From: Octopus vulgaris
Lineage: Eukaryota
Reading direction: 5' to 3'
Assembly: GCA_951406725.2 (NCBI GenBank)
Contig: OX597815.1
Span: 186,186,001-186,250,000, forward strand
Length of the DNA stretch: 64,000 bases
Below the pieces are notes generated by a model that saw nothing but the letters and a program-made list of their open reading frames with translations, had not been told where the DNA came from and made no database searches. Both the position numbers and the translations under genes were made by a program. Positions within the stretch are counted from its first letter, which is position 1; each line of letters starts with the position of its first letter. This document shows, piece by piece, positions 1 to 64,000 of this stretch.

Positions 1-682
1 TTAACAACAATAATGCCAACAACAGCAACAAACAACAACAACAATCAGCATTAAAGTAACCACAATGGGCACGGCAAACAGAGAAAAGAAAACTCAATTT
101 GACGATTCAACACACCTTGAACATCCAAGTCCTCTACCTCTACCGCTATTTGTAACAGCACAAATAAATAAAAACATAACACGACAATTAACAAACTCCT
201 CTAGCCGTGCTAGGGGTAGAAGTAATTAAATTAACATCTCAAGAATTAAGAAATGCAAAAACAAAAGTGAAAACATACCGCACGACAAAGCTTTGCGCAA
301 AACCGATTTCAACAGCTATAATACCGGTCGATTTTACTGGCTACGTAATGAAAAAAACAGCTGGTAGTTAATGGTCTGTACTACGAGTCACTGTTAGATA
401 TGATCGCAAATATTTTTGCTGCTGTATGCTGCACCTGGCAGAAAGACTAGAACATTCCCTGTTAGACGAGCCAGACGTTATTATTGCTGTTGATAAACCA
501 TCGGAAGGAAGTAAATATACGTGATAACTTTCGGTAGAGAAGTCTCCTAAAGGTAGAGCAAATGGCTTTCAAAATGGTATTGGCCAAGACACTATCACTT
601 GTTGGACATGCACAGACCTTGATGGACATGCGAAAACCGGTGAATCCTCTCTTCTCAACATTCACATTGTGCAACACAGTAG

Positions 683-969
683 TTATTTGTTCCTTCTCAA
701 GCCCTGCTTGGCTCATAAGGGCCGGTTTCCCGGTTTCCTTGGCGTGTAGGTTCCCCACCTGAACGGGACGCCAGTCCGTCGCTGGTGAGCTGCAAAATGC
801 AGGAGGAAAGAGTGAGAGAAAGTTGTGGCGAAAGAGTCAGCAGAAGTTCGCCATTACCTTCTGCCGGAGCCGCGTGGAGCTTAGGTGTTTCGCTCATAAA
901 CACACACATCACCCGGTACGAGATTCGAACCCGCGAGTCTGCTGCTCTAACCACTAGGCCACGTGCCTC
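683..969 (-). mobile_element. tRNA-derived SINE, group B head with tail type 2
   Basis: Minus strand begins gaggcacgtggcctagtggttagagc (A-box) ... gggttcgaatc (B-box). Related copies at 21986, 23950 and 25692. Flanked by an imperfect direct repeat tgcaac(a/g)cagtag. Confidence 0.8.
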
Positions 970-1307
970 TATGCAACGCAGTAGAATACGTCGTAAATAT
1001 ATGACACTTAGAGAAGATGATGACAAGTTAATTTCCAGAACACCATTTGGAGAAAATTTAGGATTGTAGGTAGAATGGTCAATGTCACACTGTAATGATC
1101 TCATACAAAATTATATATGAAAGTTCAGACATAAAACTTTATTTTTATAGTATTGGTGTTGTGCTACCAACTGACGGTCGTGCCTTGTCCCAAGAATCAG
1201 GTGACAATATTGGCGCGCTTACTCTTTCAATTCTTGTAGAAAGAAATGTTCTGTTATTCAAGAAGTACTGTTTACTGCCCAGATCCCCATATTGGTCCAA
1301 GGATACC

Positions 1308-1536
1308 TATTTCTTTACTACCCACAAGGGGCTAAACACAGAGGGAATAAACAAAGACAGACAAACGGATTAAGTCGATTACATCGACCCCAGTGCGTAA
1401 CTTGTACTTAATTTATCGATCCCTAAAGGATGAAAGGTAAAGTCGACCTCGGCGGAATTTGAACTCAGAACGAAACGTCTGACGAAATACGGCTACGCAT
1501 TTCGCCCGGCGTGCTAACGTTTCTGCCAGCTCGCCT
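1308..1536 (-). mobile_element. tRNA-derived SINE, group A monomer (central domain resembles Meta/MESC)
   Basis: ggcgagctggcagaaacgttagc head, gagttcaaattcc B-box, cctttcatcctt...gataaattaagtac core and ...taaagaaata end. 18-bp TSD tattggtccaaggatacc at 1290-1307 and 1537-1554. Confidence 0.88.
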
Positions 1537-2299
1537 TATTGGTCCAAGGATACCGTAGCATACGGTGAAGCATGTACACCCACAGGAATTGCTGGATAAA
1601 CCAAGATTGTGAACGTATATGGTCACGTTTCCTGCAACACTTTTTTTCTGCACCTCATCGATAAGACCAAACTGCAGCCAAAGGTTGAGCGAAAGCCGAG
1701 GTTTGTCGTTGGGCAACTGGAATCTTGCTAAAACCACACTGCATTCTACCAGCTGAACAATGTTGTTAGTGCGATATAAATTCTTGTATTTTGAGAATCT
1801 GGTATGAGTGACAATACCTAGGAACGATCCCGCGATGCCTAGGAACGAATACAGTCATTAATTTGCATTAATCGCATAAATGTCTCAAAGCCGAAGCACA
1901 TCAATGGTTTCACCTGTTTCCTTCTTATTCGATTATTAACAAAAAGACTCTGGACTGCGCCATTTCAAACTAAAATATCTTGGACGCATTATCATGTTTA
2001 ACCATGGGAATACATCCGATCCAATTCTTCATTGGACATTTGCGCTTATACTTTTGCTGTCTATTTCTCATTGTGCAGTTGTAATAATATATGTTTCTCC
2101 ATACGTCTGTCGTATACAAACCGTAACATTTAATGTTCCAGACGTGTTTAATCTTACAGTCTCGATGTGCGTCATATAACTTAATGTTATGCGCTACTCA
2201 AATTTCACAAGTTTATATTTTTAGTCTGGTTTTATTTAACAATAAATTGCCATTCTCGATAAAATTTCAACAAATGTTGAAGGCTATATATCTATATCT

Positions 2300-3030
<731 letters not shown>

Positions 3031-3865
3031 CACAGCACACACGTGTGAGTGTATGTGCGAGAAACTTGCCATAAAAAGTGGACGTGTTAGAGCATACTGT
3101 TTTAGAAAGCCCTGCAGCGCTTAGTGAAGTCGAGAAGTGCAGTTTAGCGACAGCTGTAAAAGAAATATAACATTTCTATAGTCGACAAATATCAAAAGCG
3201 AAGTTCTGAGAAAAATTATTCTTTATGTGTAGAGAATAATTGTTAAATGAGAATAGATATTAGTAGATCAAATGCTACAGTTTATCGTAAACAAAAATGA
3301 AGAGCCTGATGTTGGAATAGATTAGATAGAAAGAGAATAAAACTAATTGTGAACAGATTTGATAAGGAATATAACAATTAAATTAATAATTGCTTATGAC
3401 ATTGTCTAAAAGCCTGAAATTTGGGGAAGATGGTTCATCCAATAAATTTAACCAAGTACTTGAGAGGTAGCTTTTTTTGCATCAAATCGATGATGCAAAT
3501 AAACTACACCCAACAGGTTTATATATTAAAATGAAAAACTAAATAACGGTTTGAATTTATCCACCAAAATATAAAATATGATTCAAACTTTGTGGATTCT
3601 GGAATACGCGAAAGTATTAGTGATCTTTGAAGAAACATGAAAGCGAGATGGTGTCGTGACGATCGAAGTTGACAGGATGCAAAGTAGAGTTTGGATTTGA
3701 ACCTAAATCATATAAACTCGTAAGAAATGTCCTATGTTATTTTCCCCAATGCGCTAACGATTCTGTCAATCTACCTTTCTACCAATCTACCAATATAGCA
3801 AACGTATTTGTTTCGAGACTTGTTGAGGAATTTTTTTTCTGTAGTTTCAGCTCAGAGCTGCGGAC

Positions 3866-4380
3866 ATGATGATGCACCGCCGTTTTGCAAGACTGTTATT
3901 ACTGAGAGCCTCCTCTAATATGTGGCACTTGGTGAAGAATAGAGTTTGATATAGCTACCCCCATTTGCACCTCTTGCCGTGATGTAGGTTCATCTGGGAC
4001 TCTCGACAGTAAGAGGTCCAGCTTCGATTTAAAAACGCCCACATCTACTTTGTGCAGGTCCCCCAGGCTCTTTGGGAGAATATTAAAAAGCTGTGGGCCC
4101 TTGAAACCCAAGCTGTTGCAGTAACTGGTTCTGAAGCGTGATGGCATTGCTGGGACCTTTGGCACTATGCAGTGTCGTCCCGTTCTGGCATTGGTGTAGC
4201 TTTCAATGCCAAAATTTGGCACAATTCCTTCCAGGATCATCCAGATGTATATTACTGCATGTCTTCTCTCCAGGGAATAGAGTCTTACCTGTTTCAGCCT
4301 TTCCCAGTTGCTGAGCAGTTGCAAAGGGACGATCTTCTTTGTGAATCTTCTCTGGATTGCTTCAAGGTCCGCTGTTAATT
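3866..4380 (-). mobile_element. 5'-truncated CR1/L2-group LINE, ORF2 C-terminus
   Basis: ORF 3899..4423 contains LEAIQRRFTKKI...WERLKQVRLYSLERR...GPQLFNILP, typical of the region after the RT domain in CR1-group elements. Short (cat)n tail. Confidence 0.85.
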
Positions 4381-5099
4381 TCAATGAGTTTAATAATTGT
4401 TTCTTTGTACCTGGCTTATACATTTAGGAATATTATAAGGCAACACCGTCGAGTGCTATACGTTACAGATATCGACCACGACATTATGAAAGGTAAAGTT
4501 GACCTTGGTGAGAAATTAACACAAAATGTAAAGAAACGTAACAATATTAATTACAACGGCAAACTTGTAGGATTTTTTAGAATAAAACCTTCCATTGCAA
4601 AAGAATGAGCGACAGATGAGGCAAAATCTGCTAGAAATTATATCAATTTCAGATTTCAAACAGCATATGTCATATCAGTGGAAGAATATAGCTATGTTTA
4701 ATCTATATTATAAAGAAAAGAATGATTTAGTGAATCAATTTGTCCCTATTAAGAAAATTACCATCATTATGAAAAATTAATTATATACCGAAAAACGATT
4801 TCGGTAAATACTATTTCTGACACAACCCACCATTTGTGATTAAGAGTTGCACGAAAAACAGGCGCTTGCAAGAATATGCAATTAAAAGAACTATAAAAAT
4901 ATTTGAGTTAGTTTCACATAATTTATGTCCTCCTCCTCGCTGAATAGTTAGATATTTATGAGATATTAGAAATGAAATATAATTATGAACAAACACTGAT
5001 CATCTTGTATTAGAAGTACTAAGTTACGTAGTTAAGATAATGATAGGGAAACCAACATCGGATAAAGGAATATAAAGAAATCTGCATGTTCTTATAAAT

Positions 5100-5480
5100 G
5101 GATGCACTCCGTCGGTTACGACGACGAGGGTTCCGGTTGATCCGAATCAACGGAACAGCCTACTCGTGAAATTAACGTGTAAGTGGCTGAGCACTCCACA
5201 GACACGTGTACCCTCAACGCAGTTCTCGGGGATATTCAGCGTGACACAGAGAGTGACAAGGCCGGCCCTTTGAAATACAGGTACAACAGAAACAGGAAGT
5301 GAGAGTGAGAGAAAGTTGTGGTGAAAGAGTACAGCAGGGATCACCACCATCCCCTGCCGGAGCCTCGTGGAGCTTTAGGTGTTTTCGCTCAATAAACACT
5401 GACAACGCCCAGTCTGGGAATTGAAACCGCGATCTTATGACCGCGAGTCCGCTGCCCTAACCACTGGGCCATTGCGCCTC
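5100..5480 (-). mobile_element. tRNA(Arg)-like SINE, group B full length, tail type 1
   Basis: ggaggcgcaatggcccagtggttaggg...gactcgcggtc head. 15-bp TSD catgttcttataaat at 5085-5099 and 5481-5495. Confidence 0.88.
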
Positions 5481-6642
5481 CATGTTCTTATAAATATGCA
5501 TAGCAAGAAAATAGAGTGTTATATACGATTGAATTAAAATAATGCTTGACAAACATTAAGAGAAAAACGTACAGGATTTCTCAAGATATATATACAGACT
5601 GAATAAAGGAGCTGATATTACACAAGAACCTAGAAGAAAACTCACTTTTAAGGAAAGGATTAGATGCAGCAGATTAACTAGAATACCGAATTGGAAATTC
5701 TTCTCAAAGAATCTGGTTTACATGTCGCCTGAGTATGGACTCGTTAATGTTAAGTTACCTTATTCAATTACAAACTGATGCAATGGAGTTGATGATAGAA
5801 GGAAGACTTTTATTATACAAAAAGTGAAGCTGAAAAAATACTTAAATGAGCAAGTACAGGCTTATTGTGAATAAAACTATCTGATGATATCCGGGATACT
5901 CTTCGCGTTAGAAAGATAAAAGCTACTTCCGGTGAATGAGGGAAGAAATGGAAGGTGATCACAGGAAACAAATATCTTCGACAGAGCCATAAATTAAAGA
6001 GTTATAACTAAAAACTAAAAATGGTTTGTATTACGATATGATGTCTTAACGATCGAACTCATGGCTAAAATATACTATGAGATATAACAATCGTATAGTC
6101 ATTTCCAAAACATAGTCATTGTGCCATAAAATATTATCCGGCATCATAGAATTAAGATAGCCTCTCATTTTCGGCGATATAAAACCCCAACTACACTTGC
6201 GGACTCCCTTCGTGCTGGTACCAAACACAGCATACGCTGCGCTTTACAATGAATAACATCTGTAAAACTTAATTTGCTCTTAACTCTTTAGGCACAAATT
6301 TAAGTTTCATGGCTATTCCAGGAAGGTTGTTAAACATCAACCAACAAAATAGTTTTAAACACGACATTTCTCAACAAAACAGTAAGTTTTAAAGGCAATG
6401 AAATTTGAGTGGTCATGTCTTATTTCTGCGGTAAAAATGTTAATATATTTAGAAGTGGTTGTGTGGTAAGTAACTTGCTTAAAAACCACATGGTCCCGGG
6501 TTCAGTCCCACTGCATGGCATCTTGGGCGAGTGTCTTCTATAGAATCGGGCTGACCAACGCCTTGTGAATGGATATGGTAGACGGAAACTGAAAGAAGGA
6601 CGTCGTATATATGTATGTACATATATGTATATATATATATAT

Positions 6643-7224
6643 CACTCAGACGTAGATGCACACTGCATCGACAACAGATTGCATTCCCAGAATATAGAAT
6701 GATACCTTTTAGTGAACACATTGAGAACTGCCCAAAGCAACTACTACCACAATTTTTAATGTTTCCATTTTACCAATGTGCTCTCGGATCATCAACACAA
6801 ATTAGACTAAACAAGGAAACATTCTTCATTAAAAAGTACAAGCCCAGACTCAACCATCCGAACATACTGATACAGAGAAATTCACATTAAGGGAAAGGAA
6901 AAAAAAATTTAAGCGATTATCTCCCTTACACCGGAAGAAATCACCCACTACCTCCCCTTATTTAGAACTCACCGGAACATAAACACAACGATAACTCTAT
7001 CCAACATAAACATAACGTCACAAGAAATTTGATAAGCTACACGCGAAACCGGTCTTTCTTTTAATTATGTCATTATAAGGGGAAAAAATTTTTTTTTTTA
7101 ATTTTTCTAATATTCTTCAGACATATTCACGCAAATATATATATTTTTTAACATTTAAGCCTTCTGTCGTTTTTTCACTCTTTACTATTTTCTATATATT
7201 CACCCACGTGCTTTCACAAACAAA

Positions 7225-7229
<5 letters not shown>
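6643..7229 (+). mobile_element. 5'-truncated Penelope-like element: GIY-YIG endonuclease C-terminus plus 3' region
   Basis: ORF 6615..6890 reads LRRRCTLHRQQI...SEHIENC...FPFYQC...RLNKETFFIKKYKPRLN. This matches the R..H / H...C / R..KE..FI....P.LN pattern at the end of PLE GIY-YIG domains. Confidence 0.75.
7022..7060 (+). ncRNA. Degenerate minimal hammerhead ribozyme of the PLE fragment
   Basis: aagaaa-t-ttgataa (decayed CUGAUGA)-gc tacac gc-GAAA-ccgg-TC-tttctt. Stems I and II and a palindromic stem III are present; the first core box is mutated. Confidence 0.55.
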
Positions 7230-7280
<51 letters not shown>

Positions 7281-7527
7281 ATGAATGTATCTATGCATGT
7301 GCGTATGTACGTATATGTGTGTGTGAGTCTGTGTTTTTCCTCACCCCAACATTGCTGTACAACTAATGCTGGTGCGTTTACGTCCCCGTAACTTAGCGGT
7401 TTGGCAAAAGAAACCGATAGAATAAGTACTAGGCTTAGAACGAATTAATCCTTGAGTCGATTTGCTCGATTGAAGGCGATACTCTAGCATGACTGCACTC
7501 AAATGTCTGTAACATGTAAAATAATAA

Positions 7528-7574
<47 letters not shown>

Positions 7575-7578
<4 letters not shown>

Positions 7579-7835
7579 GGAGATGTACTTGCATAGCAAG
7601 TGACCTGATCTGAGAACGTGGACTGAGACGAAAACAATTGCGGCGTGGAAGGTGTTTATAAGCCATTTAAAAACCCACAAAATCCATTAGATTAACTTCA
7701 ACATTTAAATTTAATTTGCCAGAATATTTTCATAGGTTTGAGACAGTGAGTTGTTCGCTGACAAATTTCCGTGCATATCAAATCTATCGGTTTTTGTGCG
7801 CTTTGAAATGACTTATAAACACCCTCCACGCTGCA

Positions 7836-7838
<3 letters not shown>
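7575..7838 (-). mobile_element. Probable PLE terminal relic between (TA)n tracts
   Basis: Bounded by (TA)n on both sides. Minus strand 7764-7716 reads ttgtca-gcgaaca-...-GAAA-atat-TC-tggcaa, a hammerhead-like layout. Confidence 0.4.
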
Positions 7839-7877
<39 letters not shown>

Positions 7878-7989
7878 AGCTTGTATAACCTCTCTAACTA
7901 ACGCAGCCATGCTAGTTCTTCCACAAAAGCAGCAGAATGCACAACTAGTACACTCTCAAACGATTCTGACAGCTCAATACCATACGACG

Positions 7990-8006
7990 ACTACTACTAC
8001 TACTAC

Positions 8007-8037
<31 letters not shown>

Positions 8038-8082
8038 AAGAAGAAGAAGAAAAAGAAGAAGAAGAGCAACAACGACAACAAC
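7990..8082. repeat. (CTA)n(AAG)n(CAA)n microsatellite
   Basis: Directly visible. Confidence 0.95.
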
Positions 8083-8454
8083 AAGTTGATAAAGAATGCG
8101 GTGATGTAAAGGAAAATCGATCCGCCACAAGTGCCACTAACGTGTCGTTAAGGACAGATACGAACTGGATAATGTTTTACGGCGAACGAAACATAACACA
8201 TCTATCGTTGAGAAAACGAATAAAGTATAAAACGGTGAGAATAAATGATGTTTATATTCTCTTTTCGGGGTCAATCACCGATGATAAAATAGAACACTCC
8301 ACAATATTTTACATACTTTTCAACTCTAAAGTAAGTACCTTCGTTTTTTCTGGTACCAAAAAATTATAGATGAAAATCGAGATTGAAACTATTCAGCCAC
8401 ACCAGACCGACTGTTCTCACAAATCTAGGACATTTGATCATGGACAATAAACCC

Positions 8455-8612
8455 TCAAGGACAATTACCCCTGAGGACAACAGAGAATGATTTAAAACTT
8501 CTTAATATATTAGAGAGGGTGTAATTAACCAGAGGGAATTGTCCCAGGGGTAGTTGTCGTCGGGGAGAATTTCCCTGGGGGGTGATAATTGTTCTCCGGA
8601 GGTAACTGACCT
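8455..8612. repeat. Relic with short inverted subterminal motifs, MITE/foldback-like
   Basis: ggacaattacccctg on the left; repeated gggaattgtcc / ggggtagttgtc / gataattgttc variants on the right. Confidence 0.35.
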
Positions 8613-9857
8613 GATATGGTTCACTCAGATGTCTCAGCAAAATTAGTAGAAGTTAGCAATTTCTCTATACTCTACATTATTTGTTTCTCAAATGGTCAGA
8701 GGAAAAGTTGAAGAAGGCTTGACTGATGAGGTTTTACTCCATATTCAGTCCGAAACACCTTGCTCATATCATTGGCTCTTTTGAAAACAAGGTTGCGAGG
8801 CTTTCGTCGCTTTGTTTACATCTCGGACAGGCTCGGATATCAATAGAGCTTTGAGCCTATAATAGACAGAATTGTTGTTGTTGTTGTTGTTCGTGTTTTT
8901 GTTTTGTTGTTGCAGAAATTGAGTATGTCCGGTCGTTAAAATCGTGTGGACATTGAACAAAATGTCTTGTCGTATTTGTTCCAACCCTTTACATTCTGAA
9001 ATCACCTGTCAATGCAGTCACTTTTCTGCCTTTCATTCTTCTGTGCTTGAAATGGTTAGTTAGGTTAATCCTCTCTCCGAATTTCAGATCTTGTGCCTAC
9101 GTTAGAAACAAGTATTAAAGATGGCTAGCTGGCAGACCGTTTGAACATTATTCAAAATACCGAGTGAGCAAAATTACGGCAAGATGGTTGAGTGTGGGAG
9201 AAAACATTTAATATGAATGGAACTAGTTTAAACATATGCCTGTAGATTGAAACACAGCAGTGAGGGAGGACTTATACTCTCGCTAGTCAAGTAGATCCTG
9301 GCTATATGAGCTGTGTGATTGTCTCTAAATGTACGCCCTCCGGCAGAAGGGGACTGCCTTGTTTTCACAGATTTTGTAAATAATGCATAACATTCTGTCT
9401 CTCACCCACTCTCCCTTCTTTGCGTATTTTTTTTTTTTGTGCGTAAAAACCCATCCATAATGCAAACCGTCCTTGTAACAACCGCTTCATCTGGTGACCC
9501 TACGGCAAATAAAAGAAATAGCCATCATTAGCGATATTATTAGAATCATTATTTTATTTGATATCGTCTGGATAACAAATACCTGTCGGGCGCCAATCAG
9601 TCGCCGAGGGCAAGCATTGTAGATTAACGTTATTGTGCAACAAAGCTTCCGGTTCTGTTGTCTTAAAAAAAGAAACGCTAAAGATTTCGAGAATATCGAT
9701 TACAAGGACAAGTTGAGTGTGGGCCGTATTGCGTAGGACTATTTTCCAGATTTCTTATAAGTCAGGTTTATCCCGAAACTTTTTCAAGGAATACAATTTC
9801 TTCTTCTTCTTATTATTTTTTTTTTTATTGAGTGAGAAAGCAATGCATGCTATCAAA

Positions 9858-9978
9858 GTAATAATAGTAATATCATCATCATTATTATTATTATTATTAT
9901 CAGTAGTAGTAGTAGTAGTAGTAGTAGGAGGAGGAGGAGGAGGAGGAGGAGGAGGGGGAAGGTGCAGCAGCAGCAGCA
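9858..9978. repeat. Compound trinucleotide microsatellite
   Basis: (tca)(tta)(gta)(gga)(gca) runs. Confidence 0.95.
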
Positions 9979-10483
9979 AAAGTGGCAGGTTGGCATGACT
10001 CATTAGCTTGTTAGTTAAAATACTTCGCAGCGTTACTTCTGGTTCTTTCCATTCTCAGTAAAATTCATTCAATGTCTGTTTTGCCTTTCATCCCTTCGGA
10101 ATCGAAAAAGTAAGTACTAGGTTCAGGACCGGTATTGGTGCATTCGGTTTGGCCCCCTTTCTGACAAACTCAGAAAAGAAGTCGTAGAAGTAGTAGAAGT
10201 AGAAGCAGCAGCAGCCGTCCAAGAATTTGGACCTGGAGATCTCCATTTCCAGCAACTTCGAGGGCCACCTTCCAGTGGTGTCGGGCGTCAACGAAGAGCC
10301 CTCGACTACAACAAGACGATCAAAGTTTTTCTTTTGTTTCCAAGGACTGGGGTCTCCCGCTCCTAAGCCCTAGACCATCACCTAATCACCCTTACCCGTC
10401 TTGTTGCTTAACAACAACAACAACAGCAGCAGTACTAGTGATCGCAGTAATAGTAGAAAGGAAAGCAGTACAAAAATAGTGTC

Positions 10484-10722
<239 letters not shown>

Positions 10723-11654
10723 AAAGAACTGGCAAGCTTCCCGGCATTTTCCTTCTGCCGACTTGATCCACCGACTAGATAGAAGTAATCGAATGTCTTA
10801 ACAATCTTCGGAAAAACGATTTTCTTCTTGCTAAATCTGAAATGGAATTGTAGTTTTTGGATGAGTTTTGTAACAAAGCAATCAATCTCCGTAAACAACA
10901 TCAACAGAAGAATTAATCACGGCACCGACCTCTCGAGGATTAACGATTCCCAAACCGCTTCCTCCAAGTAATATAATCAGAGAGTCTTCGGTAAACAACG
11001 TTTTAAGCAATTTTATATTTCCACGCCAACAAATATGCATTCCTGTATATTTACTTAGCAATTCGATGGATACGACTTTGACAAGTTGCGATGAGTTACA
11101 CGTCACTGATAGTGTTCAGCGATTCGGAAATATATTCAATGTTGTCTCCTGTTTTTGTCAGCGAGGTGGGGAAGAAAAAAGGAAACACATTATTCATCAA
11201 CTTTGTTTTTTTGCTACAAATATTGTATTCTGTTTTTTTTTTTTTCTTCTTAATGCTCCGTAACTTAAATATATTGACACCTACTTACCGAATAAGCAAG
11301 AAAATGTTGGTGAACATCAATAGCGGAGTGCGTGATAATGATTGAACGGTTGTAATATTTTAGAGTTGACGGGAAGAATAAAAGCTGTATGTTTCCAGGA
11401 AAAAGATTCTGCTGCTAAATTGTACATGATAATACTTGCATGTTTGCACATCTGAAATGGTTCAAAGAAAAGCACGTTTGGTGCATTTGGATAGAACGAA
11501 ATGATCAGATTATTATTAGATTACGAAACATGAATGTGAGAAAGGACTTCGAGTAATATCCTTCTTATATAATTCCCCCAATACTTTCATGGCCTGTTGG
11601 TGAGGGGAATGAACAAGCATGCTGATCAGAAAGGGGCGTAAATTAGATTTTTTT

Positions 11655-11868
11655 TTCTTTTTTTACTCTTTTACTTGTTTCTGTCATTTGACTGTGGCCA
11701 TGCCGGAGCACCGCCTTTCGTCGAGCAAATCAACACCAGGACTTATTCTTTGGAAGCCTAGCACTTATTCTATCAGTCTCTTTTGCCGAACCGCCAAGTT
11801 ACGGGGGACGTAAACGCACCAGCATCGGTTTTCAAGTGATGTTGGGGGGTACAAACAGAGACGCATAA

Positions 11869-11964
<96 letters not shown>

Positions 11965-12120
11965 GACGGGCTTCTTTCATTTTCCATCTGACAAATCCAC
12001 TCACAAGGCTTTGGTCGGCCCGAGGCTATAGCAGAAAACACTTGCCCAAGGTGCCACGCAGTGGAACTGAACCCGGAACCATGTGACTCGTAAGCAAGCT
12101 ACTTACCACTCACCCACTCC
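11655..12120 (-). mobile_element. Group C SINE
   Basis: Reverse complement of the 28439-28846 copy, with internal (TA)n(TG)n. Confidence 0.85.
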
Positions 12121-12416
12121 TAAGCTAATTATTCCGGTATTCTATACGATATGCATTCTTCGGGGACAGGTAAATCGATGTTAATACACTTAACTTAAGG
12201 ATTCAAATCAGTATAGTTAATGAAAATCAAAACGGTTGCAGGGAACAAAAACACGTCAGCTTAATGAATAATTGTGTAGAAGAAAAGGTAATGCACAAAT
12301 CTCAAATCTGAATTAAGATAAAGATTGAATAAGAGCTTGCAGTGGGGATTAAATCCTATCTTGTTAAGTATATTAGCAACTCTGCAAATGTTTCCATATT
12401 ATTATAATTCATTATG

Positions 12417-13000
12417 AGGCGGCGTGCTGGCAGAAATGTTAGCACTCTGGGAGAAATGCTTAGTTGTATTTCGTCTGCCGTTACGTTCTGAGTTCAAATT
12501 TCGCCGAGGTCGACTTTGCCTTTCATCCTTTCGGGGTCGATAAATTAAGTACCAGTTACGCACTGGAGTCGATGTAATCGACTTAATACCTATGTCTGTC
12601 CTTGTTTGTCCCCTCTGTGTTTAGCTCCTTGTGGGTAATAAAGAAATAGGTATTTCGTCTGTCTTTACGTTCTGAGTTCAAATTCCGCTGAGGTCGACTT
12701 TACCTTTCATCCTTTCGGGGACGATAAATTAAGTACCAGTTGCGTACTGGGTTGAATGTAATCGACTGGCCCCTCCCCACAAATTTCGGGCCTTGTGACT
12801 AGTGTAGAAAAGAATTGTTAGCACGCCGAGCAAAATGCATAGCAGCAGTTTGTCCGTCCTTACGTTTTGAGTACAAATTCCGCCGAGCTCGACATTGCCT
12901 TTCATCCTTACTGCTTCATAAATTAAGTACCGGTGAAACACGGGGTTCGATATAATCGCCTAACCTCTTCCCTCAAAATTTCAGGCATTGTGCTTTCAAT
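12417..13000 (+). mobile_element. Group A SINE tandem cluster
   Basis: Full head, then a second unit joined at gaaata|ggtatttcgtc (12648/12649), then a more diverged unit. Confidence 0.8.
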
Positions 13001-13786
13001 AGAAAGTATTACTATAGCTCATCATATGTATAGAGCACTTACTGATTTTCTTCTTTTGTTTTTGCCAGATCTAATATAAAAGAGATTTAAAGAGTTAAGG
13101 ATATCAAACATTCATTAGTGTGATAACAATAACCGAGGTAAATTAACTAAGCATATCATCTAGCACGTGACGAGCAGTTAATTAATTCGCCGATGACTTA
13201 CTTTAATGTTGTAAACAAAAGGATTTTAATTAATAATATTTATTATACCTGTCGGAAAAACAGAAGTATTATCCTCATGATTAATTCTGGTTAAAAACAA
13301 GAAAAAACAAGGAACATAATATATATAACAAATGAAATAAAGACGTTCAGTCAATTAGTGAGATAATTTTAATACTTAAATTTCCAAATTGTCTTCCTGT
13401 CTTTCTCCATTAATATTATCACTAATCTACCACAAACCAGCTACAAATACTGCTTCTAATACTAAGAACAGCGCGAGTTATTGAATTTGCAATTCATTGC
13501 GTGGCTGTGTGGTAAGATGCTTGCTTTATATTGTGAAAAATGTAAGAGTTTTATTGCCTCATGAATGATATTTTTAACTGAAAAATGTAAGAGGTCTATT
13601 GCCTCATAAAAGATTTTTTGAATTGAGAAAATATAAGGGGTTTGTTGCCTCCAGTATGAGACTTAAAAAGAACAATGTGCTTGGGTAAACAGCAATCGGC
13701 GGGCGTTGCTTGTTGCCCTCATTTATCAACATTTCGTTTGTCAGTCATATCATTAGGTCTACGTCCAGCCCGTAGCTTCCTTTCTA

Positions 13787-14440
13787 TGGTAGGCCTTGCT
13801 TCCCAACCACATCATTCCAGGTTCTGTTCCACTGCATGGCACCTTGGGCAAGTGTCTTCTGCTATAGCCTCGGGCCGACCAAAGCAGTCTGAGTAGATTC
13901 GGTAGATGGAAACTGAAAGAAACCTGTTGTGTATATCCTTATCATCATCATCATCGTTTAACGTCCGCCTTCCATGCTGGCATGGGTTGGACGATTTCAC
14001 TGAGGTCTGGCGAACCAGATAGCTGCACCAGGCTCCAATCTGATCTGGCAGAGTTTCTACAGCTGGATGCCCTTCCTAACGCCAACCACTCCGAGAGTGT
14101 AGTGGGTGCTTTTACGTGCCACCGACACGAGGGCGAGTCAGGCGGTACTGGAAACGGCCACGCTCAAATGGTGCTTTATATATATATGTGTGTGTGTATG
14201 TGTGTGTGAGCGTGTGTGCGCGTGTGCGTGTGTGTTTATGTCTGTGTTTGTCGCCCCATAACCACTTGAGAAACGGTGTTGGTGTGTTTGCTTTCCCGTA
14301 ACTTAGCGGTTCGGCAAAATAGTGGGAAACAGTAAGTACCAGACTTTAAAAATGTTCTGGGATGGACTATAAATCTTCAAAGTGGAGCCCTAATATGGCC
14401 ACACTAAAATAACTGAAACAAGCAAAACAAAACAAAAAAA
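13787..14440 (+). mobile_element. Group C SINE with an antisense (GAT)n-tailed retroposon piece (13940-14175) in its microsatellite
   Basis: Group C halves are recognisable on both sides. The insert reads gaagggcatccagctgtagaaac...gttaaacgatgatgatg on the minus strand. Confidence 0.65.
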
Positions 14441-16360
14441 AAAGCAATATATACATATGATTTGCTACCTGTTAGCAATGAGCCAATAATCATTTTTCCT
14501 TTATATACATGTATGTAATATTCCCCGCACATTTATTTAAATTCTTGGAAAAGTTTGTTCACTTAATATGTAATACGTATCACTGAATCTAAGACAGTGT
14601 CACGATAAAAAGTATGTTGGGTATATTACATTTATGCAAATCAGTAATGTAGCTACTATTTCCCTATCACTCATACACGATGGATCATACATGATTATTA
14701 TTAGCATTATGATTATTATCATGCATAATGGATTATACATGATACATAACTCAATGACCAGTTATTTGCTTTCCTGAACCAATCGGTAAATCACATGTGG
14801 GGATTCATTTAACTCTTACGAAAGTAACGAATCCTCTCAATCATTATTACTTATTACTAGCATCTAATCTCTTATATCTCTTTACATTTACCTCCTTCCT
14901 TCATGATGTGAAAACCAAAATGGAAGTAGTAAGAGCTTTACGTGTTGTAGTAGTATAAATACACACGAATTACTACAACTTTTGCAGCTGCAGGCATTAT
15001 TAGTAGCAACAACAGTAGGTGACTTATAGTTGATTAGTAATTGTCTCCGAAATAGAATAGCTGATACAATGGCAAATACACAGATAATCATATCTCTGCT
15101 GAATTATTCTAAGGAATGGTATAAGCACTGAATAGAAAATATATTAAAAACTAACACAATGCAGTCAAAGATGTTGATAGCAAACACCCCAAAACAAGTT
15201 AGGCAATGATAAGAGATACAACGCTATCGCAAATGGCTTCATAGCTTTAATATCATATGTAAAAAAAAAAAATCCTCTTTTAGTGAATGAGGCGCCACTA
15301 TAAATGTAATAATATATGTAATCAACATTTTGTTGATAGAGCTTTATGATGATAATTCAAGATAGACATTTCAGAATTCCATAGGAATTTGTATGGTTTT
15401 TCGCTAATGAAGATAAAACTTTAAGTCAATATTTCTGTTTGATTTTCACTTGATAATTGCTTTTAAAAAGAAAGAAAATCAAGAAAATTGTTTAATTTAA
15501 TATTTCTTTTTTCATTCCTGTTTCTTTTGGTTCTCCCAAGATTTAATGTTTTGAAATGAATAATAAACAGTGCACTTCCCTAGGGGTTTATTTGTAGAAA
15601 CATTAGAGTGAAAATACTTTGCATCACACGCAAAAGTTTGTTCCTTGTTAGGCTTGAAAGTCTTTACAGCATCCTGCAGATGTTTATATCCTTTCTGTAC
15701 TCTTTACTCTTTAAACATCATTGTGTAGAAATATCAACCTCATAGTGTAGATATTACCTTCACAAACAAATATTTTCTGTCTGTTATGTATGATAATTTT
15801 GCAGATAGTTTTTCCTGAAAACATACGCAAGGAAACGAGTCGTGAAGAAGGAAGTCGTTAACATAAAGTTCATTTTGCATTCTTATGAAAATTAAATGCT
15901 TTATTGTTGAGTCTCCAAGGTCTAACCAAATGTACTAAAAAAACAGAAAAGCGCACTCGTTAATGGTTTCCGAGGAAATTGTTTATAATAAAGTTTAAAT
16001 GTTACAGTTCTTAGATAAATATAAATTTTCTAAATGTTTTTCCTAATAAATTTACTTTTTTTTTTCTGATAAGATATTTGTACACTCAATACTCGTGCGA
16101 ATGTGTAATTATTAGTATATTATTTTAGAAAAACTAAACATTTCTTCACACAATAATATTTTCCGTGTGCTAGCTGCAAAATGAAAGCGTCATCACTGCG
16201 CACAGAGAACAGTGTTCCTAATATTAGCAGAAATCCAAAAATGTTGGAGTACATTTTATGATCGCTTTTGCTGATGCCAGTATCTGACGGGCAGTATATC
16301 GTATCGAACATGGATGGAGAAAAAACAATCTTCACCTTGGTGATTTATGAAGTCAAACAT

Positions 16361-16593
16361 ATATTTCTTTACTACCCACAAGGGGCTAAACACAGAGGGG
16401 ACAAACAAGGACAGACAAACGGATTAAGTTGATTACATCGACCCCAGTACACAACTGGTACTTAGTTTATCGACCCCGAAAGGATGAAAGGCAAAGTCGA
16501 CCTCGGTGGAATTTGAACTCAAAACATAACGGCAGACGAAATACGGCTATGCATTTCGCCCAGCGTGCTAACGTTTCTGCCAGCTTGCCGCCT
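16361..16593 (-). mobile_element. Group A SINE monomer
   Basis: Matches 1308-1536 along its length. Confidence 0.85.
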
Positions 16594-17029
16594 TTATAAA
16601 CTCAAATATAGCTGTCGTAACTAAAACTATTTAGACTTTAGACTTTATGTTACGATTCTCAGACTACTCCGCTTTCGAAGTAATATCATCTGCAACTAAA
16701 ACTCCATCTTTGGTTTGTTTGGAGCAGATTCTAAACGTCTACTGTTAGAAAATATGTCGAACGCATTTTACTTGTACTATACCTTGAAGTAACATTAAAC
16801 TATAAAATGATAAAAATAAAGGTAGATCCACATGGATACCGACTGCATTTCGATTGATGATGCAGATTTTGAATACAGAGTGGTTTTGGTAGTGAAAGCC
16901 TCTTAGAGCCATAAAAGCCTAATTTTATTGTATTGCTAAAGAGTCAGAAGAGAATCTAATTTCAGGACTTTCCAACGTCCCACCCTTTCATTCAATACGT
17001 TATAAAATATCTACGTAATAACATGCTGG

Positions 17030-17270
17030 TGAAGGCGCTGGCCAAGTGGTTAAGTGTATTATACTTATGGTGATAAGGTCGTCGTTTCGATTCCCGGACA
17101 GCGCGGTGTTGTGTGTTCTTGAGCAGAATCTTTCATTTCAGGCCACTGAGCTGTAAGTAGGTAACCTCGCGACTGATTTTATGTCCCGTTCGGGGTTGGT
17201 GTAAGAGTTGTAATCTCGGTCACATATGCACCATAGAATCCGAGTAACTGACCTTATGATTCGGGATCTT
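17030..17270 (+). mobile_element. Old tRNA-derived SINE
   Basis: tggccaagtggtt A-box, gtttcgattccc B-box, tgtgttcttgagcag CORE-like motif. Confidence 0.55.
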
Positions 17271-18609
17271 CAGAAAATACTGAACAATATTCTGTCATAA
17301 TTTTGTGAACTTCAAGCTTCATTAATTATATTTTTCTTGTGGTAGAATAATTTAGTTATTATAGCAAACAGTTGACACATTCGATTTCAGTATATACCTT
17401 GACATGTTTAGAGTATAATAATGCAAATTAAAACTCGTTTGTAAAATGTGCTCGGTTTTTTGTTGAACTCAGTTTTTCTAAACAGATTTTCAATTTTTAA
17501 AAATATTTTCTTCAACTCAGTTGTTACAAAGAGAGCTTCAATTGTGACAAATAATGTAGCAGGGACCCAGCAATATTGAAGCATAATCTCAAAAAGTGGA
17601 AACTATTTAAAGAGAAATTAAGTTGATCAGTTAACTAGGAAACGAATTCTCGGAAATTAAACCACTTGAGAAATATATATTCTTCCTGAAAATTCACTAA
17701 TTCCGTCTGTCTTCCCCATTCTTTGCTCTTGCGATTGAAGCCTATTGCGAAGCAAAGCCAACTTGTTGCATTTCAAATTCGTTTCTGTAGCAGTAAGGTG
17801 ACACAAAAATGAAATCTGTATCGTGACAAATGTAAACAGAAATCTATTAAATTAAATTGTGTAAATATATCACATAAGCACTGGTTATATTGATTTTGTG
17901 TGTTTATTTTTAAATGATGCAATGTGTAGGATTTTATTACGGAAATTGCATTGAAATATTTTAGTTTCAAAGAATACACAATATGTTGATGGAAAACGAA
18001 TTTTCCGTGGTTGCAATTTAAGCTGTCAATGAACCGAATCTGTATAATATTATAATATAAATGTTTAACCATTACGGTGAATACTAAGACAACAAACACT
18101 TAATTGAGACAGTAAATATTTTAAAACTATAAATAGTGAACAATATTTGAAACGGTAGAACATTAAAGTAATCGTTCGCTGTGTAAACATTACAAATAAA
18201 GACGCGATAATCGATCCTATAATAATACTGATACGAACTGTATGCCTTCAGAAATGGTGGAAGCGACACTTCGACTTAAGTAATATTATATGAGGAGAAT
18301 GAGGTTAGTGAGCTAGATATAACCAGAGACATAAAGTCCACAGTTTTTCTAACTCGACAATTTTGATACTCTGAGAAAAATATTGATTTAGCATAAAATT
18401 TTAAGAGAGGTTTATTCATATTTGTACAAAATTAAATTCTGTAAATCACGTTTTTTTTTATTGTTGTTGTTTTTTTATGTAATTCCATTAATTTTCCCGA
18501 TGTTGCAATTTTATTTGGGGAAGAGATGTTACCATGGTATTGTTAAATGTAATGACAAGAATTGCGATTGGCCGGTATCAATGTTTCGAAACGTATACGT
18601 ACTTTTGTA

Positions 18610-19535
18610 CGAGTTGGAATTTGTAAATTTATTCTTGTTTATATTTGTAATTTTGCAGTTATTTATATCTATAATTTTGTCCCTGTTTATATTTATAATT
18701 TTGTACTTGTTTATATTTATAATTTTGTCCTTGTTTATATTTATAATTTTGTCCTTGTTTATATTTGTAAATTTGTACTTGTTTATATTTATAATTTTGT
18801 CCTTGTTTATATTTATAATTTTGTCCTTGATTATATTTATAATTTTGTCCTTGATTATATTCATAATTTTGTCCTTGTTTGTATTTGTAATTTTGTACTT
18901 GTTTATATTTATAATTTTGTCCTTGTTTATATTTGTAATTTTGTCCTTGTTTATATTTGTAATTTTTTCCTTGTTTATATTTGTAATTTTGTACTTGTTT
19001 ATATTTATAATTTTGTTCTTGTTTATATTTGTAATTTTGTACTTGTTTATATTTATAATTTTGTCCTTGTTTATATTTGTAATTTTGTCCTTGTTTATAT
19101 TTGTAATTTTGTCCTTGTTTATATTTATAATTTTTTCCTTGTTTATATTTGTAATTTTGTACTTGTTTATATTTATAATTTTGTCCTTGTTTATATTTGT
19201 AATTTTGTCCTTGTTTATATTTATAATTTTGTCCTTGTTTATAATTTTGTACTTGTTTGTATTTATAATTTTGTCCTTGTTTATATTTATAATTTTGTCT
19301 TTGTTTATATTTATAATTTTGTACTTGTTTATATTTATAATTTTATACTTGTTTATATTTGTAATTTTGTCCTTGTTTATATTTATAATTTTGTACTTGT
19401 TTATATTTATAATTTTGTACTTGCTTATATATGTAATTTTGCAGGTATTTATATTTATAATTTTGTCCTTGTTTATATTTATAATTTTGTACTTGTTTAT
19501 ATTTGTAATTTTGTACTTGTTTATATCGTAATTTT
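18610..19535. repeat. 24-bp minisatellite, about 38 units
   Basis: Unit ttgtttatattt(a/g)taattttgt(c/a)c. Source of the long low-complexity ORFs at 18422-19623. Confidence 0.95.
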
Positions 19536-20430
19536 TTATACACATCCACAGAATCTAGAAAAGACCGGAGCAGTTGTAACGCGAAACTTTTGTATTTACA
19601 CAAGATCATACACGAGGCTCTGATCCAATTTCATGCAACAAGAAATATAAATTACAAGGGAGAAACATAATAGACTCTAATGCTATTGTTTATATGGCTT
19701 TTACAAGCATAAGATTTGGCTTCGAATTTCTTTAAATGAATAGAACAACAGAAATGATAACAGGACTTCATTTGGATGGAATACGTGAGATTGCTCGGAC
19801 TGAAAATGTATTCGTCTATATCTAACGTATTTTATAAAGTGAAGAGAAATTCCCATTGTGCACAAGAAGCAGAACAGACAACTGGAAAAGTATTAGTGTT
19901 TCTCATTGTATATTTAATTAATATTTTGTCAACTCGGACTGATAAAAACATTCCTCTCAGTCAATTATAGAATATAGAAATACGTAGGTATAATTGTGTT
20001 ATTTCAATAGAAAGAAATGCTTAAGAATTTCAAGAATTATACTTTGCCTTAGATTATAGTTAGAGTAAGGTATTCTGTGAAACCTAATGCATACACTATA
20101 ATAACTGTAGTTTGTTCTCTTTTTTGTTTTCGTTCTCGATATATTTTATCAAAATACAATTGTTGGAAAAGTATAAGAAATATTATCTAACACGTAAACG
20201 AAAACCCGAAGCGCATACAGAAATATATTACGTAATTCAGTTGGAATGTTTAATTGTATAAAAGGATTTAAATCCTGCGTACATAGGCAGTTGTTTGTAA
20301 AAATACAAATGCATTAAAATGAGTGTATGAACACACGCGCAGGCAAACGCATATTCATACATACCACGAAAACACGTACGCATACACACGTATGTATATA
20401 TATATATATATTTGTTTGTGTTAATTTGTT

Positions 20431-20507
<77 letters not shown>

Positions 20508-20520
20508 GATAGATAGATAG

Positions 20521-20564
<44 letters not shown>

Positions 20565-20969
20565 ATTTTTATTCATCGTATATCAGGAATTTCTTGTGAA
20601 ATACATAACTGCAACAACATTTTAAAAGGAAACGCAATCACCGTCTTTGAGGTGTGGTGAAAAATATCCCTGAAAAATATTATAATCTAATTTATTTTAA
20701 TCAAATGATTTTCTCTTCTATTTTTTATTATGCTCCTAAGTAATTATTTACAACAATGAAAAAATGAAATGTGTTTTGTTTTAAAGAATTACAAAAAGTA
20801 TATCAGAAATAATCAATAATTTAATTATTTTTTTACTAGACGGATTTTATTAATTTTACTATTTATCTAAGAACTACAAATATCAGTATGATTTTTCAGT
20901 TCTTATTTTGTTTCTAGGTATAAGTAGTAAGCTATGTCCATTACAAAAATAGCTGCTTATTGAAAGTAT

Positions 20970-21068
20970 TACTACTATTCACAAGGCTGTGTTTTGTCTC
21001 GTGGTCTTAAGCCACGATACTACTATTCACAAGGCTGTGTTTTGTCTCGTGGTCTTAAGCCACGATAC
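20970..21068. repeat. Perfect 48-bp tandem duplication
   Basis: tactactattcacaaggctgtgttttgtctcgtggtcttaagccacga occurs twice in a row. Confidence 0.93.
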
Positions 21069-21985
21069 GATCTTATTCCATTGTTCCCATTTCTGATTAA
21101 TAATTGAAATTAATAAAATACATATGTTGCTATTAAGAAAGCCAACTGCCTGAATAATTTTATTTTATTTTATTCTTACCCGTATGCTGCGAATTTGTGC
21201 CAAACACAGTGCACCATATTTAAAGAGATGGTGTTTTCAGCTGTGGTTATTATATATTTACACATTTCAACACAAACGGGGTATATTTACCATTTGGGAA
21301 ATAATTCATTTTATACGAAAGGGTCACTCATAGCAAACAACTTAGCACTTACTTGACTTGTATTACAAAGGTGAAAACAAGAAATCATAATTGAATTATA
21401 TTCCCTCCGTGAATTCTTTCTATCGTTGTTTTTTAGTTTTAAATTATTTTAAACTTTCGGTTAAAATTTGCAGGTAAAATATGTTGGTAGGTGAACACTA
21501 GATCAAAAGGGCATTGATCTCTATATCGCTGCCTTCGTGATGTCGAGGACTGGGAATCCCAATGTGTCTGCCTTTAACGAATTTATTTGGGTAGATTTGT
21601 TACTGGGTGGAATCTGTACAAAAATTTATATAAAGAAATATGCTAAAATATGTAACATCTTCCATAACTTTGAAAAGTTTCATAAGAATATATTACAAAG
21701 CTTTGTTGTCTGCAATCCGTTTGTGTTTGAGATCATTTCTATGCGGCAGTCGACCACCGGTTTCAGCAATAAAATATAATCGCTATATAAACAGACACGT
21801 GAACAGACAAGTGAATAGACAAGTGCTTTTTCTTACAATGTCAATTTGTCACCCTGAAAACGTTATATATTTATTATATCTTGCTCATTCTTTCGCTATT
21901 AGCTGTAATTGCTTCCAGTTCAGTTAGACATGAAATTTAGCGGGAAACACTTTAATTAATTTTGGCGATACAAATTTCTTTTTAG

Positions 21986-22163
21986 TGGAGGCACATGGCC
22001 CAGTGCTTAGAGCAGCAGACTCGCGGTCGAGGGAACGCGGGTACAAATTGCAGACCGGGCAATGTGTGTTTATTTATGAGCGAAACACCTAAGCTCCACG
22101 CGGCTCCGGCAGAAGATAATGGCGAACTTCTGCTGACTCTTTCGCCACAACTTTCTCCCACTC
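21986..22163 (+). mobile_element. Group B SINE, 5' part
   Basis: ggaggcacatggcccagtgcttagagcagcagactcgcggtc head. Confidence 0.8.
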
Positions 22164-23464
22164 CAGTGTCATCGACACAAGAAATACGAATTCTTGAGAA
22201 TCTTATTGTTTGGTCAATTTACCCCCCACAAGCTTCCTCAAAATACTTGTTTACGATTTTTATCGTATGATCTCAGATGGTTTGTATAATAATATCGTTC
22301 GTCTACCGAACTTTTCCATTACATCATGAAATCAACAAGGAAGTTGTTAGTCACAGATATTTGTCTTGGAATTGAGAAAACAATATGAAAGATTGAAAAT
22401 CAGATATTTTCTTCCAGTTATGCTAACACTATTTTCAATCTTTCAATGCTTGTATAGCGAGTCAGGGAGCCCTAGTTTCTTGTTGCGTATTAACACGGTT
22501 GTGCTATAGCAATTTCAGCTATTGGAGTCCGCTGTTAAATAAATATATTTAAGCAATATTTGATATTGCTCTTGAATAAAATTATTTTTCATTCTTTATT
22601 TTTACTTCATTTTTGCTATTTACCCTATAAGCTATACTAAGAATTTGATTCAAGAATATGTTGCCTGCTAAAAACTAATGAACGTATGTAACGGATTTCA
22701 CGTGTATTCTCCCTCAAAATTCCGTGACAAGGGTCGTTCGTCAACTTGTCGTTACAAAGAACGCAATGGGGCATAGTGACCGACATAATTTCCATTCATT
22801 AAATGAGACAAACTTTTGAATTGAATGCGCAAAATGCTCGTTTTACTATTAAAAATGTGTGTTGAAGTGTTAACAGATAACTAGAAACATTCATGAGGAA
22901 TTGTTTGGCATTACAAAATGTACTTTAGTAAACATCGCTTTCAAACCCGACTATGTTTTATGAGGCTCTTAAATTATTTAACACTATATGTTGTTTATAT
23001 AATTTACGGTTGATCACGCCCGTTAGATTTCTAACCTACAGTGGATACTTAAAATAAATACACAACATGGTTGTTGGTTTAATATAGCAGACAATTTCTG
23101 AAACGATATTTACGAATCTTTGTTGCTCACCAGAGATATATTTAAATGATACATTAATTAATGTTATGCGATATATTATTCGTAAAGTAATTTGATACTT
23201 TCAGAATATATAACTCAGCCTTCCTATCTGTATGTCTTCAGGCTGTATCGAACAATATGGTTTCTATTTCTATGTCTTGGAGCTGTATTGATGTTTATTG
23301 GCCTATAGGCCAATAAACATTGCGTTCCACTATTTATAGTTATTTTCATATCCCTCTGCTTGATTTTATACAGAAGTTTGGATTCCCAAGTGAAATATTT
23401 CGAAAAGTCGATTCAATACATGTTGAAATCCTTCCAATTTTCTCACATGATTAATTTCTAAATG

Positions 23465-23848
23465 TGGAGGCGCAATGGCCCAGTGGTGAGGGTAGCGGAC
23501 TTGTGGTCATAGGATCGCGGTTTCGATTCCCAGATCGGCGATGTGAGTGTTTATTTAGTGAAATAACCTAAAGCTCTATTAAGCTCCGGCAGGGATGGTG
23601 GTGGCGAACTCTGCTGTATTGTTTCACCCCAACTTTCTCTCACTCTTTCTTCCTGTTTCCATTGTAGCTGTATTTCAAAGAACCAGCCTTGTCACACTCT
23701 ATCACGCTGAATCTCCCCGAGGACTACGTTAACGGTACACGTGTCTGTGGAGTGCTCAGCCACTTGCACGTTAATTTCACGAGCAGGCCGTTCCATTGAT
23801 TGGATCAACTGGAACCCTCGTCGTCGCAACCAACGGAGTGCCACGACG
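23465..23848 (+). mobile_element. Group B SINE, tail type 1
   Basis: Matches 5100-5480. Flanking direct repeat aatttctaaatg. Confidence 0.85.
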
Positions 23849-23949
23849 AATTTCTAAATGAAGAGAAAACTATAGAGTTTTATGGTTATATGCATTTAGT
23901 TCCTTGCCAAACTTTGGGAAGTATAACACGTGTACCTGGTATATATAAT

Positions 23950-24251
23950 TGTTCTTTGTTTGTTCCTTCTCGAGCCATGCCTGGCTCATAAGGGCCGGTT
24001 TTCCGGTTTCCTTGGCGTATAGAATTCCTCACCTGGACGGGACGCCGGTCCGTCGCAGGTGAGCTGCAAGATGCAGGAAGAAAGAGTGAAAGTAACAAAG
24101 ATTCGTAAATATTCGCCATTACCTGCTGCCGGAGTCGCGTGTAGCGTAGGTGTTTCGCTCATAAGCACACACATCACTCGGTCTGAGATTCGAACCCACG
24201 ATTCCTCGTCCGCGAATCCACTGCTCTAAACACTAGGTCATATGCCTCCAC
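23950..24251 (-). mobile_element. Group B SINE, tail type 2
   Basis: Matches 683-969. Confidence 0.8.
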
Positions 24252-24301
24252 TATATCTAATTAATTTGTTTAAAAAGTTCGGCCGGTGTGCTAACGTTCC
24301 T

Positions 24302-24531
24302 TATTTCTTTATTGCCCACAAGAGACTAAACATAGAGGGGACAAACAAGGACAGACAAACGAATTAAGTCGATTATATCGACCCCAGTGCGTAACGGCTA
24401 CTTAATTTATCAACCCCGGAAGGGTGAAAGCAAAGCCGACCTCGGCGGAATTTCAACTCAGAATGTAAAGACAGACGAAATGCCGTTAAACATTTCGCCC
24501 GACTTGCTAACGTTTCTGCCAGCTCGCCGCC
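24302..24531 (-). mobile_element. Group A SINE monomer
   Basis: Matches 1308-1536. Confidence 0.82.
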
Positions 24532-24768
24532 TTACATATATCGACAATATTACAATTATACTTCTCAAGCTTTTCTGTCATTTTTAATATAAAGTCATTT
24601 AGACTCTTGAGACTTCATGGTTTTCAGTTATCGCCGTGTGTCTCAATATATACAGGGGCCTGCAAAACTTGATGTAACACGGAAACCGAATTAAACTGCT
24701 TCAAATAATACATGCAACTCCTACTATATGCATTGAGTATGTTTTGCTTTGTTTGTCCATTCACTTGT

Positions 24769-24869
<101 letters not shown>

Positions 24870-25691
24870 GATAGATAGATATTTGTATATATATATATAT
24901 ATATAAAGTATATAAATGTATATATATATATATATATATGTTTTCTTTTGTGTCTATGAAATTTTGCGGATGGACGTTAATATTCTTTAGTAAAGTCACC
25001 TGTGGTGTTACCTGTACTTTTCGTCTCTTTCGAGGCTGATTAAATATGTACTGTAAAATTCTAACGTCAATTTAATCTTGTACACCTTTCGCAATGAATG
25101 CGTGACCTTCGACCTCTCTTAGAAACGGTAATTAGGTTGTGCTGCCTTTACCTTTCATCCTTTTCGACTAGACTAAACTCGTTAGTACCTGTGAAGTCCG
25201 ATGTTAATTGCCTGAATCTTTACTCTGAAAGCTTTAAGCATGACGATTGTTACAAATCGTTCTAAGGTTACTGGGATTAATAGAACGATTCCAAATATTA
25301 GTTCTGAATAATTTCCGATATGAATAGATATTATCTGCAGCTGTAAATATCTCGAAACTAGACAATATATATTTAGCGTTAGGCTGATTGAAAGAAATAT
25401 AGTATATGAGATTCTTGTAGTATTTTGAATTTCATAACAAATGTATTTCGAAGAAAATTTCAAACTTTAGTGTCATATGTACTTAGATTAAATTAAGTGC
25501 ACTTTCGAACACGATAATGCATAATTAAATCAATATCCAGTATCAGTATTTCACTCTACAGTAGAGACAGAAATATTATTAATACTGAGAGGTGATTTTT
25601 ATCTGCACTTAGACGTGGATGTTCTATTAGAACGAGTTATACTGCGGTAGTTACCAGGAGAGAAATTCTCATATTGCTTTTTGGTGCAAAA

Positions 25692-25982
25692 GGTAAAACG
25701 ACAACCGTCGCCCTTATCAAGCCTAACCAGGCTTATGGTCCCGGTTTCCCGGTTTCTGTGGCGTACTTGTTCCCCACAGCTTGACGGGACGCCAGTCCAT
25801 CGCAGCAGAGAAAGTTGTGGCGAAAGAGTACAACAGGGATCGCCACTACCCCCAGCAAGAGTCTCGTGGAGGCTTAGGCGTTTTCGCTTAATAAACACAC
25901 ACAACGCCCGGTCTGGGAATCGAAACCGCGATCCTTCGACCGCGAGTCCGCTGCGCTCACCACTGGACCATTGCGCCTCCAC
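25692..25982 (-). mobile_element. Group B SINE, tail type 2 variant
   Basis: Group B head. Flanking direct repeat ggtgcaaaa. Confidence 0.8.
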
Positions 25983-26636
25983 GGTGCAAAATGTACTCTC
26001 GTTTATATCGCTTGTGGGGAGATAAATTAGTCAGATAGCTTGTTCAAAACTATATATTAGTGATAGAGTCTTGGCGCTGTCAATCCAAGTATCACCGACG
26101 GGTAGATGAATGGCAGCTGTCTCTAGTGGTCGGGTGTCCATCATTGTGAAGACCAAACAAAGTCGAAATCATGTGATCTGGTGGTTTCGACGCTGGAGAT
26201 AGTGCAAATTTATCTCTCCGCTTGCAATATAAACGTGAGGGCATTTTGTACCAAAACATCCCTACAACAATTCCTCTCATGCTAACTACAGCAGTAGTTT
26301 GTTTTAATAAACCATCCACTTTTAAGTAGGAATAGATATTACAATTTAACCCTCCAAAAATTATATTTCCAGTTTTTTTAATCTTAAACCGATATTCAGA
26401 ATTGACAGTAATACTGTTTGTAAGAATTACATTTGATCCCACCTTCGTTTTCTTTTAAGAAATGAAAAATCCTTGATACTTAGCTTTGTATCAATCATAA
26501 TTTATTTAAAGAATTTAATTTTCTCTAAAGTATTAACTACAAATTTCAGAGATTAAGAGGCAAGAGTACCTCAAAGCAATAAGAAGATATGTTTCTAATA
26601 AAGAAACAATCCTGGATGCATAAGATAAAGCGATAA

Positions 26637-26831
26637 ATATTAATAGTTGTCGCCAAGCTAATATGGCAGTCCAGAAATATAGAACGAATGCTGCCGTTGA
26701 TTAGCTCCAAGAGGCCATCGCCTCTAGCTAGCTATGTGACTAGCTAGCGATGAACTCTTGGAGCTAATCAACGGCAGCATTCGTCCTATATTTCTGGATT
26801 GTCATATTAGCTTGGTGATAACTATTAATAT
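26637..26831. repeat. ~195-bp fold-back inverted repeat
   Basis: atattaatagttgtcgccaagctaatatggcagtccagaaatatagaacgaatgctgccgttgattagctccaagag pairs with its reverse complement ending at 26831. Confidence 0.9.
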
Positions 26832-27169
26832 CCAGTACCACTGCCGTAGTCTCCTTTAGAGAGACTTAGAAATATTAATATTTCTATAAAAGATAAAGCA
26901 ACTATGAATATCATTGATCTCAGATACACATGTGTTAACATGTTTATAATTATTCAGAACCTTGGACACTTTTCTTTAGCATATGGATTATTGCATATTT
27001 AACAACGTAGTTCCTTTTTAGAGGTAATTTACGAAATAAAATGTTGAATACTGAATGCATAGTGTGAACCTGAACAATAAATACTCACACACATATATAC
27101 ACATACATTTATATATATTCATAAATACATATACATATATGTATATGTAAATATATATATATATATATA

Positions 27170-27476
27170 TCTTTATATATAAAATTGAAGTTGTGTGTGT
27201 GAGACTCTGTCTCCTCCGATTTAGATTCCTAACTACTCCCACATTTTGCGGTGCAGTTTAACCAAAAGCGGGTATCTTAAAGTCGTCATTCATATCGAGC
27301 CCTTCTGCGTATTCGCGTGCGTCTACGATGAGTCTACGATTTTAAAAAATATTTACCATCATTTTTCCGCAATTTTAATGATTTTTGCTCGGGTTATATA
27401 AGGGAAGTAACTCGCTAAAAATGCTTATATAGTTATTTCCCTTACAAACCCGAGCAACGCCGGGCGATACTGCTAG
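27170..27476 (+). mobile_element. Non-autonomous Helitron
   Basis: 5' TC start, 3' hairpin cccgagcaacgccggg, CTAG end, inserted between A and T with no TSD. Second copy at 32680. Confidence 0.8.
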
Positions 27477-27565
27477 TATATATATTCATACATACATACA
27501 CACATACATACATACATACATACATACATACATACATACATACATACATACATACATACATACAT

Positions 27566-28428
27566 AGAAGGTGAGTGAAAAGTAAGTAGGCATTAAAAAT
27601 TGGTCATAAAATCCATATTCCTTTTACAGTTTTATTGAAACAAATGTTACATGTTCTTTCTTACATGGGAAAATGAAAGTAAATTTTCATATTTCAACGT
27701 AAGTACCACTGGCGTTAACCAGTTTCCTCAAATGGCCAGGGTTGGAATGAACGAACCAAGGACGTCATCTGGGATATCATTGAAAACCCCCTGAATCCGT
27801 GTCTCCAAGTCCTCCAGAGTGCGAGGTTTTGTCTTGTACATGTCCTCTTTTGTGTAACCCCACAGGTAAAAATCACATAGAGTGAGATCTGGACTCCCTG
27901 TACTTCTGGACTTCTACGGTCACAGTCTTCAGGTTTTAGCTCCGGCAGGCATGGTACAGCACCTTACGTATTGTGTGTCTTGTTAGCCCACTTTCACGAG
28001 CTGCTTGACCTGTTGATCTTTGTGGGCTGCGATTACACATTTCCTGCACTGTTGCCACGTGTTCCATTAATCGAGATATGGTTGGACGGCCACTTCTTAC
28101 ATCGTTCACAGAGCCCGTGGTCATCAGCTTTGCATGACGACTTTTTATTGTTTTTGAACATAGATTTGCATGCTTACATTTCCATGCACGCCAACATCTC
28201 TGGACTAAAACAATGGAATTCCACCCTTCAAAGCGTGCTGCTATCTTAGTGCGCTTCTAAACAGTCAAGCGACCGGCCGTCTGGAAATTAAGAGATAGGA
28301 AATAAGACAATAAGAAAATAAGAAATCCCCATTAGTGTTGTCTGTTTAAAAAAATGTTTTCGTCACGACTTGAGTGATACTAAAAATTCTATATTTTTAA
28401 TGCTGAGTTACTTTACATCACCATGTAT
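27566..28428 (-). mobile_element. Internally deleted Tc1/mariner transposon
   Basis: Minus-strand HTH segment TGSVNDVRSGRP...SPQRSTGQAARESGLTRHTIRKVL. C-terminal SPDLTLCDFYLWGYTKEDMYKTKPRTLEDL at ~27895-27800. Degenerate TIRs (ggtga...aaagtaa...gcattaaaaat) at both ends. Confidence 0.82.
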
Positions 28429-28438
28429 ACATACATAT

Positions 28439-28846
28439 AGGCGCAGGAGTGGATGTGTGGTAAGTAGCTTGCTTACCAACCACATGGTTCCGGGTTCAGT
28501 CCCACTGCGTGGCACCTTGGACAAATGTCTTCTTCTACAGCCTCGGGCCGACCAAAGCCTTGTGAGTGGATTTGGTAGACGGAAACTGAAAGAAGCCCGT
28601 CATATATATGTATATGTATATACATGTGTGTGTGTGTGTTCGTGTGTTTGTCCCCCCCAAAATCGCTTGACAACCTATGCTGGTGTGTTTACGTCCCCGT
28701 AACTTAGCGGTTCGACCAAAGAGACCAATAGAATAAGTACTAGGCTTACAAAGAATAAGTCCTGGGGTCGATTTGCTCTACTTCAGGCGGTTCGCCAGCA
28801 TGGCCACAGTCAAATGACTGAAACAAGTAAAAGAGTAAAAGAGTAT
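28439..28846 (+). mobile_element. Group C SINE, intact
   Basis: aggcgcaggagtgg.tgtgtggtaag head, gggttcagtccc B-box, ggcaccttgg..aa.tgtcttc CORE-like motif, internal (TA)/(TG), (taaaagag)n tail. Confidence 0.88.
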
Positions 28847-28959
28847 AAGAGTATACAATTCGAAGTCACTATCATAGATTTATACGTTATAAAAGTATAG
28901 AGCAACCAACCAGATGAATGCAGAATTGTTTTTATTATAACTGAACATAACAGCAAGGT

Positions 28960-29022
<63 letters not shown>

Positions 29023-29190
29023 ATGTATATATATGTGTGTGTGTGTATACATACATACACATTGTGAGAATATATGATTTCATTTACATATGTAGATATA
29101 TGTGTGAGACATAAAATGAAAATCAATGCACAATGTTGGAGAAAGTTTTTCCCAGAAAAAGGAATAATCTTAACTCTGAACACAGGCACA

Positions 29191-29253
<63 letters not shown>

Positions 29254-29774
29254 ATTCCCACACATATTTATATTTGAATTATTTTTTTCAACAGAGTGTA
29301 AGTTGCGAAAACATATATTTAAACTCAATCAAGTGTGAGAATTTTATCGCAGAGTAAAGGTGTATGCTTATTAAAACAAAAACAAAAAACAATTTCAGAA
29401 TGGTAGAATTGGCACATACGATACCAAATTATTGATTTGGAGACATATATATATATATATTTTGTCGTCATTGTCATTTAATAATGTAACAAGACATATT
29501 TTCAATATTCGTTGTGTAATAATTCAAGAAACAATTATTTTCGTGTTTTCAACCGCTCCATACAAGCTCCTGCTTCGCTGTTCTAGTCGTGTGACTAGCA
29601 TCATCTTCGATGTGTATAAAATTGTATTTCTTTTCTGGACTTATTTTCCTTCGTTGTGGAATTTCATTTTATTTTGTGGTGTTACACTCGTGGTTCATCA
29701 GTGTATTGTGTGGAATATACAAAACGTGAATCATGTTATTTGTTGGCGAATGACTCTGTTTATATGGGTGTTCT

Positions 29775-30184
29775 AAAAGCGGCGAGCTGGCAGAAACGTT
29801 AGCACGCCGGGCAATATGCTTAGCGGTATTTCGTTACGTTCTGAGTTCAAATTCCGCCGAGGTCAACTTTGCCTTTCGTCCTTTCGGAGTCGATTAAATA
29901 AGTACAAGTTACGCACTGGGGTCGATATAATCGACTTAATCCGTTTTGTCTGTCCTTGTTTGTCCTTTCTGTGTAGCCCCTTGTGGGCAGTAAAGAAATA
30001 GGTATTTCGTCTGCCGATACGTTCTGAGTTCAAATTCCCCCGAGGTCGACTTTGCCTTTCATCCTTTCGGTGTCGATAAATTAAGTACCTGTTACGCACT
30101 GGAGTCGATGTAATTGACTTAATCTTTTTGTCTGTCTTTGTTTATCCTCTCTATGTTTAGCCCCTTGTGGGCAATAAAGAAATA
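29775..30184 (+). mobile_element. Group A SINE dimer
   Basis: Head+body+body with the junction at 30000/30001. 14-bp TSD tatatgggtgttct at 29761-29774 and 30185-30198. Confidence 0.88.
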
Positions 30185-30843
30185 TATATGGGTGTTCTGT
30201 AAAGTTTCATGTGCTACTATGTTACGTAGCGATTGCATAGATTATATGATGATGGCGTTATATTAACATTCAACGGACCAGGTGTATATGTACAGCTTTC
30301 AATACGTAATTGTATCAAAAAGTATATTGCGTAATTATTAGCCCATTATATCCCGGTGCAAATTTTAATTCCTTATTCCGAACACAAACTACACGTACGC
30401 TGTTTCTTATGAACAGTGTACGAATTCAAGGTATTCCCTTTATAATACCTAGTGATGACAGGTTTCTCCCGCATGTTAATGTTGATATTACTGCTGTTTC
30501 GTTCAAGCCTTATCGGCAGCAATTAGATAGGATCTTTAAGAGTTCAAAGAATACCGTATGTATTTGTTTCGATTTCAAAGATTTGAGTTCAAATCCTACT
30601 AGAAAAAAAACAAACTTTGCCGTTTATTTTTTCGGGGTCAAATATGTATTAGTCAAGGGTCATGCTCAAGTGAAATTCTTAGCTCGTGAGATGGTATGCG
30701 TTTCGGTCTCTTTCGGTTCTGTGCATTTTGTGCCAAATATCATCCTACGTCCGTCACAAAGTACTTTGCGATCGACAAAGGGTACCAGCAATTTGGAAAA
30801 TAAATGGTTACATGTTAATCTTACATGTAAGGCGTCTAATGAG

Positions 30844-31152
30844 AAGGCGCGTGGCTTAGTGGTTAGGGCATTCGGTTCACGATTGTAAGGTCATGAGTTC
30901 GATTTCTGGCGACGCGTTGTGCCCTTGAGCAAGACACTTTATTTCACGTTGCTCCAGTCCACTCAGCTGGCAAAAATGAGTTGTACCTGTATTTCAAAGG
31001 GCTGGCCTCGTCACACTTTATGTCATGCTGAATCTCCCTGAGAACTACGTTAGGGGTACGCATGTCTGTGGAGTGCTCAGTCACTTGCACGTTAAATTCA
31101 TGAGCAGGCTGTTCCGTTGATCGTATCAGCTCGTCGTAACCGACGGAGTGCG
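30844..31152 (+). mobile_element. SINE with a different tRNA/CORE-like head and the group B tail type 1
   Basis: ggcgcgtggcttagtggttaggg head, tgtgcccttgagcaagacac core, then ttgtacctgtatttcaaaggg... tail. Flanking repeat ggcgtctaat. Confidence 0.75.
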
Positions 31153-31643
31153 TCTTAGGGCGTCTAATACAACCTACATACTCCTTAGATATCGTCTTTC
31201 CTATACAGTAGGTTTAACGGATCGAGTGACATGTAGTAGAACTTTTGCTGATGGTGTTTATATCTCTTCAGTACAGTTCATGTCTTGCAATCTTAGAATT
31301 TCATGTTAATTGTTCGAAATTGACGCATTTACCTGATAGATTTGTTGCTATGAGGATAAAAGAAACCCTCCGTGTTTTGCATGGTAACATGCAGGTAACA
31401 TTGAAACCACCCACCCCCGCGCCTTAAGCAGCCGTTGACTCATTCAAAGTGGAATCGTTGTATGCTTGATAGGTTTCCCTCATAGAATACTCTTAACAGT
31501 GCTGTCAACATAACCTTGGTTTGTTCCAATAACATTTTCAACCTGAATGTGCAATATATTCATCTTACAGTCGGTGGTTTTCCTATTTAAATTACTTTTT
31601 GTTCGACTGTTAAATTATTTCTTTTGAGCTTCCATCTGGACAT

Positions 31644-31780
31644 CCTTCTTCTTCTTCTTCTACTTCTCCTCCTCCTTCTTCTTCTCCTCTTCTTCCTTCC
31701 TCTTCTTCCCCTTCTCCCTCTCCTTCTTCCTCTTCTTCGCCTTCTTCTTTTTCTTCTTCTCTCCCCCCTCTCTCTATCTC
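31644..31780. repeat. Pyrimidine-rich (CTT/CCT)n tract
   Basis: Directly visible. Confidence 0.9.
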
Positions 31781-32679
31781 ATACGCACATTTACTTTCAA
31801 ATATTATCAAATATTTCTAGAATCTAAAACAATTGTGTTATCTTTTCTTCGTGAAATTTCGCCTTTACCTGTTTCACTCGTGCATCTGCTCTGCTGGATT
31901 TCCGTCTTTGTACATCTTGCAATCCTATAGAAAATATGATATTTTTACTAAATTTCTTTTGAATGCTGATCAGACATTCAATTTAAAAACCATTTACGAT
32001 ACATAATAGTAGGCTATGCATAAAGAGATGCTTGAGGGTGAGATTGGCCATCTCTTTATGCGATTTAAATTGGCTGGTTTATAGCCAACTCCAACTCAAT
32101 AAATATAGAATAACGTAAAAGCCAGATGTAATATCTTCGAATAAACTGAAAAATATCATGTGAGGCTAAAGCTTTGCTGCGACGGCTTTGTTGGCGTTTC
32201 ATTATCAAACGAGTCTAAAACGTTGTCATTGTACTTTGCAAAAATTCAATAAGGATTTAACAGTTCTGTGCATTTTCACAGTTTTAATACGATAAGGGGA
32301 TACAACTCTATGCGTTGTATATGTTGGGCTTCGAATATTTTCGCACAATTTTTTTTTAATAAGGAGCTGATTAATAATTCCGTAGGAGTTTACAAAAGGG
32401 TTGGTTAATTATTCCATAGGACGAAAAAAAGCTTTGTAAATGTTACGGTTGAATAAAGCTTCGGAGATAGGTTTATAGGTTGCTATCACGTTGGAGATAA
32501 GGCAACAATTACAAGGATCAATATACACGTTCATCTACCTTTCTGTCTTCATTGTCCTTCCGGTAAAAAACCACATTACTCTGATATGCAATATGACACG
32601 GTATAACGAACGACTGTTTTTAATGCTATCAATCCCAGATACTTCCAGCTGCCAAAAACAGCATATATGTGTATATATA

Positions 32680-33076
32680 TCTTTATATATAAAAGAGAAG
32701 TTGTGTGTCTGTCTCCTACGATTTAGATTCCTAACTACTCCCACATTTTGCGGTGCAGTTTCACCAAAACCGGGTATCTTATAGTCGTGATTCATATCGA
32801 GCCCTTCTGGGTATTAGCGCGCGTCTACGATGAGTCTATGATTTAAAAAAAAATTACCATCATTCTTTTCCATTTTAATGCATGTTTTCGCTATTATATA
32901 AGGGAAGTAACTCTCTAAAATGTCTACGATGAGTCAACGATTTTTAAAAAAATTTACCATCATTTTTTTTACCATTTTTAATGCATTTTTTTGCTATTTT
33001 TTGGCTATAACTCTCTAAAAATGCTTATATAGTTATTTCCCTTACAAACCCGAGCAACGCCGGGCGATACTGCTAG
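32680..33076 (+). mobile_element. Non-autonomous Helitron, second copy, with an internal duplication
   Basis: Same TC...hairpin-CTAG ends as 27170. The block gtctacgatgagtc...taactctctaaaa occurs twice. Confidence 0.8.
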
Positions 33077-33214
33077 TATATATATAAATTAAATAAGGGT
33101 AGAAATTGATATTAATCAATTAAAACCAGTGGCCTAGCATACTTTTTAAAAAATCGATTAAAACTTTTTTTACATACAAAATTTATAGGACTGACTGCTA
33201 AAAGTGGACAGTCT

Positions 33215-33320
33215 ATATGCTAGATATAGACGTCAAAATCGCTAGTTTCCACGAAGAATGTGTTCTCAAGAACACATTCTTCGTGGAAAATAGCGATTTT
33301 GACGTCTATATCTAGCATAT
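33215..33320. repeat. Near-perfect 106-bp palindrome
   Basis: 52-bp arms at 33215-33266 and 33269-33320, one mismatch, 2-nt loop. Confidence 0.93.
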
Positions 33321-33492
33321 TTCAAAAGGCCAGCCTTGTCACACTCTGGGTCACGCTAAATCTCTCCGAAAGCTACGTTAAGGGTACACGTGTCTGTGAA
33401 GTGCTCAGCCACTGGTACGTTAATTTCACAAGCAGGCTGTTCCGTTGATCGGATCAACTGGGACCCTAGTCGTTGTAACCGACGGAGTTCCA
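33321..33492 (+). mobile_element. 3' fragment of SINE tail type 1
   Basis: ttcaaaaggccagccttgtcacac...gtaaccgacggag. Confidence 0.75.
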
Positions 33493-35564
33493 TGATTGTT
33501 ACCGTAAAATATAGTGTTTGAAGAATATGTCTCAAATACCAGTTTCCCTAAAACTATTACTTTTAATTGCATTCTGTAAAAGGGATTTTTTTGTTCTTAA
33601 GCCTCAATTATTTGACTCACGTTTGTTACTTAGTTACGACATGATAATTTACCAAACTAGAAGCACTTTTATCAATTTCCTTAAAAACATGTCTGCACTT
33701 AATTGAGGTACTTTACATTTTTCGTCATGTAAAGTATGTTTTACGTTTTAAGCATTCCTCCCGTCTATAGAATATTCTTTGTTCTAAATAGCATTTTTCT
33801 GCAACGTAAAGTGCTTTCTTTGTGTTTAATTAGCGTTCTTAAATGACTATTATATATTCCGTTTTTCGTCTATTGTTATTGTCTATTGTTTTAAATATCG
33901 AACGAAGGTTGACAATAAGAATGGAGGTTTAAAAGATCCTCAGTGCTTCATAGAGATTCTTCATCTTCTCTAGCTATGTTCTAGCTAAACTGTTAATCGT
34001 ATTTGTAATTATTTAAGGTAAAATTCCACTTCATTCCAAGAGGATTGTCTTGAATCGTATTGTAAGCACAAGCTACATTTCCTGCAAAATGTGTATGATG
34101 GCTTTCGTCAATGTATTTGAAACTACTAATATGTAAATTATTAATTTAATTTAGTAATTTAATCTATAAAACATCAATATTATATGCGCATCGCTAACAA
34201 TGATGTTACTATCATTTTTAAAGATTTTTGAGAAGCAGAACCTTGTGGTATTAAATTGCGTCGACATTAACTTTGCTTTTCATTGAGCCAACTATATACC
34301 GATGTGATCGATTGGTTCCTTTGGGTGGTCGTGTACCTGGTGCCGGAGATAGGAATCAATATTGTTCATTATTTACATTCGACGGATATTTGTCCTCATC
34401 TTGTTTGTTGTTAACAAAACGTATTGGCTGATATACACTTGGGGAAATTTCGAACCTGGGTTCTCATTCCTAAGGTATTTTTCGATGTTGTTATTATTAT
34501 TATTATTATTATTGTTCAGGTCACTGCTTGGAATCGAACTCAGAATCTTAAGGTTAGTAGCCTGCGCCCTTAACCGCTACGCTAAATGGAATGAATTTTA
34601 AGGCTTATAAATCTAATATTTTCCTATCCTTCCTTAATACCGATTCCCATATGCTGCTCATATCTGCACTCGGTCTGTATATTTTCCAGAGGTGTTCTCT
34701 GTCTATTATTTTAACTTCAACTCACAGGGGGAGGTGGTCTCCATTTTTCCATACATGATCAGCGATACCCGATTTATAAATATCTCCTGATGTCACAGCT
34801 TTGCGATGTTAGTCTACTGTTAATTAATGTAAATAATGTACATAATTCCTCGTCTCTTAAATATAGAAATGTACCAATATTGTTATCACTTATAATATTG
34901 TTACAAATAAAGCCAGAAATATCACTGCCAAAAATTTTTCTCATTCACAATATTACAAAATATAGTGTAACACTCGCCGTCTGGAATCCCACTTTCTAAT
35001 TTTGTCCATAACGCGTTAATATTTTGTTCGGGACTACGGCAATGAGCTAAGAGAAGTTCTGAGTTCAAATACCACTGGGGTCGATTTAGCCTTCATCACA
35101 GCTCAAAGTTTCTATTGCCAAAATTTGAAACTAATATTTTGTTTGTAACCATTATTCTTTATCAGATATTTTTGGTCTCTACAAATGGAATCATGGTATA
35201 ACTGTTTACTGTGCTATGGCATTGATTGCATCAATTGTATTCGGTCCTAATACGATCGATAATATTGCACATTATCTCGCGTCGTTTGTTTTGTCTATTG
35301 TGCAGTTTCCTTCTTACTGTAGAATGTTTTCACTTCAAACCTCAGTGTATTGCCATTTCCTGAGAAAAGTATCAGCTTTATGCAAATATATACATTACTG
35401 ATTTTAGCTGCACGTATTATGTGGAACAATCTATGAAATATTTGCTATATCCTGTTGACCAGGGAAGACAAATGTGGATTGTGCTTTTGGATGTCAAAAT
35501 TCATTTACGATAGCAGTAATTCTAGAAATAAGCATTAGAGTATTCAATATAATTGTACTAATAT

Positions 35565-36123
35565 TCTTTTCTACTCTTGGCATGAGGCCCGAGATTTTTG
35601 CGGAGGGTGCCAGTCGATTCGATCGACCCCAGTACGCAACTGGTACTTAATTTATGGACCCCGAAAGGATGAAAGGCGAAGTCGACCTCGGCGGAATTTG
35701 AACTCAGAACGTAAAGACAGACGAAATACCTATTTCTTTACTAACCACAAGGGACTAAACACAGAGAGGACAAACAAGGACAGACAAACAGATTAAGTCG
35801 ATTATATCAACCCCAGTGCGTAACTGGTACATAATTTATCGAACCCGAAAGGATGAAAGGCAAAGACGACCTTGGCGGTGTTTGAACTCAGAACGTAGCG
35901 ACAGAGGAAATACCTATTTCTTTACTACCCACAAGGGGCTAAACACAGAGAGGACAGTCAAACGGATTACGTCGATTATATTGACCGCAGTGCGTAACTG
36001 GTACTTAATTTATCGACCCCAAAAGGATGAAACAAAGTCGACCTCGGCGGAATCTGAACTTAGAACGTAGCGCAGACGAAATACCGCTAAGCATTTCGCC
36101 CAGCATACTATCGTTTCTGCCAG
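35565..36123 (-). mobile_element. Group A SINE tandem array, about 3 units
   Basis: Junctions at 35730/35731 and 35914/35915, a 184-bp period. Confidence 0.85.
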
Positions 36124-36724
36124 ATATGATACATATAATGTATTCTTTTCTACATCGCAAAAATCTGCCAATCAGAGGAAGCCCTGCAAAACAAAGTCGC
36201 ACCACGTGGCAACGACTTCCTTCGACGATGCCGGTCGGCATACTAATATCTGGGGGTCGTATGAAGTGGCTTCTAGCAGCGGAAGCCTGAATTACAACGG
36301 TCTTGTCCCAAAGGGAACGTTTCCGGTTACTTTGGGGTACCTCCTCGTAGAAGTGTCCGGTCAATATACCTATCTACTCTCTCGTACTAATAGATATATT
36401 CGTCTTCAAAGACTGCAGCGCCAGATTGAAGTGGTGTTTCTGTGGATCAATTTTATAGTCAATAGATTCACATATTGATTTTTTTTAATTTTTAACTTTT
36501 AGGTCGGAACGTTTAACCAATTATTACTTTTAGACTGACTTCTTCCTTGTGCTATATTTTTAGCACAATAGAATATTTACCTTCAAACTTATAAAATACC
36601 TCTGAGTTCCATTTTGATTTTGTCTTTTTATCACTTGTATAATTCTGTACTATTCTACACATCTCTGCTTGATAATTTACTGTTTCCTTAAATAGATAAA
36701 CACACAGTTTTACTTTGAACTCTT

Positions 36725-37176
36725 TTGCGGAGGGTGTCAGTAGATTCGATCGACCCCAGTACACAACTGGTACTTAATTTAATCGACCTCGAGAGGATGA
36801 AAGCGAAAGTTGAACTCGGCGGAATTTGAACTCAGAACGTAAAGACAGACGAAATACCTATTTCTTTACTGCCCACAAAGGGCTAAACACAGAGAGGACA
36901 AATAAGGACAGACAAACGAGTTAAGTCGATCATATCGACCCCAGTGCGTAACTGGTACTTATTTAATTGACCCCGAAAGGATGAAAGGCAAAGTCGACCT
37001 CGGCGGAATTTGAACTCAGAACGTAAAGACAGATGAAATACCTATTTCTTTACTGCCCACAAGGGGCTAAACACAGAGAGGACAAACAAGGGCAGACAAA
37101 CGGATTAAGTCGATTATATCAATCCCAGTGCGTAACTGGTAATTATTTAATCGACCCCGAAAGGATGAAAGGCACA
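36725..37176 (-). mobile_element. Group A SINE tandem array
   Basis: Junctions at 36858/36859 and 37042/37043. Confidence 0.85.
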
Positions 37177-38043
37177 GTTCCTTTATGCTTCCAAGTACTT
37201 TTCTAAATGCCTTGTAGTCTATACTTTACAAATGATTCTCTCTTGTAACAATGTATTTCCGTGCTGCGTACGGTTAATTCTATTCTATATTTAGTAGCTC
37301 TATGTTGGTATTCACTTTAATTCAATTAACTTACTTCTTTTAGTTAATTGGTATACTACGAAACACATGGCTACTAAATTTATGCATATTTTTCCATAAT
37401 TGAGTTATGCATTTTTCCCCATTATACTAACTCATTTCATTTTCTTTGTCAATATTTTTATGAGAGGTTCTGTTCTAATTTTTTATTTAATTATTCAAAT
37501 ACGCTTTTATGCTTTCAGTTTTAATTACTTTGTGCCTTCCGAGAGGATATTTCACACAATTCCGTATTCTGTTATCACAGCTGATGTCAAGCAGACTTTG
37601 AAATAATAAATCTTCTAGTTAGGCCTTGTCTTTTGTAAATAATTTCAAATCATTCATGCAAAATAGATGGTTTATAATCTTCTCATAGCATTTTCAATAA
37701 CTGATGTTTTCTTTCACGTAACCAGTTAATCGTGTGTTGATTCTGGTCTGGTTATTAATTGATTGAAATCTTTCGCAACAAATTTATGAAACGTTGCTTG
37801 ATGTTTTCGAATATATTTTAATGAATTGCAGCCATGATTAAGGAGATGGATTGTTGTCCAATCCTTTTACTTTCCAATCTGAGATTTGATGCTGTCGTAT
37901 ATTTTCTGAATATTTTCCCATAGTTTACCTATGCGTTGTAGTGCTATATTGTGCTATTCTGTTTAAGAGGGCATATGGCTTCGTAGCCCTTAACGAGGTT
38001 TGTTTTAAGCAACAAATCAGTAACTGTCATCATTATCCGTTAC

Positions 38044-38306
38044 GAAGAAGAAAAAGGAGAGGGAGAAGGAGGATGAGGAGAAGAAGAAGAAGAAGAAGAA
38101 GAAGAGGACGAAGAAGAAGGAGGAGGAGGTGAGGGATGAGAAGAAAAATGAGAGGAATAAGAAGGGGAGGAGGAGGAGGAGAAGAAGGAGGAAGAGAAGA
38201 CAAAGAAGAAGAATAAAAAGAAGGTAAAGGCGAAGAAGGAGAAGAAGGAGAAGGAGAAGAAGGAGGAGGAGGAGCGGGAGAAGGAAAAAAGAAAAAGGAA
38301 AGGAAG

Positions 38307-38336
<30 letters not shown>
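38044..38336. repeat. Purine-rich (GAA/GGA)n tract
   Basis: Directly visible. Confidence 0.92.
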
Positions 38337-38337
<1 letters not shown>

Positions 38338-38725
38338 TGCAGCATCGGCAACAGTAATAGCAGTGTCTCGCTACTACTAAAACAATTATTACGATCAGTA
38401 TCAATATTTTTTTAAAAATTCATTTATGTTAAAAGAAATTTTAGAAAGGGTAAAATATTTTATGAACGGATAAATTACATTACGAAACTAAACGGGATCT
38501 ATATTGAAGGACGAGGTATCGTCTTATGATCGTCAAAATTTATTTTTTTATTGTATTTAACCGATGCTAGTTTTACAAAGAATGTGGAAGTCCAGTAACT
38601 CTTTTGAAGACAAGTCAAATGGAATTGCACAATTCTTTAAATATTCGGCTATGATAATCATTAAACCGAATATGAACATTTAAATTCGCTGAAGTAGTGT
38701 TGGGTTGTAATTTAAGCTGATTAAT

Positions 38726-39092
38726 GGATGGAAGCACTCCGTCGGTTACGACGATGAGGGTTCCGGTTGATCCGAATCAACGGAACAGCCTGCTCGTGAA
38801 ATTAATGTGTAAGTGGCTGAGCACTCCACAGACACGTGTACCATTAACGTAGTTCTCGGGGATATTCAGCGTGACACAGAGAGTGACAAGGCCGGCCCTT
38901 TGAAATACAGGTACAACAGAAACAGGAAGTAAGAGTGAGAGAAAGTTTTGGTGAAAGAGTACAGCAGGGATTACCACCATCCCCTGCCGGAGCCTCGTGG
39001 AGCTTTAGGTGTTTTCGCTCAATAAACACTCACAACGCCCGTTCTGGGAATCGAAACCGCGACTCCGCTGCCCTAACCACTGGGCCATTGCG
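38726..39092 (-). mobile_element. Group B SINE, tail type 1, with a 59-bp flanking duplication
   Basis: Matches 5100-5480. Flanks 38667-38725 and 39093-39151 differ at one base. Confidence 0.88.
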
Positions 39093-39535
39093 CGAATATG
39101 AACATTTAAATTCGCTGAAGTAGTGTTGGATTGTAATTTAAGCTGATTAATATTAGCCCAATTAAAAACGGTGATCTGCCAGAATCGTTAGCACACCGGG
39201 TGGCATTTCGTCTGTATTTATGTTCTGAGTTTAAATTCCGCCTTGTATCCCTTTCGAGATCAGTTGATGTAATCGACGTATCCCGTCCCCCGTAATTATC
39301 GGCCTTGTACCAATTTCGAAGATATTGAACTACATGCAAGCATGGTAGTATGTATGTTCACAACATAGGCGCAGGAGTGACTGTGTGGTAAGTAGCTTGC
39401 TTACGAACCACATGGCTCCGGGTTCAGTCCCACAGCTTGGCACGTTGGGCAAGTGCCTTCTACTATAGCCTCGGGTCGACCAAAGCCTTCTGAGTTGATT
39501 TGGTATTTATTTATATGTATGTATATATATATATA

Positions 39536-39838
39536 TCACGTGATCACGTGACCGACCAGACAATCAGATGTTGTTACACACCGCTGGTCACAATGCGTTC
39601 GCATTGTTTTAGCCTTCGAATGACGACACCCCGCTGGCTAAGCGAGCAGGCCAACAGAAGAAAGAGTGGAAGAAAGAGTGGTGAAAGAGTACAGCAGGGA
39701 TCACCACCCTCTGCCGGAGCATCGTTGAGCTTTTAGGTGTTTTCGCTCAATAAACACTCACAACGCCCGGCCTGGGAATCGAAACCGCGATCCTACGACC
39801 GCGAGTCCGCTGCCCTAACCACTGGGCCATTGCGCCTC

Positions 39839-39840
<2 letters not shown>
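39536..39840 (-). mobile_element. Group B SINE with tail type 3
   Basis: Group B head at 39840 joined to tgttggcctgctcgcttagccagcgggg...ggtcacgtgatcacgtg. Confidence 0.75.
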
Positions 39841-39870
<30 letters not shown>

Positions 39871-39962
39871 ATATTAATTAGAGACAAAACCACTATTTTG
39901 CAAAACAAACAAGGAAAGACTTAATCAATACATAAAATTTTAATAAAAAGTCAAAAGAACCG

Positions 39963-40005
39963 CCACTTCAATTGTTTCTTGTCCTGATCGACAATCTTCA
40001 GGTGG
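39963..40005 (-). ncRNA. Minimal type I hammerhead ribozyme with mutated cleavage triplet (GAA instead of GUA)
   Basis: Minus strand: ccac CUGAAGA uuguc gaucag gacaa GAAA caauug AA gugg. The base at 39968 differs from the right-hand copy. Confidence 0.8.
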
Positions 40006-42363
40006 ACTTCCAATCTAAAATATCAATATTTTAAAATATAAAAAATAATAATTTTAAAATAATTAAAGTATCAATGAAAAAATATAAATATATAATCTAT
40101 ATATAACCTATATATAATCCATATATAATCAATATATAAACAATATATAAACTAAAATAAACCTATCAACAATTAAATATAAAACAAAATAAAAATAAAC
40201 TATATATACACCCATACACATATAACTAATTATATATAACCATATCTAAATACATACACTAAATCACACACCTATATATATATCCCTATACATACACATA
40301 AAAACGTCTAGGCAACGATAAATAAATAAAATAGCCAAATACTTCAACACAATACTTATTCATACTCCCTCACACACACATACAACCCACATTCATAAAC
40401 AATATACGTATACCCGCTCACACATACATATACAAACATACAGAACTCGATATATACACCAATATATTCACACCCACAACTATACAGATAAATAAATTAC
40501 GCAAATAATCCCACACACATACACACACACCCATTCACACATACATAAACACTCAAAAGCAAAATAAATAATTCTTTGCACTTGTTGATCGAACGTTTTT
40601 TTTTTTAATTATAAATGGAATAATATATAATCAACTTAAATATACAGAATCTACTACAAAACACCAATAAACGATCATGATAAATGAAACCCACATACAT
40701 ATTATGATAAAACTCCCCCTACCATACACAATTACACCTATATAGCAAACCCATATACACATTCACACACAAATATACATACGTAAAACACACACACACA
40801 ACATATACGTATACCCCCTCACATATACATATACATACCTACTAAACTCGACATATACAACAATATTCTCACACCCACACTCATACAGATAAATAAATTA
40901 CACAACCAAAAAACGCACACACACACACACACATTCCCACATACATAAACACTCAAAAGAAAAACAACATTACTACACATAATACGATATATAAAATACT
41001 TCATAAGTAACCAGAATATCAAAAGTAACAAGATTAACATAATGAGAAAAAATATACATACTTTCAAGTCAGTTTCAAATTATGAAGTGAAATTAAATTC
41101 TATCCGTTAAAAACCTCAAACAAAATTACGTTACCATAGGAACCTAACATATGTATAAAAAGTATTCCCGCTCTGGAAACGAACATCATTTAAAATTATG
41201 AATGGAGAAATGGAATAAATGGAATTAAAAATTATATTCACGTGGTAAACGAACATTACTTAAAAATTATGAATGAAATAATGTAATAAAATAACAAACA
41301 TAGTAAATAGACATAAATTACTACGAATTCTTTAATAAAACTACCATGATAAACTAAAACTCATAAAAACATATAATGATAAAATCTCCCTTTACTAAAC
41401 TCTATAACATACCTATATAGCAATCCCCCTAACCTAAACATTCACACACAAATACACACACGTAAACCACACACCCACGACATATACAAATACCCACCTC
41501 ACTCACACATACCTATACATACGTATAAACCTCAATATATACACCAAAACCCACTCCCACCCCACACAGATAAATGAACACATACATCTCCAAACCTATA
41601 TAGCAAACCCACATACACATTCACACACAAATATACATACGTAAAACACACACCCACAACATATACATATACTCCCTCACATATACATATACATACTCAC
41701 TAAACTCGATATATACAACAATATTTTCACACCCACACTCATACAGATAAATAAATTATACAACTAAAATACACACACACACACACACACATTCCCACAT
41801 ACATAAACACTCCAAAGAAAAACAACATTATTACACATAATACGATATATAAAATACTTCATAAGTAACCAGAATATCAAAAGTAACAAGATAACATAAG
41901 GAGAAAAAATATACATACTTTCAAGTCAGTTTCAAATTATGAAGTGAAATTAAATTCTAAGCCGTTAAAAACGTCAAACAAAATTACGTTACCATAGGAA
42001 CCTAACATATGTATAAAAAGAATTCGCGCTATGGAAACAAACGTCATTTAAAATTATGAATGGAGAAATAGAATAAATGGAATTAAAAATTATATTCACG
42101 CGGTAAACGAACATTACTTAAAAATTATGAATGGAATAATGTAATATCATAAAAAGACATAAATTACTACGAATTCTTTAATAAAACTACCATGATAATT
42201 TAAAACTCATAAAAACATAAATGATAAAACCTCCCTTTACTAAACTCTATAACATACCTATATAGCAATCCCTTTAACCTATACATTCACACACAAATAC
42301 ACACACGTAAACCACACACCCATGACAAATACAAATACCCACCTCTGTCACACATACCTATAA

Positions 42364-43240
42364 GTACATATAAACCTCAACATATACACCAAAATACCAC
42401 TCCCACCCCACACGGACAAATAAACACATACATCCCCCAAAATGGGCGCAATCCCACGCACACCAATCATACATGTATACAATTGCACACACAAGAACAA
42501 TACATAACTAACCCAAATATACAGAACATACCACAAATCACCAACCAACCACCATGACAAATGAAACCCACACCCATACAATGACAAAACTCCCCCTCCA
42601 TACACAATTACACCCACATAGCAATCCCCATATATACATCCACACACAAACACACATACGCAAAACACACACACACAACACATACGTACACCCCCCCACA
42701 CACACCCATATACATACGTACCAAACTCGACATCCACAACAATACGCTCACACCCACTCACACACAGATAAACAAACTACACAACCAAAAAACGCACACA
42801 CACACGTGTGCGTATTTTAGTTGTGCAATTCACCCATCTGCATGAGTGCGGGCGCGAACACACCGTTGCACATATCGAGCCCAGCAAGCATGCACATGTA
42901 CATGTGAGGGGGTACACGCACATGCCGTGCGCGTATGCCCCACGCACGTATACCCGTGCGCGAATGTACACATGGAGACTGCCACACAGGTACAATCGTG
43001 CATAGCAAAGGGAGCCCCATCACTACACGTATATGGGCCCCATTCATCACGATGGTCCACCAACAATTCATAGCAAACTCCGCACATTCAAGTCGATCAC
43101 ACATCACTCCCGCAAATGCAACTGCACACATACACGACCGATACTCGCGAGACCACACCCACCCGCAAGGATGCATACGCTCACCCATCCGCACGGATGT
43201 GGAAGCGAATCACCGGTGTATATATTGAGGCTCATACGTA
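42364..43240. repeat. Internal ~440+435 bp fold-back with T>C hypermutation in both arms
   Basis: Centre at 42805/42806 (cgcacacacacac|gtgtgcg). The right arm aligns to 44543-44850 and to the reverse complement of 42364-42805. Confidence 0.85.
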
Positions 43241-45458
43241 GCGCTATGGAAACAAACGTCATTAAAATTATGAATGGAATAAATGGAATTAAAAATTATA
43301 ACCAGGTGGTAAACTAACATTACTTAAAATTATGAATGGAATAATGTAATAAAATAACAAACATCAAAAATAGACATAAATTACTACAAATTATTTATTA
43401 AAACTACCATGATAAACTAAAACTCATAAATACATATAATGATAAAACCTCCCTTTACTAAACACTATAACAAACCTATAAAGCAATCCCCCTAACCTAT
43501 ACATTCAAACACAAATACACACACATAAACCACACACCCACGACATATACAAATACCCACCTCACTCACACATACCTATACATACGTATATACCTCGATA
43601 TACACACCAAAAATTCACTCCCACACCCATACAGACATATAAACATATACATCCCTAAAAATGGATGCAATCTCACGCACATCAATCATGCATGTATACA
43701 AGTGCATACATAAGCACACACTTTTACATAGCACCATGCACTCCCACATCTACACCTGCACTTATACACACGCACACATACACACACACCCATGCAACAT
43801 ACATATTCACGGACACTCTCCTAGACATCCAAATATACATATAAATATACGTATAAATGGCTACAATACAATACCCATTATAACTACCATGAGCAACAAA
43901 CCAAGCCATAATGCATGGGGACTAATACTAAAAAATTCTAAATAAAATAATCATGGTAAATGAAATCCATACATACAAATAAAACCCCTAACAAAAAACA
44001 ATACACACAAATACACACACATATATATACACACACCCACAACCATAACCATATACACACTCTCACAAACATATACATACTTACAAACCTCGACATATAC
44101 ACCAATATATTCATTCCCACATTAAAGAATTCGTAGTAATTTATGTCTATTTACGATGTTTGTTATTTTATTACATTATTTCATTCATAATTTTTAAGTA
44201 ATGTTCGTTTACCACGTGAATATAATTTTTAATTCCATTTATTCCATTTCTCCATTCATAATTTTAAATGATGTTCGTTTCCAGAGCGGGAATACTTTTT
44301 ATACATATGTTAGGTTCCTATGGTAACGTAATTTTGTTTGACGTTTTTAACGGATAGAATTTAATTTCACTTCATAATTTGAAACTGACTTGAAAGTATG
44401 TATATTTTTTCTCATTATGTTAATCTTGTTACTTTTGATATTCTGGTTACTTATGAAGTATTTTATATATCGTATTATGTGTAGTAATGTTGTTTTTCTT
44501 TTGAGTGTTTATGTATGTGGGAATGTGTGTGTGTGTGTGTGTGTGTGCGTTTTTTGGTTGTGTAATTTATTTATCTGTATGAGTGTGGGTGTGAGAATAT
44601 TGTTGTATATGTCGAGTTTAGTAGGTATGTATATGTATATGTGAGGGGGTATACGTATATGTTGTGTGTGTGTGTTTTACGTATGTATATTTGTGTGTGA
44701 ATGTGTATATGGGTTTGCTATATAGGTGTAATTGTGTATGGTAGGGGGAGTTTTATCATAATATGTATGTGGGTTTCATTTATCATGATCGTTTATTGGT
44801 GTTTTGTAGTAGATTCTGTATATTTAAGTTGATTATATATTATTCCATTTATAATTTTAAAAAAAAAAAGTTCGATCAACAAGTGCAAAGAATTATTTAT
44901 TTTGCTTTTGAGTGTTTATGTATGTGTGAATGGGTGTGTGTGTGTGTGTGTGGGATTATTTGCGTAATTTATTTATCTGTATAGTTGTGGGTGTGAATAT
45001 ATTGGTGTATATATCGAGTTCTGTATGTTTGTATATGTATGTGTGAGCGGGTATACGTATATTGTTTATGAATGTGGGTTGTATGTGTGTGTGAGGGAGT
45101 ATGAATAAGTATTGTGTTGAAGTATTTGGCTATTTTATTTATTTATCGTTGCCTAGACGTTTTTATGTGTATGTATAGGGATATATATATAGGTGTGTGA
45201 TTTAGTGTATGTATTTAGATATGGTTATATATAATTAGTTATATGTGTATGGGTGTATATATAGTTTATTTTTATTTTGTTTTATATTTAATTGTTGATA
45301 GGTTTATTTTAGTTTATATATTGTTTATATATTGATTATATATGGATTATATATAGGTTATATATAGATTATATATTTATATTTTTTCATTGATACTTTA
45401 ATTATTTTAAAATTATTATTTTTTATATTTTAAAATATTGATATTTTAGATTGGAAGT

Positions 45459-45501
45459 CCACCTGAAGATTGTCGATCAGGACAAGAAACAATTGTAGTG
45501 G
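45459..45501 (+). ncRNA. Minimal type I hammerhead ribozyme, intact
   Basis: Stem I ccac/gugg, CUGAAGA at 45463-45469, stem II uuguc/gacaa, GAAA at 45486-45489, palindromic stem III caauug, GUA cleavage triplet ending at 45497. Confidence 0.9.
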
Positions 45502-45675
45502 CGGTTTTTTTTACTTTTTATTAAAATTTTATGTATTGATTAAGTCTTTCCTTGTTTGTTTTGCAAAATAGTGGTTTTGTCTCTAATTAATATTATATAA
45601 TATTTTACTATAAAATTGGTTTCAATCCTAAATCTGATTTTTTTCCCTGTAAATTTGGATTTATTCCCTAATATT

Positions 45676-45725
<50 letters not shown>

Positions 45726-45995
45726 TGTGTGTGTGTTTACGTCTCCGTGACGTAGCGGTTCGGCAAACAGACCAATAGAATAAGTACTAGGCTTATAAAG
45801 AATAAGTCCTGGGGTCGATTTTCTCGACTAAAGGCGGTGCTCCAGCATGGCTACAGTCAAATGACTGAAACAAGTAAAAAAAAGAGAGTAAGTACAGACA
45901 ACCGTCCTTCGCGAGTGAGTTCGCAATTTTATATTTGCATACACTGCCACTTCCTTCACCTTTGGCCCAGTGGGTCATGTAGCATACAATATATT

Positions 45996-46431
45996 CAGGG
46001 GTGGGCAATGTATGACTTGCGGGCCGCATGCGGCACACCATAGAGTTTTCCGCGGTCCGCAGTAGCATTCAACCCTCCCAAAATTTTCCAAGTCTAAAAT
46101 TTTCGTAAACTCAACAAGCAACCTCACTGCTGATTTCAAAAGATTTGTAAATAAGCGTAACAGGTTAAATTTTTCTCATTAAATTACTCATGGTGGCTAA
46201 CGTGTAATTTTCACATAAATAAATTTAATGAAACCATTTCTTGTACCACTATTGTTTTAGTATTATTTATTTATTATTAATATGTGATTTACACTTCGCA
46301 TTAAATGAAATATAATGTTCAGTAATGAATACGATCAGTTATAGAAGTTGCGGCCTTCCGCTAACCACGGCCTTCCGCTAACCACGGCCCTCTCAAATTG
46401 GCCCCTGAGCCAAAACAATTGCCCACCCCTG
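45996..46431 (+). mobile_element. Non-autonomous hAT (Charlie/SPIN-like) element
   Basis: TIRs caggggtgggcaa / ttgcccacccctg, subterminal gcggcc motifs, and a residual transposase end STSNLTADFKRFVNKRNRLNFSH*. No clear 8-bp TSD. Confidence 0.75.
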
Positions 46432-46639
46432 CTATACGTATATGGGAAGAAACATGTAAATCTTCCCGGCTAGTTCTTGCTATAACAGAGTTGAGTGAAG
46501 CATTGTGAAATGAAAGTCATTGCTTAAGGTCACAACGTCCCACCAGGTGAAAAATGACACCTACGAACTTACAATCTTTTCTAATATGAGCAAAGAACCT
46601 GACATTTTGGAGTATTCTCTTGACAATTGCATTGGTCAC

Positions 46640-47729
46640 GGTACTCGAAGTACTTGTTTTATCGACCCCAGAATGATGAGTAGCAACGTTGACCTTTGTT
46701 AGATTTGAACTCAGAATATAGAGAGCCCGAAGAAACACCGCTAAGCATCCATCCCCGATCTTATAATAATGATTTCAAATTTCGGCACTAGACCAGTAAT
46801 TTCTGGATAGGGGATAAGTCTATTACATCAACCCCAATATTTAACTGGTACTTATTTTATCGACCCCGAAAAATGAAATGCAAAGTCGATCTCGGTGGAA
46901 ATTGAACTCAGAACATAAAGGTGGACGAAATGCCACTAAGATTTTTGCCAGTTCTCCAGCTTAGGATCTTAGAATAATAATGATCGTTTCTGGAATGGGC
47001 ACAATGCCAGTGCTTTATTGGTACTTAATTTATCGACCCAGAAAGGATGACAGGCAAAGTCGGCCAAGGCGGAATTTGAACTGAGAATGTATAGACGGAT
47101 GCAACAGGGCTAAGCATTGTGACCGGCGTGTTAATGCCTTTTATTTCTTAATTGCCCACAAAGGGCTAAACATAGAGAAGACAAACAAAGGGATTAAGTC
47201 GATTACATTGACCCCAGTAGACAACTGGTACTTATTTTATCGACCCCGAAAGGATGACAGGCAGAGTCGACCTCGGCGGAATTTGAACTCAGAATGTAAC
47301 GGCAGACGAAATACCTATTTCTTTACTGCCCATAAGGGGCCAAACACAGAGAGGACAAGCGAGGACAGACAAACGGATTAAGTCGATTATATCGGCCCCA
47401 GTGCGTAACTGGTACTTATTTAATCGACCCCGAAAGGATGAAAGGCAAAGTCGACCTCGGCAGAATTTGAACTCAGAACGTAGTGGCAGACAAAATGCCT
47501 ATTTCTTTACTGTCCACAAGGAGCTACACACAGAGGGGACAAACAAGGACAGACAAACGGATTAAGTCGATTATATCGACCCTAGTGCGTAACTGGTTCT
47601 TAATTTATTGACCCCGAAAGGACGACAAGCAAGTCTACCTCGGCGGAATTTGAACTCAGAACGCAACGGCAGACGAAATACCTCTAAGTATTTCACCCTC
47701 GTGCTAACGTTTCTGCCAGCTCGCCGCCT
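46640..47729 (-). mobile_element. Group A SINE cluster: three young tandem units plus older units
   Basis: Junctions at 47315/47316 and 47499/47500; head at 47729. Confidence 0.82.
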
Positions 47730-48488
47730 TACGATCTTATGATAATAATATGAAGAGAGAAGAAAACCATAACCACGCACGTTAACCCGGCAACTGTATG
47801 TTAAGTTTTACAAGCAAATTTTCTTGCTATAGAGAAGAATACTTGTAAATGCTTCCAATTACGACGAAATACATTGCCTCTGGCTGAAATGTTATTCTCT
47901 AATTGTGTCGTCGATAATGTCTACAAAGCGTTCTGCCAAGGTATCACTGTGAAATAATTAGAAATTAATCGAGCTGTTTTGATAAGAATTGACTTTGTAG
48001 AAATCTTAAGGCACTGAAATAAACCCTTTGTTTTCACTTAGTTTAATTCCACCATTTTGTCAACCACAACCTTGCTTCCCGTTACCGGTTGCAAATTCTC
48101 TTGATTTGTTCATTGTCTTAAATTTGCGTCTCCTAATTTCACTGCAGAGCAATCACTATTCAATCAAGAAGTCTTTCGTATTGAGAAATTCCACCAATAA
48201 TCATATGCATCGTTTCCTACACTAAATCGCTGATAACTATTAAATTTTGCATAATTTCAAATCACCCATGATTGCAATTTCTGTTTTCGTATGTGCATCG
48301 CTTGTGTTTCTCAGCATTATATATTCATACGTAAAGATTTGTTTTCTCGTTGCATCTTATTTCCATATTGCGCTTATAAAAATTCTGAAGTGCTCGCTTT
48401 TAATATGAAGAAAGAACGTAGTAATAACTGTAGTGGCTATAATACGTTCAGTATTAAAACATACATACATACATACATACATACCCAC

Positions 48489-48543
<55 letters not shown>

Positions 48544-48566
48544 TCTCTCTCTCTCTCTTTCGCTCG

Positions 48567-48629
<63 letters not shown>

Positions 48630-48633
<4 letters not shown>

Positions 48634-49041
48634 CTCCCTTTCCTCTTTTACTTGTTTCAGTCATTTGACTGCGGCCATGCTGGAGCCCCGCCTTTAGTCG
48701 AGCAAATCGACCCCGGGACTTATTCTTTGTAAGCCCAGTACTTATTCTATCGGTCTCTTTTGCCGAACCGCTAAGTTACGGGGACGTAAACACACCAGCA
48801 TCGGTTGTCAAGCAATGCTAGGGGGACAAACACGCACACACAAACTCACACACATACACATATATACATATATATACACATATACGACAGGCTTCTTTCA
48901 GTTCCGTCTACCAAATCCACTCACAAGGCATTGGTCGGCCCGGGGCTATAGCAGAAGACACTTGCCCAAGATGCCACGCAGTGGGACTGAACCCGGAACC
49001 ATGTGGTTGGTTAGCAAGCTACTTACCACACAGCCACTCCT
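48630..49041 (-). mobile_element. Group C SINE
   Basis: Reverse complement of 28439-28846. Confidence 0.87.
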
Positions 49042-49142
49042 ATATATAATCAAAATAAGCAACAAGGATATCTAGAGGTAATGGAGTACAATCGTTTCAT
49101 GCGACTCCATTTATTTAAACAATTCCATTATTACATCATATA

Positions 49143-49528
49143 TGTGTGTGGTAAGTAGCTTACTTACCAAGCACATGATTCCGGGTTCAGTCCCACTGCG
49201 TGGCACCTTGGCCAAGTGTCTTCTACTAAAGCCTCGGGCCGACCAAAGCCTTGTGAATGGATTTGGTAGACGGAAACTGAAAGAAGCCCGTCGGATATAT
49301 GTATATGTATATATATGTGTGTGTGTTTGTGTGTCTGTGTTTGTACCCCCAACATCGCTTGACAACAGATGTTGGTGTGTTTACGTCACCGTAACATAGC
49401 GGTTCGCAAACTGACTTGTAGTATAAGTACTAGGCTTGCAATGAATAAGTCCTGGCGTTGATTTGCTCGACTAAAGGCGGTGATCCAGCGTGGCCGCAGT
49501 CAAATGACTGAAACAAACAAATAAAAGA
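49143..49528 (+). mobile_element. Group C SINE
   Basis: Matches 28439-28846. Confidence 0.85.
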
Positions 49529-49566
49529 ATATATATATACCTATATAATATATATTTATATATATA

Positions 49567-49621
<55 letters not shown>

Positions 49622-49630
49622 ATATATATG

Positions 49631-49679
<49 letters not shown>

Positions 49680-50411
49680 CATATATAATATATACACACA
49701 CACATATATATAATTGTCGCCATGATAGATCGTTAGCCACTACACACATTTTATATATATGTATATATACAGAGAGAGAGAGAGAGAGATTAGGTTGATA
49801 GATAGATAAACAGAAATATGTTTTTGTTTACACACACGTATATATATATGTATGAATGTGTGTGGGTTGGTATGTATGTGTGTGTCCGTGCGTGTGTTTG
49901 TTTGTGTTTATGTGCGTGCGCGCGCGCGTGTTTGTGTGCACGTGTGTAAATATCATTTGATCTGAAACTTAGTCTGTTTCTTGATAAGATCCTCTTTGAT
50001 TTTGATGTAATATAATACCGGGAGCGGTGGTCGATTGTCCTGCCTAACTCCCTGATTAACAGCAGGTTGTTACCTCCACATTGAAGTATTACTTAGAGAC
50101 ATATCCGCAGTCTGGATAACTTTCTGTAACAGTCTATGTGATTAATTTCACTGGTGATCCTTATCGTTACAACATCCGGAAATTCAGGTGGAACATGCAA
50201 CACACTAAAACAGCTCTATTTTGTTTTCAGACCAGAGTTGCACATGCTACTTTCTCAGAAAATCGTCACAATTCACAAGCCAATAAGACGGCGAGATGGC
50301 AGAATCGTTACTACACAGAGAGAAATAATACAGATCATATCGTGTGCCTTTACGTTGTGTTCAAAATCTGCCGACATTACTTTCATCATTAAGGGGTCGA
50401 TGAAGTAAGTA

Positions 50412-50825
50412 TCTGTTTCTTTACTACCCACAAGGTGCTAAACACAGAGTGGACAAACAAGAACAGACAAACGGATTAAGTCAATTACATCGACCCCAAT
50501 GCGTAACTGGTACTTATTTAATCGACTCCGAAAGGATGAAAGGTAAAGTCGATCGGCGGAATTTGAACTCAGAACGTAGAGTCAGACGAAATACCTATTT
50601 CTTTACTACCTATAAGGGGCTAAACACGGAGGGGACAAACAAAGACAGACAAATGGATTAAGTCGATTACATCGACCCCCAGTGCGTAACTGGTACTTAG
50701 TTTATCGACCCCGAAAGGATGAAAGGTAAAATCGACCTCGGCGGAATTTGAACTCAGAACGTAACAGCAGACGAATTACTGCTAAGCATTTCACCCGACG
50801 TGCTCACGTTTCTGCCAGCTCGCCG
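50412..50825 (-). mobile_element. Group A SINE dimer nested in an older opposite-strand SINE
   Basis: Junction at 50595/50596. Flanking repeat aagtaagta. The host fragment tttcatcattaaggggtcgat precedes it. Confidence 0.8.
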
Positions 50826-51936
50826 ATAAAGTAAGTACTATTTGAACACTGCGATCGCCTTACCTCCTTTCTCTGCATCTGATTGCTTTATGTCAAGATT
50901 TAAAACCATTAATAAGCTAATGCTTGCAAGAAATATATGTTAATAGCATATAAATGTGTAATACATTTATTAGGAAGTGGGTGGTAAGTTGACATAATCG
51001 TTAGGAAGCCGTACGAATTGCTTATCCGCCTTTCATATGTCTTTATGTTATGAGTTCAAATTCTACGGATGTCAACTTTGCTTTTCATCCTTGCGGAGGG
51101 TCGGTGTAATCGACTAACCCACTCCACCGAAATCGCTGTCCTTGTATCGAACAATATATTTATTAGGAAACCTTATAGAGAAATGGTTAAATTTATTGCT
51201 TTTTGCAAATTTTATTTGGATAATTAACAAAACAAGAGGTACACATTATAATGGTACACAGCCTATCAATTGTACATAGCAGCAATTCTGAACGTATTAA
51301 GTAGCTGTCTGTTTCAGCTAAGTTTGAAAATCAAAAATACCAATAAAATTCACCTTGTTTCGTTTCACGATTAGATTATTATCGCTTAGACAAAGGTTAA
51401 CTAATACGGCTTCACAAAACGATTGCTAATAAGGATAGTGCCATTGTCAGCGAAATCTCTTCTTTCAAAGTAGAGTTGGAATATAATATATTCCAATTCC
51501 ATTATCCTATAATGGATGAACTATTTCCCACCAAATAGCACATTAATCAGCAAATATTAAATCAAATTGAATCTTCTCTATTATTATTCCATTAATCTCC
51601 GACATTTTTCCCTTTCAATTTCGGTTGCAATTATGTTAGAAATATATGTGCAGTGATTTCACAGACAATTATAATATAATAACAAGGCCAGCAATTTTGG
51701 CGAAAGGGGTAAGTCGATTACATCGACCCTCAGTGCCCAACTGGTATTAATCTTATCAGCCCCGAAAGAGTGAAAAGTAAAGTCGACCTCAGCGGAATTT
51801 GAACTCCGGTGCAGTAACGATTCCGCAAGCTCGCCACTTTATCTAGAATCGTAATATCGGTCTCACAATTTTGGCACAAGGCCAGCAATTTCGGGGAGAA
51901 AATAAGTCCATGGCATCGGCTCCAGTACATTACTGA

Positions 51937-52356
51937 TATATATTTTATCGACTTCGAAAGGCTGAACGGCAAAATAGACTTCAGCGAATATTGAACTCAG
52001 AATGCAAATACGGACGAAATGCCGCTCAGCGTTTTGTCCGGCGTGCTTATCGATTGAGAGCGCTCACAGCCCTGTCGAGAATTGTTGTATTAATGATACA
52101 AATGAAACTGAAGCTATAATCGACTGGGTTTACTTTATCATCGCTAAATATATTTTATCGACTTCGAAAGGCTGAACGGCAAAATAGACTTCAGCGAATA
52201 TTGAACTCAGAATGCAAATACGGACGAAATGCCGCTCAGCGTTTTGTCCGGCGTGCTTAACGATTCAGAGCGCTCACAGCCCTGTCGAGAATTGTTGTAT
52301 TAATGATACAAATGAAACTGAAGCTGTAATCGACTGGGTTTTACTTTATCATCGCT
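51937..52356. repeat. Recent ~211-bp tandem duplication of an old SINE fragment and its flank
   Basis: atatattttatcgacttcgaaaggctgaacgg...actttatcatcgct occurs twice with few differences. Confidence 0.9.
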
Positions 52357-52799
52357 GAATTTTCATCTGCTCTGGCCGACCTTCATTGCTTTCAATCCTT
52401 CAAAACAGGAAGTTGAGTCTGAATGAGCAACCACTTTAAAAATAAAGGAAAGTGGAAATACTTGTTTTTGCATAAATCTCAAAAGCTTTAGAAACAAGTT
52501 AAATGCGAAATGTCTAGTAATTTATCGTTCTCGCTATAACAAAAAGACAGGAACATTATACATAATTATATTCAATATAAGTGCGATCAATTCTAAACTG
52601 GATACTGGGGAAAAGACAAAGGAGCTGCAGCAACTATCCAGTACTAATCTCGAATCCTCATCAAATAGCGTGTTTTTAATATATAATTGGAAGTAGAAGA
52701 AATGTTGCTATTTATATCTCAATGTTAGATTATTTATTCATACGTTCAGATACGCTGAGGTCGATAAACAATGATTTGGGCGAAAACCGAAGCATCGGA

Positions 52800-52860
52800 G
52801 CGAGTATATGCATGCACATATACATAATACATGTAAAGTGAATATATATATATATATAAA

Positions 52861-52900
<40 letters not shown>

Positions 52901-52920
52901 CATATATATACACACACACA

Positions 52921-52968
<48 letters not shown>

Positions 52969-52983
52969 TATATATATAAACAC

Positions 52984-53014
<31 letters not shown>

Positions 53015-53214
53015 TATATACATATATACACATGAATCTATATACATATATATCTTTATACATATGAGTGTATACAAACATACATAATTATATACATACA
53101 TACGTATATATATATATATATATGTATATATGTGCATGTATATATATATATATATATATAAAATGCGTGGATACTCATTTGGTTATATATGTGCGTATAT
53201 ACATGTGTGTATAC

Positions 53215-53263
<49 letters not shown>

Positions 53264-53310
53264 ATGTGCTTAGTACGTACACACGCCTGTTAGTGCGTAT
53301 GTGTGTGTAA
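52800..53310. repeat. (TA)n/(CA)n microsatellite field
   Basis: Directly visible. Confidence 0.93.
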
Positions 53311-53645
53311 GCGAAAGTCCTTCGTTTGACAAATGATTTGATCCGTGATTGCATGTGGATTTAAGCATAATTGCATTGTGGTATATAAATTCACTGTAGC
53401 CATACGAAAACAAAAGAATCAATAATGCATTTTGACTAAAGGTTTCGTGACATCAGTTAATTTCCTTTCACCTAATTTCAAACAGAACCCAAATCAATGT
53501 TTCTGTTCATTATTTCGATGTTGTTCACTGAAATGTTGAGGTCGGTAAAATAATAGCCTTAAGCATTGTATCGAGAGTAATTCTTGCCATATATTTTAAC
53601 TATCATATATCTAGTAAGTGCGTAGCGATTTTCTTCACTACTCCA

Positions 53646-54031
53646 GGGAGTGACGACCCTGCCTGACACGAGTCCCGGGCTCAGCTGGCTCCGGTTATCA
53701 GTAGCCGGTATGGGCCCCTATCCAGGGTTACGGAAAAGAGACAACCTTCAAAGAAATCCGGAGTGGAGCCCCGTAGGTGGTTTAGTGTTCGACTCGACAC
53801 TCTTCCGGCAGCTCCTTCAACCAAGCTGGTGCCAAACGTAATGCTCTGCACCCCATTAGACTACGTCAGCAAGGTCGAGAGAGGAATCCTGACGATTGGG
53901 ATACCCAGGATTTTCTTACATCTAACCCAGGCCTGCGCAAAACTGGGGAGGGCATGAAATGTAAAAACCAGACTGGATTAATTTATGCGCAACTCCATTG
54001 TCTCCCGAGACCAAAGCATGCCAACAACAAC
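53646..54031 (+). mobile_element. Short GC-rich retroposon, probably RTE-derived and non-autonomous
   Basis: aaatccggagtggagcccc and caaccaagctggtgccaaacgt motifs recalled from RTE 5' regions; ends in (caa)n. Confidence 0.5.
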
Positions 54032-55314
54032 ACACACATATATATATGTATATATAAATAAATATATAAATAAATATATAAATAAATATATAAATAAATA
54101 TATAAATAAATAAATATATATATATATCATATATCATATATTTTAACAATCCTAGTAATTCCGCGTGCATGTAAAAGGCTCTACTGTTAATTCAGTATAT
54201 ATGTTGAATGTTCATATTTTGGGATGAGATGTACGCAAGTATATGAATATTCTTGTTGTCGTTTAACCACCGTTTAGCCTTGTTCCAGAAGACATTACAA
54301 AAATGTCTTCTAGCAGGGACATTCTCTGTTTTTTTTGTTTTTTTATATTTGTAAATCCTTGATTTGCAGTGTCTAATATATCTTTGCATTTTAATCTAAT
54401 GGAGAATGCCTCGAAATACTATTTTTTGCTTCTATGTATAGCAGAATAATTATGTAGAAGTTCTCTCATAGTTACATCGCTTTTCTTTTCGAAAGGAAAT
54501 GATCATGGAATGGTTTCCGGCTTTTATATTACTAATGAACCACATCTCATTATTTTACCTATCACTAATCATTTCCGATTCAGATCGGAAACTCCATTGC
54601 TCTGCTGTTGTGACACGATTTTGGTTTGTCTCTCTCTGAAACTACATTGACTAAACCATTTTGTCTTCCTTTTCTTTTCAGATTTTGAGAAATACCGAAA
54701 CTTATCTGGAAGTGTCACCAAACTTCACAAAATCAAACCACATTTCCACTGCTAGCTGTATTTTATTCTTAAACATTTCAAATCTTTGAGGTCTTTATTT
54801 TGATAATAGTGAAACATTTCATGATAAGAGAAAGTATAATATATTAAAAAATATATTTGCGGCATTTTACACTCAATATTCTTTCCAGACGGCGAGTAAG
54901 GTATTGGTATTTACTAAGTTTACATCCTTGTTAATATTCTCAAAGAAAACAGCAATTCTTTTCTAAAAATATCTCAAACAGAATTAGATTCTTAACCAGC
55001 AGAGGAATTCTATCTGCAACAATGCGGATATTTTGTATCACATTTCATCAGACATATATTTTAATTTTGGAAAACAGTTCACAGAATTATCTCGTTATTA
55101 GAAATGTTTGGTTCTGCATTTGTACAATAACTGCATTCTACTTCCCGGGAATTACCGAGAGAATAAAATTTTAATGAGAATATGTTTTTTTTATTCACTG
55201 ATATCGATATAGAGGAGAAACCATGCCATAAAAGTCTAGGAAAGTATCATACAGAAGTTAGAAGATACACTTCCACAGCATTTTTCTTTAATCTTTTTTC
55301 CCGCCTTTCTCTCT

Positions 55315-55329
55315 TTATATATATATATA

Positions 55330-55370
<41 letters not shown>

Positions 55371-55451
55371 CATACATATATACATACATACATATATATA
55401 TACACACATATATATATATACATATATATATATACATACATATATATATAC

Positions 55452-55490
<39 letters not shown>

Positions 55491-55611
55491 CATATATATA
55501 TATACATATATATATATACATATATATACATATATATATACATATACATATATATATATATACATATACATATATACATACATATATACATATATACATA
55601 TACATATATAT

Positions 55612-55656
<45 letters not shown>
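55315..55656. repeat. (TA)n/(TACA)n microsatellite
   Basis: Directly visible. Confidence 0.95.
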
Positions 55657-55660
<4 letters not shown>

Positions 55661-56431
55661 ATTGTTTTCATTTAATTATTTCAAAATTTGATAAAACAAC
55701 AAATCTTAAATAGAAATGGAGAGCGTATTCAAGATATATTGCTGCATTCGTGTGATGGACTTTATAATTATGAGAATTATTAGAACATTAAACCAACGTG
55801 ATCTAATAACATACCCAAGTGCACACAATGCTTCTACACGCGAAAGTTTAATAAAAAGTGACAAAATATTATTTATTATGTCAAATTTCAACAAAATGAA
55901 CGTGAAGAGTTATCAAATTTTGTCATTAGATATTGAAAGCGAAATCAAATTGTGATTTATTTTTTTTAACTGCAATGCTGTTCAGAACCTCCTATTTCTG
56001 TTTCCGTTCAAAATTTAGAAGAAATCTAAGACATTCAGATAGTTGTCTATGTTGCTGCTGTTGATGTCGTTGTTGCATATCCTAGGTTATCTCTTACCAA
56101 GCATATTATCCACTGCTCAACCGCGTTATATCCAGTTTATTATATACAATCTTATTTTCAATAGTGACTGGAAGACATGTGATGATCAAAAGTGTTTCTG
56201 CCGTAACCATCCTGTGATTTTCTTTAGACCGTAGGGTGCGAATTGAGGTAGATTTTGCAGTTTTTTCTCTGAGGTGAAGCAATTATAAAGTGATGCCCTG
56301 TTGGCTGATATGTAAGATTATAATTTACACTAGTCATAATGGAAGAGTCTCGGTAGATTCGTTCACAGTGTAACGACTACAAGTATCTTTACATTTATCA
56401 TTGATGTTATGACGTTGCCTTCTTACGTAAG

Positions 56432-57249
56432 AAGTTTGTTTATTAGCCACAAGGGCCCAAACATAGAGGGAGACAAACAAGGACAGACAGGACACCACAG
56501 AGGGGACAATACATAGAAGGAATACGATGAGATGATTATACAATAATGGGGTTATGAATGGCTGCATGCGCCCCTCATCACATGCATTACCATTAATCTT
56601 TTTAAACTGTCCGTTTTTATCATATATTTAACTAGCAATTAATTATCGTCTACCATTACAATTATTTGAACCGTTATACGTTCTCTAAATTGTTCCTCTA
56701 TTTTCCGATATTATTAAACATAACATAAAACACTTACTCTTTCTTTTTCCTTTTTTTCTCCTTTTTCTTTTTTCCTGTCGATTTGACATACTTATTTACT
56801 TTTTAGTAATATTTCATTAGTGGTTCGATTCCTACTAAATCCACTACCGGTGGCAATTCTTTGAATTCCACCCTTATTCCTGATGGGTTAATATTATCTC
56901 CACACATTTCTTGCAGTCTCTTATAACTTCCCCCTTCAATTACTATCGCCTTCATATCCTCTGCATAGATGTATGCTGGTATCTTTCCTCTTAGTATTTG
57001 GTTGAACTTGAGTATTTTCTTCCTTGTTTCAATATTCTTCGGATAGGTTACGTAATACCATACACCGTTTCCTTTAACTTTCTTTCCTTTATTTTGGCTT
57101 TTCTGTTCTCTCACTTTTCCTCCTCCACTCTACACAGTCTCTAATTCTTCTTCGGCCACCTGAATTTCCGAATCCTTTTCTTCCAGAGAAACTGGTATTT
57201 TTACTTGTAGCTCCACTTTCTTTTTACTTTCTTTCTCTGTCGGCCTTTT
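56432..57249 (-). mobile_element. 5'-truncated retroposon with a non-RT ORF remnant and a group A SINE-like 3' tail
   Basis: 17-bp TSD ttgccttcttacgtaag at 56415-56431 and 57250-57266. ORF at 56803..57114. The 3' end reads gtctgtccttgtttgtctccctctatgtttgggcccttgtggctaataaacaaac. Confidence 0.75.
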
Positions 57250-58685
57250 TTGCCTTCTTACGTAAGTCTGCTGGATTCACGGCTTTGAAATTTTCTCTTA
57301 AAATTGATATAAATCATATCCATAGGTTACGTGTTGGTAAACAGCAATCAATTTAACCATGCCAAAAAGCGTTCATATATATCGGCTCTAGCATTTCAAA
57401 TAAGTATCAAGAACTGTTTTGTGAATATCCTTGGCATCGGATAAGCGACATACTGACATATGGACTGATAGTGTTGAGCTACCATCATTACAATGTACTA
57501 CAAAATATATCTATAGATTCCTGGCCAACACCCCATGTTACGACGATTGTCAACAATATGTATATGCGTGGAGAGAAACGTGGTAGAGGTTATACACGCA
57601 TTTTAATTCAATTCATATTTGAGTAGTTATCAGTAAACGTATACTTTTCTCGATTATTTATAAACATACTGTTTATAAACACCCGGATATCAGGGATTTA
57701 GGTAAACTGGCTAAATCAGTTTGCATATGGAATTGTTGGTATGTTCACAGTGTTTGTTTTCATTGCTATGTGAGATAAGAGAACATAACTATAGGCCTTT
57801 CTCACGTTCAAATACTCACGGAATATATTTGTTTCAACATTTCTCTATAACTACTGTTTCCGGCGCCAATAATCACCTTTTTTTATTGACCTACTGGCAA
57901 TGCACAACAATGTCTGAAACGATGTTAATATTCTATATATCGTATGAGCGAGATGTGACTGGCATGCGTTGACCGAACGCCTCCCACTGATGATTTCCCG
58001 TAGGATGAAATCACGTGATATGAGAATTCCAACGACCATGGCAGGCCATTCTCGTCTGCTACGATCTATTGGTGTGCTTTTATGCTCCATAAGCCTATAC
58101 GAGAGGATCGCTCAAGGCTAATAACGCAGTATTCGGTGCCTAATAAAACATCCATGTTAAGTTGGAGATAAAGATTATGTTTTTGCATAAATACTGCTTC
58201 TGTCACAAATAATTTATTCTTCACTTAGCTTCGACTGCAGCAATTCTTCGTGTGTGTCCATTTACAAGATGAGACATCTGTGCACTTAGCTCTTCGGGTT
58301 CATCTTTTGGATATCATATTCATAGCCCGGTGTGTTACGACAATTGTTGCTATGAATCCATTATTGATTTAACACGGTTGCTTTCAACATTTTGTTTGCT
58401 GAATTCCTTTAACTGTTCGAGAGTGAAAGTCTAATTCTGCTTACTCATTTGTCAGCCATAACACTGAAAATTAAAATCCTGCAACCGAATATTTTATCTG
58501 TGTTATGTTTATTTCATTGTACATATATAATTTGTATTGCGTACACGTATTACAATCGTAACTTGATCTCGTCTACAAAATATGAAATTGAAATCTGTTT
58601 ATTGAAACCAGATGAATCAGAATGATAAATGGTAAAGTTCGAGTAAGGTTGGTAGAGATTTTCGAATTAAAAGAATATGCGACAG

Positions 58686-58842
58686 AGGAGTGGCTATGTG
58701 GTATGTAGCTTGCTAATCAACCACATGGTTCCGGGTTCAGTCCCACTGCATGGCACCTTGGGCAAGTGTCTTCTACTATAGCCTTAGGCCGATCAAAGTC
58801 TTGTGAGTGGATTTGGTAGACGGAAACTGAAAGAAGCCCGTC

Positions 58843-58877
<35 letters not shown>

Positions 58878-59099
58878 CGTGTGTGTGTGTGTGTGTGTGT
58901 GTTTGTCCCCCTAACATCGCTTGACAACCGATGCTGGTGTGTTTACGTCCCCGTAACTTAGCGGTTCTGCAAAAGAGACCGATAGAATAAGTACTAGGCT
59001 TACAAAGAATAAGTCCTGGGATCGATTTGCTCGACTAAAGGCGGTGCTCCAGCATGACCACAGTCAAATGACTGAAACAAGTAAAAGAGTAAAAGAGTA
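58686..59099 (+). mobile_element. Group C SINE
   Basis: Matches 28439-28846. Confidence 0.87.
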
Positions 59100-59113
59100 A
59101 GTGTATATGTACT

Positions 59114-59148
<35 letters not shown>

Positions 59149-59553
59149 ATATGTAATTCACTGTTGGTGTTTTCTTAAGCACATATAATAATTTTTCTTT
59201 ATATATTCGGAATATTTAAATATATTTTCTTATATATCTCCCATTCCAATTCATATATAAATGATAATTGTTATGGCATTATAATATACAGGTAGCAAAT
59301 CGATATTACATTGACAAAATACCTAGCTATATTGCAGCTTAGAATAATGTTCGTAATATATTATCAGGTTTATATGTTGCAATTCACAAAAATATTCATA
59401 TCAATGTACAATGCAGAATAGATTAAATTTTTCATTTCATATTATGTTTTGCAATATTGCAAGGGTTGCAATAAAAGAGCTTATTTACATGTCATTGTTT
59501 TATGCATTTTGCGTCATCCATCAATAATTATACTCATTATGTGTGTGTGTGTT

Positions 59554-59613
<60 letters not shown>

Positions 59614-59657
59614 GTTATATTATGTATATATACATTATATATATATTATTATTATAT

Positions 59658-59712
<55 letters not shown>

Positions 59713-59932
59713 CATTATTAAATCTCAGAACGAGATGTAAACAGTAATCGCTCGACAATGTAAAGTATTATAGCCATCCCAGCTGGAGACGATGATCTCC
59801 TAGGGCTAAAAAGCTACAATAACACCCCCCTTTGTGATTACCCATATTGAGATGGCTATAATACTTTACATATATATATATATATACATACATATACATC
59901 ATAAACTTATATATATATATATATATATTTCA

Positions 59933-60278
59933 TGGCCCTCCGCCGGTTGCGACGACGAGGGTTCCAGTTGATCTGATCAACAGAACAGCCTGCTGGTGAA
60001 AGTAACGTGTAAATGGCTGAGCACTCCACAGACACGTGTACCCTTAACGTAGTTCTCGGGGAGATTCAACGTGACACAGAGTGTGACAGGGCTGGCCTTT
60101 TGAAATACAGGTACAAGAGAAACAGGAAGAAAGCGTGAGAGAAAGTTGTGGTGAAAGGAGCATCGTGGAGCTTGAGGTGTTTTCGCTCAATACACACTCA
60201 CATCGCCCGGTCTGGGAATCGAAACTGCGATCCTACGACCGTTAGTCCGCTGCCCTTACCACTGGGTCATTGCGCCTC
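59933..60278 (-). mobile_element. Group B SINE, tail type 1
   Basis: Matches 5100-5480 with a small internal deletion. Confidence 0.83.
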
Positions 60279-60869
60279 AATACACACACACACACACACA
60301 CACGCAGACATATATATATGTTTATCTGCTCATCTATCTATCTAGCTATTTATTTGTATATAGCGAGAGAGAGAGAGAAAGAGAGAGAGAGAATGAGAGA
60401 GAGATAGATGTACATAAAAATTTATACATTAAAATATGAAATATGTTGCAGCATGAAACGTTATATTTGCTACTATAATGCAGGTGTTTTTTTAGAGTGT
60501 TATGGAAATTTCAAACTAGAATTCGGTCTTCAGCTTACAGCAATAACTGTATTTGTCACAATTTTATAGAATGCCGTTTATAGCAATATTTACCTTATTT
60601 CTGAAAATGATAGCAAATGTAGTTTACAATAACATCTTTAAAACACAGAACATATTCAAATTTACATCATCTTTTAACAAGAGTTTACCAAATTTGATAT
60701 AGGTTGATCGATAGATCCTAGTCGATAATTCAGTATTTTGAGATATGCAGAGGGAAAGGTCTCTTACACTGACACGTTTTGAGTATACTTTAGTAGGTGA
60801 GATTTGGTGATAGTGGGGAGTAATATTAAATTACTCTTGTTCCTTGATATACTTCGTAACCAGTATATT

Positions 60870-61100
60870 GCGGCGAGCTGGCAGAAACGTTAGCACGTCG
60901 GGCGAGATGCATAGCGGTATTTCGTCTGCCTTTAGGTTCTGAGTTCAAATTCCGCCGAGGTCGACTTTGCCTTTCATCCTTTCGGGGACGATAAATTAAG
61001 TACCAGTTACACACTGGGGTCGATGTAATCGACTTAATCCCTTTGTCTGTCCTTGTCTTTTGCTCTCTGTATTTAACCCCTTGTGGGTAATAAAGAAATA
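60870..61100 (+). mobile_element. Group A SINE monomer
   Basis: Full head through taaagaaata. Flanking repeat tatattgc. Confidence 0.86.
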
Positions 61101-61823
61101 TATTGCTGCTAATGAATATTTAACGGCTCGAGCAAATGTCTTCCAATTGTGTCAAATAAATAGAGACAATAAAGTGTTCGCTTTTCTTTTTTAAAAATGA
61201 AGCGTAGCGTTGTTGTATGACTCGAGGTTAAACACGTTTTTGTTTCAACTTTTGCAGCTTGTGATAATTTGTGAAATGAGGGATAAGATAACCATTGTAT
61301 TCTTTCACTGGTTCTTCTTTTCTCATTTCCCTTTCGTGTATTTCTTTCTTCGTGTTTCATTTGCTAATCTACCTACAGGTCTTCTTTGCCTGAAATAATT
61401 AATTTTTTTCTCCTCTTTTGTTCTCAATTTTCATTGATAATCTTGTGCAGTTCGTTGTCTTCGAAGACCAATTCTTTGAAAAAGTGTGGCACATTATTCT
61501 TATCAGTCACTGTTGTGAGCATGGTTCTAATATTCTTCTCTCTAATTTTCAGTTTCATTTTGAAATCAAGTTGTTGACATACCTCTTGTTCGCCTTCTGC
61601 CTCTCCGTTTTCTTCATCACCAGATATTTCTAATCTTCTTCATTACCAGATGTCTTTAATCTTCTTCATTATCACACATCTCTGATCTTCTGCTGTGTTT
61701 TTATCTTGATCTCTTTGTATCGGAATCTTCTCAGTGAGAATGAGATAATGCGTTGTGAATTCAAGCTATATATAGTGGTCGGTTACGTGGTATAGATTTA
61801 AAAGCTGCAATGACAAATCAAGT

Positions 61824-61872
<49 letters not shown>

Positions 61873-61891
61873 CATACATACATACATACAA

Positions 61892-61922
<31 letters not shown>

Positions 61923-62004
61923 ATATACATATATATAATATACATATATATATGCATATATACATATATATGTATAGATGTATATACATATATATACATA
62001 TATT

Positions 62005-62244
62005 CTGAGACCCCCTTCGGTCACGACACTGACCATGGGATTGCACCTATAAAGTTACCCTCCCAGGCAAAAGTCCAGGCAAGGTTGTTTATGGAAGACC
62101 AGCAGTCGCCCATGCATACCAGCCTCCCCTCTCCACACCACCAATGTTATCCAAGGGAAAGGCAAAGGCCAATACAGCTTGGCACCTGTGACGTCACAAC
62201 TCATTGCTACAACTGAGTGAACTGGAGCAACGTTAAATTAAGAG

Positions 62245-62250
<6 letters not shown>
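62005..62250 (-). mobile_element. SINE 3' portion, Ceph-SINE-like
   Basis: Minus strand ...gttgctccagttcactcag...gtcacaggtgccaagctgtat...gtgaccgaagggggtc. Shares gttgctccagt.cactcag with the 30844 SINE. Confidence 0.5.
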
Positions 62251-62293
<43 letters not shown>

Positions 62294-62470
62294 TACCTAC
62301 ATATATATATATATATATACGTAAAGTCAAGTGGTAGATATGAAAATGTGTCAAATTGTATTACTTCTCAGAAGATCGATCGAAAAAGTGATGAACGCCT
62401 TAATAGATATTTGCTCGATTGGGAGCTCATCAGATGTAAACAGATAAATAAATATTGAATACTTATGTAT

Positions 62471-62504
<34 letters not shown>

Positions 62505-62721
62505 CATATATATTCATGTATGTAATTATATATGAATATGAATATACATGTATCTGTATAGATTAGAATGTAAGATTCACGTGAATTTCCTATTATACAT
62601 AATTGAGATCTCTCCAAAAATTCTGCTGGTACTGTTAATTGCAACCTCAACAATCAGCACGGCATACTTATGTATAACAGCACAGCTGTGCATAGCAAAG
62701 CTTCATATTTTGTCTAATAAC

Positions 62722-63078
62722 GATGGCACATATGAATAACGAAGCCACATTGAGCATAATCCTATGAACCCGGAAAAATTTCAAACAGAGGATTACTTAC
62801 TTACAAGCAAATGTGTTAACATGTGACATTATTGACCGAAGCTACCGTGGTCTTTGCCGTAGGCTTTTCTGTCCACGGATAAACCTTATCTGCTTCCCCC
62901 TTTACACTTCACATCATGACATTTCTGTGATACACGATCCCTATTGATCGTTTTTTCTTTCCCTTTTACGATCCCTCTTGATCGAAAACCTACCCTACTT
63001 TTTTTTCTCCCCAAAAAGAAAAGCTCTACTTTCTAATCTGTCCCGTCTGTATGCAGCCCTGTGTGGCTAATAAAGAAA
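62722..63078 (+). mobile_element. 5'-truncated L1/Tx1-like LINE 3' end
   Basis: 18-bp TSD catattttgtctaataac at 62704-62721 and 63079-63096. Pyrimidine-rich 3' UTR ending gccctgtgtggctaataaagaaa. The clade assignment is inference. Confidence 0.7.
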
Positions 63079-63503
63079 CATATTTTGTCTAATAACAGTC
63101 TCAACCTGCCTCGTCATTTAGTCAATGATCAACATTCGCTAAAGTACACGGATGTTTATTACAAATGGCGCTCTGTTGCACATTGAAGAATGAATTATTG
63201 CGAAGAGATATGATTTTTTTATGTGAAGCTTTTCTAATACTTCAACAGCCCCACGGAAATGATTGTTTGAACCTCTCGTAATGTGACGAATTGTAACAAC
63301 ACTTCAAATCATAGAGAACATTTAATGAAACCTCTCCTGAATTTGCATGGCCACCTACGCCTAAAAGCTATACTTACACTGCAAGAATGTGTGCTGTTGT
63401 GTACAAAAATCATCATTATACTATCCGTGAAATGTCCGAAAAATGAAGTATCTGAAAGAATTCTAGTTGTACAACATTATGGAAAAACGAAAATGCATAA
63501 TGT

Positions 63504-63940
63504 TTGTTAGTTAGTTAATTTTTTGGCTCAAAAAGCAAAAAGCAAGGCCATGTAGGGGGACATGGAGTTATGTACAGGGTGGTGTTCACGTAAAGAGGTC
63601 AGGCCACTTGAGGTCAAGGGAGACTTTGAACCGAGCGGTCGTCGGCATCTTCACCATCTCGTTTGGCAGCTTATTCCACGGATCAGCAACCTGGACGGAG
63701 AAAGCCCCTCTCCTTCGATTGAGATGAAATCGTCGCAGATAGAGTTTTTCGGAATGACCCCGCAGCCGACGCTCTGGAGCAGGAGTGAAGAACAGCTCTT
63801 TCGAGAGGTTACACTTTCGGCTTATGATGTTGTGAGCAAGAATGAGATCTCCACGGCGTCGTCGTTTTTGTAGAGAATAAAGGTCGAGCGTCTTCAGCCT
63901 TTCTTCATAAGACAAATCCTTGAGACCAAGAATCATGCGG
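63504..63940 (-). mobile_element. 5'-truncated CR1 LINE
   Basis: RMILGLKDLSYEERLKTLDLYSLQKRRRRGDLI...LRGHSEKL...RRGAFSVQVADPWNKLP is a classic CR1 ORF2 end, followed by a (taac)n tail. Confidence 0.9.
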
Positions 63941-64000
63941 GTAGAACATGTGCTAAGAACATTGGTCAAATACATACATAGAATACGGATAAACAATCTG

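Follow-up and report, generated by a model that had tools for sequence, protein, structure and literature searches.

A Penelope-like retrotransposon of Octopus vulgaris carries, fixed in genomic DNA, dense A>G changes of the kind that ADAR hyper-editing leaves in double-stranded RNA. These changes are confined to segments that would pair in the element RNA, are common to dozens of copies, and were renewed in a descendant lineage. We consider it very probable that they go back to ADAR hyper-editing of germline element RNA that was fixed by retrotransposition, and that this happened repeatedly. The patterns of change, their strand, their confinement to particular segments and the structure of the copies are read directly from DNA. 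The element lies in the window analysed here, a stretch of 64,000 nucleotides (C2:186186001-186250000) in a genome of 2.8 Gb in 227 contigs.

The element and its relatives

Judged from its sequence, the element in the window is a Penelope-like retrotransposon resembling the Hydra clade (Table 1). It consists of two 5'-truncated units joined head to head, one running on the minus strand from 44120 to 39865, the other on the plus strand from 44121 to 45680. The minus-strand unit is colinear with the region 3' of the reverse transcriptase-endonuclease (RT-EN) ORF in the related copies L043, L044 and L045. The 1.47 kb shared by both units (39865-41336 and 44121-45599) differ by 8 substitutions, a single one of them a transition, and the claim of the original prediction that these outer arms are free of bias is thereby borne out. 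The outer arms arose at insertion, later than the edits described below. An exact 25-mer from the extra terminal tail of the plus-strand unit was unmatched in all six loci tried, a variable run of T probably spoiling the match.

Table 1. Features of the element and of its immediate flanks (window coordinates).
Feature	Position	Strand	Remarks and basis
Retroelement	39865 to about 45680		Flanked by (TA)n runs; sequence
Shorter (CA)n(TA)n run, left flank	about 39838-39864		Sequence
Copy, truncated at its 5' end, of a Penelope-like element's 3' untranslated region	39865..44120	- (RNA sense = minus)	Modular G/T-rich repeats
Predicted type I hammerhead motif	39963..40005	-	Short palindromic helix III, triplet GAA; sequence, regular expression
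Hairpin arm A (3' arm in RNA)	42364..42805	-	Outgroup L052
Hairpin arm B (5' arm in RNA)	42806..43240	-	Inverted duplicate of arm A, GC-rich patch
Block unedited in the window	43241..43443	+	Homologue edited in the second wave (inverted sub-lineage)
Second, inverted 5'-truncated copy, unedited	44121..45680	+	99% identity to 39865-41336
Predicted hammerhead motif	45459..45501	+	Intact GUA triplet; regular expression
Extra terminal tail of the plus-strand unit	about 45600-45680		By-eye comparison with L063 7020-7100
(TA)n target microsatellite	45681..45721		Sequence

The hammerhead motifs match the type with a short palindromic helix III described in PMC4209133 and are taken here as predicted ribozymes. 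GUA is the cleavage triplet in the right-hand motif and in all other hits of the regular expression, while GAA occurs only in the left-hand one, which is therefore probably inactive. No ribozyme was found in the window element by Rfam at gathering score, and the hammerhead does not stand out when single sequences are folded (z about 0); its assignment is based on conserved cores that were read directly. The exact 32-nt core occurs 181 times in the genome.

An intact relative, L063, encodes a single ORF of 840 amino acids with RT plus a GIY-YIG endonuclease at the C terminus (motifs YRDD and VYIG). Hammerhead motifs stand at both of its ends on the ORF strand, as they do in L072, L090, L098, L099 and L102. 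Pseudo-LTRs with a hammerhead and an inverted 5'-truncated partner are present, as in EN+ Penelope-like elements. Pfam and PDB searches with the 840-aa ORF returned no significant hit, and among its Atlas neighbours GIY-YIG, HTH_animal and RVT_1 are found on a minority of members. The ORF contains DKT, the linker motif CTCRDKSNC (CxCx5C), CYLC (CxxC) and CRH (CxH), and lacks CCHH; these features are common to the Hydra clade as described by Craig et al. (2021; PMC8557442). It has KWK where the Hydra clade has RWK, and a single Cys between the GIY-like and YIG motifs. According to the same description the clade inserts into (TA)n, as found at the flanks in the window. In contrast, its members are generally shorter than 3 kb (PMC8557442), whereas L063 measures about 7 kb, with a modular, repeatedly inverted 3' untranslated region (UTR) of 4 kb. 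The putative assignment to the Hydra clade thus rests on motifs, with length as the exception. Base composition of the sense strand differs between the 4-kb UTR (G 0.22, A 0.25) and the ORF (G 0.13, A 0.42). The RT-EN linker of L063 (about 1850-2130) is a long low-complexity tract of Asn and Lys, the length of which varies among copies.

Elsewhere in the window, 18619-19526 holds a 24-bp tandem array of 38 copies with several open frames. Tandem units of 184 bp at 36749-37178 and 47180-47683 belong to an abundant SINE-like repeat with more copies across the window. A 174-aa frame at 3899-4423 on the minus strand appears to resemble the C-terminal portion of a LINE-type reverse transcriptase.

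A hairpin with one-sided changes

The original prediction read the GC-rich patch as an inverted copy of the element's own module. Arm B is indeed the inverted duplicate of arm A, the two forming a hairpin of about 430 bp. The by-eye comparison of 42806-42929 with 44543-44666 was reproduced exactly, with 27 T>C changes, 6 others (4 G>A, 1 T>A, 1 A>C) and no C>T. The GC content of arm B is 0.53, compared with 0.30 in unedited modules.

Two approaches describe the direction of change. In a reference-free alignment of arm A with the reverse complement of arm B, 171 of 172 transition mismatches are such that the minus strand has G·U pairs (p = 6e-50), beside 15 transversions. A symmetric spectrum, named beforehand as a finding that would count against editing, was thus not observed. 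The second approach uses L052 and L055, which carry the same module without the duplication and serve as unedited outgroups. Relative to L052, arm A shows T>C, that is A>G on the minus strand, at 52 of 108 sites (edits from 42381 to 42786), which agrees with the shift claimed earlier for this arm; in the same register arm B shows A>G on the minus strand at 113 of 196 sites (42826 to 43233). The edits end about 20 nt from the apex of the hairpin, and 17 and 7 nt from its open end. When only changes fixed in five full-hairpin copies are counted, at sites where both unedited outgroups agree, A>G on the RNA-sense strand amounts to 145/266 and all other changes together to 9/519.

A single hairpin of about 430 bp is predicted for the minus strand, with -573 kcal/mol over 42300-43300 (1001 nt), while the plus strand folds poorly (-183 kcal/mol for 42364-43240, 877 nt). 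Bias outside the arms, a second finding proposed as adverse, was not seen in the flanks of the hairpin, where A>G is near background (6/191 and 4/183). Beyond the hairpin, A>G is mildly in excess in the module 40618-41588 (16/240 vs G>A 2/214). Among 61 C/T mismatches, 10 are G>A changes in arm B and so no edits of arm A; these are later than the edits, because most of them are missing in L044-L046.

The editing rate depends on the 5' neighbour, with 39/59 for A, 72/121 for U, 26/59 for C and 7/23 for G (0.66, 0.60, 0.44 and 0.30; p = 0.006), and 5' G differs from the rest (7/23 vs 137/239; p = 0.016). The statement that most TC sites are spared holds for arm B, in which 1 of 9 sites with 5' G is edited, but avoidance is weak in arm A (8/17). 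By 3' neighbour the rates are 13/17 for G, 40/58 for A, 33/60 for C and 58/127 for U. Depletion of G upstream of the edited site is the shared motif of metazoan ADARs (PMC5625713), and A_deamin domain matches are found at 4 places in the genome. Editing had also been credited with a CpG-rich patch: 28 of the 42 CpG in the hairpin do owe their C to T>C, but the observed/expected ratio of about 1.05 lies below the 1.17-1.35 of unedited modules.

Gradual substitution under selection for the hairpin, in which A-U to G·U changes are tolerated, combined with gene conversion between copies, is one alternative explanation. Nearly all changes in the hairpin do keep pairing on the sense strand in the predicted fold, and the basal copies differ from the window at a few A/G sites. 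Yet C>U on the sense strand, which such selection would tolerate equally, is rare (3/109 vs 145/266 for A>G), and background drift in the element family is C>T/G>A, opposite to the edits. Moreover, all hairpin copies carry about 155-165 edits each, with few transversions, whereas the outgroups carry none, and there are no intermediates; nor would such selection predict a neighbour bias. We regard this explanation as largely refuted and very unlikely.

Sense strand

The minus strand had been called the sense strand on account of the left-hand hammerhead. That evidence is insufficient alone, since the window element carries hammerheads on both strands, and the sense strand was therefore taken from the ORF of related copies. 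The ORF precedes the hairpin in L043, L044 and L045, which fixes minus as sense, and mismatches of the G·U type outnumber those of the A·C type on the ORF strand by 175:3, 171:1 and 161:2, respectively. With the sense so assigned from the predicted ORF, the changes are A>G on the RNA-sense strand.

Copies of the edited hairpin

The GC-rich patch has near-full matches on C10, C17, C2, C13 and C1 at 93-99%, and about 30 further matches carry a deletion of 142 nt. At least part of the edited hairpin is present in 51 of 60 fetched loci; 40 of these loci were chosen because they resemble the window and 20 because they resemble the L063 ORF, and the fraction is therefore not a family-wide rate. All 22 other aligned copies retain nearly all of the G states that fall within them. 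One 26-mer of arm B is found 17 times as an exact match in the genome, and all 13 matches to the apex are in the edited state. An unedited hairpin donor was sought in the genome and none was found. Because the G states are shared across copies, the first wave of changes was essentially one event in a master, followed by a small number of later A/G differences among basal copies. The edits in the window date from this ancestor and not from the transcript behind the window insertion. Whether the A>G patterns would prove shared or copy-specific had been left as a check, and both are seen, in the form of one edited master in dozens of copies and later waves specific to groups.

Within the sub-group L083-L102, the old hairpin shows a shared C>T decay of about 12-15% that affects edited and ancestral C alike; the ORF end of these copies is 98-99% identical to that of L063.

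Long palindromes are difficult to sequence, and an error of basecalling or assembly could in principle mimic such a patch. The bases themselves can be checked in public DNA data: contigs assembled from three runs (three studies, two organism labels) match the patch with few differences (for example, 1 over 42789-42912 and 4 over 42999-43208), and the variants listed are not reversions to T. None of the contigs spans the stretch in full. The same C bases are also found at dispersed loci that have one arm only or a broken hairpin, and the 26-mer count points the same way. Since 51 of 60 loci and the public DNA runs carry the patch, the edits belong to an edited master; the artefact reading is refuted by the DNA-run contigs, and we assign it a negligible probability.

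A second wave in an inverted sub-lineage

A copy in the original orientation with the 142-nt deletion, L048, has no A>G change at 103 sites in the block homologous to 43241-43443. In a sub-lineage of the L063 type, the orientation of the block 42313-43443 relative to the ORF is reversed, and folding predicts that the block pairs with downstream modules. Here the homologue of 43241-43443 shows A>G on the ORF strand at 33-52 of about 103 sites per copy. Pooled over 32 related copies, A>G amounts to 1441/3278 and T>C to 5/1787 on the ORF strand, totals that overstate independence because the copies are related. The partner modules of the inverted block show A>G at 752/7407 vs T>C at 144/15000, and the pseudo-LTR, as a control, A>G at 72/4925. 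The count covers 43 loci, of which 3 without junction were excluded and 5 without downstream hammerhead were excluded from the totals; block F is missing for L089, L096 and L100, and the arm rows of L100 look misaligned. The ORF is a weak control in this count, its reference being L063 itself and the ORF being under selection.

Avoidance of 5' G is strong in this wave, with 2/81 edited in nine representatives, compared with 0.41-0.48 for other neighbours; counted by site, the figures are 0/9 for 5' G and 51/94 for the others. A as 3' neighbour is edited at 0.69 in the first wave and 0.37 in the second, and U is lowest in both. Invertebrate hyper-editing is described as enriching 3' A (PMC5625713).

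Across 11 representatives, 13 of 76 edited sites are common to all, and copies differ on average by 23 A/G changes vs 4.4 other changes. The edit patterns of L066, L070 and L090 are nearly nested, each within the next, and those of others are non-nested. All four gametes occur at 515 of 1953 pairs of sites, and recombination could therefore account for part of the non-nested patterns. As a whole, the patterns fit several independently edited transcripts together with re-editing of edited masters.

A biased, error-prone Penelope RT that miscopies a structured template would likewise tie the changes to retrotransposition and to duplex regions. Such an enzyme would need to insert C for half of the A in the template, in both arms, while sparing 5'-GA, and nevertheless to copy ORF and pseudo-LTR faithfully and to leave T>C on the sense strand at about zero (see the pooled count). 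RT slipping on this template would more readily yield U>C or G>A; if ADAR worked on the cDNA strand, T>C on the sense strand would result. We judge RT error to be highly improbable, and hyper-editing of the element RNA is retained as the reading of both waves.

Insertion-made palindromes as controls

Insertion of these elements produces inverted repeats of its own, and these are unbiased. Counts of the two types of transition mismatch are 1:2 in L064, 2:1 in L074, 2:3 in L080 and 11:10 in L050, and 0:0, 1:0, 2:3, 8:10, 0:1 and 1:1 in six further repeats; for unbiased palindromes the columns compared numbered 1237 (0:0), 2195 (1:0) and 1767 (1:1). The exception is L061 (1992-7727), in which the palindrome takes in the whole element; over its 2867 paired columns the transition mismatches number 16 vs 4 (p = 0.012), a skew that is possibly due to light editing of a later transcript.

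These controls bear on adenine deamination or error-prone repair acting on a DNA hairpin (plus-strand DNA) or cruciform, with an ADAR/ADAT-like enzyme and a Y-family polymerase as examples of possible agents. ADARs edit deoxyadenosine in DNA:RNA hybrids used as model substrates (PMC12925331), and the inversions of this family arise at the DNA level. However, palindromes of 1-2.9 kb newly formed in the DNA of this family carry essentially no edits, and both waves fall on the ORF-sense strand. A Y-family polymerase is expected to leave a WA-restricted signature, unlike the rate of 0.44-0.48 found here with 5' C. An origin in DNA hairpins is therefore very improbable, if somewhat less so than the other alternatives, and editing at the RNA level is preferred.

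An apparent hairpin of 1357 columns in L052 with a bias of 237:4 proved to be a (TA)n/(TACA)n microsatellite and was dropped together with other microsatellite self-matches. This microsatellite (L052 5354-8070, on C16) measures 2.7 kb and adjoins the 5' end of an unedited copy. Where C interrupts the repeat, the change is in every case T>C on one strand, equivalent to A>G on the element sense strand. The pattern is probably ordinary drift; an edited (AU)n transcript would look alike.

Proposed mechanism

The course of events proposed in the original prediction, in which the element RNA was hyper-edited and then retrotransposed, is supported by the one-sided spectrum and by flanks near background, and we infer the ADAR step from the signature. 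An ancestral Penelope-like copy would first have gained an inverted duplication of 435 nt in its 3' UTR, an inversion of the kind that these elements make on insertion. This step is visible only through the structure, as no unedited donor was found and all apex matches are edited. A germline transcript of this copy would then have folded into the near-perfect hairpin of 430 bp, in which ADAR would have deaminated about 55% of A in both arms. The element RT would have read inosine as G, and the DNA of the loci shows that the edited copy served as a master from which dozens of loci, the one in the window included, were seeded. The outer 1.47-kb arms, made later at insertion, would never have been duplex in the template RNA, consistent with their unedited state.

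A descendant appears to have lost 142 nt of arm B, after which the block was inverted; both changes are present in DNA, and their order, as well as that of the second wave, is the one we infer. After inversion the old hairpin would be unpaired on the sense RNA, G·U becoming A·C, and the inverted block would pair with downstream modules. This new duplex would then have been edited over several independent, successive transposition cycles.

Relation to known systems and meaning

The nearest likeness is found in avian retroviruses (Rous-associated virus, avian leukosis virus), in which an inverted repeat with nearly 50% A to G changes was reverse-transcribed into DNA (Hajjar and Linial, 1995, and Felder et al., 1994, as reviewed in PMC12925331). 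As described there, these are exogenous viruses and single variants, whereas here an endogenous Penelope-like element has a germline-fixed master, dozens of copies and renewed editing. APOBEC editing of endogenous LTR elements likewise leaves dense, strand-biased clusters of one type of change that can be polarised by relatives (PMC4866542, PMC2873906). That process, in the accounts given, concerns vertebrate LTR elements and yields G>A on the sense strand by cytidine deamination of cDNA, independent of duplex; the changes here are A>G and confined to duplexes. The LTR-element screen in these accounts reported invertebrates to be devoid of APOBEC-type editing (PMC4866542, PMC2873906). In metazoan transcriptomes, hyper-editing takes the form of A>G clusters within long duplexes, G being depleted at the upstream position, and octopus gave one of the two strongest signals in that survey (Porath et al., 2017; PMC5625713). 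Those hyper-edits exist only in RNA, while the present ones are in genomic DNA. A search limited to the open literature found no example in which ADAR-type edits had become fixed in any endogenous non-LTR family, Penelope-like or otherwise, and no case of such edits with amplification and repeated waves.

A-to-I editing is usually treated as an RNA change that is not inherited. Here its signature stands in germline DNA at a density of 55%, has been amplified and has been renewed. A 2016 review considered the role that editing by ADAR has had in Alu subfamilies' evolution to be undetermined (PMC4982230), and the element offers a concrete case for the question left open there, whether ADAR shapes retroelement subfamilies. 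The finding implies an encounter between ADAR and retrotransposon RNA in the germline or early embryo, as well as continued use of RNA as template after heavy editing, and the editing patterns of single molecules are preserved as DNA. It is also a warning that screens comparing RNA with the genome for editing, as well as the dating of repeats, may be misled by A>G changes fixed in paralogous copies.

Tentatively, and with more doubt than confidence, we hypothesize that the evolution of this family is driven by an inversion-editing ratchet, in which every new inversion creates a duplex that is edited by ADAR, the edits become fixed through RT, and the edited copies escape dsRNA silencing and out-transpose unedited ones. 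If this were true, the G-rich, A-poor sense strand of the 4-kb UTR would be a fossil of older cycles, and the genomic copies would hold a dated history of ADAR activity in the germline and of RNA editing that is inherited.
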